Shown here piece after piece: positions 1-64,000 of a stretch of 64,000 nt of DNA; positions within the stretch are counted from its first letter, which is position 1, and the number at the start of each line of letters is the position of its first letter. The notes beneath the pieces are model-generated. The model saw nothing but the letters and a program-made list of their open reading frames with translations. It did not search any database and was not told the DNA's origin. The DNA comes from Mayamaea pseudoterrestris. Its lineage: Eukaryota. The stretch lies in assembly GCA_027923505.1 (NCBI GenBank), contig BROI01000020.1, positions 186,001 through 250,000 on the forward strand, written 5' to 3'. The position numbers and the translations under genes were made by a program.

Positions 1-460
1 GCTTGGATGCCATGGAGGGGTTTCACCATACCCATGAACATATGGGACAAGGTTTTGGCCATGCAGGTGCTCATTGGATGCTCCACTGGTGCACCAGTGG
101 TGCCTTCTAGGCAGACGACCACCCTTCACCTGGCGCTCAGAAGGTTGTTCCTTCTCGCCGTCACTGAGCTACTTGGATGTCATAAAGGGGTTCTGCCACT
201 TCATATGAACATATGGGACAAAGGTTTGGCCATGCAGGAACTCATTGAATGCTCCACTGGTGCACCAGTGGCACCATTGCAGATGGCTCAAAAAGTTCTT
301 CCTTCTCGCCGTCACTGAGCTACTTGGAGGCCATGGAGGGGTTTTGCCACGCCATATTGAAAATATGGGACAAAGTGTGGCCATGCAGTGCTAATTGGAT
401 GCTCTGCTGGTGCACCAGTGGCACCTTCTAGGCAGGTGACCCTTCCTGCAGCGCTCAGAA
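1..460. repeat. Degenerate tandem array (~2.7 copies) of a ~168-171 bp unit
   Basis: The anchor 'ggccatgcagg/tg' recurs at ~57, ~228 and ~379. The unit reads '...gagctacttggatgccatggaggggtttcacc...aacatatgggacaagg.tttggccatgcaggtgctcattggatgctcc...ggtgcaccagtgg..ccttctaggcag...'. Confidence 0.9.
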
Positions 461-499
461 TGTTTGTTCGTTCGAAACTGGCCTCCAGAGGGCAGGGGT

Positions 500-1120
500 T
501 TCAGGCCAATGACAGGTGCTCTTGTATCCTCCACTGGTGCTCCCATCACCTTCTGGGAAGAGCCTGACACCCGTCCTGGCGATCAGTAAGGTTGCTATCC
601 GCCCCTGCTCTCGCAGTATCCTGGCTGCGTTGGACGCCATGGGGTTTTGCCGCGTGAACATTGGCGACAACATCCATGCAGGTGCTAATGGTTACCCTCT
701 TGGTCCACCGCGCGCGTGCAACCTGGTGATGGAATTCTTGCAACATCTGCAACATATGGGAACTCATGTTCAACGATTCGCTGCCATACAAGAGTACTGA
801 TTGAACCACGGATTGGTAAAACATTCCAGACACTGGGGGGCTGGCTCCTTCGCATGTTAGCACGCGGGAGATCATGGCCCAGCGCTGTCGCGCGCCTTCT
901 GTACATTTTTGTTAAAGGCCGGCAAATCATTACCGTAACACGACAATGGGCAGCCTAAATTCACAAATGTGGGAACCGAGGCAAGGGGGATGCCATTGGC
1001 TGTGAAGACAACTTCACTGGTGACCATCACGGAGCGCTTCACGTGTCACAAACATATCGCACAACTCGTACCGCGGAAGCAGTGCGGTCCCTTCATCCAG
1101 GATCAAAATTGGTCTCGGCA
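500..1120 (-). mobile_element. Degraded non-LTR (LINE-type) retrotransposon fragment, RT C-terminal/thumb region
   Basis: Minus-strand peptides 'LPRYELCDMFVTREAL' and 'WAMISRVLTCEGASPPVSGMFYQSVVQSVLLYGSESLNMSSHMLQMLQEFHHQVAR' match the 'FYKAVVQAVLLYGSETW...LEGFHHR' pattern of LINE RT C-termini. The fragment is interrupted by stops and frameshifts. Confidence 0.75.
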
Positions 1121-1169
1121 CGTAAAATGTTTCTAGTGGTAGCTCTCCCGGCGCATCCGGCAATTGGGC

Positions 1170-1810
1170 AGTGTCACTGAGCCACTTGGATGCCATGGAA
1201 AGATTTCAACACGCCAAATAAACATACAGGACAAGGGTTTGGCCATGCAGGTGCTCATTGGATGATCCATTGGTGCACCAGTGACGCCTTCTAGGCAGAT
1301 GGCCCTTCAAGAGGCGCTCAGAAGGTTTTTCCTTCTCACTGTCACTGAGCTACTTGGATGCCATGGAGGGGTTTCACCACAGCAAATAAACATACAGGAC
1401 TAGGGTTTGGCCATGCAGGTGCTCATTGGATGCTCCATTTGTGCACCAGTGACGCCTTCTAGGCAGATGGCCCTTCAACTGGCGCTCAGAAGGATTTTCC
1501 TTCTCGCCGTCACTGAGCTACTTGGATGCCATGGAGGGGTTTCACCACACCAAATGAACATATGGGACAAGGGTTTGGCCATGCAGGTGCTCATAGGATG
1601 CTCCATTGGTGCAACAGTGGCACCTTCTAGGCAGATGGCCCTTCAAGTGGCGCTCAGAAGGTTTTTTTTTTCTCGCTGTCACATACCGGTATGAAAACAA
1701 AGGTTTGGCCATGCTGGTGCTCATAGAATGGTGCACAGATGCTCCTTTGGCACCTTCTAGGCAGATTGCCCTTCAACTGGCGCTCAGAAGGTGATTCCTT
1801 TTTGTCGTCC
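1170..1810. repeat. Second tandem array (~3.7 copies) of the same 168-bp unit
   Basis: The anchor 'ggccatgc' occurs at ~1241, 1409, 1577 and 1707 (spacings 168, 168, 130). Confidence 0.9.
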
Positions 1811-2699
1811 CTCACTTAAGGCGTCTTTAAACCTTATGACCAGCTAAGGTATACAAAGTCATGAGATATCAGTAGTGCCAGTGTGGTCACATCATGCCGC
1901 CCTTTAATCCGCACAAAACTCTGGAGCTCCATTGGAAGGCAACCAAGAAACATATTGGGCATTATTAAAGATGTCAGTATGCCCTGCGTCCAGCCAAGGT
2001 GCTCAACGTCATAAATGGTCAGAGGTGCCTGTGTAGTTACATCAAAATCCTTTGACAACAACTAGCCGTGTGGTTACTGGCCATTGAACGACCATAAGCA
2101 ATGCTTAAAAAATAATTAGTAATAAAATTATATTGATTTATTAATCAAATGCATGAAGCAAATATATCAACTAAAAATTAGAGAAAAAAATTAGGAATCA
2201 CTCAACCCAAAAAAAACGCTATTTTTTCGCAGAGCGTCCATGCTGTCAAAATAACTGTATAATTGGGCGTCTAGATCAGCTCTTCTGCACTGACATAACA
2301 TCATACTAGGGTTAAACAATTTCATTGTTTTTGGATCAAATGTGCAGCGCTACATGTGTTTAAACGGTCTAGGAATTGACGTTACGCTATTTTAACTTGT
2401 CAAGAATTGTTTCAGAAAGGCAAGGTAGCAATGGCGTTAATCAAATGGCGCGAGCGTACCGCCATTTATATGATCACACGATTAAGTCGTCGTTCATTCC
2501 GCGTACGATGAAGCACGGTAATTAAATATCTAGTCGCATTTAGTCGAGACTGACAAGTAGTGGTCTGGAGCGCAGCCATGAGTAAATCACAGTTGGTCAA
2601 TGCCATGGTTAATCGGATAATGCTGCTATGTTCCGCATGAGCTTTCCAAACAACGTGGCCACTGTTAACTGCTCGATGATTGGGTGTGAAGGGAGAGCT

Positions 2700-4280
2700 C
2701 TTACTTGTTACCGACATGTCAGAGACCAATCCTATCTTGGTGCGAGTTGTGCGATATGTTTGTGACAGGTAAAGCGCTCCGTAACGAGCGGCCTGTTGCC
2801 TCGAAGGGGCTAATCTCAGACTGCAGCGGCACGATCAGGAGGATGCGCGTTTGGTTTGTGAAATGGTCTTTACAGCCAACGACACCACCCTAGCCTCGAT
2901 TACCCCATTTGTGAAGCTAGGCCGCCCATTGTCGTGTTTCGATTATAATTGGAAGGCCATTTACAAGGCTGGGCAGCAATTTCCTACGTGCTAAAACGCT
3001 ATGGACCCAGCCTCCGACTGTCCGGAATGTACTACCAGAGTCCACTGCCCGGTGGACGGATGTGCTGGGACAGATACGAGGCGATACACTCTCCGCAGCC
3101 ATGTTATGTACAAACATGTCACTGACAGGATTGTATCCTGAAGGAGGCTCCACTGCGCTACCACATTGTGAGCTTTGCGACATGTTTGTGCCTATTCCGT
3201 TCTGAACACTGGCCACCAAACCACAGCATGCTGTCGGGAGGGTGCTGTCCCTAAACAGTAGCGGCACGTAGCCGAGGATGCCCGTCGCGCACGTTAAGTC
3301 ATCTCCTTTACCCGCGGTGCTCCTCTTGATTCGGTTCCGACATTTGTGTACTTGGGCCGCCCATTGAACTGTTTCAACAGTGACTGGCCGGCAGTGCACA
3401 AATGTCATAAAGGCGCGCAAGCGCTGGGCCATGATTTCCCGCCTTCTCACACGGGAGGGAGCCCGCCCCCTTATTTGGGAATTTTCTTCAATGCCCGTGG
3501 TCCAATCCGATCTGTTATACAGTAGTGAATCGGGAAACCTCAGTTCCTCCATGCTCAGGACATTAGAAGGCTTCCATGCGAGTTGTGCAATATGTTTGTG
3601 ACAGGTAAAGCGCTCCGCCGTAATGGTCACCAACGAACGGCATGTTGCCTCGAAGGGGCTGATCGCAAAAGCAGAGGCACAATCAGGAGGATGCGCGTTT
3701 GGCTTGTGAAGTAATCTTCACAGCCAACGGAACCCCCCATGCCTCGGTTACCACATTTGTGTAGCTAGGCCGCCCATTGTTGTGTTACGATTATGATCGT
3801 CTGGCCATTTACAAAAAAGTATAGAAGGCGAGACAGCGCTGGGCAATGATTTCCCATGTGCTAACACGCGATTGAGCCAGCCTTCGAGTGTCCTTTTTTC
3901 TACCAGGCAGTAGGTTAATCAGTACTCTTGCACGTCAGCGAATCGTGAAACATGAGCTTTCCTATGTTGAAGATGTTGCAAGCTTCCATCATTGAATTGG
4001 ACGTCGGCTTTTGGGCCCCACTCCCCACAGGGAGGACCGATGGGAAAACCCACCGATTTCAGAGGCATAGGGGGTTGCCAATTGTTGCCATTTGGGGAGA
4101 TTCTCCAACGTCGTCGCAACGCAGCCGCCGAATACATCGCTACGCGGCTCTTTGAATTTTGCACAACCGCAGGGCGGATGTCTGGCTCTTCCTGCGCACA
4201 GCGGTGGTGAGAGCTTTGTATTAGCCATTTGAGGAGATTCTCCAACGTCGTCGCAACGCAGTCGCCGAATACATTGCAAT
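2700..4280 (+). mobile_element. Cluster of 3-4 partial, rearranged copies of the same LINE-type RT C-terminal segment
   Basis: The 'CELCDMFV' motif occurs at ~2740, ~3165 and (variant) ~3580. 'KARKRWAMISRLLTREGARP...VVQSDLLYSSES...LRTLEGFH' lies at 3410-3580 and a further copy at 3820-4210. These copies are inverted relative to 800-1090. A 54-bp direct repeat lies at 4087-4140 and 4224-4277. Confidence 0.75.
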
Positions 4281-4449
4281 CTCGTCATCCAAAGCATTGC
4301 GGTAGTGGATGAAGGGTAGCGTGTTGTTGCCTTTGATGTCATTGTAACCTTGTCTGCACCTACTTGCTGCGACAATGACTGGGTTGTGAAACAAGTTGTT
4401 GTATTATTAGTGAGAGTAGAACTTGCATCAATGGCACACGAATACTGCA

Positions 4450-4625
4450 TGCTGTCATTATTGGTCCCACACTTTCAATGGTGGCATTGCACTTTTTAAA
4501 GGCGGATACAATGACATAATCATGCAACTGATGGGTCGCTGCCGTTCTGACGCAATGTTCCGCTACCGCACGGCAGTGCTGCACAAGGTTATGCCTAAGT
4601 TGCTCTCTGGCGGGACCTTCCTTTG
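4450..4625 (+). pseudogene. Remnant of a tyrosine recombinase C-terminus (DIRS/Ngaro-like YR retroelement)
   Basis: 'SHTFNGGIALFKGGYNDIIMQLMGRCRSDAMFRY...LLSGGTF' resembles the 'HSLRAGGAMAL....D.IRL.GRWRSDAM.RY' box II of DIRS-type YRs. The catalytic Arg is absent and Trp is replaced by Cys. Confidence 0.6.
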
Positions 4626-4878
4626 GTTTCTAGGCACATTTGTCCCGCAGCAGCCAATCTACAAAGTCCCTCCCCGCATTGCTCACTTGTTTTCGACCGT
4701 CTCTGTGGATGTCCCTTGCTCAACAAGATGGAATTTGAGCGGAAAGGAGGTGCACGCTGGGGCGGCGAGTATGCAGAGTAATTAACATGCCTTACTCTCC
4801 ACCCAACTGTGTGTCGCTTGTCACATACAGTCAAATACAGATTAGGAATATACACATTTCTTATGTCTACATGTATGT

Positions 4879-5735
4879 CTACCAGGGAAGGGGCAATGGA
4901 ACTGATCCAGGGTATGCTTCTGCGGCAACCCAAGCGCAGATTGCAAACATGGCCGCGCGGCCGTTCCTGTGAAAGAAAGTTGAGCGCAAGTGTGTTTCCT
5001 GTGAGAAAACTAAACATAGAAACAATCATGAAATCTTGTATGAACTTACTGAATCTCCACGAGACGGCGTCGGTCAGTAATCTTAATTTGCAGTGGGTTC
5101 CATCCCAAGTCTCCCGTCAAGCCACCAGGTTGAAGACCAGGCGCAACTGATTCGCCATTCTTTAGCTCGCCATCTCGATGCGTGAGCTCATAGATTTCAA
5201 TCGCCGCAATGACTCCAAAAACTTGGGTCCATCCTTCAGCTGGGACAGCCTTGGCCGCATCCAGAGGGCTCATGGCTGCCAAATCGGCAAACTTGATTCC
5301 CTTGGTGACACTGAGATACTCGTGTGGCGAAATATTGTTGAGGGTAAGTCCCAACTTGTGGAATGCGAAGCCAACAGTGGCAATCATGGCGCTGCGTCCG
5401 TCTACAAGGCAGACGATGAAAGTGGAGGGTGAGGCATGAATGAACGAGTAATATCTACAAGTGACTGTTGATCACTCACGTTTCAGTTCTGCGGCTTGCA
5501 AATATTGTCCAGTTTCCGCCGATCCATACTCCATTGTGAGCTTGTCCCAGTAGTTTTCTCCGAAAAAGACGCGATTATCACCAAGAAGTGGCGTCGCGCC
5601 AAAGCAAGGCACCTTCTCCTTGGAGGCAACATTGTCGCTCATCTTTAGAGCTGGCGATGAGCGCACATCCGACTGCGGTGCAAAGGCACTAGCAGATGCA
5701 GCGAGAACGAATAGGAGAGCCAGCGACTTCATCAT
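4879..5735 (-). CDS. Light-harvesting complex (fucoxanthin-chlorophyll a/c binding) protein, 3 exons (introns 5402-5479, 4967-5049)
   Basis: Signal peptide plus ASAFAP. Splicing restores the chlorophyll-binding helices 'AAELKHGRSAMIA' and 'VEIQNGRAAMFA'. The GTGAGT/GTAAGT donors and AG acceptors are in phase, and the TAG stop is at 4879-4881. Confidence 0.93.
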
Positions 5736-5972
5736 GGTGGAGTACTACTTGGTTGGAATATGCGACAGCGTGGGGAAGCACACGTTTTGCATTCTGCGGC
5801 GCGTGAAGGATCACTTCAACCGGCACTCGATACCGAAAACTCAAACTCTAACTCACCTGCAAAGGCTTTGGCGTTGCAGCCAACCCAACACACAACGGCT
5901 ATCTTGCGGCTGTGTGCGGCGGTCCTACAATTCGTCTGTTTCGCTTTCACCTTGCGCAATTACAATAGAAAC

Positions 5973-6715
5973 ATGACTGACACTCCCTCTTGGTTGTCGA
6001 CGGATGAGGCCGTCCAGGACGTTACCATGAATGACGCGCCAACGACTGGTATCGTGGGAACGCAGTCGGCGACGGCGGCAGCGGCCCCCAGTCCGTCTCG
6101 ATCCGCTCCCATGGAGGTGACCGGAGCGGAAACGATAGAGGCTGCTGACGCAGAACTTCCGCGCATGATTCTATTCATGCGCTTGGCAAATTTGTGTGCA
6201 GCTGGTGGAATGATAGCCTGCTCGGTGAGTTTAGACTTGAAAATCTGGATTGCAGCTTGCAATTTAATCTTGTCAACGTGTAGTAATACTCACAATATTA
6301 CACTATTTGTCAGATTCTCATGATGATTGGCCTACCCGCCGTTTCTGGATTTGTCTTGGCCATTTATGCGACTTGCGGCGCTCTGCTCATTTGCTGCCTT
6401 GAGACGCAGCTCAAGTTCCTTCGCGTCATGATTGCAGTCAATTTCGGCTTTCTCTTTCACTCGGTGTGGAGATTCCTCTTTTATTTGCTTCTTGGATCGG
6501 TTGCTTGGAGCTATGACACGTTGTTTGGCAAGATTGTAGCTGGTTGCTTTATCGGGTGTGCCTGCTTCAACACGTTTATTCTCTGCCGTTACCCTGGCTA
6601 CCGAAAGATACGCGAAAAGATTGCCGAGGAGGAAGACAAGCGAATTGAAGCGCGAATTAGCAAAGAGGTCAGGCGACAGGCGACCAAGTCGTTTATGGGT
6701 GGAAATAGCACTTAG
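5973..6715 (+). CDS. COPI-associated / TVP15-like Golgi membrane protein, 2 exons (intron 6225-6313)
   Basis: Several hydrophobic helices and 'LLICCLET...NFGFLFHSVWRFLFYLLLG', typical of COPI_assoc proteins. The GTGAGT...CAG intron is in phase. Confidence 0.75.
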
Positions 6716-7188
6716 AGAGGTCGAGTTGCATGCATTGCGTATAAATTGCACCTCATTGTAGGGGCTGCCGATTGGCTCAATAGGATACCTATAAATATAA
6801 ATATGGTTTCGTATGTTTCAGCGCTATAAGCACGAATGTTTGTGGTTGTATATAGCGATTTTGGGAGGGACTTCACGAGTATTTCTGTGATTATCCGGGC
6901 GACAGCAACTTTGTACAATACTTGCTGCTCCGAATCACCCTTCCACGTTGAATTTCAGCTTTTGTGTTCACAGTTTGGTTGTCTTTTAAGGTTGTCCTAT
7001 ATGTACGCTCCGGTAAGGAAGGAGAATGGGGAACTACGGCTAGCTAGCTGTATATCGCTGCGACAGCGTACGACATCTTCTCACAGCCGCAGCCGTGCGT
7101 TTTTCTTGATGGATAACTTCAATCCACAATCCAATCTCGACAACCCTTTCTTCTCCTGTACTATTTCGTCTTTGATAATATAACCAGG

Positions 7189-8637
7189 ATGATGTGGTTG
7201 CCTCTAGCAGTAGTGCTGCTGCTCTTGTCCGCTGACTCGTCGGCGTTTCAGTCGCTGCTTGTCCAAAGGCGATGTGCCGTGACGTCCCTTTATGCCTCCC
7301 GACAACACGACGAGTTCGACTACCTTTTGAGGGAATCAGCCAGTGCAACTCGACCTAGTTACAACAATCGTCGCCAAGTCGGGATTAGCATGGGCGACTC
7401 TGACAAGACGCTCTTGGTTAGTTCATTTGCGGCGTCACCGAGTTCGACGTCAGAGGAGGAAATGATTGACCTCGACGACGATCAGTTACTCGATGAAAAT
7501 CAGCAAGAGGAAGAAATGTTTACTGGATCGAGCAAGGTTATGCAGTACCAAGAGAAACGAGCTTTTTCTGGAATTGATGCTAAACTAAAAAGCATGGGCT
7601 TTCAAGACGTCGTTATCACTCTGGTGGTCCCATCAATTCTTCTCTTTGCTGGTGGACGATGGACCTACAATCGCTTGTCAGCAAAGGTTCAAACAAAGAT
7701 TGACGTCAGTTTGGACTCGTTTGCGGAAGAAATGCTTTACCATGATGGTGATTTTCAAGAGATGAAAATGTGCGTCAAAGATTATGGAAAGAAACTCGTA
7801 TATTTAGGTCCTCTCAAACGCGACAAGATGGTGAAGCGATATTTGGACGCGTACGCTAAGCGGAAAACCATCAGTCCGCAAGCAATCAGCTCTCTTAGCT
7901 ATGCTTTTACATTGTTTAACTTGGACGAAGAGTCGGCCGCCAACTTGATGGTGGCTCTGTGCAAGGAGATGGGCGAAAATCGGGCTGCTTCCGCTGGTAA
8001 GCTCTTGTTTCTCGGTAATCGCATTCTGAAGTCCCCACAAGGAAAGAAGGCGCTTCTGCCAATAAGGGAGATGATAAAGAGCACCTATCGCCAGTCTTCA
8101 TCAGCTGATACGTTGATGGATGTTTCTCAGCAGTAAGTCAACATTATTCAAGTAGCTTTGCGCCTCGTTCACTTATTGATCTCTCTCACGCTGTTTCTTC
8201 TCGAAAGAGCCATGGCGGAAGCTGCTTATAAGACGACGGTGACAGCTGCTGGAAAGAATCAATCAAGTCTTACCCCTGGTTGGGAGGTGTTGGGGCTGCA
8301 AAAGGAAGTCGCTCAGCGCATCTGGGATGAGGCAGCCAAGGAAGGTTTCGTAACCGAGCGCGAAGCTTTGTATTCTGGTCAGCGAACAAAGTATGATAAG
8401 AACGGAAACATAATCACTGACGAAGGAAAACTTGTGGATCCAGAAAACGCAAACTCTAGCAAGGACGCAAACGATGAGCCTGTTAGTGGCGTTTTCGAGT
8501 GTGGAAAATGTGGTTTCACATTATTTGTAGCGACGGGACGCGAGTCCAAGTTTTATGGATCAAGCTTCAAATGCCCCGAATGTGGAGCTCCCAAATCAGA
8601 GTTCAGTGCCCGTGATGATTTTGGTGAAGAGGAATAG
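7189..8637 (+). CDS. Plastid-targeted membrane protein with C-terminal rubredoxin-like Cys4 domain, 2 exons (intron 8133-8207)
   Basis: Signal peptide ending 'SSA-FQ', one TM helix, and C-terminal 'FECGKCGFTLF...FKCPECGAPKSEF'. The GTAAGT...AAG intron is in phase. Confidence 0.75.
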
Positions 8638-8707
8638 AGTGGTAGAATTTAGTAACAGTAAATTTACAATGCTATCATTGCTTGCCAAGTAGTGAAGTAC
8701 ACTTAAA

Positions 8708-11700
8708 CTAGGTGCCAATCCATCCAATCTTGTGCTGAGTCATGGCCAGCGACCGGAAGCGTTCAGCGCGAGCCGCGGGGTCGATTTCTGGTGTGTGATC
8801 TCCTTCATCAGAACCTTGCGTGGGCATACGAATATCGACCGGCAGTGGGGGCGCAGAGTAATGCATTCCAAGCTGATTCGAGACCTCCAAACAGTATGAC
8901 TGAAAGTTCGCCTTGCTGTCTTGTAGCTGGATATGTTGCTGCCAAGACTCCCTGTGCATGACGTGCATAACATACTCAACGTAACCAAGCTCTGGACTAA
9001 GCTTTGACGCCCTGAAGCCTGTCATCATTATCCATTCCCGAGGACGCGCACGTAAATATTCTTCAACGGCACTTTTGAAGACAAGAATTCGCTCATAACT
9101 CGTGTTAATTGGAAAACGAAAAGGGATTAGGAATTGAGCTTGGGGTGATCGTGCGCCGTTGATAATTCGACTCTGCGCGAGGGAACCATTGGCAAGGCTG
9201 CATCGTTCACGAGTTGGTGTCCACACGGCTGTTGTCTCGAATAGCGTGATATTTTCTACAACCCACCCAAGACTTCCGTTTATATCAGTCTCTTGTTCAA
9301 TGTTGCTGATGTGTATTCGATCTCCTATGTTGTACGGCCTCCGCACAAGGATGAAGAGGACCTGCAACGTGCCAACAGGTTAGACACGTAGGTAAATCGC
9401 CATCCAGCGCACACAGGCACTTACTCCATCAAAGTAACTTGCTGAAGCCTTTCCGATCATAAAAGCAAATCCAAGCACAATGGAAGAAAGTGACAGAAAG
9501 ATTGCAAGCGGATCAAAGCCCCAAACAGTTGTAACCACAACAATCACCAAGATGTAGTACGCAAAGTTGAAGATGTTTTCAGATGCGCGATCGATACCAT
9601 TGGTATTTGCGATAGATGCCAGCAGCAATCGATACTTTTTGTAGACGCTATCAATCGACTTCAAGAACTCAATCAACTCCAGCTTGCCGTCTCTATCTGG
9701 GCGAAAGAGCTAGATGTACAAATTTAAAGTCAATAAGCAAAAGAACGCAGTGATGTAGTAGGCATGCGGAAACGTACCTTAATAAGCTGTCGCGCCTTGA
9801 ATGGGTCCACACGTCCCTTTGAGTCAAGCGCAAGGATTGCAAAAGTTTCGAAATGCAGATAGGAACCCTTCCTATGCAGGAGTAATCTTTCGTAAACCAA
9901 CTGCGCCGATTGCACACATTGCTCACGAGACGCAGCGGACCCAAATCGATAAGAGAACGGAAATTCATCTTTCTGCTGAATGAAGAACAACGTTTTGCGA
10001 AACCGAAGTACTGCTGAAATGGATACGTCTTCGTCCTGTTGAATAAGAATCAGGTCAGTTACGTTTTTTGGAGCTCTGGAAAACCTACTCCTCGAAACTT
10101 ACATAGTGGCTCTGCCTGTCGACATCTGGCTCTTCCCATTCGTCAAGAAGCTGTTGCAAATGGTTTGGTCCGGGGCGAGCCCCCACGCCACCCGCTAAAG
10201 GATTCTTTTGGTCCTCGTCAAGAAAAGAAACGGATGCTGAATCGTCGTCAGCGTCGTCAAAATCGGTGAACGACAACCCTCTCAGAGCGTCATCATTCCA
10301 GGCGACCGCATGATCCGAGGCATTCGTAGCTCGCTCAATGTTCTTCGCTAACCCTGCGACCTGACTAATTATAAGCATTTTATCCATAAGTTTAGCCAGC
10401 TGATGGCCGTATTGAGCTGCAGGTATGATTGTACATCGTATGAAAAATCGGGTAAGTAGAGTATTTTGATGGGGTGGCGTCGAATACAAAGCAGCAAGCG
10501 TCTGTTACTTACTAAACAGCTGCTTTCCCTGGTATAAGCCGATTAAAAAACGCTTAACAGAGGTTATAACGCTGATACCAATGGCTGTGCCGAGGACAAC
10601 TTGGTTCCAATGACTTTCAACGATATTGCCCGATGGATTCTGTTCCGAAAAGAGCGTAATCGACTCCTGAAAATAACCCCAGTGATGAGCGAAAGCCCAA
10701 TCTCCTTGCAAAAGAATAAAATCGTAGACCGCCCAGAACAATAGAACACAAGGCCATCCCTTGCTTTGTACAATGAGCAGCGAGAGAACTGGGCCAAATA
10801 TACGAAGCAGGACTTTAGTTTCGAGTCCAAGGAAATCTATTAGAATGCTTTGAGTTCCCAGAGCCAACAAAAATGTAATCATCTGCCTCACGCACATGAA
10901 CAAAAGCCACCAAGATGCCGACGCATAATCGCTTTCATTCGCCCCTCGACCACTGGGTGGATTTCCTCCAGCGTAAAATAATATTGCGCTCACAGCCGAA
11001 GCAGGTATAATGACATAGCAAAAGGCAATCTTCAAGTATCTCCAAGCGTGGACCCTCTGACGTCGACTGTATTTGCTCCATAACGCTAAACCATCCCTGA
11101 GTGTGCCTCGCAAACGTGCGAAGACTCCAGTTTGCCGTTGCCTTAAATAGCGGCGCTTCTGCGCTGTAATTTCAACAATATTTTCGTCGTATCCGTCAAT
11201 TTCCATCGTCTTCCGCGTATCATTGGCAATACTTTGACCACTCTCTTGAGACAGCTGCGAGGCACGGTCTTCCTCTAAAACGGAAAGATTGTTATCAATC
11301 GTTCCCCATCTGCGATGCCCTTTCCCTCCATTGCCATTCATAGCATCCAGTTCCGATGGTTGTTCTGCGTCTGAACCATCCATGATGCTAACGGCGTTGT
11401 TGGCAAACTGGTCGGCGGATCCAACGCGACGATGGCCTCGCCCTGCTGATGCTGCATCATCCTTTCGCACCGGCTCTGTCCTTTCCGATGCACCATCGGC
11501 ACGTTCACCATGCCCATCCAATGCCTGTAAAGCAGAAGTTAATCCCAGTAATTGATCTTGCACGCTGACTTGACGCTTCTGCAGTCGAGTAGGTTTCTTT
11601 GCCGCCAGCAGCGGATTGCGTTCCCGCTGCTGTTGTGATTGACTGGCAAAACTTGATTGGCGACTGAAACTGACCGCCGGGCTAGGAAGATTTTCAAAAA

Positions 11701-12616
11701 CCATCTTACCATCGTCTACAATATCCTCTTCTACTAAAGCCTGGTCATTGATAGCTATATCATCCTGTTGCGGATGCTGCGTATCCTCAAACCCGTGCGC
11801 CGCTTGATCGGCCGTGGACCACAAGCTCGAGTCAAGTGTACCCGTCCGAGGTCGAGAATGTTTTTCGATTGCCTTTAAAATATACGTTTCTGCCTCTGTT
11901 TCGTATGGGCTTGACTGTAAAATGTCTCCCAAGGCAACTGTCCTTCCTCGAGATAAATGGTGTGGTTGCAAAGGGTATCGATTCGGATTACTACTAGAAT
12001 TTTCACCTGCACTAGCAAACGACGACTGCTGCATGCCTGCTCCCCATGATATTAGTCGTTCATGTCTCGTTGTTGGTGCGGCTTTACTCTGGTCCAATGG
12101 AGATGCACGTTGTAATGGAGGCAAAGATTTTGAGTTTGGTGGAGCTGATTGAACTGTCGGCGGCAGTACGCTAGTCGATTCAGCAGGCGAAGGTGCATTC
12201 GTCGGTTCTTCCTGGTTGATTGGCTGACCAAGGGCAGGTTGATTTCTTACTCGAGCTGGGAGTGCGGGCGGAGGAGCAAACAAATCTCCCAAATTATTCC
12301 GCGTTCCAGACGGCGGCTTTGTCTTGTTCTCCGCGCGCTGCGTATTGTCGTTTTCTGCCCTATAATCGTCGGTTGCCAGTTTATACTGAGGATTGGGAGC
12401 ATTTGCTCTCAAAGATTGTAATAACGGATCGTTCAAAATGGTTTGGTCCGCTCCATGATCCTCCACCCTTTGTTCGCCGTTGGCGTTCATGTTGAGCCAC
12501 CGCGCAGCAATGGTAGAGTCAAAAATGGTATCATTCTTGGTCGACTCTCCTTGGCCATTAATCGAATCCTCTGGTGGCTCTTGGCTGCTAGGCTTGTCAT
12601 GATTGTTGCTGCTCAT
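8708..12616 (-). CDS. Mechanosensitive ion channel, MscS-like (MSL) family, multi-exon
   Basis: Long disordered N-terminus, several TM helices and the MscS core 'LGFAFMIG..SASYFDG..FILVRRPYNIGDRIHI...VVENITLFETT'. ORF pieces 10505-12643, 10085-10489, 9730-9990, 9380-9676 and 8708-9367 are separated by GT-AG introns; not every junction was resolved. Confidence 0.88.
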
Positions 12617-13294
12617 CTCATTCCTTGAAGCGAAAAAGATCAAGGACCAGCGAAATCAAGCGTCCGTATGATAGGCGCCACAAAGTATGTCCTTTTTTAA
12701 TACTCGTTCTCTTTTTGAGGCCTCTTTTGGATCTAGATTATAGAGCGATGCAAGAACCAAAATACTCGCATGAGTTCTTGTAGAAACTGATCATGATCAT
12801 GGCCGAAGATGAGATGGAGCGGCCATAAGCTGCGCGATTGCACGCCACAACGTCATAAACTCGTACCGGTGTTCATCTATGCATTGACAGTGAAGCAAAT
12901 GCGAGTAGCTAAAGTTTCCTGGACGCTCTGCTGATCTGCTGAGCAGCATGCGACTTTACTAGCGGAACTGCTGCAGAATCTGTAGTTGACTGGAGCAAAA
13001 GGGTCGGAGCAAGTGCATGCACCACATTCAGCGGCAAAGGAAGGGCAGAAAGGTTGGAGCAGCAGCAAGAGTCAAAATTAGCAGCAATTTATTGGCGACT
13101 GGTTGTGGTAGACCTCCACAACTTCAGCCAGTAGAGTTAGGAGCCGTTACGAGCTTGTCGCAAGTAGTATTGGAGGGAAATTTCGACAGTATGGATGCTA
13201 CAGGTGCCAGATAAGCTGGCGAGCAATGCATGTGTTGGTGGACTGATGCGAAGTGTGCGATTTTAGTCCAAAAAATAAGACATTGCGTATCTTA

Positions 13295-14584
13295 CTATTT
13301 AAATTTGTACTTTACATCTAAACCTACAAGTTCACAACTTTGCTTCCAAAGGCCATCCATCAGTGCATTGTCTTGCGCAAACGCCTGTAGCTTTTGAGGC
13401 CTTCGATTCACCCAGTAGCAGGATTGTGCGCGTTGCTCCATTACATCCAGTCGGTCTCGCGGCATGCTCGCCACGGCAACTGTACACCACGCACCCTGCG
13501 GCGGTGTCTTTTGCAGCGTCTGAATGAGCGCACCAAGGAGTCGATTGCCAATCTGCATGAACCATGGCATGTTTCGTGTCACGTCGGTTCGCACGAGGCC
13601 TGGGTGAATAGCGTGCGCGGAAAATTTCGTGTTCGCTTCAACCTTGCACAGAGACTGAGTAAATAAGATATTGGCAAGCTTACTAGCTGCGTATTGACCA
13701 AACAATGAGTACGGTCGTCCATTTCCATTTGTATTTGTACAGAACAAGTCGTTTCGTATGTCGATGCCATCCATGAGCGTGTAGGTGCTTGAGGTCACGT
13801 TCAATATGCGCGCGTCGTCGTCGACGACCAAATGATCCAGTAGTAACAATGTGAACAGAAAATGACCAAGATGATTGGCTTGCATGACGAGTTCATGCTT
13901 TTCGTCGGTCCAAGCTTGCTCGCCCATCATGATTCCGGCATTGTTGATCAACACATGGATCTTGGGCATGGTTTGTTTCACCGTTGCTGCAGCTTGACGA
14001 ACGCTCCGACAGCTACTCAAATCAAGTTGCAGCAGCTGTATACGCTGTTCGTCAATCTCGACTCCATCCTTCCCTTTTAGAGTCTTGATGAGGTCATCCT
14101 TGGCTGCTTTTGCTCGCTCCAAGCTCCGGCATGCCATAATGACGGACGCTGCACCCATTTGCAGGAACTGCAACGCCGTCTCTTTGCCAATTCCTGCGTT
14201 GGCTCCGGTAATCAAAACAACCTTGCCTTGCATGGATGTTTTTCGAGGTGCTGGTCCACCTTCCACTTGGTCACGTCGAGTAAATCGAATCAAGTAGATT
14301 GCAGCAAAATTGGTAACAATGGACGTCAGCACAAGCGTCATTGGCAGGACAGGTTCCTCAGCACCTTCAGTTAGTTTTCTTGCATTGTCTTGTATTTGCA
14401 TATAATGGGCCAGTGCAATGATACAAAGGGTAAAGTGATAAATGCAAGGTCTCAGCAGTCGGAGAAGCGAATCTTCGCCCCAACCAAACAAGAAAATGGC
14501 GACCACCGTTGCGTAAATGAGCGACAAAAACGGGAGCAATGAGAGCATGAGCAGTCTGGAAGAAGATGTTAAAGTGTATAGCAT
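13295..14584 (-). CDS. Short-chain dehydrogenase/reductase (retinol dehydrogenase/WWOX-like) with N-terminal TM segments
   Basis: 'VVLITGANAGIGKETA', 'LINNAG', 'QANHLGHFL', catalytic 'YAASK' and 'IHPGLVRT'. The first ATG is at 14584. Confidence 0.9.
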   Translation of the reverse strand: MLYTLTSSSRLLMLSLLPFLSLIYATVVAIFLFGWGEDSLLRLLRPCIYHFTLCIIALAHYMQIQDNARKLTEGAEEPVLPMTLVLTSIVTNFAAIYLIRFTRRDQVEGGPAPRKTSMQGKVVLITGANAGIGKETALQFLQMGAASVIMACRSLERAKAAKDDLIKTLKGKDGVEIDEQRIQLLQLDLSSCRSVRQAAATVKQTMPKIHVLINNAGIMMGEQAWTDEKHELVMQANHLGHFLFTLLLLDHLVVDDDARILNVTSSTYTLMDGIDIRNDLFCTNTNGNGRPYSLFGQYAASKLANILFTQSLCKVEANTKFSAHAIHPGLVRTDVTRNMPWFMQIGNRLLGALIQTLQKTPPQGAWCTVAVASMPRDRLDVMEQRAQSCYWVNRRPQKLQAFAQDNALMDGLWKQSCELVGLDVKYKFK

Positions 14585-15011
14585 GATGTATCGTATGAAA
14601 GTCTCTTTGACAAAGGAGAGAGGGAGGAGTGAACGGCAGTGAACGTCGAATGGGTAAAAAATGACTAGAGGATAGAGGAGACGATGCGCCACGGAGTCTT
14701 TGGTATGCTAAGATGTCCGATATTGTTCACCCTTTCTAACACTTGAGTACTTTTCGGTTGTAGATGGTATAGGGCGATGTGATGACTAAAGGAAATGAAA
14801 GGGCGACGCTCACTAACATGCGCTCATCAAACATGGCCGAGCGATCATCACTGCTACGCAGCATTTCTGCAACGTCATATTATCTTACCGGTGTTGACAT
14901 GTTGGGCGACGAGCTTCGAAACGATTCCAACGAGTTCAGCAATCACTGTGACAATCAAAAGCGTGTTACAGTCGCCTTGCATTTAACCAAACAACCACAA
15001 TTTCAAGGAAA

Positions 15012-15785
15012 ATGGTGCTCTTAAAAACACTGTCAGTGGCGTCTACCGCATGTGCTTCCTTGGTGCTTCTTTGCAGTCTCTTGGCGCCACACATTTCATG
15101 CGCTTCTCCTGCGACCCGCAATGCCTACCACTTGCGCGAACGCCAGCAAGCTTGGCGAGCAAGCGAAGCAAAGCACATTGAGAACCACATGCAGACTTTG
15201 ACGCAAATGGAAACGCACGAGCGGTGGCGAAGGTTGCAGGAGACAACAGTTGCTGGCACCTGTTCCTTCTACAATTCCTTTTTGAGTAATACCATATGCG
15301 TCGAGTTTCGCGGCGACAGTTGGTCATCAAGTACCATGCAGACGGCTTGCCAGCAGTTGACTGGAACGCTGGTAGAGTCATCGTCAGCGGCGTCGTCCGA
15401 CGTTTCTTGCCCAATTCCAAGTAACTTGGCCGGTTACTGTTTGATTGCGCAGTCTGGTTTAATGGCAGCCTCGCCGCTCCCCGGTGACTGTAATGGCAAC
15501 CAAAACTTGTGCGAAACAACCTTGCAAGGAACATGGGAAGCGGCGGGTGCTTGCGGTGGAACGGGCGGTGCGGTGAACGATGACGATTCGAGTGTGACCG
15601 GCAGCAACAATGCCACGAATGGCAACGATGGGTCCACCAATGTCACTGGAGCGTTTCCTGATTTTGAAAATAGTTCCAATTCAAATCAAGATGAAAGCTC
15701 GGGTTCATCGCTATTTGGAGGATTCCTTTTTCCAGTGGACTTGGTTGCTTTTCTGTTAATGATGGCTGCAAGTGCATTCGTATAA
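15012..15785 (+). CDS. Secreted/surface Cys-rich protein with RRL propeptide site and hydrophobic C-terminal (GPI-like) tail
   Basis: Signal peptide, 'RWRRLQ', an 8-Cys domain, a Ser/Asn/Gly-rich linker and a hydrophobic C-terminus 'LVAFLLMMAASAFV'. Confidence 0.7.
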   Translation: MVLLKTLSVASTACASLVLLCSLLAPHISCASPATRNAYHLRERQQAWRASEAKHIENHMQTLTQMETHERWRRLQETTVAGTCSFYNSFLSNTICVEFRGDSWSSSTMQTACQQLTGTLVESSSAASSDVSCPIPSNLAGYCLIAQSGLMAASPLPGDCNGNQNLCETTLQGTWEAAGACGGTGGAVNDDDSSVTGSNNATNGNDGSTNVTGAFPDFENSSNSNQDESSGSSLFGGFLFPVDLVAFLLMMAASAFV

Positions 15786-16117
15786 AAGGACAAGTAGTAA
15801 GGAGTCACTGTCACGACATTGCTGGCGATGCGGCAAGCTTGTTTGCATTACAACATTCGAATGCGAAGCAGTGAGTGATCGGTGGCTCTCATGCACGGGC
15901 CGAATAAGATTGCTGGCTATGACGCGCTTCTGCTATGATATATGCTGAATGGAACAGATCGTGTACGGGGAGTGCTGCATAACTGCATACAAGAGTCATA
16001 CTCAAACATTAACGTTAAAGTATTAAATGCAGGCTGAAGACATCAAAATACTGATCCGCAAACCATTCTCACGTAGCTCTAAACAACAATAAAGAAATAT
16101 ACCAGGAACAAACTCTC

Positions 16118-17496
16118 TCACGACCCACCACCTCTCGGGGTCGATCGGTTGGTCAATGTTGCACTCGCCGTCGTTGATACGCCATCCTCCTCTGGCATTG
16201 GTCGAGCCTGCTGGTTGGCACCCTTTTTGCTGGCGCCACTGCGACTAAGGTTGGCCACTTGCAGTCGAAAGCACAAGGCTGAAAACCCTTCCATCAATAC
16301 CTTGCACTGATCGGCAGTCACGGCAGTAATATCCACCGTCCGAGACTTGAAGATCAAGGCAAAACTCTTGTGCGCATTGGCTGCTTCACACTTTTGTCGC
16401 AAAATTGGTGTACCCGTATACATGGGACTTAGTGGATCTGGACTCCAGGCATGACGTACTTCCGAACAGATTGACAAGTCCAGTTTCGGCGGACGCTTGG
16501 ACGTTGGCGGCTCGCCTTCGGCAGGTTTCCAGCTCAGCGATCGGCCATCGGGGTGAATGTGAAGCACGCGAAGGCGCGACTTGCACCATCGGGATCGTCC
16601 GTGCTTGACAACGGTAATGCCGCTCCGCAAACGAGCGACAAAGCAACGAACAATGAAATCAGATGCATTCGTGCAACCAGTCGCTGGTTTGAATGTCGGA
16701 AGGTACATGGGCATGCGAACTTCGTGCGTCTGTGTTGCAGTGGAAATGGATTGACCTGATGACATGTTCATAAATTCCTGAGGAACGTCAGCTTCCTCCT
16801 CGTCTTGCACCTCAATACCTTCACCGGCAATTTGATCCGAATCCGGATAGTCATCAAGATCGCCATAGCTTTCATCCTTGGCGGCCGAGTCGGATGAGGA
16901 CAAGCCGGGTGGATTCATGCCGTGGTGCGCCGTCACTGCAGAAACGTTTCGAGTGGCGCTGGGAGGTTTCGTCGGCTGCTGCTGTTGCTGTTTTTGTTGT
17001 TTCTGCGCGACAATTTTCATCTCCCTGCTTCGCGCTGCTTTATGCGACTCGGGCACTGCCTTTTGCTTTCGTATTTCTGTTAATTTTATATATACAGTAA
17101 CGGTGAGCTTTAATGCAAACTGCTGCATGAATAGCTAGCGTTCGCCGTTTGCTCACCTTTTATTTCATAAACATCATCCGATCGGCCAGTCCTATCATTA
17201 TTTGCAGACTCGTCAAACAATAAATGACCAGAATCGTGTAGCATGCTTGGATAATCCATTCGTTGTCGCCCATCCTTGACGACTACTTCATCAAATTCAT
17301 GGCTACCAACGCGCCGCTTATCCTTAATGCCAGGCACAAGTTCCGCCAAATTCTCCAAGTCAGTTTCGCTGCTCACATCCTCATTATTCTTGTTTTCGCT
17401 CGCAAGGCCGCGAATTTTACTTAAATCAGCCGTTGCAGCGGCGGGGTTGGCAATGTAGTCGTCGCCGTCGTGATCCTGGCTGCTGTCGCTATCCAT
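16118..17496 (-). CDS. PH-domain protein (PLC-type PH-like), 2 exons (intron 17077-17156)
   Basis: 'LRSGITVVKHGRS..KSRLRVLHIHPDGRSLSW...LDLSICSEVR...SFALIFKSRTVDITA...LMEGFSAL'. The GTGAGC...CAG intron is in phase. Confidence 0.8.
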
Positions 17497-17922
17497 ATTA
17501 TGTGCTGCCTTCTGCTGTTTTTATGTGCTGCTCTTTCTCGGGGCTGCTGATAAATTATCTTGTTCCTGCTGAATCGGCAGACGACAATATTACGCCGCTA
17601 ATCAATTCGTTTGCTTGAACACTTGGTAAGTACTTGTAGACGGCAAGAGACGGAAGGTGCGAGGTTGCAGAAGCTGTCACCTGCCATTTTGCAGCCCGCA
17701 AAATTTTGCGGGGTCACGGGGCAATTGCGGAGCAAGGCGCGGAGGATCTTGCTTCGTTAAGTACCGTAGCGACGCGTATGCGACATTTTCGTGACAGCGT
17801 CACAAGCGTCACGCATCCATCCATCGCAACAACGAAACTCATTCGATTGTGTGTACATATTACATATACACATCTCTTTCATCTTGATACTGTAGTTGAG
17901 ACAGACGGCCCAATTTATAGCT

Positions 17923-20028
17923 ATGGAACGTCACGATTGTAATTTCGATTTTATCAAAAGGCGAGATAAATCTTGTCGCCGGAAACTTGCTCGACTCCAG
18001 CCTCTTTTCGTTGCAGCAGCATTGGCCTCGATGACCCTTGGCATTCGCATATCCTCGGCCTTTATACTACAAGTTCCATCGAAACATGCGAGCACTCCTG
18101 CAAGAGTCACTCGCTTCATGTTTGAGGAAAAGGCATCCTTCTTTCGCCGCGACGAGGAACCAGACGAAAAAGTCACTGCACGGGGCAAAGTCAACTCGGA
18201 CGGACCAAACTGGATTGAACGAAGCTTTGCCGTCACTGGGACGGATGAGCAAATCAAAGCATCCACTGTACTGGATTACAATGTCGGAATATCGGGAAAG
18301 TCTTACCAAACTGGTCCACTGGCGGAGCGCATGTATGCGACAATGACGCAGCGATCCAAAGTACTGCAGTCTGCAAGCGAAAACGACGACGAACAAGTGC
18401 AGGAGCTGCAACGAACCTTTAAAATGATTGCCATGGACTGCGCCGCCAAGGAGGCTGTGCGAGCAGCCTTGCTGGAGAATGGATTAGAAATGGTGCTGCA
18501 GCCAGACGAGGAACAAGTCGGAGAGTGGGCATCCGTGGATTCGATCCGGCTTGTGCGGGACGAAACGTCATCGTCACTACCTGTCCAACTCTATGACGAC
18601 TGGGAGGAAGTTGTTGACGACTGGACGCCAGGACAAGGCTTTGACTTTGTTGTTCGACAAGTGCCGGCAAAGATGCGTGCATTGTCACTGGACGAGCTGT
18701 TGCAGGCGCTGGACCCCAAGGGTGAATTGCGGAAGGAAGCGGAAGATGCCGGCATGACCGTTCCGGATGGAATTATGCCGCAGAGTTTGGAGGATTTGGC
18801 AAGCGCCAATGTACAGCGAGTCAATGTTGCGCCAAGAGAGGCAGTGTCGGAACAAGATGCCTTTGCTGGAGACATGGCCAAGCGCGGCTATCGGCCGATT
18901 CATGCCAGCGCACTTGCCTCGCTGAATGCCGATGGCACGCTCGTACATGCTACCATGATGCACGTGATGGATGCCTTGGTGTCTCATGGATGTCTCATTG
19001 TGGATTTGACCAACGGAGGCGAAACCTTTGCGAATGCCAAAGTTATTGCCGAAATGTGGAAAACGACGGAGCGCTTCTTTGAGCAAGCTGACAGGGGAGA
19101 ACTGCCGGAAGAGATTCAGGGAATGAAGACTGCCGAAGAAGTTGGTTCGACTCATGCGAAGGTCGGTTTCGCCAGTTACGATAACGGCAATATGCAGTTT
19201 CTGGAAACGCGACTGGCAAGGACTGGCCAGATCCTTCCGTCATCTACTGAAAAGGTTCTGGGTGACGCAGGATGCACGACACTTCGAGATGCCTATCAAA
19301 TTTTAGCCAGTGTCGCCAAGGATGTTACTAAAACTGTCGTTGCGAGCTGCAGTCAAGAGGTTGGCGCTGTTGACGGCGTAAATGCAGTTACGTGCGCCAC
19401 CAAGCTTGTAAACGAAATAATCGACGACGGGATGCCAATTCAGACCGACGTGGAGCATTCCGAAGGACCAGTTAGTATGAGCCCGCATCGGCTTTGCCGT
19501 TATTCGAACAATCCGCAAAAGAACGCACCTGAAACGTCAAACGAGACGCGAGAGATCTTTGGTGCCCACACAGACTCAACATTTATTACTGTTGTCCCAG
19601 TAGCTCTTGTGCCTGGCCTTGAAGTTTTTGATGAAGCAGCCGAAAAGTGGTATCGACCCGAAAAGGCTGCCAGGATATTTTGGGAGGAGGAACAGAAGGC
19701 TGCTGGAAACGATGCCAGTTCGACGAACGAAACTCTTAAGGACGGTAGTATAGTCCCTTGGTATAGCCGATATGCTGTTATGATGCCTGGCGAGCTGCTG
19801 CAAGTTTTTGCTCGAAGTGAAGTGCTTGCATCGGTTCATCGTGTGGTGGTTACGCAAGAGCAACCGTCACGCCTCAGCGCTCCAATTCTCGTCCGAGGGC
19901 GTCCAGGAACTTCCGTTGATATTGCTCGATATGTTGGTGCTTCAATGGGTGATCGGATATTGGAGCAGTGCGAAGGAAGAAACATCAACGATATCTATGA
20001 TCTGATGCAGGTTCAGTCTTTCCAGTGA
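17923..20028 (+). CDS. 2-oxoglutarate/Fe(II)-dependent oxygenase (IPNS-like fold), probably plastid-targeted
   Basis: Facial triad 'GAHTDSTFIT...SVHRVV' and RxS 'RLSAP'. The N-terminal hydrophobic stretch ends 'SSAFIL'. Confidence 0.8.
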   Translation: MERHDCNFDFIKRRDKSCRRKLARLQPLFVAAALASMTLGIRISSAFILQVPSKHASTPARVTRFMFEEKASFFRRDEEPDEKVTARGKVNSDGPNWIERSFAVTGTDEQIKASTVLDYNVGISGKSYQTGPLAERMYATMTQRSKVLQSASENDDEQVQELQRTFKMIAMDCAAKEAVRAALLENGLEMVLQPDEEQVGEWASVDSIRLVRDETSSSLPVQLYDDWEEVVDDWTPGQGFDFVVRQVPAKMRALSLDELLQALDPKGELRKEAEDAGMTVPDGIMPQSLEDLASANVQRVNVAPREAVSEQDAFAGDMAKRGYRPIHASALASLNADGTLVHATMMHVMDALVSHGCLIVDLTNGGETFANAKVIAEMWKTTERFFEQADRGELPEEIQGMKTAEEVGSTHAKVGFASYDNGNMQFLETRLARTGQILPSSTEKVLGDAGCTTLRDAYQILASVAKDVTKTVVASCSQEVGAVDGVNAVTCATKLVNEIIDDGMPIQTDVEHSEGPVSMSPHRLCRYSNNPQKNAPETSNETREIFGAHTDSTFITVVPVALVPGLEVFDEAAEKWYRPEKAARIFWEEEQKAAGNDASSTNETLKDGSIVPWYSRYAVMMPGELLQVFARSEVLASVHRVVVTQEQPSRLSAPILVRGRPGTSVDIARYVGASMGDRILEQCEGRNINDIYDLMQVQSFQ

Positions 20029-20119
20029 AACTCGCTCGCATACAGTGAGTAAATTGACGCTACTTTTGTTTAAGAATGCTATCGCTGTCAACCGCAATTA
20101 TTATCAATGAATTTAAGAG

Positions 20120-23062
20120 TTAAGTATTGAGCCAGATATCAGCAACGTCTTTCTCCGTAAACTTGTTGTTGCAGGTGGGACACTTGCGGTTTCGGCTCGT
20201 AATACGCTCTTCAACGCAGTGCTTGCAATGAAGGTGTCGACAACGTAAGATAATGCACTCCTTGTCTCGGTAATGACAGACTGGGCAGGCCAACTTGCTT
20301 TTAAGAACTCCAATTTGAGTATTGAGCTGTTGCACCGAAAAATTCGATGTACTCGAGTCAGCAGGACCGCCGTTAGAATCAGACACATGAACCTGCTTGT
20401 CTGCATTATCGCTTGCTTTGCGCTCCGCCTTTTTAACAAGATCGACAAGATCTCGTATTTCGGCATTCTTTTTCTCGACTGCGTCAACCAACTCATCACT
20501 GCGCATGATAGCGTTTGCCAGCTCAGCGTTCAAATTTGCGAGTTTTTCTCTGGCAACTGACTCCTCTCTCATCAGTCGATCTAGATCTCGTTTCGATGCA
20601 GCAAGCATTTCTTTCAATGAGTGCAATTGCTTATCAAGCGCAAGTTTCTCCTGCACGACTTCCTCTGATACACGCTCTTTCGCATTTGCTGCAAGTCGTG
20701 CTGCTAGAGCTAACTGACTCGCACTTTTCGCTTGTTGCTCGAGACTATCGCGCTCAGCGACAAGCTGCTCCGTCATACCTTTCAAATGCAAAATCGTTGA
20801 CAAAGATTTGGCATTCATTTCGTCTTTTTCGTTCATCTGCTTCAGCAAGCGAGCATTCATTTCCAACAACGAGTCGCGCTCTTTTTCTGCGCGTTCAAGC
20901 TTAGACTTTGCCGCTTCCTTACTCGCCAAAATGGCTGACATATCCTTCCTCATGCGCCGATGTTCGCGATGTAGCTTTTCAAATTTTTCGGCCGATGGAA
21001 CTCCGGTTGAAGCAGTTACACCGCCATCTTTATTGCCAGCGATCGATGCGTTACTACCGCCGTCCATGTTCAACGGAAGCGACTCCTCCAAATTCGCACT
21101 ATTGCTCTCAGCAGCAATATTGTTACCATTATTTTCGCTAGCCGCAGCCAGCTTGCTCTTGAGATCGTCCACCTTCGTATGAAGCGACTCATTCAACGCC
21201 AATGCATTTATTAAATCCTCGCGGGATGACTCGGCCTGTCGAACGTTTTCGATTGCTTGAGTCAGTCTATGTCGTAAATGAATAATCTCCTGGGCCTGTA
21301 ACTCCGAATGTGCTCTGAGCAATGCTGCCGGTACATCACCATTGTTTTCAGCTGGTATTTGCTGCTGTGAAGAATGGGAGCTCTCATCTAGTTGCTGCTG
21401 TTGGTCCCCGTCCCTAAAGGTTGCACTCAGCTCTTCCCACTTTTTTGCAAACTTTTGTTGTTGCTCTTCCATTGCCTGCTGAATAGTCTGCTCGTTGCCT
21501 AGCGCTACGGCCCATTTTTCTCTAACATCCTGCAGTTCAACTTCGAGCGAGCCCATTGTAGCTTGTGCTGCCTCCAGCTGATGCGCTGCTCCCTGAAGTA
21601 CTTCCAATTTCCGTCGATCGTCGTCTGGCTGCTGTTTTGCTGCTAGTTGATTAATCCTTTTCTCCTTTTCCATAAGTTGGTGCGAGAGCTGTGCGAGAGA
21701 GGATATGTGAGGTAAAGAATGATATCAATATTACGCTTTTCCCAAACGCGCCACACGTACACGCTGTATTGATTCGTCTCGGTTCGCAACCTTTTGTTCC
21801 AAATCTTGAACTTGTCCATGCAATGCTTGCACTTGCGCCGATGTGGCGCTGCTGGTCTCGCCCCTCATGCTATCGTTCAGCTCGTCGTGGTTGTGACTAC
21901 CGTTTAAATTCTCGTCGTGCTGATTCCTTCTGACTTGATCCGCTAGTAAATCTTGCTGGTCAGCCCATGCACCCAAGTCTTCGTCTTGGTCCATATTTAG
22001 CTCATTCATGAATTGTTCCTTTGTCAGCAAACCAGCTTGCAGTTTGTAAAAATTTCGCCGAAGCTTGCGTTCATTCGCAACCGCATCGGATCGAGAAGCT
22101 ACAGACTCGGCGAGTTCTGCACGCAAATTGGCAACTTGTGATTGTAGTTCGTGTATTTGGGGTTGGTGCTGACAGGGCGAACATTCCTCTGGCAGGCCAG
22201 ACTGCTCGGGTCGTTTCAGTAATACACTTGCTAGTCTATTTTGCAAAATAGCAGCGCGAGCAGAAATATTGGAAGCGCATTGATGCGACCATTCTAAATC
22301 ATGTATACTTGAAGAAGAATCGCTGGTGCAATTATCAAGGCCATTCTTTAGTGGCAGGCTTTGCCCAAGCTCTGATAATGCTTGCGAGAGCGCCACGGTC
22401 CATTCCACCGACTCTCCCGACCCAGTTGATGCTGTCATAGGAACAATAGCTGCTGATGAATCGACCGCACTATTTCCATCTTGGGGAGCTGATGATGCAA
22501 TAATATGTTGCGACGAATTACTCTCACCATTGCTACTGCTCGCAACACTCTTGACTAATTCTTCTTCCAACTGCACCCACGAAACGTGCAGCGACTGAAT
22601 CGCTTGGACTGCTCCCGCGCAATGCCTTCGCCGGTCATCTCGTTCCGCTCGAAGAGACTGTACTTGGTCGTTCAAGTCGCGCCACTCAACGGCAAGGGCT
22701 CGATTCTGGTGTCGAAGGTAAAAGGCATTGGCATCGTCGGGAACGGATAGCTCGGGGCGCTTCCTGGAATTATTCGTATTATCTGCTGGTACAGAAGCAA
22801 ATGACGCCGTCGCTTTTGGTGAATTACTTGCAGCAGTGGCCATGACTGTATCAGCCGGAGACGTTAACACTGCATCGCTCGAAACTGTCAATGGAGGTTC
22901 CGAAACATGGTCGGCAATGGAGGTCAGAAAGTCACTCGATGACGACGACGACACTGGCGCCGTCGCGACTCGTCGTAGCTTGGCTGGAGGCAAGGTTGAA
23001 TCTTGCTGAGAAGGACTTGATAGCGACTGCTGCTTGACTCGTTCGGCTAGTGCTCGCTTCAT
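20120..23062 (-). CDS. BRE1: E3 ubiquitin ligase BRE1-like (H2B monoubiquitination), 2 exons (intron 21689-21760)
   Basis: Long coiled coils, N-terminal 'LRHQNRALA' and a terminal C3HC4 RING 'CPVCHYRDKECIILRCRHLHCKHCVEERITSRNRKCPTCNNKF'. Confidence 0.85.
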
Positions 23063-23447
23063 TCTTGCTGCTGCTGCTGCAACGCCACACACGAGCAGGC
23101 TTCGCTCGTTCAGAAATCAATTAAATGCCAAGCTACCGGCAAACTTAAATTTCTCTTGCTTCTCGTCTTGATTCTCGCCAAAGACTTGAACAAGGTGCAG
23201 TAGAACTATCCGCTAGTAGCAATAATGGTGGTGGACCCGCGGCGCCGACTTGGTCCTTGCGCGAGATTTCTGCAACTGGCGGTTTCTTGAACGTCGTCTG
23301 GCCGTCGTCCAACGGGTACTGAGCCGGTGAATCACGCTGCGATTCGGAATGGCGGCGCGATGCAGCGAGAGCGAGTTGACCATGGCCTCATTGTAGCGCA
23401 CGCTTGTAAATAAATGGAGCGTCTTGCTATATTAATTGACATTGACG

Positions 23448-25431
23448 ATGAATAATGACGACGCCATTGCGGAGAATATTCAACTTGAAGGACTTATTGT
23501 GATGCATCAGGATGATGACAATGAGGGTCACGACAATGTTGCACCGGAGGCGGTGGAGCAGCAGCAGCCGCAGCAGCAAGAAGGACCAGATAATATTGAC
23601 GACGATGATGACGAAGAAGAACACGAGGAGGAAGAAGACGAAGATGATGATTGTATAGAAGGGGGAATTGCTGATCCTGATCCGGAGAACAAGTTTGTAG
23701 GAAAGGCCAAGGAAGCGGACATTGTAAGTACATTTATTCATGAGCTACTGCCTCCTGCTTTGAATTAATCATTCCTGACGCTCTCTTTGTTTCATTGCGT
23801 ATACGCATCAGACACTGTATCTCCTTTGTACGGAGACCTTCGATCACCTTTACAAACCAGATACGCATCCCGTTCTCAAGCTGAACCAGTCTGTTCGGAT
23901 TGGTCTCGGTAAGGCCACGCTCCTTGAAAAGGTTATGCAACGTTACACTGTCATTTGTAATGAGCTTCGTCCAGAAGGTACTGAAGCAGTCGATGTATCG
24001 GATCTCGATTTTATTCATGTTCAGCTACTCAAAGCCATTGATACTCCCGAGGCTGCTGCTCTTATGAAGAATGACAAGATTAGAGTATTGCGAGAACGCC
24101 GAACGCAGCGCGCCCACGACTTGGAGCGGCTTCGGCAGCAGCGCGAGTACGATAAAAAGTTTTTTGAACAAATGCGTGGGTGGCTTGCCATGCCAAAGGT
24201 TGGAAAAAAGATAGCCCTACTTTGCCGGTCGAGTGACCAGCACGACAATATGCAAACGTTCGATGTTGTACGCTGCGATGAAGCCATTGTATCGAAAAGG
24301 TGCAAGTGGCTTGGAGCTTTAATTTCAAGACAAAGGCAGTATGAACTGCTGCGCAGAGAGCAAAATGGAAGTCGTGTCAGCAATTTGAGTGAGGACGATG
24401 ACAATGTTCAACCAGTTTATGCCAATGAAAGACTCGACCAGGAACGCCGTATTGAACGAGCACTAGCCATCGCTCATATTGAGAATGATAATTTCAACGG
24501 ATTATTCTTTGAGCATTCTGCTGCTGCGCAAATCGAAAATGACGACGAAGACTACTATGATGGAGAAGCTCCTTCTGCTCTCGAGGTTCCGATTCCACTT
24601 GATGTTTCTGCAAACGCAATTCGCTTGTTGCTGGAGTATATTTACACAAATCGCGTTGCTTCGTTCGGTGTGGACGCTTTCACCACAGCTTGTCGCACCC
24701 GACCTTCTGAAAAGCGTTTGGAGGGCCCTGTGCCACCGTTTGACGTTGAAAGACGAGTTAGGCAGTGGCCAAACAAGGGACTACCACTGTTGTCGTTTGA
24801 GGATTGCATTGCAGCAATACAGTTGGGAGAATTGGCATCCATGCCTCGCTTTTCGCTAATGGCCGAAATTGCGGCATCGCTGAAGCTTTCGGGACGCAAT
24901 GTCGTAAGCGCCTTGACACTGTGTGAGAAGCAACGGCAACTTTCGGGGAACCCATTGCCGCGCCTTCGAAAGGCTGTCATGATGGTGCTTAAATGTCATC
25001 GTATCTTGAACGAGCCATCATTTCTTGACTCTTTAAATTCGCAAGGCAATGAGATGATTCCTTCGCTCCTTTCCGGTGTGGTTGATGCTGTGGAAGCAGA
25101 AGACAGCGCTGATTATTACAAAAGGAAAAAGGCTCGGCTCGACGCTGCACCAGATCAATGGCGTCGACAATCCATGGCATATTTTCCTAAGATTGACCAA
25201 ATGGAGCGAAAAGCTCGCGATTTAGAACGATCCAGCCGCCGCGAACTCATTGATAAAGGCCGGCGAAGTAGTCGTTTTACTGAAGCCAGATCAAGAAATC
25301 ATGGCTTAAAACGGTCTGCTCGTCGTATAGCGCCCGATGTAGGAAATCAAGTGATTGCCGGCATTCGAGGAGAAGGTGTCGAAACTCGGTCTATGGAGAT
25401 AAGAGCTTCCAAGCGACGTCGCAGAGTGTAA
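23448..25431 (+). CDS. BTB/POZ-domain protein with acidic N-terminus and basic C-terminal NLS-like tail, 2 exons (intron 23724-23811)
   Basis: 'VRCDEAIVSKRCKWL...VSANAIRLLLEYIYTN' is a split BTB motif. The GTAAGT...CAG intron joins 23448-23723 in frame to the 23935 ORF. Confidence 0.72.
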
Positions 25432-25567
25432 CTTAATACAGCGGATACTACACAGGGACAGTTATAAGCATTTTGTCACTAGCTGCCGAGAGTATGAAAT
25501 TTAGTATGTAGTTACATTCATAATTTGATTACGAGTACGCGATTGCAGAAGTAGAGGATATCATTTC

Positions 25568-28500
25568 TCATGATATTGCAGTTTCATTTAACGTATCATC
25601 TGCGAAGTAGCGCTGTAATAGCTTCCAGCACTCTTCAGTTGCGAGCATTTGCATGGCTTGTGAGGCGATTTGAATATGTTCCGGTAGGAACAAACTCTGG
25701 TAAGTCTTGCCGGTGTAAAAGGGCTTGGATTCTTTGACTGCTTTCAGCTCCATAAAATCGAGCAAATTCTGCACTGTTGTATCAAAGTCCGTCGTGTAGC
25801 TTTCGTAAAACATTGTGAGCGATGGTAGCCCTAAATGCTCAATCGTTTGGATCGCCATATTGTGCCACTGAACGTATCGGAACCATTCAGCATAGCAAGG
25901 TAAATGAGCCAGCACTTTCTTTTGATCTTCTGTGAAAAGAGGCCGCTTTCTGTTTTCCCGAAACCGGTCATCGACATGCTGGCACCAAGCAAGCAGCCCT
26001 GCGGAGGTGTCGTTAAACTGTGCGAGCGAGGATTCGCTCCAACCACCCTGCCTTCGCTTTTCGATTCCCAAGTGCATCCGCGCAACGATGTTGTCGAAAG
26101 GGCTTCTAATGAGGTGGACGGCTTTCTTTGGGAGGTCAGAGCTATACGTGACGGCTTCCTTCACTTCATTAACCAAACGTGTCCCTGAGACGCAACCAGC
26201 CATAAAAGATTCAATGGTTTGCCGTGTAGCCGCTTGATTGCACAAGTCGCAGTAACCATCACAATGAGTTTTCGTTAGCACATATTCTGGTAACTCATAA
26301 TATGGCTCTTTTACATAAGGGCCTTTTGTTTGACCTAGAAAAAGGGGTTTGAACTTCATGGCCTCAGTGTCGTAGTTTGTTGCGGTAGCCTTTTGCGTGA
26401 TTTCCTTCAAATTCGTAATGGTGTACGAGGTGCCGCTGTTGGGAAATGACATTAAGAGAACCACCTTTGATTCTGGTGCGGAGGAAGGAAATCTATCTGG
26501 GACGTTTGCTAGCGTTGGCTCGTCTGAGAAATACCGCTTCAATAAAGCCCAGGACTGCTCCGTCGCGACAGCTTGGACGAGAAGCTGAATGGATTCAATT
26601 TCTGACGGGCCGAATAGATCCCTGTAGGTTTTTCCTTTGACGAAATCGGAGGACTGCGCGCTTTTTTCAAGATTCAAGAATTCGAAAAGTGTTTCAGTAG
26701 TTGACTCGAAGTTTTTAGCATACTCTTCGTAATGCAGTGTATGGGTAGGTAGACCGAGTTTGCTCATGAGCTCAATCGCCATATTATGCCATTGTGTATA
26801 TCGGAAAAAGTCAGCTGCGCAGGGTGTGCCTTTCATGAGGTCACGCGTTGCATCAGGGATCCATCCCGCTTGTATGCCTGTCTCGTCCCAGAAACCGTCG
26901 TCGACTAATTTGCACCACTGGTGAATACCTTCTCTCGAGTGGCTATACATTAAAAGCTGCTCCGAAGACCATCCTAAGAACTCCCTTCTACGCATCACAC
27001 CGTGGTGCATCCGAGAAACAATGTTGTCGATTGGATCTCGGATAAGGTGAACAAATTTCTTCGGTACAGTCAATGGATAGAATGAATTTGCAAATTTGTG
27101 GCCGGTCCGTTTCTTGCCTGACCCACAGCCTCTTTCGAATGATTCGAGAGTCAAGATAGATCTGCTAAGGTTGCAGTCGTCGCAGTATCCAGCACAATGC
27201 GTTTTGGTCAAAACGACAGGAGGCACCGCAAGGTTCAGATCATGAATGAAAGGGCCGTCAATCAGATCAGGACGGACAGGTACACAGGCATCAAGACCCT
27301 GAGCGTAGTTCGCAGCTGTCGTAGCGTTTGAAAACTTTTCTGTATTTGCCAGCGTGAAGGTCGTACCAGAGTTCGGGAAGCTGAGCAGTAAAGCGACTTC
27401 TGTGTCTTTGCTCTGTCCGGGCCATGCAGCAAGTCCTCGACCGTTTGCTTCTAAAATATCAAGCCATTCTGTAAAGTAATGGCGCAGCAAGCTCCAAGAC
27501 TTTGGCGATGCAAGTTCGCGAACGAGTTGCGCGAGAGCGAGCGCCTCTGCATCCGAGTAGTAGTCGCGATAAGCTTTGCCAGGAATAAACTTAGCGGGTT
27601 CCCCAGTCATTGGCAAATTCAAGAATTCTGTGTACAATCGAAGCGTGCTGCGCTGGAAATCTGCAGTATAGTCTTCATAGTAGAGGTGATAAGATGGTAT
27701 AGATTCTTGTTCAAGTACTTGAAGCGCCAAATTATGCCAAACAACGTAATGCAGCACATCTGTGTAGCATGGCACCTGACTAAACAATGTTGATGCGGCT
27801 TTAGTAATCCAACCTTTGTCGCGGCCGAAGCCGGAAAACTTTTTGTCGAGATATCTGCACCAGGGACGGAACAAAGCTTTCGGGTCGGTGATATTATGGA
27901 GGTTCGTGTCAAGTAGGGCTTTCTCTGCTCTATTTCGAATACCATGATGCATTCGGGCAACAATATTGTCCATCGGATCACGAATGAGATGTACTGCTTT
28001 TACCACCAAGCTTGTAGAATATAGGTCATCAGGCGCCTCGCTGTCAGCTGTGGTTCGAAGTGTCCTGCAACCATCTCGAAACAGATCGTAGTCGTCCTTT
28101 GGGTTGCAATGAGACTTGGTGAGCACCATTGTCTCCGTCCTTAGACGAGAGTCAATGAGGAAAGGACTGTGTTCGAGATCAGGTCGCATTGTTATCGTGC
28201 GGTCTTTCACCTCGTTAGCGTAGTTAGTTGCCACGGAAGTGCCTGTCACCATCATCGTGTTCTTCAAAGTAAACGACGTCCCACTATTGGGAAAGCTTAA
28301 AAGCCACGCAATTTTTGGCTTGCTCAATTCCTGGGGACGTCTGGAGTCGTTTTCTTCGACGTGGTAATTGATCCACTTGTTTAAGTATTGACTTATGTGG
28401 TGCCAGCACTTGTCGGTGGCAAGCGAACGCACGAAAAGAGCCATCTTTCGGGCGATGTCGTCGCCAAAGAGATGGCCATAGGTCTTGCCGTTCTCAAAGT

Positions 28501-31500
28501 CAATAGCGGGTTCCACCATGGGGACATCGAGAAAGTCGACCAAACCTTGGACTGTTTCTTCAAAATTTGATGTGTAATTCTCATAATACACATAATGAAC
28601 GGGTATCTTCAACCGGTCCGTCATTTCCAAAGCCAAATTATGCCACTGGACGTAGCGAAATAGCTCGAACGCACAAGGAAGATTGCGGGCCAGAGCCAAT
28701 TGCTCGGGCTCCAGAAAGGTATCGAGACCGCCATCTCGAGCACTGACTTCGTCGACATACGAACACCACGCAAGAAGTCCCTGACGCGAATCTTCGATCA
28801 TTCTGGATGTCTCCACAGATTTGTCCTGCGCGGCTCGCAACTCTACTCCAAGGTGCTTGCGAGCGACCAGATTGTCGAACACATCCCGAAATAAGTGTAC
28901 AGCTTTGGCGGGCTTTTCAAGATACCGTCTGCGATCCTTGTTGTCGCGACCGTGGGCCTCCCGACAACCAAGCTCGAACGAATGGACTGTATTCAAGAAG
29001 GAATGAAGGGCGCACCCGTCGCAGTACCCAGCACAGTGAGTCTTTGTTAACACGTATTTAGGTACCTGTCGTTCTTCTTTCAGAAGGTAAGGACCGTTTG
29101 TCAAGTCTGGGCGCACAGGTGTGATCGTTCCTGGTTGCGTTGCTGAAACGTAATTCGTTGCTGCTGATGTATTGCTGATTCGTTGAATGTTTGTAATGGT
29201 GTATGAAGTTCCACTATTGGGAAACGAAAGTAGGTAAGCGAGCTTTCGCATCTGTCTCGGATATGGCACCGGCTCAATGGAAGTACTAGCATGCAGGTAC
29301 CGCCTGATAAGAGATAAAGTCATCTTCGACGCAAGCTTGAGTAGCAAATTGGATGCAGATGTTAAAGACTCGCTGTCGAAATGATCAGAATAAGATTTTC
29401 CTTCTTTAAACAAAATCGGAGGTCGTTGAACAGTTTGCTCTAGAAAAGAGTAAAGTTCATTGACCGTCACATTGTATCCAGTAGAATATTGATCGTAATG
29501 GAGCACATGCACAGGAATGGCCATCGAGTCGGTCATTTCGAGCGCCATATTGTGCCACCCGACATAGCGCATAAGGTCCGTATGACAAGGGACCTTGGCG
29601 ATATCACCGCTCTCCGATCTCAGTTGTGCTCGTAGATTCGACGGCAACAAGTTGTCCACGTACTCGCACCAATTTTTCAAGTTTGCTCGTGCATCGTCAC
29701 TTGTGATAGAAGCTATAAACTGTTTAGACAAATTTAGTTTTCCAGCATTCTTGATTGCGTGATGCATGCGGGAGACCATGTTATCCCAAGGGCTGCGTAT
29801 TAGGTGAACCGCTTTTCGAACTATTTGTTCGTCATATGTGGCCTTTGCCAGCCCACTTCCAGCTTCTGACCATGTCGCTGTCAAACACTTGCTCTTGAAG
29901 GCATCTAGCGAAGTCACTGGCGGTTCTTGAAAATTGAAACCAGTACAGTGCGTCTTTGTCAACACTAACTGAGGAAGGGTCATGCTCGGTCGATGTACAA
30001 AAGGACCTTTGCTTACATCTGGTCTCAGAGGTATCCTTTCCGGAGCTTCTTGTCCATGGTTGGTCGCCGTAGATGCATTCGTCATTTGCTCCGTATTAAG
30101 AATGGTGTAGGATGTACCACTATTTGGATAGCTCAACAACCATGCCACTTTGCGCCGTGAATCTGCCTGAGTATCAATGTACATTTCAAAGTAATGCCGA
30201 ATGAGTTGCCAACATTCTGGTGACGCGATCCGCTCGACAAAGGCAGCCGCTTTTCTTCCAGTTTCCACATCGTACAAGCCACGATATGTCTTGCCCGAAT
30301 AGAAGGGGTAGTTACGATGGACAGGCTCCAGCTCAAGAAAACTCAAAATGCCACTAACTGTTTCGTTGTACCGTCGCGTGTAATCCTCGTAGAAAATGAC
30401 GTGATTGGGCACGTTCCATTGTTTAATCAGTTCAATGGCTCGGTTATGCCACATGACATACCGATACCAATCAGTGCTGCAAGGAAGATCCTCGTACAAG
30501 TTTGTCGGCACACTCATATTTTGCATGACTTCATCAAAGTCGCCCCGAAAGACGCCGTCAACTTCCTGGCACCACGCCTTCATGCCCTTTGGCGTATTCG
30601 TAAACACACTCAACTGCTCCTCGGTCCACTTCTTGACGACGCGCCGTCGATCAATGCCAAGATGCATGCGCGCCACAAGGTTGTCGAACGGATCGCGAAA
30701 CAAGTGGATGGTCTTTTTGACCAAGTCGCGCGGATACGGCAAACGCTCGTAGGCCTTTCCGGGCGTTACTGTGCGCGTGCGCACCAAGCAATGGTACTCG
30801 AACTCGTCTAGATCCGTCGGCGAGCAATTTTCGCAATAGCCGGAGCAGTGCGTCTTGGTCAATACAAAGTGTGGCACGTCAAAGGCTGGTTTCAAAACGT
30901 AGGGCGACCGTATCAGGTCGGGACGTAAAGGGATGCGAGTATTTTTGACTTCTTGCTCATAGTTGGTCGCGACGGACATGTTGCTTGTAATCATTGTGTT
31001 CTTTAGCGTATACGAGGTTCCACTGTTGGGAAAGGAGACTAGTAGCGCAACGACTGGAAGATCGTTGGATACTTTGGTTGACGGAACAACATCCACCGAC
31101 GTTTCCACATCCAGTGTCTCGTCCGTTTCACTCTCCTTCTCGTTTTCGCCAAAGTACTTTTTAATAATGCTCCAACAGTCGGGCGATGCCAGCTGCTTGA
31201 CAAGCTCCGCCGCAAGTTGTTTCGTTTCGGCCGTATAGTAGGAATCATACGTCTTGTTGGAAATGAAGGGTTCCGGCGATAGAACCTGCTCCAAGCCAAT
31301 AAAGTCAAAAAGATCATCGACCGTCTTTTGATAATTGTTGGAATATTCCTCATAGTACAGTATATGCGTAGGTATATTGTTGCGTTTGGTCATGGCAATG
31401 GCGTTATTGTGCCACTGCACGTAGCGCCACCACTCCGCCAAGCAGGGCAACTTGTTGACAATCTCCTGCGACACGCCAAACTCTTCCGTCAGCATGCGCT

Positions 31501-32254
31501 TCAAGTCGCCCTTGAACGAAACATCCATGTAGCTGCACCACTCGTGGAAACCAGTTTCGTCGAACGAAAACTTGGCCAAGTCGGCTTCCGCCCATCCAAG
31601 CTTGACGCGTCGTCGCTCCACACCCATGTGCATGCGCGCCACCAAATTGTCGTGCGGATTGCGCAGCAAGTGAACGGACTTTGCTGGAAGCGTATGATAT
31701 GGAGTTCGAATGTTGCGATTCGTCATTGGATTGTACTTGGTCAGTGTCAAGCATTCCGTTTGGAAGGTTTGTACATTTATTTCCGGCACGCAAATTTCGC
31801 AGTGGCCAATGCAGTGCGTCTTGGTTAAAATGCTGCGCGGCTGATGGAGTGAAACGTTTAGAATGTAGGGAGACTGCTCGTACGCTCCAACGAAGCGCGG
31901 TGGTCCATCATATAAAACTTCCTGGTCGTAGGAAGTGGCGACTGTCAAGTTGGAAATGGTTTGCGTATTGGCGAGTGTGTAGGAAGTACCAGAATTGGGA
32001 AAGGACAGCAGCAGCACCACGGAGGAATTGACAGAGTCTTGCGTCGTGACTTGACCCAGTTCGTTCATTGTCGAGTGACTCTGCTGGTGCAGCGTCTGCG
32101 GCATTAACATGGAGGTGCTCAGCAAGCGATTGTACGAGCTCGTCACCATGAGGGAAAGCAGCGACAGCAAAAACACGGCAATCAGCCCCTTGGAAAATAT
32201 GACAAAGCTTTTATTGCCATTGCTGCTGCTATTGCCATTTGCCGTCGACGTCAT
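25568..32254 (-). CDS. Giant type II membrane protein with seven tandem sulfotransferase-like (PAPS-binding P-loop) domains; intronless
   Basis: One N-terminal TM helix, then 7 copies of 'L(L/V/M)S(F/Y)PNSGT(S/T)(Y/F)T ... LTK(T/S)HC ... K.VHL.R...DN.V.R.H ... Y(V/T).WHN.A ... YE.Y', about 310 aa each. Confidence 0.88.
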   Translation of the reverse strand: MTSTANGNSSSNGNKSFVIFSKGLIAVFLLSLLSLMVTSSYNRLLSTSMLMPQTLHQQSHSTMNELGQVTTQDSVNSSVVLLLSFPNSGTSYTLANTQTISNLTVATSYDQEVLYDGPPRFVGAYEQSPYILNVSLHQPRSILTKTHCIGHCEICVPEINVQTFQTECLTLTKYNPMTNRNIRTPYHTLPAKSVHLLRNPHDNLVARMHMGVERRRVKLGWAEADLAKFSFDETGFHEWCSYMDVSFKGDLKRMLTEEFGVSQEIVNKLPCLAEWWRYVQWHNNAIAMTKRNNIPTHILYYEEYSNNYQKTVDDLFDFIGLEQVLSPEPFISNKTYDSYYTAETKQLAAELVKQLASPDCWSIIKKYFGENEKESETDETLDVETSVDVVPSTKVSNDLPVVALLVSFPNSGTSYTLKNTMITSNMSVATNYEQEVKNTRIPLRPDLIRSPYVLKPAFDVPHFVLTKTHCSGYCENCSPTDLDEFEYHCLVRTRTVTPGKAYERLPYPRDLVKKTIHLFRDPFDNLVARMHLGIDRRRVVKKWTEEQLSVFTNTPKGMKAWCQEVDGVFRGDFDEVMQNMSVPTNLYEDLPCSTDWYRYVMWHNRAIELIKQWNVPNHVIFYEDYTRRYNETVSGILSFLELEPVHRNYPFYSGKTYRGLYDVETGRKAAAFVERIASPECWQLIRHYFEMYIDTQADSRRKVAWLLSYPNSGTSYTILNTEQMTNASTATNHGQEAPERIPLRPDVSKGPFVHRPSMTLPQLVLTKTHCTGFNFQEPPVTSLDAFKSKCLTATWSEAGSGLAKATYDEQIVRKAVHLIRSPWDNMVSRMHHAIKNAGKLNLSKQFIASITSDDARANLKNWCEYVDNLLPSNLRAQLRSESGDIAKVPCHTDLMRYVGWHNMALEMTDSMAIPVHVLHYDQYSTGYNVTVNELYSFLEQTVQRPPILFKEGKSYSDHFDSESLTSASNLLLKLASKMTLSLIRRYLHASTSIEPVPYPRQMRKLAYLLSFPNSGTSYTITNIQRISNTSAATNYVSATQPGTITPVRPDLTNGPYLLKEERQVPKYVLTKTHCAGYCDGCALHSFLNTVHSFELGCREAHGRDNKDRRRYLEKPAKAVHLFRDVFDNLVARKHLGVELRAAQDKSVETSRMIEDSRQGLLAWCSYVDEVSARDGGLDTFLEPEQLALARNLPCAFELFRYVQWHNLALEMTDRLKIPVHYVYYENYTSNFEETVQGLVDFLDVPMVEPAIDFENGKTYGHLFGDDIARKMALFVRSLATDKCWHHISQYLNKWINYHVEENDSRRPQELSKPKIAWLLSFPNSGTSFTLKNTMMVTGTSVATNYANEVKDRTITMRPDLEHSPFLIDSRLRTETMVLTKSHCNPKDDYDLFRDGCRTLRTTADSEAPDDLYSTSLVVKAVHLIRDPMDNIVARMHHGIRNRAEKALLDTNLHNITDPKALFRPWCRYLDKKFSGFGRDKGWITKAASTLFSQVPCYTDVLHYVVWHNLALQVLEQESIPSYHLYYEDYTADFQRSTLRLYTEFLNLPMTGEPAKFIPGKAYRDYYSDAEALALAQLVRELASPKSWSLLRHYFTEWLDILEANGRGLAAWPGQSKDTEVALLLSFPNSGTTFTLANTEKFSNATTAANYAQGLDACVPVRPDLIDGPFIHDLNLAVPPVVLTKTHCAGYCDDCNLSRSILTLESFERGCGSGKKRTGHKFANSFYPLTVPKKFVHLIRDPIDNIVSRMHHGVMRRREFLGWSSEQLLMYSHSREGIHQWCKLVDDGFWDETGIQAGWIPDATRDLMKGTPCAADFFRYTQWHNMAIELMSKLGLPTHTLHYEEYAKNFESTTETLFEFLNLEKSAQSSDFVKGKTYRDLFGPSEIESIQLLVQAVATEQSWALLKRYFSDEPTLANVPDRFPSSAPESKVVLLMSFPNSGTSYTITNLKEITQKATATNYDTEAMKFKPLFLGQTKGPYVKEPYYELPEYVLTKTHCDGYCDLCNQAATRQTIESFMAGCVSGTRLVNEVKEAVTYSSDLPKKAVHLIRSPFDNIVARMHLGIEKRRQGGWSESSLAQFNDTSAGLLAWCQHVDDRFRENRKRPLFTEDQKKVLAHLPCYAEWFRYVQWHNMAIQTIEHLGLPSLTMFYESYTTDFDTTVQNLLDFMELKAVKESKPFYTGKTYQSLFLPEHIQIASQAMQMLATEECWKLLQRYFADDTLNETAIS

Positions 32255-32781
32255 GGTGCTCGATTGTCTTCCAAGCGCACAATAAGATTCAAGCAAGGAC
32301 AATGATGTTGGTGGTGCGAAATGCGTTGCGTGAGGCATGCCGATTCAAATCCAACCCTCGCGAAAACGTGTTCCATAAGTAAAGCGTCCTTCATCCGAGC
32401 CAGTCCAGTCTAATGACGGAGCGGTTCTGAGACTCAAGCCAATGCTTGGTGCAATACGACGTACGACTGTCTACCGGTACCGGTAACGGTAGATGCCGCT
32501 ACAGTATATGTACCTGGTAGTAATGTAATGCAACTATGGTAGCAGTTAGTACAGTATGCTAACTTCATATTATGGAGGTTTCTGATTAATGGTGGTTGAG
32601 AGAATTTGGTGGTTTTGGCCGTGCTACATGCACTTCTTCGGACGACCCGTGCCGGCCAATTATTCCGGCCAATGTTCTGCTAGCAGCAAGATTTCAAGCT
32701 GGACAATCAATCACCGTTTTGGCAGAGTCAAGGTCAAACATACTCGACGCCTTTTCTAGGCGCGCTCTAACTATCAGCACG

Positions 32782-34068
32782 CTAACTTTCAGCAGCAGCC
32801 GCAGCTGTCCTGTCATTCCAACCGTTCAATCTTGCTTCAGCATTGTATATTCGCTGGATGCAAGACTCTTTGCTTTCAACCTTTGGAAGATCCCGAAAGT
32901 ATGTCATGTTCATTCGCTTGTAAATCAAATTCTTGTTGGGAATCACATCTCGCGCCACATACTCGTCGCTATGTTCCGCCGTTCCAACGGCCCGCACCGT
33001 ATAATTGTTCATTCCCACATGCAGCTTGGCCTCTGGATACCAGCACTTGCTCGACGGCTCATGCTTGGGAAAGTTGGGACCTTGGCCGTTGATAAAGTTG
33101 CAAAAGGCTTCGCGCGTGGCGCCGGGGCCAGTCACGAGCGACACTACTTGGAGGCTAACATCATTGAGCGCCAGCAAACGACTCGTCATGTGCTGCACCA
33201 GCAAGTAAAAGAGGGGATGCTTCGGTCGGGCCGCAAAAAAGTATTGCGACAAGTGATTGCTCCGTTCCATGACAAAGTAGGCGTCGTCATTAGGCAAAAT
33301 GGAGGTTTCCGCGTCAAAATTGGCCGGTGCATTGTCAATATCCGAGTATATTCCACCATATTCCCACATTATCAATGCTCTCCAAACATCTGCCATGCCA
33401 GCTCCACCCTTGGTGCATTGTAGCACTTGATAAAGCTGCGGAAACTCGGGCCAGTCGCGCTTTAGGAGCCGTTGCATGGCCGCCTCGTTGTGAAAGTAGA
33501 ATTCGTGATGATCAAAGTGCTGCCACTGCTGAATCACGTCGACAAACTCGGGAGGCATGCAGCGTGTTTTACCAGTCATATGAATGACGCGAGGAATGTT
33601 TCGTGGTGGCGGTGGTGAAAGGTTGTTACTGCTGCTGCCGCTCGTTGCAAAGATTGTATCATTGACAAGTACTAATCCTGGCGGACAAGTCGACTCCACG
33701 TGCGTCTGAACCAGTTCTCGTAGAGGTATTGTGGGCGATCTCCGTGGGGGCTTGTCATTTTCATTATAGAATTGTTTTCGCAAAGTAGGCGATGATGAAG
33801 CATTCAACGCGAGCGTCCATCGACTCACAAGTGGTTGGTCGAACTGCAGCGTCCACAGCGTGTACAGTATTGGCGAGAGTCCAAGGAGCAATACTCCTTG
33901 GATTGATATTCTTGTTTTTCTTTTCCAAGCATTTAAACCTGATCTAGGCAGCTGAATCCGCTTCCTGTAGTCGGACGATCCCATGGTCGAGTAACGGTGT
34001 GTGATGGAGTCGATTGGCGAGGCGTGCTCAGAGTCGGTGCGGTACTCATTGTCGCTACGGTACTCCAT
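32782..34068 (-). CDS. Glycosyltransferase family 32 (OCH1/Gly_transf_sug-like, DXD motif), type II membrane
   Basis: 'NIPRVIHMT', 'ADVWRALIMWEYGGIYSDIDN' and 'QYFFAARPKHP...VTGPG', with a TM anchor near the N-terminus. Confidence 0.88.
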   Translation of the reverse strand: MEYRSDNEYRTDSEHASPIDSITHRYSTMGSSDYRKRIQLPRSGLNAWKRKTRISIQGVLLLGLSPILYTLWTLQFDQPLVSRWTLALNASSSPTLRKQFYNENDKPPRRSPTIPLRELVQTHVESTCPPGLVLVNDTIFATSGSSSNNLSPPPPRNIPRVIHMTGKTRCMPPEFVDVIQQWQHFDHHEFYFHNEAAMQRLLKRDWPEFPQLYQVLQCTKGGAGMADVWRALIMWEYGGIYSDIDNAPANFDAETSILPNDDAYFVMERSNHLSQYFFAARPKHPLFYLLVQHMTSRLLALNDVSLQVVSLVTGPGATREAFCNFINGQGPNFPKHEPSSKCWYPEAKLHVGMNNYTVRAVGTAEHSDEYVARDVIPNKNLIYKRMNMTYFRDLPKVESKESCIQRIYNAEARLNGWNDRTAAAAAES

Positions 34069-34191
34069 CGTACTCAAGGTTCGGGTTTTCTTTGAACCGA
34101 TTTTTCAAAACCAAACGCTCGTCGTCGAACGACATGACTGTCAAGAGGAAAGACTGCTGCTGCTATTACATCTCTATCTCTTACAGTCACG

Positions 34192-37100
34192 ATGGAATCC
34201 AAGCCATGCAACGTCAAAGTCTACGTGCGAGTGAAACCTGTGGAGAGCGAACAACAATCAGCAGCCCTTGTGGAACCACTGGATGACACGTCGCTTCGAG
34301 TGCAGAATTGGACCGACTCTCCGTTTAAATGCGACGGAGTAAGTGTTTCACTATCGTTCATATCATGTCTGATTATTATCACTAAACTCTGACACGGTAT
34401 ATCTGTTCGTTCATTTCTAGGTGATATCGTCCGATTCTTCAGACATTTACAAACAAACTTGCCAGCAGCTTCCGCAGCACCTCATTGATGGCCATCATGC
34501 AACACTGTTAGTATACGGCGCCGGTCAGAGCGGCAAGACGAGTACACTGTTTGACGAACAGCATGGCGTCATACAGCCGCTTGTGCAAGAACTGTTTCAA
34601 TTGTTGCAGTCGCAACGAATTTCCGAATGCATACTGCAATGTTCCGTCGCAGAATTGTACTTGGAGTGTGTACACGATTTGCTGCTGGCATCACCGGCAA
34701 ACGACACTGGACAAGCCAGAATACATTGCGGCGCACTCGTAGGATGCATGGCACTGAGTTGTTTAAATGAAGCGGACGTGTTGCAAGTGATGCGACGGGC
34801 GCAGGCGGCACGCACAGTGGCGCACGACTATACGCAGTCAAATAATCATCGACACTCGAGCAAGTCGACTCTCGTGATTCAACTCACGCTTCAAACGGTC
34901 GGCATGGACTCGGATGAACGACGAACTAGTCGACTACTAATCGTGGACTGCGCTCCGCACCAATATACTGCCAGTGACGACGAAACAATGGTCACATCGG
35001 AAGCCATGCAGGCGCTTCACCGTTACGTTTGCGAGCGCATTGACATACAACAACAATCTACTGCACTTTTGAATGGGCCGACAATGTCACGAGACAATGT
35101 CAGCAAGCTTCCGCTCGTCGGACAGTTGCTGCTGCATAGTTTGGGGTCCAATTGCTTCACGTCTGTCATTGTGTGCGTTTCGCCGCAGCAGGAGTCGAGT
35201 TTGTCGGCGTTGCAATTCGGAAAGGATTGTCGGCTATTGGTGAACGACCCACGTCCCAACATTCACCATGCGGCATGGCAAGATTGTACTCTGGTACAAG
35301 CACAAGCAATTGACAAGATGGAAAAGATGGAAACAATTGTTCGTGCGCTCGCGGAAGAATGCGTTCGACTGCGGTCCAAAGGAACAAGTTTTCTAGTCAA
35401 CAAGCAGCTCTGGAACATGATTGACGAAATATCCGCGTCCGAAAAGGAAGCAAGACCACTTGACTTTGTCGTCGAAAATCGCACCGAGCATGAGCACAAG
35501 GTGGAGCTGATGAAGCTGCGCTCCGAGCTGCGCCGCGCCGAGGATGACCGCGACAAGGCCACGGCGCGAGCAGCAAAAATCAAGACTGACTTGCAATCGT
35601 TAAAGGAGCAGGCAAAGACGATGAATAGCCAATATCGCGAACAAAGGATGGAGCTGGAGCAATTGCGTGCAGAGAATACTGTACTAAAGCACCGCAAAGG
35701 CGAAGTGGAGCACAACCTTCGCACCAGTTTGTTTCGTGAGAGCGAGGCCGTGGTCTTTTTGCGACAATTCCGTAAGTTTTACTCGCGGTTGCTTCACAAA
35801 ATGGCAAAGGAGGGGTCAGGTGATGTTACTTCTATCATAAACAATATTCCGGGAGCGCCAGACATGTCGCATATGGTTGACATTGATCGAATGATGGTAG
35901 ACAGCGGTTTGCTGGAAGAAGACGAAATTGGAAAGGATAACGCACCCAAGGATTACCGACCGAGTCGGCTCGCCTTACAGCGAAGCTCGAAGGCCGTGAC
36001 GGACGCAGAAGCACTGCTGCACACTGAAAGTGTGGGCAATGATTCCGTTGCGGGTATCGCGAGCGTTAAACTATCCATAGTAATTAGGCCTGAGACAGGA
36101 GAAACTACCGAAGCTCGTCAGAGACTGTTTCAGACTCCCTCTGGTCGTTATATTGATATGCGAGAGAAAGAATTGGAGGCAGATTTGTTGCGAGTGTCGG
36201 ACAAATGTACTGCCTTGCAAAATCAGCTTGAAAGCGAGAAAGCGAAGACTGCGGCGTTGGCAAATGGAGATGCATCATCAGCAGTCCTAAAAGCAGCATT
36301 AGAGCTGAGATCTGCGGAAGAAAAATTAAAAAAGAAAGAGAAAGACTGGCAAGCTGTTATATTAAAAATGAATGAGCTTCATCTATCATCAAAGGACGCC
36401 CGCGACAAAGTTGACAACCGAGATCAGCACGTAATATATCTGGAGGCAAGTTTGGCCGAATCTCACCTTCAACATAAACAGCTCATAACCACCGCACTGA
36501 CATCAGATAACAATTTACGGAGCGAATCTAATAAGCTTCGCGCACAACTTGAATCCGTGGACGTCCCGCTTTGGCAGTTTAGCGAACCTGGGACGACGGT
36601 ACCAACACTTTCATCGCGAGTTGTGCTTCCATTTTCAACAACATCTCAGCAACTCGAAGAAGCTGATGTGGCGAGACGACTCTCATGCAGCGAGCACGAA
36701 ACATGGGTAGATTTATACTTCAAACCACGACTGGCAACTGCTGCTGCGTCAATTGGCAACAATCACGGTTTTACTGCCTCAGTACCCATCACGACGACGA
36801 ACGACGAGCCTGAAAAAGGCATTGATTCCCTCCTGTTTATGGAAGACGAAAGCAAAGATTTTCAACATGTTTGTCCAGATACTGCTTCGATCCCCAATGA
36901 CGATATTCGTGCGTCAAGCAACCATTACCATAACTTGGTGGATGCTTACAACAGTGCGTCAGCCTCACCAATGTTGCCTTCTGATGCAGTACTCGCAACC
37001 CAGGATGGCTTGGTAACAAATCAAAGCGCTGTCGAAAGTAGCCCTCTTTCTCCGCCACTGACGGCGCCACTTACTAGTACCGTCGAACATCCGACAGTTG

Positions 37101-39049
37101 ATCCTGTGCCTGTGGCATTGCCACAAACTGCCCCTTTGATGGTGCATGAAGCAAAATCGGAAGATAAGGCAAAACCGCCAACTAACTCAATCATGGAGCG
37201 ATTAAAGGCGAAAGCTGAAGCTGCGGCAAACAAAGAAGGAGACGAGGATGACGGTGTTCCGGAATGGATGAAGAAATTTAAAAAGATTGGTGCGAAAAAC
37301 GCCAATGAAGAGGTGTTGGAAACGCAGGGCGCCGCTGGAGCACGAGAGTACGGACGAACGGCATGGGAGACGCTAAAGCTTCATGACCGTAAGGCCACTC
37401 CGGCAACCGAGTTGTTTTCTCAAAGCAAAGTCAAGTGGACTCCTCGCGTCAAACATGGATCTGATAGCGATAGTGACGACGACCGCTATCCAAGTTATTC
37501 CCCTTACCCTGGCGGCGCAGCAGTAAAAGCGCCATCTGAGAGCGAAAGCGACGATGAGAGTGACACACAGCAAACAACCGCCAATAAATTGGTACAAGAT
37601 GAGGATGTAAAAGATGAAGCCATAAATCTTCCATTCTCGTCACCTGCTTCCATGCCCATCCGACAAGGATCTGATAGCGATAGCGACTCCAGCAACAATT
37701 CTAAACCAACTGCGAGATCAGCTCCACCACCAGTCTCTGCTTCTGTTTCAAAACCTTTAAGTAAACCTGAAAGCGATAGCGACTCAAGCGAGGATGAAAA
37801 AGAAACACGGAAGCCATTTGTGTCGAGAGCTGACAGCGATTCCAGTTCCGATTCGAAACCCACAGAGGCTAAGGAAGCAACGCCGCTTAACAAGGATTCC
37901 GACAGCGACTCGAGCGAAGAAATAAAGCAACATACGCATGTACCTAGTATCACACGACCTCCGACCAGGAAGACTTCTGATTCTGACAGCGACTCGAGCG
38001 AAGATTCGAAACCTGTCAAGCCTGTAGTTCCCGCTTTACCTGTTCACCAGAGTGTCGCTGCAGGCAATGATTCTGACAGTGAGTCAAGTGATGACCCAAG
38101 ACCGACAAATTTTGTTGCTCGCAATTCAATAAAGCCGAGTACTAATTCTGACAGTGACAGCGACTCGAGCGAAGATGCTAAGCCACAAACACGTCAAGGG
38201 CCTGTAGCAACGAATGATTCAGATATTGACAGTGATTCGAGCGAGGATTCGAAGCCGAAAATAGCAGCATCTGTCGTCAGCAAGAATGCCAATGCAAATG
38301 AGAGTGATTCCGACAGCGATTCCAGTGAGGATTCACGGCCCAAGGATTCGAAAGCCGCACGCAACGTTCCTCCCGCCAGACCCACAAACACGAAAGGATC
38401 TGACAGTGATAGTGATTCGAGCGACGATTCCAAGCCCAAAACAACTTTGCAAGCTAAAACCCCGACTATTTCGAAAAAGGATGACTCTGACAGCGAAAGT
38501 GACAGCGACTCGAGTGCTGATTCGAAACCAACAAAAATCGCACCGCCTCCAGCACCAACGCCTCCACCGGTAGTCCAAAAGGCGGAAGCTGACGAAGACG
38601 ATGGTTTCGGCGGATGGAGCAAACCAACGCAAAAGTCAATAGGTGGTGGCAAACCGAAGCGTACTGCCAAGGATAGCGACAGCGATAGCGACGACTCGAC
38701 GGACCGGCAATCTCCGGTGCGCACCACGTCGAGCACCCTGTCTCGCTCCGTGTTGACCAAAAAGACATCGGTGGATGGCGACACAACCAAGGAGAAGCAG
38801 AAGTTTGTCATTATGAACGGCAAGCTCGTCAAGAGTGACTCGCGGAGCGACCTCATGGCTGGCACTGCGGCGAAGAAAGGAAAGACGGAGAAGAAACCTG
38901 TCGGAAATAAGAAGGCAGCTTCCACGGCCAAACCTGCGTTTGTCATTGTCGACGGTAAGCTCGTCAAAACTGATGCTGGCGGAGCCACCGACAAGAAAAG
39001 CGCGAAGAAGAAAGGAAGTGAAGCCGGCAAGAAGAAAAAGAAGGGCTAA
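34192..39049 (+). CDS. Kinesin-like protein with degenerate motor motifs, coiled-coil stalk and Ser/Asp-repeat tail, 2 exons (intron 34339-34420)
   Basis: 'NVKVYVRVKP', P-loop 'VYGAGQSGKT', 'ELYLECVHDLL', 'HSLGSNCFTSVIVCVSP' and 'LSALQFG', followed by coiled coils. Confidence 0.85.
37455..38700 (+). repeat. Coding repeat: about 14 SDSDSDSS(E/D)D.KP acidic clusters separated by Lys/Pro/Ala/Thr-rich linkers
   Basis: Seen in the translation, and as recurring 'gacagcgactcgagcgaaga'-like DNA motifs. Confidence 0.9.
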
Positions 39050-39498
39050 GACAAGACCACCCGGAGGACTATGAATAATTTCTGTGCAACATCGTCGGGA
39101 GCAACTGGATCAAGATAGACTTCAAAGACAACGAGCTGCTTGGAAAAATCAGTGAAAGCAATCGCTGCTTTGGTACGATTGCTAAGATGGTCTGTTATCT
39201 TTGGTCACCGCATTGAGAATGTTTTTCCTCAAAGCATCCGTCTAGATGCTTAAGCTAGTAACAAACTTGATGTAAATGCAGCTTTAGCAAGGATGGAGTC
39301 ATTCGTAACAGTAGCCAACGTAGCCGTAGGTAGTAGCACAAGCAATGCTCGAGCAGGAGGATTTGGCGATGAAACGGCATCAGCGCGTCGCACACACACT
39401 CGTCATGTCGCTACGGTACTTAATTGCGCTCATCCACGAAAGCCTCTTCCATCACTCCATCATAACATCATCATGCATCAATAGTCCAACAATTTGGC

Positions 39499-40203
39499 AT
39501 GCGGCTCGTTTACGTTTCGTTTATGTTACTATGTAACGTCATTTTCACAGTTTCCGCCAAAAGGAACATTCAATATACGTGGCGGTCGTGGCTCATCAAG
39601 GATACAGGGATTGCCTCATCGAGGGAAACGTCCGTCGTCGTCGAACCAACGAAATCATTTTCAAAACCATTTGCATTGCAACCCATGACGGAGGAACTGG
39701 TCAAATCCTATCCAAAATGGCTGTGCAGTGGACCGGTCACTTTTGGATTTCTACAAGCCGTTTCACTACCAAAACATGGCTACTTGATTCGAGTTCGCCT
39801 GCTGAACCTTACTCTATTTTCGTTTGGCGCCGTCCAAAGCGTGTCGCATCGACGAGACAAGCAGCCATCCATGGAAACGATCACTTGTACCTACACCATG
39901 CCAATGACGGGCGGCTTGCTGTCGCTGGCGCCTCCGAGAGGCAGCAATGATCGAGGGTCGTTGCTCTTTACGTTTCGTCAAGATCAAACAACAACTAGTA
40001 GTGACAGATGCAGTGACAGTTTAAACGCTGACGGTTGCCATTTATCGTTGCGGACCGCCCTACTTGACTATCGACCGTGGCTTGCTGGAAGTGCACCAAT
40101 ACATTCGTGGCGACGGCGCACGTACCTTTCGTCGCAGTCGCTGGTGCACGCCTTTGTCATGTGGCGCTACCACAAGCATGTTTGGAAGCAAATTTGTCAA
40201 TGA
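39499..40203 (+). CDS. Hypothetical protein with possible signal peptide
   Basis: 234-aa ATG-initiated ORF with a hydrophobic N-terminus and a C-terminal 'RRTYLSSQSLVHAFVMWRYH'. No family recognised. Confidence 0.55.
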   Translation: MRLVYVSFMLLCNVIFTVSAKRNIQYTWRSWLIKDTGIASSRETSVVVEPTKSFSKPFALQPMTEELVKSYPKWLCSGPVTFGFLQAVSLPKHGYLIRVRLLNLTLFSFGAVQSVSHRRDKQPSMETITCTYTMPMTGGLLSLAPPRGSNDRGSLLFTFRQDQTTTSSDRCSDSLNADGCHLSLRTALLDYRPWLAGSAPIHSWRRRTYLSSQSLVHAFVMWRYHKHVWKQICQ

Positions 40204-40507
40204 TTTTGTAAACTATAGTACAGTAGTCGAGGCAATTGAATGACTTGCTGCCATGACTATGGTAGTCAATAATTTTCATCTTTTGTTGTTCATAAAGCTC
40301 CAAGAAGTCGGTCCGTCGAGCGACATGAAATTTTGTTACGGCAAAGTTGAAAAAATCGGGAAACAACGTCATTTATGGAGGAGGACCAGCCTTTGCGTCT
40401 ATCGATGCCTCATTTATTGTCGCTGCATCAGCTGCTATGCGAATTATCGATGCATGCATAAACTGCTAATAATCTCACACAAACATAGACTCAAGCATAC
40501 ACACAAT

Positions 40508-41569
40508 TTACTTTAACTTTATAAACTCCTCCGGCCGACTCTCCGCCAGCTCAAACTTGCCAGTCGGGTTGACAATGTAAATGGCAATGACGGTTCGACC
40601 GTATCGTCGATTGCGCACACCAACCGCGGCGCCTCCATCGTTGCGTCGCAACACGTGCGGAAGACATCCAAGCTCAATGGGATACTCGAGCAATATAAAG
40701 GTATCGTCTTCCACCAGCGGCGAGTTAATGACTGCTTCCATCAAATCTCCGTACACCACTTCCTCGTAGGGCGGACAAATCGTCACCAACTGAAACTTGG
40801 CTCCCTCTGTAATACCCACGGACGCTGGATCGTTGAGCGCTTGCAGCGCATCCGCTCGAATGACATTGCCGTTCAACTTGCATTTGGCCAAATTGCGCTC
40901 GATGCACAAGCAGCAGTCACTCGCCAAATCAACAAAGGTGCACGAGGCGGCGCCCCGCGACAGCGACTCTAATCCCACCGAACCGGATCCGGCGAAGATA
41001 TCCAAATGCGAAATGCCAGTACCTTTGCTGTTATTTGCAATGGATGAATCGTACAAGCCAAACGATGTCAACGTACTGTAGACAGCTTCCTTGACCTTGC
41101 CCATCATGGGGCGCAGATAGACGGTTGGGGAATCCAGCTTGCGGCCGCGGCACGTTCCGCCGGCAATTTTCAATAAAGCGGGATTAGCCGTATCAGATTG
41201 TTTCTGTCCCTGCTGGCGGAGGCGCGATGGACTGGATCCTCCCTGTTCTTGACGCTGTCGAAACTCCTTTGGCACAACGTGTCCCAAACTGGGACGCTTG
41301 GCTTGAATCTTGCGACGGAGATTGGCTGGAATGCTTCCGTCGGCATGTAACAGGGCGGGGTTTTGTTTGACGATACTACTACCGTCAGTAGTGGATGATG
41401 ATTGCTGCTCGAATAGTAACGTAGTCGTGTCGAGCGAGCAGCGAGTCGTTCTTCGTGCAAGTTTTATTGAGGGTGCGAATGCAGAGGTCGTTCCTCCGGC
41501 GGCTAGAATGATTGCCAAGCTTAGCATGTCTCCTCGTCTCGATCGTATCCTTCTTTGTCGTCGCATCAT
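40508..41569 (-). CDS. RsmD-like rRNA m2G methyltransferase (conserved hypothetical 95), plastid-targeted
   Basis: 'IAGGTCRGRKL...LRPMMGKVKEAVYS', 'LDIFAGSGSVGLESLSRGA', 'CPPY' and 'RRYGRT'. The presequence ends 'TSAFAP'; the start may be the ATG at 41527. Confidence 0.88.
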   Translation of the reverse strand: MMRRQRRIRSRRGDMLSLAIILAAGGTTSAFAPSIKLARRTTRCSLDTTTLLFEQQSSSTTDGSSIVKQNPALLHADGSIPANLRRKIQAKRPSLGHVVPKEFRQRQEQGGSSPSRLRQQGQKQSDTANPALLKIAGGTCRGRKLDSPTVYLRPMMGKVKEAVYSTLTSFGLYDSSIANNSKGTGISHLDIFAGSGSVGLESLSRGAASCTFVDLASDCCLCIERNLAKCKLNGNVIRADALQALNDPASVGITEGAKFQLVTICPPYEEVVYGDLMEAVINSPLVEDDTFILLEYPIELGCLPHVLRRNDGGAAVGVRNRRYGRTVIAIYIVNPTGKFELAESRPEEFIKLK

Positions 41570-42293
41570 GGTCGTCTCGATCTGTTTTGATACTTGCGCG
41601 AGTGATATATTTTTCTTCGCGGAAAGGTGATCTATTTTAGTCAGTTTCGATGGCGGATGGCGAGCGTCTGGCAATCTTCCGTATGAAACGGCAAGCGTCA
41701 AGCAAAGCCGCCTGCAGAAATGCGAGACAGCAAGTGAATCAAGAGGCGTTGTTGTTGCTGCTGCCGGAGTAGTAAAGTGGCTTTCTTTCTTTCTATAGCT
41801 TGCTCATCTCTTACATTCATCCATTCCAACTGATCCCACCGAATCAGAAAGGTGAGTCCACCATGCGCTTCATGACGTGCACCAGCTGTTTCCAATTATT
41901 TATTCCACGGAACGCTAGCGAAGGCAAATCAGTCGTTCGGCGGCGAAGGCTATTTGTCACGACTGTCTTTGTGACGTGGCAATTAGGGTTTTCACGTTCG
42001 ACGTGGCGTCAGCGAAGGAGTGACGTTCGAACACGCCAAAGCAGTGGTTTCGATCTCGTCTAACCTTTGATGGTCATGCACGCCGAGGGCTGTCTGTGCA
42101 GACGAACAATCTCCCTTAAGACGCGGCAGCTGTATACAATAGTACATTTGGACAAGTGTGCTTGTAAATTGAATCCATCGTGAAGCGGCAATCCTTTCGT
42201 CGTTTGGCATTTCAACGTGATCTCCCACCATTTGCAACGACTAACCAAGCCTTGCCGTCGCCCATTCCATACTTTTTGTAAATTCTATAGCAC

Positions 42294-44999
42294 ATGAATA
42301 GCCGTTCAGATACCATGTCTTCATGTCTGATGGATTCCAGACCGTCGCTACTACACTTGAGCGCTGCGGCAGCGTCTACCGAAGGCCTCGACACACTGGA
42401 CGATTGCGATGCATCCTCCTTTCGAACAAACACTCCGTTAAACGAACAGGACAACCTTTCAGCTTCCGCGCCCACCGAACATGAAACAAGAATGACAATG
42501 AAATCAACACGTTCCAGTGGTGCATCCAATGGCATGGTGTCGCCGGAGAATCCACCCTTGACGCCAGAAAAGCAGCCATTAGCAGCATCAGCAAATTTAC
42601 CAAAAGCAGCAACGTTTGAACACTTGAAGCAAAAATATCTCAAGGAACTCGAATACATGCTCGTAGAGTTTCGAAAACTGGAGAAGCAACTACTCGGCGC
42701 CAAGGCTGCGACGCGAGAAACGGCCGGCAGCAAGGAGCGCCGCGAAAAGCTACACTCCTTTATTGTGCATTTGGATGAAACCATTCAGCAGATTCATTGC
42801 GGTTGCCGCAGCGCGTTACCAAATAGCGACATTGACGACGAGGAAACGGTGGTCAAGTTGGAGGAGCACATTTTGGCGAATTTACTGCCCGTCAAGGTGC
42901 GTTTGAAGAAGCAGCTGGCCGCGCAGCAAGGCGCCAAGCATAATCCCACCACCATGCCAACGCGGGGCACCATGAATGCAAGCGTTTCTGTAGCAGCAGG
43001 TCCAGCCACGTTGGCCATGGTCAAGGATAGCAAGGCGACTTTTGTTCCGACATCAACAATTGTAGCGGCGACAGCTCCAAGAAAGCCGGTCGACTCGCAC
43101 TTTGGCAAGCCGCTGGCGGGTGGAGGTAGCTCATTGACGCAGAAGCTACATGGACCAACGCTAGGTAGCACCAGGTCAAAGTCCAAGCCAATTTCCAACA
43201 AGATTTTGTATGCCGGCATGGCCATTGGGAGTGAGCAAATCGAGTCGAGCGTGCACGCTGCCACGTCGGTGCACAAGTTTGTCATTCAAGATTCGTCGCT
43301 GCTGGAGCTGCACAAGTTACAGCAGCAGCAGAATGACGATTTCTTTGCCGATACAAATCCAGACATGATTCTTTCCGACAAGCTATCTACCATTCATGAA
43401 ACGCCAAAGCCAGCGAATGAAGCGTTGGAGAAACTCCGGTTACGACTCATTCGCAAACGAAGAAAGCGCAAGCGTCAAAAGCAACGAGAGCTGCTGCAGA
43501 AGCAACAGTTGCAGCAGGTTGAACCAGTTGCGAAAAAGCGCAAGCAGGCGGCCGCCGCTTGCCCCAAGAAGCGAGGGCCTCGCGCCGTGGAATACATTTG
43601 CGCACTCTGCAACGAAGTATATTCGAGTTCCTGCGAATACAATACGTGGTGGGCACTCTCGCAACAGGAATGTCCAAAGTGTCGAAAAGGACAGGTAAGT
43701 GAATGTGATGCGCATGATGGATTTGGTAGCTGTTGGTCTGTGCGTGTTTTCGTCTGACGCGCTAGCTCTTTGTCTTTCTCAACGACAGATTCCTCGCATC
43801 GACATCAGTGCTCCATCAAATGCAATTGAATATCATCCAGCGCTACTTGCCCATGTTGACGACGCCAATGCAACCGCCACTCCTGCTCCCGTAGAATCCA
43901 TGCAAGTGCCCGCCCCAGCCCTTAAACTCGAAGAAGTTGCGAGCGATTCGGATTCCTTGGGGTCAGACTTGACAGACGAAGACTGGGATGGCCTAGATTC
44001 TGATGACGATTTACCCGGGTCAGAGTTGAGCGAAGATGAACCACTAACGGGAATGTCACCCCCTGAATTGGCCGAGCGAGAAAGGTTTGGAGCAGAATAC
44101 ACTGGTCCAGCCTGTGATGATGATGAAGCGTCGCGATTGTTGGTGCTAATGGGCCACGCGGCAACCTGCCTTTGCCAGTAAGTTTATCGCGCTGTAGATA
44201 TGCATCGATTTATCTTTGTCATGTCAGCTCAATGTATACTACTTGTTTGAACAGGCACAAGCTACCAAAGCATCGCGATGTATGTCGCAGTGCAAAATAC
44301 ATGATGCTTCACGTCCGCGATTGTCCGGGGACGACATTTTCGTTCGACGTTTGCCCTTTTCCGTGGTGTCGAAAAGTGAAACATCTTCTGCATCACCTGG
44401 TGACATGTCAAGAGCAAGAGTACTGTTCTATATGTTCTCCGACGGATTTGTCGCCCAATTTTGCCGCCCTTCGAGGTTTAAACGAACATCGGTTCTGTAA
44501 GCTGAGGGAAAAGCTAACTAGCAAGGCTCAGATATCGGCAGATGCTCGTGCAAATGCGTCATACACGAAGCCGACGAAGAAGGGAAGCAAGCCCCCGTCT
44601 TCGGCTGAATCCAAAACTGATTCGTTAGATTCGACTTCCCTACTTGCAGCCGAACATGAATTTCTTGCGGAGCTCGAGGCGGTTGAGCCATCGGAGCACG
44701 GCGATGAGAATGTCGACGAAGTTGCTGCGTTTTTGTCTACATCGATAAGTTGTAGCGATTTCATCACGACTGAGGCTGATGTACCTGACACGAATTTATC
44801 GATGGAGCGAGACATAGTTGCTGATGATCCCGTTCCAAATCCTTTCGCAAAATCTTCTACTGTCCCGATGCCTGTGTTTTTAACCGACAAGAAAGCAAAG
44901 TTTGCTGTGAAATCCGAAGGCTTGAATGATGCATCAGAAGCAACCCCGTTTGCACAAGAAACAGATTCGAGCAGCGCCTCTACCAGCGCTAAAGACTAG
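42294..44999 (+). CDS. Nuclear protein with Zn ribbon and TAZ zinc finger, 3 exons (introns 43695-43788, 44178-44254)
   Basis: 'YICALC...ECPKC' and, after splicing, 'RLLVLMGHAATCLC..H...C...K.MMLHVRDC....CPFPWCRKVKHLLHHLVTC...CSIC' (TAZ). Basic NLS-like tracts are present. Confidence 0.82.
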
Positions 45000-45254
45000 C
45001 CGGAAGAAATTGCTGTTAGTACCCGGGTGGATGACGACGTTCTTAATACTCTGCTCAAATTAGTCGAGGCAATTTGGACTGCTACAATGCGTAAAATCAA
45101 TTTCGTATAAATATATAAAATAAACGATGGGTTAAATCGTTACTTGTACGTCCAATTAACATCCAACATGAAGTTATTTTCGACCTACTGCTCATATCAC
45201 TGTTCAAGTGTATTAATAACCGGCCAAACTGGTAAAATGCAGCTTGTACGCGAT

Positions 45255-47507
45255 TTAAATCATGCTCCAGTCTCTACCTTTCACATTTTGCCGGATCGCA
45301 GTCTTTATGCTAACAGGCCGCACACTGGAGGATTGTAAACGCTCCAGCAATGCATGACCAAGCAGCTCAGCCGGAGTACCAAAGCCGTCAACGCTTTTCG
45401 GGGGCAACTTCTCTCTGTTCAACACGAGACATAGTGCTGACTCCGTTATACATTGCGCAGTAGCTCGGTTTCCGGGATCGCCTTGCATCTTAATATGGCA
45501 ACTAGCTCGATCGTTGCTGCCGTCCTTGCTCTTGCTTGATTCTACGACAGCGTATACTTCAGTTATGCCTCGATGGCAAGCCTCGTCACTCATTCCAGTA
45601 CCAGGCGGTGCCAAGCTTGCCAACCATGAACCAATAAAAGGCAGTTTCAGCAATGCCATGCCCAGCATGATGCCAGCGTATGTAATAAACCCAGGGATAA
45701 TCGATAAGGGACCAAGTTTTGATGTAAATTGATATCCAACTGGGAGAAACCTTTCTCGGTAGGTGAATTTCGGTCCGTATTTTAGCGCAACAGATGAAGC
45801 GAAAACAATTTTTGCATTGACGACTGCCATGAAGAATGGGATTGAAACGCCTAGTAAAAATATGGAATCAAAGCTTGGCAGCTGATTCCACCACTCGCTC
45901 ATCGCCAAGCGATTGCGAGTCGCTTGCATTTTTGGATTTTGGCGCACATTGGAATGCGTCAGAACGAGTGGATCGTCCAGCAGGTATGGGACAGGGTGCC
46001 TCAAGGCGTCGAGTGAAACGGGCATGTCGAGCGCCGTGTGAATGGTTCCACCATTGGCCATTCCGACGCAATAATGCCAAGTCGTTGCCGTTTCTATGTC
46101 AAGAGTCTCCCCTTCATCAGGTGCGTTGTCATTCTTCTTCCGGCGTGCCGCTCGAAGTGCTTCCACTCCAGCAAAGACGGCAAGGTCACTTGGCACTGAA
46201 TCAAATCCGCAGAACGATATAATGCGCGCGCCCGACTCCTGAGCTACTGACCCATACTTTTGCCGCATTTCTCCAGCCCATGATACTTCGCCAGTGATAT
46301 CAACATAGTCAGTTCCAGCTTTGGCGCAGGCGCCAACCACAAGACTCGAGTAGCGTCGAAACGGGCCGGCGCAGTTCAAGACGCAGCGCGTCGCCTTCGC
46401 CATTTCCAACAAAGCTTCTTCATCTGCTCCATTCGCAACATGAATGTTGAAGATGCACCTTCCCGTTGCATGAGGAGTCATGGTGGTAAGATAGTCCATT
46501 TTGCGAGTAGCCGCGTCGGCTAACGCTTGCAGCTTGTTCAAGCTCCGACCCGCCAATGTCACGTGTAGGACACGCGGCAAATGTAGCGACACTTGCGACA
46601 AGTACGTCAAAACATGATTTTGAGCGACAAAGCTAGTGGCACCGTAAATGGTAATGTCGGTTTTGTCTTTATGTGAAGCGGATGAAGATGAATCTTTCAT
46701 TGTTTCCTTGCTTGTCGCGGCAGGAGCGTTTTGCGACGATCCACCATCATTTCCTGCTACCCTATTCGACGAAAGCTGCGACGAAGATCCCGACGGCTCA
46801 CTCGAATCACCGCCCGTTCCTGCTGTTTTGCTGTCGGCAGTTTCACCTTTGGAATGGTCGTTTCCAAACGAAGTAACAGGGAGCTCCAACGTTTTCGCCT
46901 CGCTTACATCTTCTCCTGGCGACAGCGCCTCGACGCTCGATCCAATCTGAAGCAAGTCAATCTCCTCCTCGCTAGAAGATGAGTAGTCGTCAGGCTGCTG
47001 CATGCGTGACTCTTGTGGAGAGTCAGCTGGCATATCGAGAACAGGCGCATCATTTTGGTCATCTACATTTATACTCATTTCACTGCTACATCCGCGCATA
47101 ATCTCATCCTTCAAAATGCCTCGCTCATGCGCCTGATGAAAGCGCTCGTATCCTCCCCAGTACGAAACGTGCTCATTGTTTTCCATGACAAACAATTGCG
47201 GATAAACCGCATGCAAACCCGAAAGGAGAAACAAGTCGTCGCGGGCGCTGCGACAATCCAAATCAGCTCCATCCAGCATGATATAGTTTATTGTTGTAAT
47301 GGAATCTAGTATTTGAAAAATTTCTTGCTGGTGTCGCTTGGCATGTCGATGAGGACATGTTGTAGAATGCAGTACGAGTAGAGTCGTTGAAGTGGACGAT
47401 GCGGGTGCAGCTTCCGCAAGAGGCGTCGCTGCGACGCAGTGAGCTTCCGCGGTCAAATCCTCCAACGAACTCGCAAGTTCGTGTTTCGTTGCGATTGAAG
47501 CTGTCAT
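45255..47507 (-). CDS. Saccharopine dehydrogenase-like oxidoreductase (SCCPDH) with N-terminal SH3BGR/glutaredoxin-like domain
   Basis: 'ITIYGATSFVA', 'LAGRS', 'VLNCAGPF...CAKAGTDYVDITGE', 'CGFDSVPSDL', 'GDPGNRAT' and 'GFGTPA'. The N-terminal domain contains 'LDGAD...RDDLFLLSG...YPQLFV...YWG.YE'. Confidence 0.88.
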   Translation of the reverse strand: MTASIATKHELASSLEDLTAEAHCVAATPLAEAAPASSTSTTLLVLHSTTCPHRHAKRHQQEIFQILDSITTINYIMLDGADLDCRSARDDLFLLSGLHAVYPQLFVMENNEHVSYWGGYERFHQAHERGILKDEIMRGCSSEMSINVDDQNDAPVLDMPADSPQESRMQQPDDYSSSSEEEIDLLQIGSSVEALSPGEDVSEAKTLELPVTSFGNDHSKGETADSKTAGTGGDSSEPSGSSSQLSSNRVAGNDGGSSQNAPAATSKETMKDSSSSASHKDKTDITIYGATSFVAQNHVLTYLSQVSLHLPRVLHVTLAGRSLNKLQALADAATRKMDYLTTMTPHATGRCIFNIHVANGADEEALLEMAKATRCVLNCAGPFRRYSSLVVGACAKAGTDYVDITGEVSWAGEMRQKYGSVAQESGARIISFCGFDSVPSDLAVFAGVEALRAARRKKNDNAPDEGETLDIETATTWHYCVGMANGGTIHTALDMPVSLDALRHPVPYLLDDPLVLTHSNVRQNPKMQATRNRLAMSEWWNQLPSFDSIFLLGVSIPFFMAVVNAKIVFASSVALKYGPKFTYRERFLPVGYQFTSKLGPLSIIPGFITYAGIMLGMALLKLPFIGSWLASLAPPGTGMSDEACHRGITEVYAVVESSKSKDGSNDRASCHIKMQGDPGNRATAQCITESALCLVLNREKLPPKSVDGFGTPAELLGHALLERLQSSSVRPVSIKTAIRQNVKGRDWSMI

Positions 47508-47786
47508 TGTAAAGGAGATAACACGGTTGATACATAAAACCGCGCAAAGCAGGTTTTGTTTTATGTTGTACTACAAAATACACACATCCATGGTGATCCA
47601 TCGAATCGGTGAAGTGGGTGACTACGTGGCAGTGTTCGTGTCGCAGGAGTCGTGTTGCGACATGCATCGACGCGACGCAACATGCAAAATCGCCTTCACA
47701 ACCGCGGGCAGCAAGCAACTTTCCCATAATTGGTGCCAGCACCACGCAAAGTCTCCTTCCAATTATCTACCTCTTATCTAGAAACA

Positions 47787-49311
47787 ATGCCCAGCATCGA
47801 TTGCGAATGGTTTGCTGACGAGGATATTCAGCACTTTATTTCCACGCTCGCAGCAAATGTTCAACAAATTATCCAGTCATCAAGCGAAGACGTTCTATTT
47901 CTACTTCTAACAGTCAACAATTCTTTTCTTGCAAATTACGCCGCGCTGGATGAGACAGATTTACAGCAACTCTTAGGAGCTTTGCAGAGTGCTCCGTTTA
48001 CTCATGTCGACATTATAATTAACGATAATCCTGCAGGAAATTTATTGGATGGTCTCCGCAACCTTTGTCAACTCCTTGACAACTGTACAACGCTCAAGGA
48101 AGTTGGCTTATACATGCGACATTTTGCCCCCACCAAAATGGCACTCTCATTTTTTACAGCCGTAACGATGTTAATGATTGATGAAAATTCACTCGCATTA
48201 GAAGCGGACCTCCAAGATATTATTACCCTTTTCCAGAAGCACACTGACAAGAGTGTCGACTTTTCCCTGGAAACAATTGAAGATTATCAAGCTCTTCGAG
48301 TGTTCTTACCCCTGTTGCAGTCATTCAATTCGGATGCATTGATCTTTCTCAGTGGTGTCCACAGAGCTCACCCAGGTGTTGCTGCTACCACTCCACTTTG
48401 TGATGAGATATTTCGACTGTTCGACAGAAGCCGCAAGCCAGATACTCTGTACAGTATTGGCAACTTCATGTGCAGCTGCCTTTAATCTGGACTGCATTTC
48501 AGTTCACGGTGCAGCTCTTGCGGAGGCATTGAGTGCTTGCGCGGTCCCAAACATCAATGTGGTAGATTGGCCAGTTGATCACGCATACCAAATTCCTTTC
48601 TTATTGCGATCGATGTCTCAAGCTCTCCCCGTCATGAAAAAACATAATCTGGATTTATCTTCGCTTTTTAACAATTGTGATGATATTGACGATGGCATAA
48701 AGCAGATTCTGGACGCGGAAGTATTGATGTTGGTTGATGGCATGATGTCGAATTCAGAAATTTTAGATCTGGGCCTCCCGTGTTGCTACTTTTCGGATAC
48801 TTTGGATCACTCACTCGCAAAGCTTTTCCATTCAAGTGCCTGCCAAGTAAAATCACTTAGTCTTTGCTGTTCTAATCAAACTGCGAAAATTGAAGCTCCG
48901 CAGTTCCTGGATGCACTGAAGCATAATTTTGAATGTACATTGGTTGCGGTACATTTTCAGAAGAGAAATGGATTTGACGTGAGCAAAAATCTTGATGTTC
49001 TAGAAAATCCATACGGAAAGGACCTTGTCCTTGGTGTTGCCACCATTCTCAAGCTCAACAAGTGTGGCCGCATTTACTTGAGGACTGACCCAGCAAATCA
49101 GCGCAAAGGACTTCATGTCCTTGCTGGCGTCAACGACAGTTTGGATTGCTTGTATTTCCATTTGCGCGAAAATCCATTGTTGTGCCGACGACGAAATCCG
49201 GACCTTGAATGTTCGCAGCCCATGCTGAGCAAACGAAGCCGTAGCCGAGGAAAGTCGCAAGATGGGCTGAGACGTTCCACGCGCCGCCGACAGTGGTCTA
49301 CCGGTATATAA
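47787..49311 (+). CDS. RNI/LRR-like protein of an expanded diatom-type family; frame break near 48340-48485 (unresolved intron or frameshift)
   Basis: Two overlapping ORFs in different frames. The C-terminal motif 'ILKLNKCGRIYL...VLAGVNDSLDCLYFHLRENP' parallels that of the 54117 gene. Confidence 0.55.
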
Positions 49312-49390
49312 TCACTAGCTATCGTACATTAAGAATCAAACGTATCTCTAATACACAATATTCTAGTTATCAAAGCCGCAGTAACGTCAT

Positions 49391-50893
49391 TTACTGTCCC
49401 CGAGCGCCGCCTGACACTCTCTGGTCACGAAACTCCTGCACGAGCCAACGACTGTTCTCGGCAGTTTCAAAGAATCGGTCCCAATCACCCCAATACGACA
49501 CGGATCCGTCGTCTCGTGCCAAAAAGAATTGCGGATATTGGCAGCTTTCACCTGACAGAGAATGCAGCGTCTCGCGCAAGGCTGCGTTGGCCGGGTCGGA
49601 AGCGTCAATTTTTTCGTAGTCAATGCGGTTGCAACCAAAGACGGTAAACATGTAGAGTTGATTCGTGACAGCGGTCTGACTGCAAGACTTCATGTCGAGG
49701 AGGACTAAAAGGCGACCTTTGTTTGAACTACCAGTATTGTTGCCGCTCGTTGAGCTTGTTGGATGACTGGATGGCTCCGCAACATCGGTCGACTCATCTT
49801 GCTTGACTGTCGCATCGTCCGATGTAACTTGCTCCTGAAAACTCAAGCTGCTCGTCACGCTATCCGACACTGACTGTTCCGGACTCTGCGTAAGACCTTG
49901 CGAGGGGTCCGAATCGAGCGAAACAATCGTCACGTTTGCCTCATGGTCAGCAATAATCGTCGTGTTCATGTCGGCGGATGACGGTCCACTTGCTGCAATA
50001 CATTCATGCGTGGCTGAATCGTTCGTCGAAGTGTCGCTGATTGCGAAACTAGTAGTCATTGTAGTTGCATGCGCTTGGGGCGACGTTTCAATGAGAGTAG
50101 CATTCATTGTCGTTTCTGATGCCACAGCTTCCTTCGCCGCGATAGGCGCATTCGTTTTGGATGGCGTCACAACTACAGCAGTCATATCAGCTAGATTGCT
50201 TTCATTCAATTCCACATTCACTGCCGCCTCCTTCTTCGCAGCAGCGTTGCCGACGGACTGAAAGGCACTCTCAAAGGATCGAAAAAGCTGCGTCGTTCTT
50301 GGAGCTTGCATGGCAGCCGCCGCCAATACCTTGTGATGCTGACGCTCCTCCTCGAGCTGCAGCTCACCAATGCGCGTGGAATCGGTGGGAGAAATGGCCT
50401 GGACGCGGTTCACGTCGTCGTCGTCGAGAATGCTCTTGGTCATTTTGGGAAGAGGTGCCATGGCGGCGGCAGGCGGTGGCGACAACATGACTGGTACCGG
50501 AGACAGAATGCATGGAATGGGAGAGACAAGAGAAGACGTCAACGAGTCCTTTGGAGCAGGCTTCTTGACTGGCGTCGTTTTGATTTGGTCCGAAACCCAG
50601 CTTAGTTCGACCTTGGTGGCGGCCGGAGGAGGGCAAGGCGAGTCGTCCCGAAAGAGCTCCGGCGGAGCAACGTACGGGACTGCGTCTTGAGGACGCATCC
50701 ATGGGCACTTGAGAACAGTGTTTGGCATGTTATCGAGTGGAGGTAGGAGGAAAGATTTGGTGGAAAGATATGTAATGTATGAACGGATGAAGCGGAGCGA
50801 TGATCGGCCTCGTCGTCGTCGACAATTTGTGAAGCCGAGTTCATGAAAGCGTTCGAAGTCGCCATGCTGGCGCGTTGCTGACGTCGGCGACAA
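49391..50893 (-). CDS. Low-complexity Pro/Ser/Thr-rich protein with C-terminal SH3BGR/glutaredoxin-like domain
   Basis: C-terminus 'LLVLLD...YEKIDASDPANAALRETLHSLSG...YPQFFL...SYWGDWDRF'. The true start may be the ATG of 'MPNTVL' at ~50728. Confidence 0.7.
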   Translation of the reverse strand: MSPTSATRQHGDFERFHELGFTNCRRRRGRSSLRFIRSYITYLSTKSFLLPPLDNMPNTVLKCPWMRPQDAVPYVAPPELFRDDSPCPPPAATKVELSWVSDQIKTTPVKKPAPKDSLTSSLVSPIPCILSPVPVMLSPPPAAAMAPLPKMTKSILDDDDVNRVQAISPTDSTRIGELQLEEERQHHKVLAAAAMQAPRTTQLFRSFESAFQSVGNAAAKKEAAVNVELNESNLADMTAVVVTPSKTNAPIAAKEAVASETTMNATLIETSPQAHATTMTTSFAISDTSTNDSATHECIAASGPSSADMNTTIIADHEANVTIVSLDSDPSQGLTQSPEQSVSDSVTSSLSFQEQVTSDDATVKQDESTDVAEPSSHPTSSTSGNNTGSSNKGRLLVLLDMKSCSQTAVTNQLYMFTVFGCNRIDYEKIDASDPANAALRETLHSLSGESCQYPQFFLARDDGSVSYWGDWDRFFETAENSRWLVQEFRDQRVSGGARGQ

Positions 50894-51398
50894 CGGACAT
50901 TGTCAACGTTGTCGTTTCGCTTCGATACGATTGCTTCGAGAAAGTGGCCGTTTCTTTCTTTCCTGGTTTGTCTTATTAGGTACTTGTAGTAGGTACGACG
51001 AGGATAGAATATGTTTCTGTCAACTAAAGGTGATCAGGAACAGAAGGCTTTGATCGGCGGAAGGGGATACCGTAGGCTTATTGTGTGCGGTAGCTATGCG
51101 ATGCACGACTCATGATGTTAGGTCGCAGCCCCTATACATACAACCTTTGACAAGCGGCCTAACGAATCGATTAATGTTCGCTATTACCTAACAAAAGTTG
51201 CATCTCGTAGCTTAAACTACATCTCTTTGAAACGATTTACTCGCCATGCGTTGCATTGACGCAATGAAAAAGAATCATGTCTTGCAGAAGTCGACGCGAC
51301 AAAGATCGTCACATTTTACTACTTCTTCCGACTTTCCCAGCTAAACCGCTTGATTCATATGAAGAAACCCAAGATTACTTGCATGAGCGTACGGTAAA

Positions 51399-52256
51399 CT
51401 AGCCCATACTAGCATCCCGAGCAAGTACACTCTCAGCAAACTTGACTAGAAAGACAGTCTTTTCTCTTCTTGGCGGCAGTCCAATATTCAAAGCCGCCGT
51501 CGAAGCCAGAGGAGCCGCTTCTCCATCCTCCAGCGTGACGGAATGCGCCGTCACGCGCGCGAAAAAGCCAGCCCCATGCAAGACACCCGCAATGATTCCC
51601 GACAAGTAGGCATCGACGGAAAGACCTCCAAAGTCAGCCGGCACACTGACAAAGGTCGAAGTGATTGGTGCGTAATCAACAATCATGAACTCGTCCGCAT
51701 GGTCAATGCTTCGCTCCAGCGAGTCGGCTGGCTTTCCAAAGAGACTCTTCCATACTTGCGTCGAAACAAACTGCAGAATGCCCATGAGCCGCGTCTCTCG
51801 CTTGTATTCCTTGCTGCGGTAGGCTAGTAGCTCCAAAACTCGCAGACCAACACCATAGCCACATCCTTCCAGTCGACGTTCCAAGGCACTGATTGATTCC
51901 ACTCGATTCTGATAGTATTGTACCATCTCTGAGTAAAGTAATGCAAACATGGAGAGGCTCACTGATTCCGGTGCACCAGAGGAAGAGCTTGAGCCGGCTA
52001 TAGAAGCGCCAGTGCTGTAAATACAGGCAGGATTATGATATTGTTTGTTTTTGATAAGGAAAAATTGGGGTGCATTAGAGATAGTCCATGAAAGTACGAG
52101 ATATGTGCGAGATGACGCATCTTTGGCTGCGTCAACTTGACATGACACGATCCATTTGCTCGAGCCGCCTCCATCATGATGCAATTTTACATACCGAGGA
52201 CCTCTACCAACTGGGCGATCAAGTATGCTATTGGATGCTACCGCGCGAGATGCCAT
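51399..52256 (-). CDS. TRAPPC5: Trafficking protein particle complex subunit 5 (Trs31), with intron 52015-52194
   Basis: 'SILDRP', 'VSLSMFALLYSEMVQY', 'LERRLEGCGYGVGLRVLEL', 'WKSLFGKPADSLE', 'FVSVPADFGGL..DAYLSGII' and 'TVFLVKF'. Confidence 0.92.
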   Translation of the reverse strand: MASRAVASNSILDRPVGRGPRYVKLHHDGGGSSKWIVSCQVDAAKDASSRTYLVLSWTISNAPQFFLIKNKQYHNPACIYSTGASIAGSSSSSGAPESVSLSMFALLYSEMVQYYQNRVESISALERRLEGCGYGVGLRVLELLAYRSKEYKRETRLMGILQFVSTQVWKSLFGKPADSLERSIDHADEFMIVDYAPITSTFVSVPADFGGLSVDAYLSGIIAGVLHGAGFFARVTAHSVTLEDGEAAPLASTAALNIGLPPRREKTVFLVKFAESVLARDASMG

Positions 52257-52801
52257 GTTGTTGAACTGATCTGGAGAATTTTGCAGTGGATGTGGTCTGC
52301 GTTCATGGTCGAAACGGCGCGGTTGACGAAGGAACTGAGTACCGATACGATATTATTGCGACATTCGATTGGCGATGCGTTTTCGCCATCGAGCCTAACT
52401 ATGGCAGCACAGATTTAACTATAAGTATCATACAGTAGCAAGACGCACTGTCGCTGTATCATTCTTACGAAGACAAGAAAGTTGCCGTGCCCGACTGAGA
52501 CTGGACACTTTACTATACAACCGGTGAGTTCATTCGATGAGTCCATTCTGCCTGCCCGAGGCCCGATACAGTAGCCATCATTCGACGAAAGTTGCTATTT
52601 GTTTTTCTAGATCTTTCATTCTGACGAAAATTCTTTGTCGCGCTGCAAATGACTATTAATACAACAAAGGCTACTTATCACGGCTAAATATGCGCCGAAG
52701 GGTCTGCAGACATACTGTCAGGTATGCCACTTCTAAATCACTCGTTCCCCGCGCGGAGCATTAAGTAAAGTGCGAATTACTGTGTATTCCTATATTTTCG
52801 A

Positions 52802-53617
52802 TTAGTTAGCATCAGTAGGGTTCCTTTCATTTTGCCAGTTCACCACCGTTTGAAAGTCAAGCGAGCCACCAAAGATATCGAGTGCACTCCCCACCGTCAC
52901 ATCGACTTTGCCCTTTCCCAATCGTTCGACAAGATTCAAGTCGTCCAAACTCCGTACTCCGCCGGCATAGGTGACGCTAACATTGTCAGGACAATGCTCG
53001 CCGAGCAATTCCACAACATCCTCCAGAATGCCCGACTGCATGCCTTCCACATCTACTGCATGAATCAAAAACTCGCTGCAATATTCCGACAAACTCTGCA
53101 GCAGCTCCGCATTCACAATTGTATCCGTCCACGTTTGCCATCGATTCGTGACCACGTAATACTGATTGTCCGACTCTTTTTTGCGACAACTCAAATCCAG
53201 CACCAACTTATTCTTGGAACCAAGCACTTGCACCAGCTGTTTCAGTCGCTCCCAGTGAATCTTGCCGTCACAAAACACGTAGCTCGTGACAATCACGTGC
53301 GACGCACCCGCATTGATCCAGTCGAGGCAGTTATCCGACGTGACGCCGCCTCCAATTTGCAGGCCGTTTGGCCAGGCTGCCAGAGCGTCGCGGGCGGCTA
53401 TTTCGTTGTTTGGTCCGAGCATAATGACGTGACCACCAGTTAAATTGGCTTGTTGATAGAGCTTGGTATAGTAGGATGGAGGGTGCTGGCTGACAAAGTT
53501 TTCTTGAACGGCAGGAGTGGCGGCGTGTGCATCGTTGTCATCATCCTTCAAGGTGCTTCCGACGATTTGCTTGACTTGACCCTGATGCAAGTCGATGCAT
53601 GGGCGGATGCGAGTCAT
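52802..53617 (-). CDS. HIS6: ProFAR isomerase, eukaryote-type HisA (His6/HISN3)
   Basis: 'RPCIDLHQGQVKQIVGSTL', 'GGHVIMLG', 'LQIGGG', 'ASHVIVTSYVF', 'LVLDLSCR', 'EFLIHAVDVEG' and 'VDVTVGSALDIFGG'. Confidence 0.95.
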   Translation of the reverse strand: MTRIRPCIDLHQGQVKQIVGSTLKDDDNDAHAATPAVQENFVSQHPPSYYTKLYQQANLTGGHVIMLGPNNEIAARDALAAWPNGLQIGGGVTSDNCLDWINAGASHVIVTSYVFCDGKIHWERLKQLVQVLGSKNKLVLDLSCRKKESDNQYYVVTNRWQTWTDTIVNAELLQSLSEYCSEFLIHAVDVEGMQSGILEDVVELLGEHCPDNVSVTYAGGVRSLDDLNLVERLGKGKVDVTVGSALDIFGGSLDFQTVVNWQNERNPTDAN

Positions 53618-54116
53618 GTATGTAAACGTAGTATAAAGTTTAGCGAGTGTGTTGATGAGGTTGGAAGCGATGGAAAGAATGATGGCCGACGCAAAATCGC
53701 GTCGTCGAATGGATGAGGGTTTCCGTCGTACCGGTTTTACACGCAAGCCGGCTTTTCAATCACGCTGTGCTCATCGTTCGAGCTCGGATCGGTTTCCGCG
53801 GTGTCATCAGCCACGCGGCGAAGGCCATGGATGCAACCGAATGCCACAAAGGAAAGCTCCAGTAACGCCTTCAACCCGCTACAAGTCATCTACATAGACT
53901 CTGGAAGCGTTTGACTTTACTCGCCGAGATAGGAATTTATACTTAAACAAACTAAACTTGCAAGCAGCTCGAGAATTTGACGAACGCACGAGCTTAAACG
54001 CCGGAACTGCTTAGCTTCTCGCTCACCTTTCAAGGCATTCTACATGCGAAACAAGCCAATCTAAAACGCTCAATTCCTAAAAAAGAAACCAGCAATTAAT
54101 CTCTCCAAAGTCTATT

Positions 54117-55823
54117 ATGGTGCTCAAGGAGTGGCTACATCCGACGCGGCGTCGCGTCATGTCCTCGTCGACGCTGCGACAAGACGCTGCTCATGCATCC
54201 AATCTCGGCCCAGACGAAAGCAAGCAACCACAATCAACAACAGAATCTCCTCGTTCACTCAAGGAACTACTGGCTGCTATTCGTCGAAACGAAACGACGG
54301 AACTGCGACTAGGATGGACGGATCACGACTTTATTTTCAACGCTGCCTTTCCGATTCGTGCGGCGCGCGCACTCGCAAGGTCGCTGCAACGAAACACTAG
54401 CATTACCAGTGTATGTTTGGGTCATCGCTGCCTCCAAACATCCAACTACTTTATGCACAGAAAAAACTACGCCAACCATCCGACGCGACTGCCGCTGGTT
54501 TCGGCGCGCAAGCGCAAGCAAGCCTTGATTGTAATTTTGCAGGCAATTGCGCGATCGCTGTCACAGCAAGTGACGCATTTGCAACTCGTGTTGAACGAAT
54601 CACTGCCAGAGTCTGTACTCAGGCATGTTTTGACGAGTTTGCCGCGACTTTTGGTGTTGGAACTGCATGCGGTGCAAGTCAATGTCGCTAGAAATGTTGT
54701 TGTTGCTGCTGCATCTGCAGCTGTCAGCAGTTCCATGGCATTGACAAATAATGCGACCGCTGCAATTAAATGGGATTGCAACATTGTGTCGCAAGTGTTA
54801 GTGCACTGCAAGCTTGGCCATTTAAAGTCGCTCGCGCTCATTGACTGTGGACTGACGGACGAGACGGCCGTTTTGCTCGCCGATTACTTGCACGCAAAGG
54901 GAGGTATTGCCAATCTTTCGGTGCGCAACAATCGCAGCATTGGCGCACGCGGGTGGAGCAGATTGACGCAGGCTCCCATCATGGAGCGCTTGGATGCGAG
55001 TCTTTGCGACATGACTTGCGTAGAGGTTCAAGCCGTGGCGCAAGGCATTGTCCAGCGGCCGTGGCCGCTGAGTGCTCTTTGGCTGAATGGCAACTATCGC
55101 ATTGATGTACCAGGATTGGTTGCCATTACGAGTCCAACATGCTGCGAAAAAATAGTAGCTCTAGACTTGAGTTACTGCGAAATTGGCGATTACAAGGCGC
55201 TCAAGACGATTATGAATCTGCAAAAGATGACACCAAAGGCGCGATTGGAGCAACTCACCATGCATGGCAGCTTTGTCAGTGGAGCGGAAGTTTCGAACGA
55301 ATTGACTTTGCTGTTGAAGAATAGCAGCAGCCTTCGCGTGGTGCGCTTGAACGACCCATCCACTCCCAAAGTGTTTGGCGTATCGCAACTGCAAGGCTTG
55401 CTGACGAGTCTGCGTGACAATTATGACGTTGAAGAGTTGAAAATTGATTCAAATGGCTCGCCTGATGAGGAACATATATTGCAGGAGATGGACTTTTTGA
55501 TGCGCTTGAACCGCGCAGGGCGAAGAATTTTCCGGTCACAGAATCAGCATCCTCACCAACAACAACGGCAGCTACTAGAGCAACGAGGAGTTCCTAAAAG
55601 GCGAGGAAGCAACGACGACGACGAGTGGTTTGAGACTTTAGAACGAGCAGGACAAGACTTGGATGTTTTGTTTTGGATGGTCAAACAAAGTGCTGATCGG
55701 TTTGCGAGGGAGCAGCTCGGCCTTGTCAACAATCGTCAACGACCGCGGAAGCGTTCGACCAGTAGCCTGCTAATGATGTTTCGGGGTCGATCGGATCGCG
55801 CTGTGGCAGCTATGGATAGTTGA
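54117..55823 (+). CDS. RNI-like leucine-rich repeat protein
   Basis: Repeated LxxLxLxxC/N motifs ('LKSLALIDCGL', 'LSALWLNGN', 'IVALDLSYCEI') and a C-terminal 'LMRLNRAGRRIF...LDVLFWMVK'. Confidence 0.8.
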   Translation: MVLKEWLHPTRRRVMSSSTLRQDAAHASNLGPDESKQPQSTTESPRSLKELLAAIRRNETTELRLGWTDHDFIFNAAFPIRAARALARSLQRNTSITSVCLGHRCLQTSNYFMHRKNYANHPTRLPLVSARKRKQALIVILQAIARSLSQQVTHLQLVLNESLPESVLRHVLTSLPRLLVLELHAVQVNVARNVVVAAASAAVSSSMALTNNATAAIKWDCNIVSQVLVHCKLGHLKSLALIDCGLTDETAVLLADYLHAKGGIANLSVRNNRSIGARGWSRLTQAPIMERLDASLCDMTCVEVQAVAQGIVQRPWPLSALWLNGNYRIDVPGLVAITSPTCCEKIVALDLSYCEIGDYKALKTIMNLQKMTPKARLEQLTMHGSFVSGAEVSNELTLLLKNSSSLRVVRLNDPSTPKVFGVSQLQGLLTSLRDNYDVEELKIDSNGSPDEEHILQEMDFLMRLNRAGRRIFRSQNQHPHQQQRQLLEQRGVPKRRGSNDDDEWFETLERAGQDLDVLFWMVKQSADRFAREQLGLVNNRQRPRKRSTSSLLMMFRGRSDRAVAAMDS

Positions 55824-56302
55824 TAGTTGATAGGTCTCTATTTTTCTACCGGTACAGGTGAACTTGGATGGAATAGAATATAACAAGGATAGTCGATCAT
55901 AGTATTCGTGTTCACTCGGATTCGCCTTTCTGTGAGCCACAGCGATGCAGTATATAACTCAGAATGTAGTCCTATTATGATAAAATGATTTTGTACAAAG
56001 GGTAAAGCTTAAAGAAGTTTCGATGCAGAAAGAAGGGTCAGTAATGAGTAATACACCTCACCTCGACGGCGAGTTGGAAGCGAAGTGCTAGCAATCGGCC
56101 ATATCGAAGCTTACATCTCGCGTGACATTGAGATAAATGACAATGTAGTTAAAGATGCAAGCGCAATATATTCTACAGTACATGATAAGTAGATAACAAG
56201 ATGACGGTTGAAGGTTACAGTTACATGGAATCAATCTACTCGTAGATTCTTCTTTCTTCCTTATCGCCAATCTACTAAACTTTAACTTGCATCGAACTCG
56301 TC

Positions 56303-56722
56303 TTACATGGCGATGGGAAAGATCTGTCCACGAATCTCTCCACCAGGGCACTGGTCGGTGTGGACGTTAAAGTACCAAAGGCCTCTGTTGAGATCCTTTT
56401 TCTCCGACGGCGTAATGGTGAAGCAATTGCCCTTGGCCGGCGTCTTGACAGTTCCCTTCGAAAGAGTGTAGAGGACATCCGCCGTGCTAGCGATACCAAC
56501 CTTGGCGGGTCCGTGAATGTGGGAGTAGAGCTCAGGGGTGGAGAGGCCAGTGTAGGAAAGAAAGACGCAAAGATTCGATCCTCGGAGGCTGACGACAGCG
56601 TTTCCGAGGGCCTCGGACTCGTAGCAGCCACTCTGGGCGCCGTTCAACAGAGCAGAGTAGTAGTCAACCGCTGCGGCAAGGGACGGGAGGACGGTGGCGA
56701 GGAGGAGATAGAAGAGCTTCAT
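56303..56722 (-). CDS. Small secreted single-CHRD-domain protein (139 aa)
   Basis: Signal peptide 'MKLFYLLLATVLPSLAAA' and CHRD motifs 'LNGAQ', 'YTGLS', 'SHIHGPA' and 'GLWYFNVHT..CPGGEIRGQI'. Confidence 0.88.
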   Translation of the reverse strand: MKLFYLLLATVLPSLAAAVDYYSALLNGAQSGCYESEALGNAVVSLRGSNLCVFLSYTGLSTPELYSHIHGPAKVGIASTADVLYTLSKGTVKTPAKGNCFTITPSEKKDLNRGLWYFNVHTDQCPGGEIRGQIFPIAM

Positions 56723-57841
56723 GGTGGTGGAGGAAGTGTGAATCAGTGTGTGGTTTTGAAGCAAGGATTGTGATGAGATGTTGCTTTTGATCTCGGCCAA
56801 ATTTTCGATGACTGATTGCTTGCTTGTTATTGATTGATAGCAAACTCTAGGAGCATTTTCTACTAAATAGATGGTACTCAATTGCACGATAAGACACTCT
56901 TGGGCGCTCGATGAGTTGAATTGGATCGTGCATACTCCAGTTTTTGACATTGGGCAATACAAAGCAAATCTAGTCCAGCTGCCCGAGATTGGCCTGAGCA
57001 ACATTGGGACAGCGCGAGCCGACGCATTGAGCGATGCACGATCGTCATCCTGACGATAGAAACCCATGCTATGGCATGTAGTATAATAGTAAAGCAGTCT
57101 GAATATTTCTGGCAGCATAATGTTGCTGTTGTTGCATTCATGGTCTCTGACTTATCAGATAGCGCTAAAAAAGTCAGCTGAGCAACTGCGCGTCGCATGT
57201 CGCATTATAGCGTATCTCATCCTCCGTCCTACAATAAACGGCAAACTCCATCCATCGTATACAAAATTGTAAAACCTCCACAAGTTCGTTCCAGAACCAC
57301 CATGATTACGCTGTAAAAGTATGCGCGGCTCACGAAGACGTTCGTTCCGAAACTACTTGCAGGCGCATGAGGCGGACTTTCGTGACCTTTTGGTGTTAGA
57401 CAATAAAGACGCGCCCATCCAATGAGGAGGGTGCGTCGGACTTTACTTCCTACGCGGAAAAGATGCACGCGATGAAATTGTGGCGTCGGGACGACTCTAT
57501 CGACGTACCATTTTGGTGCAACTGTTGCCGCTTCCCCCCTTTTTTAATTTTAGCGCAAGGATTACACAATCACACACTGCTACCACGCGGCAGACCAAGG
57601 ATGGTGCTGCCGGTTCCAGTAAAGACCGGAATCTCCCATGTGACCTTATTAACTAACTACGACAGTCGTGAACGGCGATGAGTTGGCCTATCGGTATATA
57701 TGATTGAGCTCTTCCACCAATGCATTAAAGAAACATTAACGAAAACTTGAGCAATCTTTGAGCTGCCTGCGTTGTCCTTTTTTTGGCCGTGCTTTGCTCG
57801 TCGACTAAATAATGTGCAGCGCGTGGCATCTACTTGATGCC

Positions 57842-58285
57842 TCAATCTCCCTCCATTTTCCGTTTCGACGCTGCCAAGAGCTGCTCCTGCGCATCAGCCA
57901 GCTCTTGCGAAAACTCTTGCTTGCGCCTACGTTTATGAGCCCGTGCTTCAGGTTGTCGCTTTTGCGGTTGGATTCGCTGCACAATTTCATTCGCCTCGGC
58001 TGCCAGCGATCCAAACCCCATGTTTTCCAAAGCAGCAACGACATGTTGACTCGATACTTGTTTCATCTTTTCCGACGAACTGGGATTAATGGTCGCGAGT
58101 TCATTGGACAAGACTCGCAGAAACTCTTCCAAGCATGGAACCAAGGATGACACGGCCGAGTCTGTCAATGCTGGTGTTGCTTGCGAAGTTGTTGTGGTGC
58201 TGCTGTCGCCACCGCCAAAGTGTGCAGCTATTGCCGTCTCCAGTACTCGTCGGCGTCTTGTTACTGCAGTCGTTGACGAAGGCAT
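57842..58285 (-). CDS. Histone-fold protein, NC2-beta/Dr1-like
   Basis: 'CLEEFLRVLSNE...VSSQHVVAALENMGF' and C-terminal 'ELADAQEQLLAASK', which resembles the Dr1 'EEL..QQELF..AR' motif. Confidence 0.72.
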   Translation of the reverse strand: MPSSTTAVTRRRRVLETAIAAHFGGGDSSTTTTSQATPALTDSAVSSLVPCLEEFLRVLSNELATINPSSSEKMKQVSSQHVVAALENMGFGSLAAEANEIVQRIQPQKRQPEARAHKRRRKQEFSQELADAQEQLLAASKRKMEGD

Positions 58286-58971
58286 GCTTGGAGATATGGG
58301 TAGTATACAATATATGCTGGGTGAGATAGATGATCACGAGAATGAGTGCTGTTTATGGAGATGAAGGGCGGAAGTGGACGACGCCGGTGGTGTCGTCTTA
58401 GCGGTACTGATAACTCGCGTGCGACGTAGGTAGTCGTACGACTACGCAGTCGTGTGTCTACGACGCACTCCGCTTTGGCCCATCCTGACACAGTAAATAT
58501 CATACCTGTTGCTTAGCTTTCTGAGTTTTGTTATTCTCTTTCTGCAAAAGTCAGCTAGTGTGATGCCTACTTCCTACCTATATCTGGAGGCAGAGCAGCA
58601 CTTGGGTGCAAGCCCTACCAGGCTGCATAATTGCTTCTCGTGTGGGGCTGTGGCAATTATTTGCTAATGTCCATGACTAACATCAATAATTGCTATACAT
58701 ATCTTGTTACTAACTACAAATTGCTGTATGAAACATATGGGTAGGTGGATATTGCGGAGCTTGTGATGAAAGCCCTGCCGTTGCGCTGACCGTAAGCAAG
58801 GCCCCACATGGTACAGCCAGGCAACCTAAGTAGTATAATACACAATACATCTGACTTTGAGACCAGTATGACTATAAAAAGCTGTCAGGATACGAATTAA
58901 AGGTTGCGAAAGAAAATTTCGGATCGAGAAGTTGGTTGTTCGCCGCCAAAATTTGACCCTAAACCAGGGGT

Positions 58972-58977
58972 TATATA
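58972..58977 (+). promoter_or_regulatory. Putative upstream TATA box for the permuted tRNA transcript
   Basis: TATATA lies about 25-30 nt upstream of the predicted leader (59001) of the permuted tRNA. Confidence 0.45.
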
Positions 58978-59018
58978 GCACTATGGCCTCATCAATGTCA
59001 CGCGAGTGAACAGTCGAT

Positions 59019-59132
59019 ATCAGGAGATTCCGGGTTCGAATCCCGGGCAGGTTTGTGACAAACTCCTACAGGTCTGATGGGTAAAACCATCGGAACGACC
59101 TGTTGGCCCAATGGTAAGGCGCCTGACTACGG
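59019..59132 (+). tRNA. Circularly permuted tRNA-Arg(ACG): 3' half 59019-59054, 5' half 59097-59132, junction at position 37/38
   Basis: 5' half: GACCTGT TG GCCC AATGGTA AGGC G CCTGA CT ACG G. 3' half: A TCAGG AGATT CCGGG TTCGAAT CCCGG GCAGGTT. Joined, they give a full cloverleaf (acceptor GACCTGT/GCAGGTT, anticodon stem CCTGA/TCAGG, T-arm CCGGG/CCCGG). Confidence 0.85.
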
Positions 59133-59139
59133 ATCTCGC

Positions 59140-59145
59140 TTTTTT
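59140..59145 (+). terminator. RNA polymerase III oligo-T terminator (T6)
   Basis: TTTTTT begins 8 nt after the end of the tRNA 5' half. Confidence 0.65.
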
Positions 59146-60805
59146 GCCGTCGATGTAACAAATTCCCCGGTTTTTGACCTTTGACACACTTTTAAATGTT
59201 GTATTCACATATTCGTTACTGCTTCTACCATCAACATTTGCAAATCACATTAGTTTACGCACACATGGCTGTAGCCTGGAGGGTGTGTGGGTCCAAGTTT
59301 CCTGACTAGCTACTGGTCTCACTTTTGCTGATGATTGCATCAACCTTTCTTGACAACCATTCTTTTTAGTTTGCACCTTGAGTAGTTTGCATATTCTGTG
59401 TGGTTATATCACATGCACCGAGTGGGGAGGTGGTAGGATCAACATTTTTTATAGGAAGCAGTGGCATTCGTGTGCATTGTGCACGTACGCGCAACGCTCT
59501 CACGCAAACACTACTGTTGTAGCTTTAAAAGTAAGCATACTACTGAGTACTTAATTCATCACAACTTGCCAACAACTGCTTTGGACAAGGTAGTAAATGG
59601 CACAGAGAGGCAGAGAGATACATTTAATGGACATTGTGCAGTCGGAGTGAAGAGGATGTCATGTCGCATTGGCAGAGCCTCAATCTACCACAATTATTGT
59701 ATCTTGTACATCAGATCATGTTGTGCACCACATCATCTGCTTCTGGAGCCTGTCTTGGTGCTGCATTTACTGCTGCAGCTCTAATTCCTCTCATTGCGTG
59801 TAACACTTGTCAATCAATGGAACATTTGTGAATGCCACTTGAGAAATGACAAGGGTTTACTTTAGATTCCTTCTTGTCCCTTTTGTTTTGGAGCCCTTTT
59901 GTTGCTCTACTACCACCTGTGTGCCCACCATTAGATCTTGTGCTGCAATAAAGGCTGCGCACAGGCATTGTGCAAGTTTCTCAGTGTTATTCTTTCCTGC
60001 GGTCATTCTGGCACTATCATATGTATCAACAGCATGTGCCATGCCGTTAACTCTGCCATGTCTTTCCTCAAGGTGCACTGTGCATGTTTTTGCTGTTTGC
60101 TTTGCTGTTGTAGCTGTGGCTGGTGTCTACAGCCACATAACATGAAAGCAGCAATCACATGGCCTGCATGGACTGTAAACACTGATCTATCATATGCAAT
60201 TGCAATCACCATGTGTATAATATAGTTGTTGTCAGCATTGAAGCTTGGAGGATTTCATCATTTATACCCAAGTAATAGAAATCCTCTGCAAAAAAAGCCG
60301 GGCAACTTGTTGTCACTGGAACTCCAGCCAATTTGGCAACACAAAGAGTGGATGCCACAGAGTGTGTTTGAATAATCAATGCCAAAAGCTCTCAAGGACA
60401 CTGTAAGATTAAGGGGCAGGAAATATTTCTTCATCTACCATTGTTGCCACTGGAGTGTCGAGTTGGCAGCCATTGCAAAGGAAGTGACTCTTCTGCTGAG
60501 GGACTCTTTAAATACAACAGCTATAACTGCCTTAGTCGTGCACTGCTCTTAATGAGCAAACCTCTATGTCTAGGAAAGATAAATATTCCTCTACCCCATG
60601 TACTGGTACTGTACCTTTCCAAGACTCAATCTGTCTCATCGGTATAAGGACGTCACAAACCCTCTGCCAGGGATATTTTTTGCTATGTTGGTTCCGTTTT
60701 GAGAACTTAGCAGACCCACAACAACCAACCTCGCTGGCTACAATATTGTCAGTTCTTCTGCAAGTTTTGTTAATTCGATTTCAATCATCCTATTGCTACC
60801 TACTA

Positions 60806-63565
60806 TTACAGTGGGACCAGCGTAATTTCATCTTCGGCAACAGAATCTGTGTCATGCCGTCCATGCGGCTGAGCCATCGCGAAATCATGTGCGGCAGAAT
60901 TATTGAGACGTCGACGTGCATCGCCTCGCGGATCGTTCAATTCGGGGTTTAGGTCAATATCGCTTTGAGGACGCGGTTGCGCACCAGCGGCGGTGGTTGG
61001 GTGCACGACATTATCTGGTTGCTGGAATCTTTTTTCCCTCCTGATCAGCAGGCTCTCATACGGATCAGTAAAAGTCTCCATGAGATTGTTTGCAGGCAAA
61101 ACCGATGCAAACGGATCAGCAAAAGACTCCATGAGATTGCTTGTAGGTGGTACCGATGCTAACAAATCCCCAGTATCTGTCGCTCGCGCCGTTGACGTGT
61201 CAATAGCCGTCCCTCGCGCCGCATGCGTGCCGGTACTTCTCCTCTGGCCAAAGGAGAAGTTTACGGTGCATTTGCGTGATGCGGTCTTACCTCCACCGAC
61301 AGATCCCGTGCTAGCCGCTGAAGGTGCTTCTAGAGTCTCGGCAGCACTTGCGACAGGTGGGCAAAATAATCCATCGTTGTAGCCAACTTCTGCTCCCTTG
61401 TGGTCTTCCGAAATGTGGCGCGTCACCCCCTTGCGTGTCGTAAAATATTTTTCAGGACATACATTGCAGAGAAAATATGCCACTCCTGGGGGCGGAATAG
61501 ACGGTTTGTAATTGTTTGGAATGACAAGCGGATCCAAATCCTTTTGTGGACACTGAGTGCACCCATCTGTGCCGCCGATATGGCGACGGTATTTGAGGAA
61601 GGTGTCCCATGTTCGGTTACATTTACAGAGAAAGGTGTGACGTCCTTTGCTATGGTTCTTGTGGACATGCGCTCGCAAGTCTCCAGCATAATAGTAAGGC
61701 GGGAACGAGCAGCCAATGACAGGACACGGGCAGTTCAGTAAAGGACGGAATGCTTGTTTCGTGATGAATTCTATGGCCGGAGGCAAAGGTGCCAATTGCG
61801 GAGTCCAGTTAGGTTTGAAAAACTCCGGTCGCTTGAATGCAGGCGTTACCTCGCTCGTGTTCACAGCAAAAACAGCCATGTCGTAGTCGATTCCTGGATG
61901 GAAAATGTTGACTGGCATAATTTCACGGTAGGCATTGGCGTTTTCATAATGCTTGAGAGCAATGGCACTGCTGTGGGACAATGATTTGTTCAAATGTGAG
62001 TCAATCTCAACGCCAAGACTATCGACATTGCGCGACGCCTGGCGACAAAAAGCTCGCCCTCCAGTAGCGCTAAAGTTGTTCCTTTGTGTGGGTCGGTAAC
62101 CACAACGCTCTCCTAGTTCACGATAGTTTGCATTATTTTCCGCATTGGAACGACTGTTCATTAGGAGTGATTCATGGTAGTTCGTGTAGAAAGGTATTTT
62201 GTCACCCGGTTTATCCTGTGCGATGATGTGGGAGATGAACGCCTTCAAAGCAGAGCGAGTTTCGTCCGCTTCCTCGTCGCCCCTCAGTCTCTTGATCACT
62301 TCTACTTTGGCTTTCTTCTCAGCAGCTTTGATTTTCACCAGCAGTGCTGCTGGTGTCTCAAAAATGTTGGGATCGATGGAAAGCTGCTCTCGTCCCTCAT
62401 ACACGTCAATAGCGCTTCGAATCATCCCCTTGCGCTCAAGGAGTATCAGGGTAATAACGACCAAGTTCATCTCCAAACTGTCTGCTTCCATAAACGACAC
62501 GATGTATGTCCCGAGGCCTTTCTCCTTCATGTAGCAGTGTATAAAGGACATCATGCGAAACTTTTGTCCACCGGGTACCGGTACTTCAATGCGCAATTGC
62601 CATGAGCTGGCTGCGATAGTGTTACGTTCAATGCTGCGCTTGCCCGTCACCTGACCCACCAGTTGATAGTGAATCAGTTCCAAGTAGCGGGTTGGAATAA
62701 TACCGTTATCCTCGGACATGAGGAGCGAGTTGAGCATATGCAGCGTGTCTTTGTACGTAATGACAACGTGTGGATTCGACAAGCCACTAATCAGATCCTT
62801 CGTCTCCTGAACCATCAAGTTTCGAATCAGATTCTTCAGAGCCTCCTTCGCACGATCATTCACTGACTTGGACGGCGTGCGGCCGATTAGAGAATTCAAC
62901 GCTATCATGCGTGTACGTTTCGTGAAGGCACGTGTCGTTACGTCCTGGCTAAAGTACAAGACGCTTTTGATAATGATCATGCTCCCATCCTCCTCCGCAA
63001 AATCACCTCCAATGACTTTATTATAGAAGATTTTGGTCTTTTCCCACATGTTCAACTCCGCGACAGACTTCAAATCGAATGCTTCATCTGCATTTGCAGC
63101 AGTGGCCCGCAAGAAATAGTCATCGAACTCGTCTCCAACGAAATTGCCCATTTCCGTCTCCTCCTCTTCCTCGCCAGTCGTTTTGGGGCCGGCAACACGC
63201 TGCGATTCCATATGATGAATAGTTTCGGGCGCATTTGAACGTGCTTGATGCGCGGTAGCACTCGTGGTTGCAGGCGGCGGAGGCAGCATCGGAAAATTCT
63301 CCGGAAGACTTGCCATGCTACAGGTAGTCCTAAAGTGCTTTCGTAGTTTAATTCGATCACCAACTTTCAAGCCAGCCTCATTAAAGTCCGCATCAGCTGC
63401 GTCTGCGACAATTGAAGGCGAGATTCCTGCTTCGTCTACCTTTGTCGCCGCTGGAGTGTCGAGTCCGGCAGCCTTTGCGAAAAGAAAGCGATGACTCTTC
63501 AAGGACGGCGGCGTCTTGGGAGGGCCGCCAGCATTCGGAAAAACATTGGCGCTATTCTCACTCAT
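60806..63565 (-). mobile_element. Intact 919-aa tyrosine recombinase (DUF3435/Captain- or Crypton-like) with C-terminal C2H2-type zinc fingers; probable autonomous gene of a YR DNA element
   Basis: Ordered YR motifs: 'RYLELIHYQLVGQVTGKRSIE' (Arg ~62637), 'MKEKG', 'YRELGERCGY', 'FSATGGR' (~62055) and 'LNKSLSHSSAIALKHY' (His ~61974, Tyr ~61947). Zinc fingers: 'CPVIGC..DLRAHVHKNH', 'CKCNRTW..YRRH' and 'CNVCPEKYF..VTRHISEDH'. The ORF is intronless. Confidence 0.72.
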
Positions 63566-64000
63566 GATCGTATCAAGTCTGTATTAGTATGAGAGCAGAT
63601 CGAAGGACGAATCTAAATATATGCGTGTATGCGCGGAGCAACTATGTCGCCGCGAACAGAATTCTGTCTAGGGGGCTCGGTTTATGGTTGTGGTTGTAAA
63701 TGAATAGATGTAAATGAATAGTGTATTTGTCTACACTTAGTTTCACAGTGAGTATGGAATGCACGTCCATAAATAAATTTTTTCGCTGACGTAAGAAACA
63801 TCCGTTGACGTTCGGCGTCGCTCACGATACTTTCGCTGAAAAATCGTGCCAACTGGAAACGAGCGGACTGGAAGAGGTGAAGAATCCTCAACGTTCCCTT
63901 CGATAGATATATGTATGTTGCCTCTCCACGCTTAACATCTTCGCTACAACCACAATGCCGAGACGAGTTACTTCCACAAAAGCGAAGAGCAAAAAAGCAG

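Follow-up and report, generated by a model that had tools for sequence, protein, structure and literature searches.

A probably functional, circularly permuted tRNA-Arg(ACG) gene in diatom nuclear DNA

On contig BROI01000020.1 of Mayamaea pseudoterrestris the two halves of a tRNA-Arg(ACG) lie in reversed order, which raises the question whether they still constitute a gene or are what a rearrangement left behind. The window analyzed here is a stretch of 64,000 nucleotides of this contig, and positions are counted from its first letter. The 3' half (nt 38-73), at 59019-59054, is found upstream of the 5' half (nt 1-37), at 59097-59132, on the same strand. It comprises the 3' strand of the anticodon stem, the variable loop, the T arm, the 3' strand of the acceptor stem and a discriminator T, and the 5' half holds the 5' acceptor strand, U8, the D arm (G18 G19 U20 A21) and the 5' strand of the anticodon stem, ending with C32 U33 A34 C35 G36 G37. 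A first-pass annotation had proposed this arrangement from the letters of the DNA, and all its coordinates match the sequence, including those of the TATATA box upstream and the T6 run downstream. The features are the following.

58972-58977, + strand: TATATA box, 42-47 nt ahead of the 3' half, likely the upstream element of a Pol III promoter
58997-59018, + strand: leader, with a putative 5' limit; identity with a diverged contig starts at 58997
59002-59006, + strand: leader strand of the outer helix, GCGAG, pairing with CTCGC of the trailer
59019-59054, + strand: tRNA-Arg(ACG) 3' half, nt 38-73, from ARAGORN on the joined halves
59055-59096, + strand: spacer of 42 nt that separates the 3' half from the 5' half
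59060-59070, + strand: conserved 11-mer of the spacer, common to the spacers of the homologous units L006 and L064
59068-59074, + strand: ACAGGTC of the spacer, complement of the 5' acceptor strand
59076-59080 / 59087-59091, + strand: spacer hairpin
59097-59132, + strand: tRNA-Arg(ACG) 5' half, nt 1-37, from ARAGORN on the joined halves
59133-59139, + strand: trailer ATCTCGC, with CTCGC at 59135-59139
59140-59145, + strand: T6 run, likely a Pol III terminator

The halves were joined by their coordinates in a script (59097-59132 followed by 59019-59054) and submitted to ARAGORN, which returned a tRNA-Arg(acg) of 72 nt with stems of 7 bp (acceptor), 3 bp (D), 5 bp (anticodon) and 5 bp (T) and the anticodon loop CUACGGA. 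The cloverleaf that had been read from the two halves, with its break at 37/38, was thereby recovered. A complete cloverleaf from a 3' half that precedes its 5' half is the layout of a type II permuted gene, as is a TATA-like box upstream with a T-stretch downstream and neither in between: the spacer contains no run of four or more T and no A/T-rich box. The acceptor stem includes two wobbles, G1.U72 and U7.G66, and the discriminator is U. For a tRNA-Arg, G.U pairs at 1:72 and 7:66 are unusual, as is a U discriminator; this last point had been raised as a caveat, and the T at position 73 is the same in the lineage of L006 and L064. Further elements readable in the joined halves are U8, A14, A15:U48, G18G19, A21, U33, G53-T54-T55-C56 and A58, most of which belong to the eukaryotic consensus as listed by Soma 2014 (PMC3978253). 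Position 20 of the D-loop (standard numbering) is U, in line with diatom nuclear tRNA-Arg, for which Igloi 2022 (PMC8975779) describes C or U, not A, at this position, and specifically U for Nitzschia, Phaeodactylum and Pseudo-nitzschia in its supplement 1.

In the native order of the DNA, ARAGORN made no tRNA call and Rfam gave no match, which agrees with the earlier expectation that standard scanners miss permuted genes. Neither a further copy of either half (blastn-short) nor a conventional tRNA-Arg(ACG) (ARAGORN, blastn-short) was found within the 64-kb window. ARAGORN in a duplicate-and-scan mode for junction 37/38, with L006 and L064 as positive controls that were both recovered, yielded four matches in the 64-kb window, all of them overlapping segments of this locus.

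The host had been taken to be a diatom nucleus, and every named best match of the neighboring TRAPP gene is indeed from a diatom. In five large open reading frames of the window, 109 of the 149 arginine codons are CGT, CGC or CGA. Since the gene escapes both Rfam and tools of the tRNAscan type, annotations of diatom genomes may be without a decoder for the arginine codons used most. As to the enzymes, introns are found in P. tricornutum in the tRNA genes of eight amino-acid families, and an AT-rich region at -30 to -40 lies upstream of the tRNA genes of this diatom (PMC3531208); homologues of Trl1-type ligases are described for diatoms (PMC4090602). The machinery for splicing is present in diatoms.

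A pattern scan of metagenomes returned 74 loci, 61 of which contain a conventional tRNA-Ser(gct) together with a tRNA-Arg(acg), eight the Arg gene only and three the Ser gene only. The two loci without a conventional tRNA, L006 and L064, are both permuted units like that of the window; no coding sequence was apparent in their ORF lists. On its reverse strand (211-228), L064 additionally carries a decayed fragment of such a unit, which matches at 17 of 18 positions and then diverges. A permuted-unit pattern had no match in prokaryotic genome contigs and none in viral contigs, as expected of collections that are prokaryotic and viral.

The comparison covers two lineages, the window on one side and L006/L064, from another organism, on the other. 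Between them 71 of 72 tRNA positions are identical (36/36 in the 3' half, 35/36 in the 5' half), the sole exon change replacing G10-C25 by G10.U25 in L006/L064. Outside the halves, identity drops to 31-35% in the spacers (50 and 51 nt in L006/L064) save for the common 11-mer, to 36-41% in the leader, 38-44% further upstream and 23-25% in trailer and downstream DNA, and the edges of conservation fall exactly at tRNA positions 38, 73, 1 and 37. Identity of 71/72 against 23-44% elsewhere points to selection on the halves as one gene. What is kept outside them is an A/T-rich box, which lies about 38-50 nt upstream in L006/L064 and can be aligned with TATATA, and a T5 or T6 run after the trailer, so that box and T-run are found in all three units. 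The 11-mer common to the spacers argues for common descent of the units. An alternative reading of the window would place a 21-nt intron at 65/66 and take ACAGGTC (59068-59074), which complements the 5' acceptor strand perfectly, for the genuine 3' acceptor strand. It was rejected because the complementarity is absent in L006/L064, whereas the three units have an identical GCAGGTT beside the T stem.

Leader and trailer were then compared with the bulge-helix-bulge (BHB) geometry, which served as the yardstick for a table of pairing registers. In the window, three of the four central pairs are present, C32-G59016 (32:-3), A34-T59014 and C35-G59013. On one side of them, a 3-nt bulge of A59017, T59018 and A38 contains the predicted 3' cut site between 59018 and 59019; on the other, a second 3-nt bulge of G36, G37 and A59133 contains the predicted 5' cut site between 59132 and 59133. 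After the second bulge follow the pair T59134-A59012 and, behind a 5-nt loop, the 5-bp outer helix of CTCGC (59135-59139) with GCGAG (59002-59006). By predicted pairing, this is the BHB/hBH motif of type II permuted genes, with cut sites between 37 and +1 and between -1 and 38. All pairs that had been named beforehand (C32-G59016, A34-C35 with T59014-G59013, and CTCGC with GCGAG) were found, and the register table confirmed that the motif is relaxed, as had been claimed: U33 stands opposite C, and ahead of the outer helix a loop takes up five leader bases. In L006 and L064 the register is canonical, with a 3-nt bulge, three of four central pairs (32:-3 among them), another 3-nt bulge and an outer helix of seven Watson-Crick pairs starting exactly at +2:-7. 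As a control for chance, leader and trailer were shuffled 200,000 times. Pair 32:-3 with at least three of four central pairs appeared in 4.6% of the window shuffles and an outer helix of at least five Watson-Crick pairs in 2.8%; each feature by itself is thus met in 3-5%, and both jointly in 0.1% (0.001). The corresponding joint frequency for L006/L064 was 0.00006. The letters of leader and trailer differ between the lineages, and the BHB-like pairing at the splice sites is kept in both.

In summary, we attribute the locus, with a probability of roughly 0.8 based on sequence comparison, to a functional, circularly permuted diatom nuclear tRNA-Arg(ACG) gene of type II with its junction at 37/38. 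The first-pass annotation had considered it probably functional, and the near-identity of the exons combined with the conserved pairing strongly supports this view.

Because the back half comes before the front half, the RNA probably must be cut, circularized and re-opened. The following pathway is drawn throughout from the sequence and from analogy. Pol III would start about 25-30 nt downstream of TATATA, near 58997-59002, and stop in T6, producing a linear transcript of about 145 nt made up of leader, 3' half, 42-nt spacer, 5' half and trailer. The halves would fold to a normal tRNA body in which the spacer closes the acceptor stem and the anticodon loop is left open, and leader and trailer would pair beside this open loop into the relaxed bulge-helix-bulge. 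It would include C32-G(-3), the pair that eukaryotic splicing endonucleases use. The tRNA splicing endonuclease would cut at both predicted sites (between 59018 and 59019, and between 59132 and 59133), tRNA ligase would join G37 to A38 to give a circle, and RNase P and tRNase Z would excise the spacer from it. Once CCA is added and A34 deaminated to inosine, the codons read would be CGU, CGC and CGA.

For the naked precursors of the window, L006 and L064, thermodynamic folding favored pairings other than the cloverleaf. The cloverleaf-enforced fold lay above the minimum by 3.4 kcal/mol in the window, 9.5 in L006 and 10.4 in L064, and the leader-trailer helix formed in this fold in all three. 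RNAalifold recovered the anticodon stem, the T arm, the D arm and the leader-trailer helix without the acceptor stem, both strands of which were paired with the spacer instead. The predicted probability of the acceptor stem was at most 0.02 in each unit, and equally low values were obtained in 59, 43 and 24 of 300 spacer shuffles of the three units. These model folds are at most suggestive of a spacer built to block the acceptor stem.

Such hidden acceptor strands, together with the conserved 11-mer and the hairpin of the spacer, would also suit a conserved tRNA-like RNA with no decoding role, whose linear transcript would mimic a tRNA or supply tRNA halves. In topology (T arm, closed acceptor, D arm, open anticodon end), this transcript can be compared with the tRNA-like domain of YrlA (RF02553), in which T arm, closed acceptor helix and D arm follow in the same order as in the window. 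YrlA was the only Rfam model to touch the native sequence, as its best sub-threshold match (19.2 bits, E = 0.17), which spanned the T arm, the acceptor and the D arm as ordered in the permuted gene. However, YrlA is a bacterial family without an anticodon arm, and with 19.2 bits against a gathering score of 69 membership was rejected. In L006/L064 no change is seen in the anticodon stem or in any of the seven positions of its loop, U33 and A34-C35-G36 among them. An open-ended mimic needs neither an intact anticodon arm nor a splice-type motif exactly at 37/38, and the organism needs a tRNA-Arg(ICG) for the majority of its arginine codons. We consider this explanation unlikely.

Still less likely, and in our view improbable, is that the halves are non-functional debris, a pseudogene of rearranged or broken tRNA-Arg genes with the real tRNA-Arg(ACG) genes elsewhere. 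Evidence on this point comes from contigs of three sequencing runs (X1, X2 and X3) of two studies, the kind of run being marked as DNA with a question mark or as unknown. In all three, contigs covering 58946-59148 show the same arrangement, and in X1 and X2 a single unbranched contig of 203 nt crosses both halves. In X1, this contig (58946-59148, where it ends) differs from the window by seven substitutions and two indels, all within 58978-58996, so that variation starts directly after TATATA; the following 152 nt (58997-59148), which cover the whole predicted transcript, are identical. The X1 depth over 59005-59111 was 129, compared with about 235 beside it. Further upstream, over 58642-58975 (about 335 nt), contigs show 14 and 22 letter differences to the window. 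The transcript region is thus identical at 152 of 152 positions between strains whose flanks differ by 4-7%, which is not what debris would show, nor are exon edges sharply bounded at 38, 73, 1 and 37, a leader-trailer pairing kept with different letters, or a promoter box and terminator retained in three of three units. No joint of 59132 to 59019 and no loose end at the half boundaries occurred among the contig pieces listed, which show presence, not absence. The decayed fragment in L064 illustrates that duplications of this kind can leave debris. For the unit of the window, the debris explanation put forward as the alternative in the first-pass annotation was not supported by the DNA contigs.

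A split gene, in which each half is transcribed on its own and the two are joined in trans with no circular stage, is a shade less probable again, even when counted together with a variant in which splicing unites two pieces already cut from the linear precursor by RNase P and tRNase Z. DNA does not reveal in which order the processing steps take place, and a T4 run at the end of the L006 spacer could terminate some transcripts early. However, the window spacer has neither a box nor a T-run of its own, that of L064 is without T4, no more than 42-51 nt separate the halves, which share a strand, and in the algal cases described by Soma 2014 (PMC3978253) the circle was detected. An assembly or chimera artefact can be practically dismissed, since runs of two studies keep the same order over 58946-59148 and two more permuted units stand on independent metagenome contigs.

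With a permuted gene as the preferred reading, one may go a step further and propose, tentatively and with more doubt than confidence, that the unit is the only tRNA-Arg(ACG) gene in one entire group of raphid diatoms, that the trait is old and that the spacer works as a timer. In that event, about three quarters of the arginine codons of these diatoms would depend on a circular-RNA pathway missed by standard annotation, and the trait would date far back in diatoms, possibly having come with genes of an algal endosymbiont. The spacer, with a conserved motif pairing to tRNA 41-48 and 69-74 and with its masking of the 5' acceptor strand, would serve as an inbuilt timer: RNase P and tRNase Z would have no access to the acceptor stem before the RNA has been spliced and circularized.

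In the literature searched, reports of permuted tRNA genes were confined to Cyanidioschyzon, some green algae, a nucleomorph of green origin and one archaeon. No permuted tRNA gene of a diatom or stramenopile was found there; within its stramenopile part the term 'permuted tRNA' occurred in PMC4267664 only, in the reference list. In the supplements of PMC13578239 and PMC8975779, nuclear diatom tRNA genes are not broken down by anticodon. With a case conserved in the host nucleus of diatoms, permuted tRNA genes would extend to the stramenopiles. This matters for the question whether permuted genes originate again and again or are passed on along with genes of endosymbionts. As some diatoms are transformable, genetic tests of the spacer's role and of the circular-intermediate pathway are feasible.

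Among known systems, the intron-containing tRNA genes of P. tricornutum, as far as described in PMC3531208, share the cut positions at 37/38, the AT-rich upstream region and presumably the enzymes. In contrast, the pieces flanking the cut sites are here the ends of the transcript and not an internal intron, so that ligation circularizes the RNA instead of removing an intron. The permuted tRNA-iMet and tRNA-Tyr of Thermofilum pendens follow the same principle of permutation with BHB-dependent joining, but differ, according to PMC3978253, in a junction at 59/60, spacers of 1-7 nt, an encoded CCA and an archaeal endonuclease. The permuted genes of green algae (Ostreococcus and Micromonas, PMC3978253; the Bigelowiella nucleomorph; and Auxenochlorella, preprint PMC12633428) are almost all of type II, as in the window, with spacers of 5-64 bp and, for some, an ambiguous AT-rich region upstream. 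This set, which belongs to a different supergroup, includes one arginine tRNA, Arg(TCT) of O. tauri, whose anticodon differs from the ACG of the window.

The permuted tRNA genes of the red alga described by Soma 2014 (PMC3978253) are likewise close in layout. They have in common with the window the upstream 3' half, the junction at 37/38, the BHB-type motif of leader and trailer, a TATA-like box within 50 bp upstream together with a downstream T-stretch, and a CCA that is not encoded; the spacer of 42 bp lies within the 1-74 bp reported there for permuted genes. The Arg(ACG) isoacceptor is absent from the 34 permuted genes in the table of that paper. Processing was shown in the red-alga cases, whereas the window case is known from DNA. 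The case presented here further differs in its host, a diatom and thus a stramenopile, in the relaxed BHB of the window, and in the conserved 11-mer and the hairpin common to its spacer and those of L006 and L064.

We attribute the candidate circularly permuted tRNA-Arg(ACG), judged from its sequence, to a real, conserved and very probably functional type II permuted gene, with a probability of roughly 0.8. The first-pass annotation had placed the 3' half upstream of the 5' half, with the junction at 37/38 and a complete cloverleaf formed by the two together. When 59097-59132 and 59019-59054 were joined by coordinates, ARAGORN returned a four-armed tRNA-Arg(acg) 72 nt long, in agreement with this arrangement. 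In the native 64-kb window ARAGORN found no tRNA and Rfam gave no match at gathering thresholds; standard tRNA scanners had been noted to miss such genes. The following elements were read from the sequence.

58972-58977, + strand, TATATA
up to 59018, + strand, leader, 3' end ...GCGAG TGAACAGTCGAT
59019-59054, + strand, tRNA nt 38-73 (3' half)
59055-59096, + strand, 42-nt spacer
59097-59132, + strand, tRNA nt 1-37 (5' half)
59133-59139, + strand, trailer ATCTCGC
59140-59145, + strand, T6

The joined tRNA has the consensus U8, A14, A15:U48, G18G19, A21, U33, G53-T54-T55-C56 and A58, most of which are listed for permuted and ordinary eukaryotic tRNAs in section 4 of Soma 2014 (PMC3978253). No second piece of either half was found elsewhere in the 64-kb window, and a duplicate-and-scan ARAGORN search of the whole window for permuted genes with junction 37/38 gave one locus only (four overlapping segments); the same search picked up both positive controls, the metagenome loci L006 and L064. 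The top Rfam match of the native DNA, YrlA, is weak (19.2 bits vs a gathering score of 69). The tRNA-like domain of YrlA has the same permuted order, and the match is a topological echo, not membership.

The two control loci, both from another organism, came from metagenome contigs scanned for a T loop separated by 50-80 bases from a D loop, itself followed by an anticodon loop ending ACGG. According to ARAGORN, 61 of the 74 loci found are conventional tandems of tRNA-Ser(gct) and tRNA-Arg(acg), eight contain Arg only and three Ser only; L006 and L064 are the two without a conventional tRNA, and both hold permuted units of the same build as the one in the window. Their contigs overlap end to end at 80/81 positions, the units are 94% identical over 197 nt, and they probably belong to one genome, separated by ~540 nt in which a decayed unit fragment is found. 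This fragment (L064, reverse strand 211-228, ~175 nt upstream of the intact unit) comprises the leader end and the first 16 nt of the 3' half, matches at 17/18 positions, is unrelated beyond, and shows what an unselected copy looks like. Two bacterial tRNA-Ser(gct)/tRNA-Arg(acg) tandems of the scan (L001, L042) retain the Arg gene only in its 5' part, beyond which the sequence is unrelated, and may be truncations at an insertion site.

Identity by segment, window vs L006/L064
3' half: 36/36
5' half: 35/36, with G10-C25 to G10.U25
spacer: 31-35%
leader: 36-41%
upstream: 38-44%
trailer and downstream: 23-25%

The edges of conservation fall exactly at tRNA positions 38, 73, 1 and 37, as would be expected under selection on the tRNA. 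A reading of the unit as decaying debris does not fit these edges. Spacer length differs (42 nt in the window, 50/51 nt in L006/L064) and, since the diverged spacers keep an 11-mer, a common permuted ancestor of the three units is indicated. G1.U72, U7.G66 and U73 are unusual in tRNA-Arg. The earlier caution about a discriminator U was right as to the base itself, yet U73, like the other two features, is identical in both lineages.

In the canonical bulge-helix-bulge (BHB) motif, a 3-nt bulge carrying the 3' cut is followed by a 4-bp helix between nt 32-35 and leader positions -3 to -6; a second 3-nt bulge carries the 5' cut, and the outer helix begins at +2:-7. Scored against this register, L006 and L064 pair C32-G, U33-A and A34-U with a C35xC mismatch, and their outer helix has seven Watson-Crick pairs starting exactly at +2:-7. 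The window motif is relaxed: C32-G59016, A34-T59014 and C35-G59013 are paired with a U33xC mismatch, followed outward by T59134-A59012, a 5-nt loop and CTCGC/GCGAG, so that every pair of the relaxed substrate proposed in the first-pass annotation is present. The joint features occurred at a frequency of 0.001 (window) and 0.00006 (L006, L064) in 200,000 leader and trailer shuffles. With the cloverleaf enforced and the rest folded freely, a leader-trailer helix forms in all three units; the outer helices of the two lineages have different letters and even different leader positions. Between the lineages it is the pairing that is conserved, not the sequence. The pair 32:-3, present in 3/3 units, corresponds to the anticodon-intron pair described as used by the yeast endonuclease (Soma 2014, PMC3978253).

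The spacer 11-mer AAACTCCTACA (59060-59070) is exact in the window and L064, with one change in L006. It is complementary to tRNA nt 41-45 (AGGAG, within 59022-59029) and also to GGTTT plus the first spacer base (59050-59055), where the last pair is G-C in the window and C-G in L006 and L064; it may be a processing signal or reflect an alternative fold. Further along, ACAGGTC (59068-59074) complements the 5' acceptor strand (59097-59103) perfectly and is followed by a hairpin GATGG/CCATC within 59076-59091. A hairpin also occupies the corresponding site in L006 and L064, where the two paralogues differ by a T-A to G-C exchange; both also carry a GGTCG(A) that pairs with the start of the 5' half. 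The minimum-energy folds of the naked RNAs are not the cloverleaf, which when enforced lies 3.4 (window), 9.5 and 10.4 kcal/mol (L006, L064) above the minimum. The RNAalifold prediction contains the anticodon stem, T arm, D arm, leader-trailer helix and spacer hairpin, and lacks the acceptor stem. Instead, GGTTT and the next base pair with the conserved spacer motif (one compensatory G-C/C-G exchange), and the 5' acceptor strand is paired with bases in the spacer's 3' part. Predicted acceptor pairing is lower with native spacers, though without significance: 59, 43 and 24 of 300 shuffles reach equally low values.

The TATATA and T6 already pointed out in the window have counterparts in L006 and L064: 3/3 units have an A/T-rich box 38-50 nt ahead of the 3' half and a T5-T6 run beyond the trailer. 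The T4 within the L006 spacer counts against a clean reading. Soma 2014 (PMC3978253) describes this layout for permuted genes, together with an inverted order of B and A boxes that makes the internal promoter unsuitable, and for P. tricornutum tRNA genes an AT-rich region at -30 to -40 is described (PMC3531208). By analogy with the pathway shown in algae (Soma 2014, PMC3978253), Pol III would produce a single ~145 nt RNA in which the two halves fold into the tRNA body and the spacer becomes its acceptor loop. The splicing endonuclease would cut at 59018|59019 and 59132|59133, tRNA ligase would join G37 to A38 into an RNA circle, and RNase P and tRNase Z would remove the spacer. CCA addition and conversion of A34 to inosine, described for heterodimeric ADAT (PMC8007984), would complete the product. 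Diatoms have the needed enzymes: P. tricornutum is described as having introns in tRNA genes of eight amino-acid families (PMC3531208), and Trl1 homologues are reported in diatoms (PMC4090602). The product is needed: CGT, CGC and CGA make up 109/149 of the Arg codons counted in five large ORFs of the window.

Logan contigs of five public runs from two studies (kind "DNA?" or unknown) were compared over 57400-60600. The element order of the window recurs in a 203-nt contig of run X1 and another of run X2 (both 58946-59148) and in a 601-nt contig of run X3 (58795-59389). The X1 contig differs from the window by 7 substitutions and 2 indels, all in 58978-58996, and is identical to it over the other 152 nt (58997-59148), where about 5% divergence would have predicted roughly 7-8 differences; over 58642-58975, two contigs depart from the window by 14 and 22 letters. 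Compared with the X1-X3 contigs, the 19 nt directly 3' of the TATA box (58978-58996) are hypervariable and adjoin 152 invariant bases. The X1/X2 contig is unbranched across both halves, so 31-mers of the halves occur at no other locus of those read sets. No run contig joined 59132 back to 59019. Both observations speak against identical conventional copies, with the reservation that contigs can show presence but not absence. Contig depth over 59005-59111 is 129 vs about 235 on both sides in X1 and 33 vs 44-57 in X2, which may reflect a second haplotype without the unit or one missing from the contig comparison. A probable dispersed repeat, with loose ends at 59470, lies at 59326-59539, where depth is very high (bins reach 1093 and single contigs about 3800, compared with roughly 120-240 in nearby sequence in X1). 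At 59898-60214, a contig of X1 and one of X2 lack 315 bases, a presence/absence difference from the window.

The nuclear genome had been called diatom-like, and the host assignment follows from a neighbouring TRAPP-subunit ORF: all its best named relatives are diatoms (Epithemia 77%, Cylindrotheca 75%, Phaeodactylum 71% identity; further Nitzschia, Pseudo-nitzschia, Cyclotella, Thalassiosira and others), so by homology the window belongs to a diatom nuclear genome, probably that of a raphid pennate. The window tRNA has U20; C20 or U20 in place of the usual A20 is given for diatom nuclear tRNA-Arg by Igloi 2022 (PMC8975779).

Table 1 of Soma 2014 (PMC3978253) contains 34 permuted genes (C. merolae 11, Ostreococcus and Micromonas 19, B. 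natans nucleomorph 2, T. pendens 2). A 2025 preprint describes permuted tRNA genes in Auxenochlorella (PMC12633428), and a 2026 review on photosynthetic eukaryotes gives the lineages already listed and mentions P. tricornutum only for its 52 nuclear tRNA genes. No permuted tRNA of a diatom or stramenopile was found in the literature searched, which did not include Maruyama 2010 itself. The principle of permuted tRNA genes is already known. Of the tabulated genes 0/34 are Arg(ACG) and 0/34 come from a stramenopile; the unit described here adds a major lineage, the diatoms, and the isoacceptor Arg(ACG).
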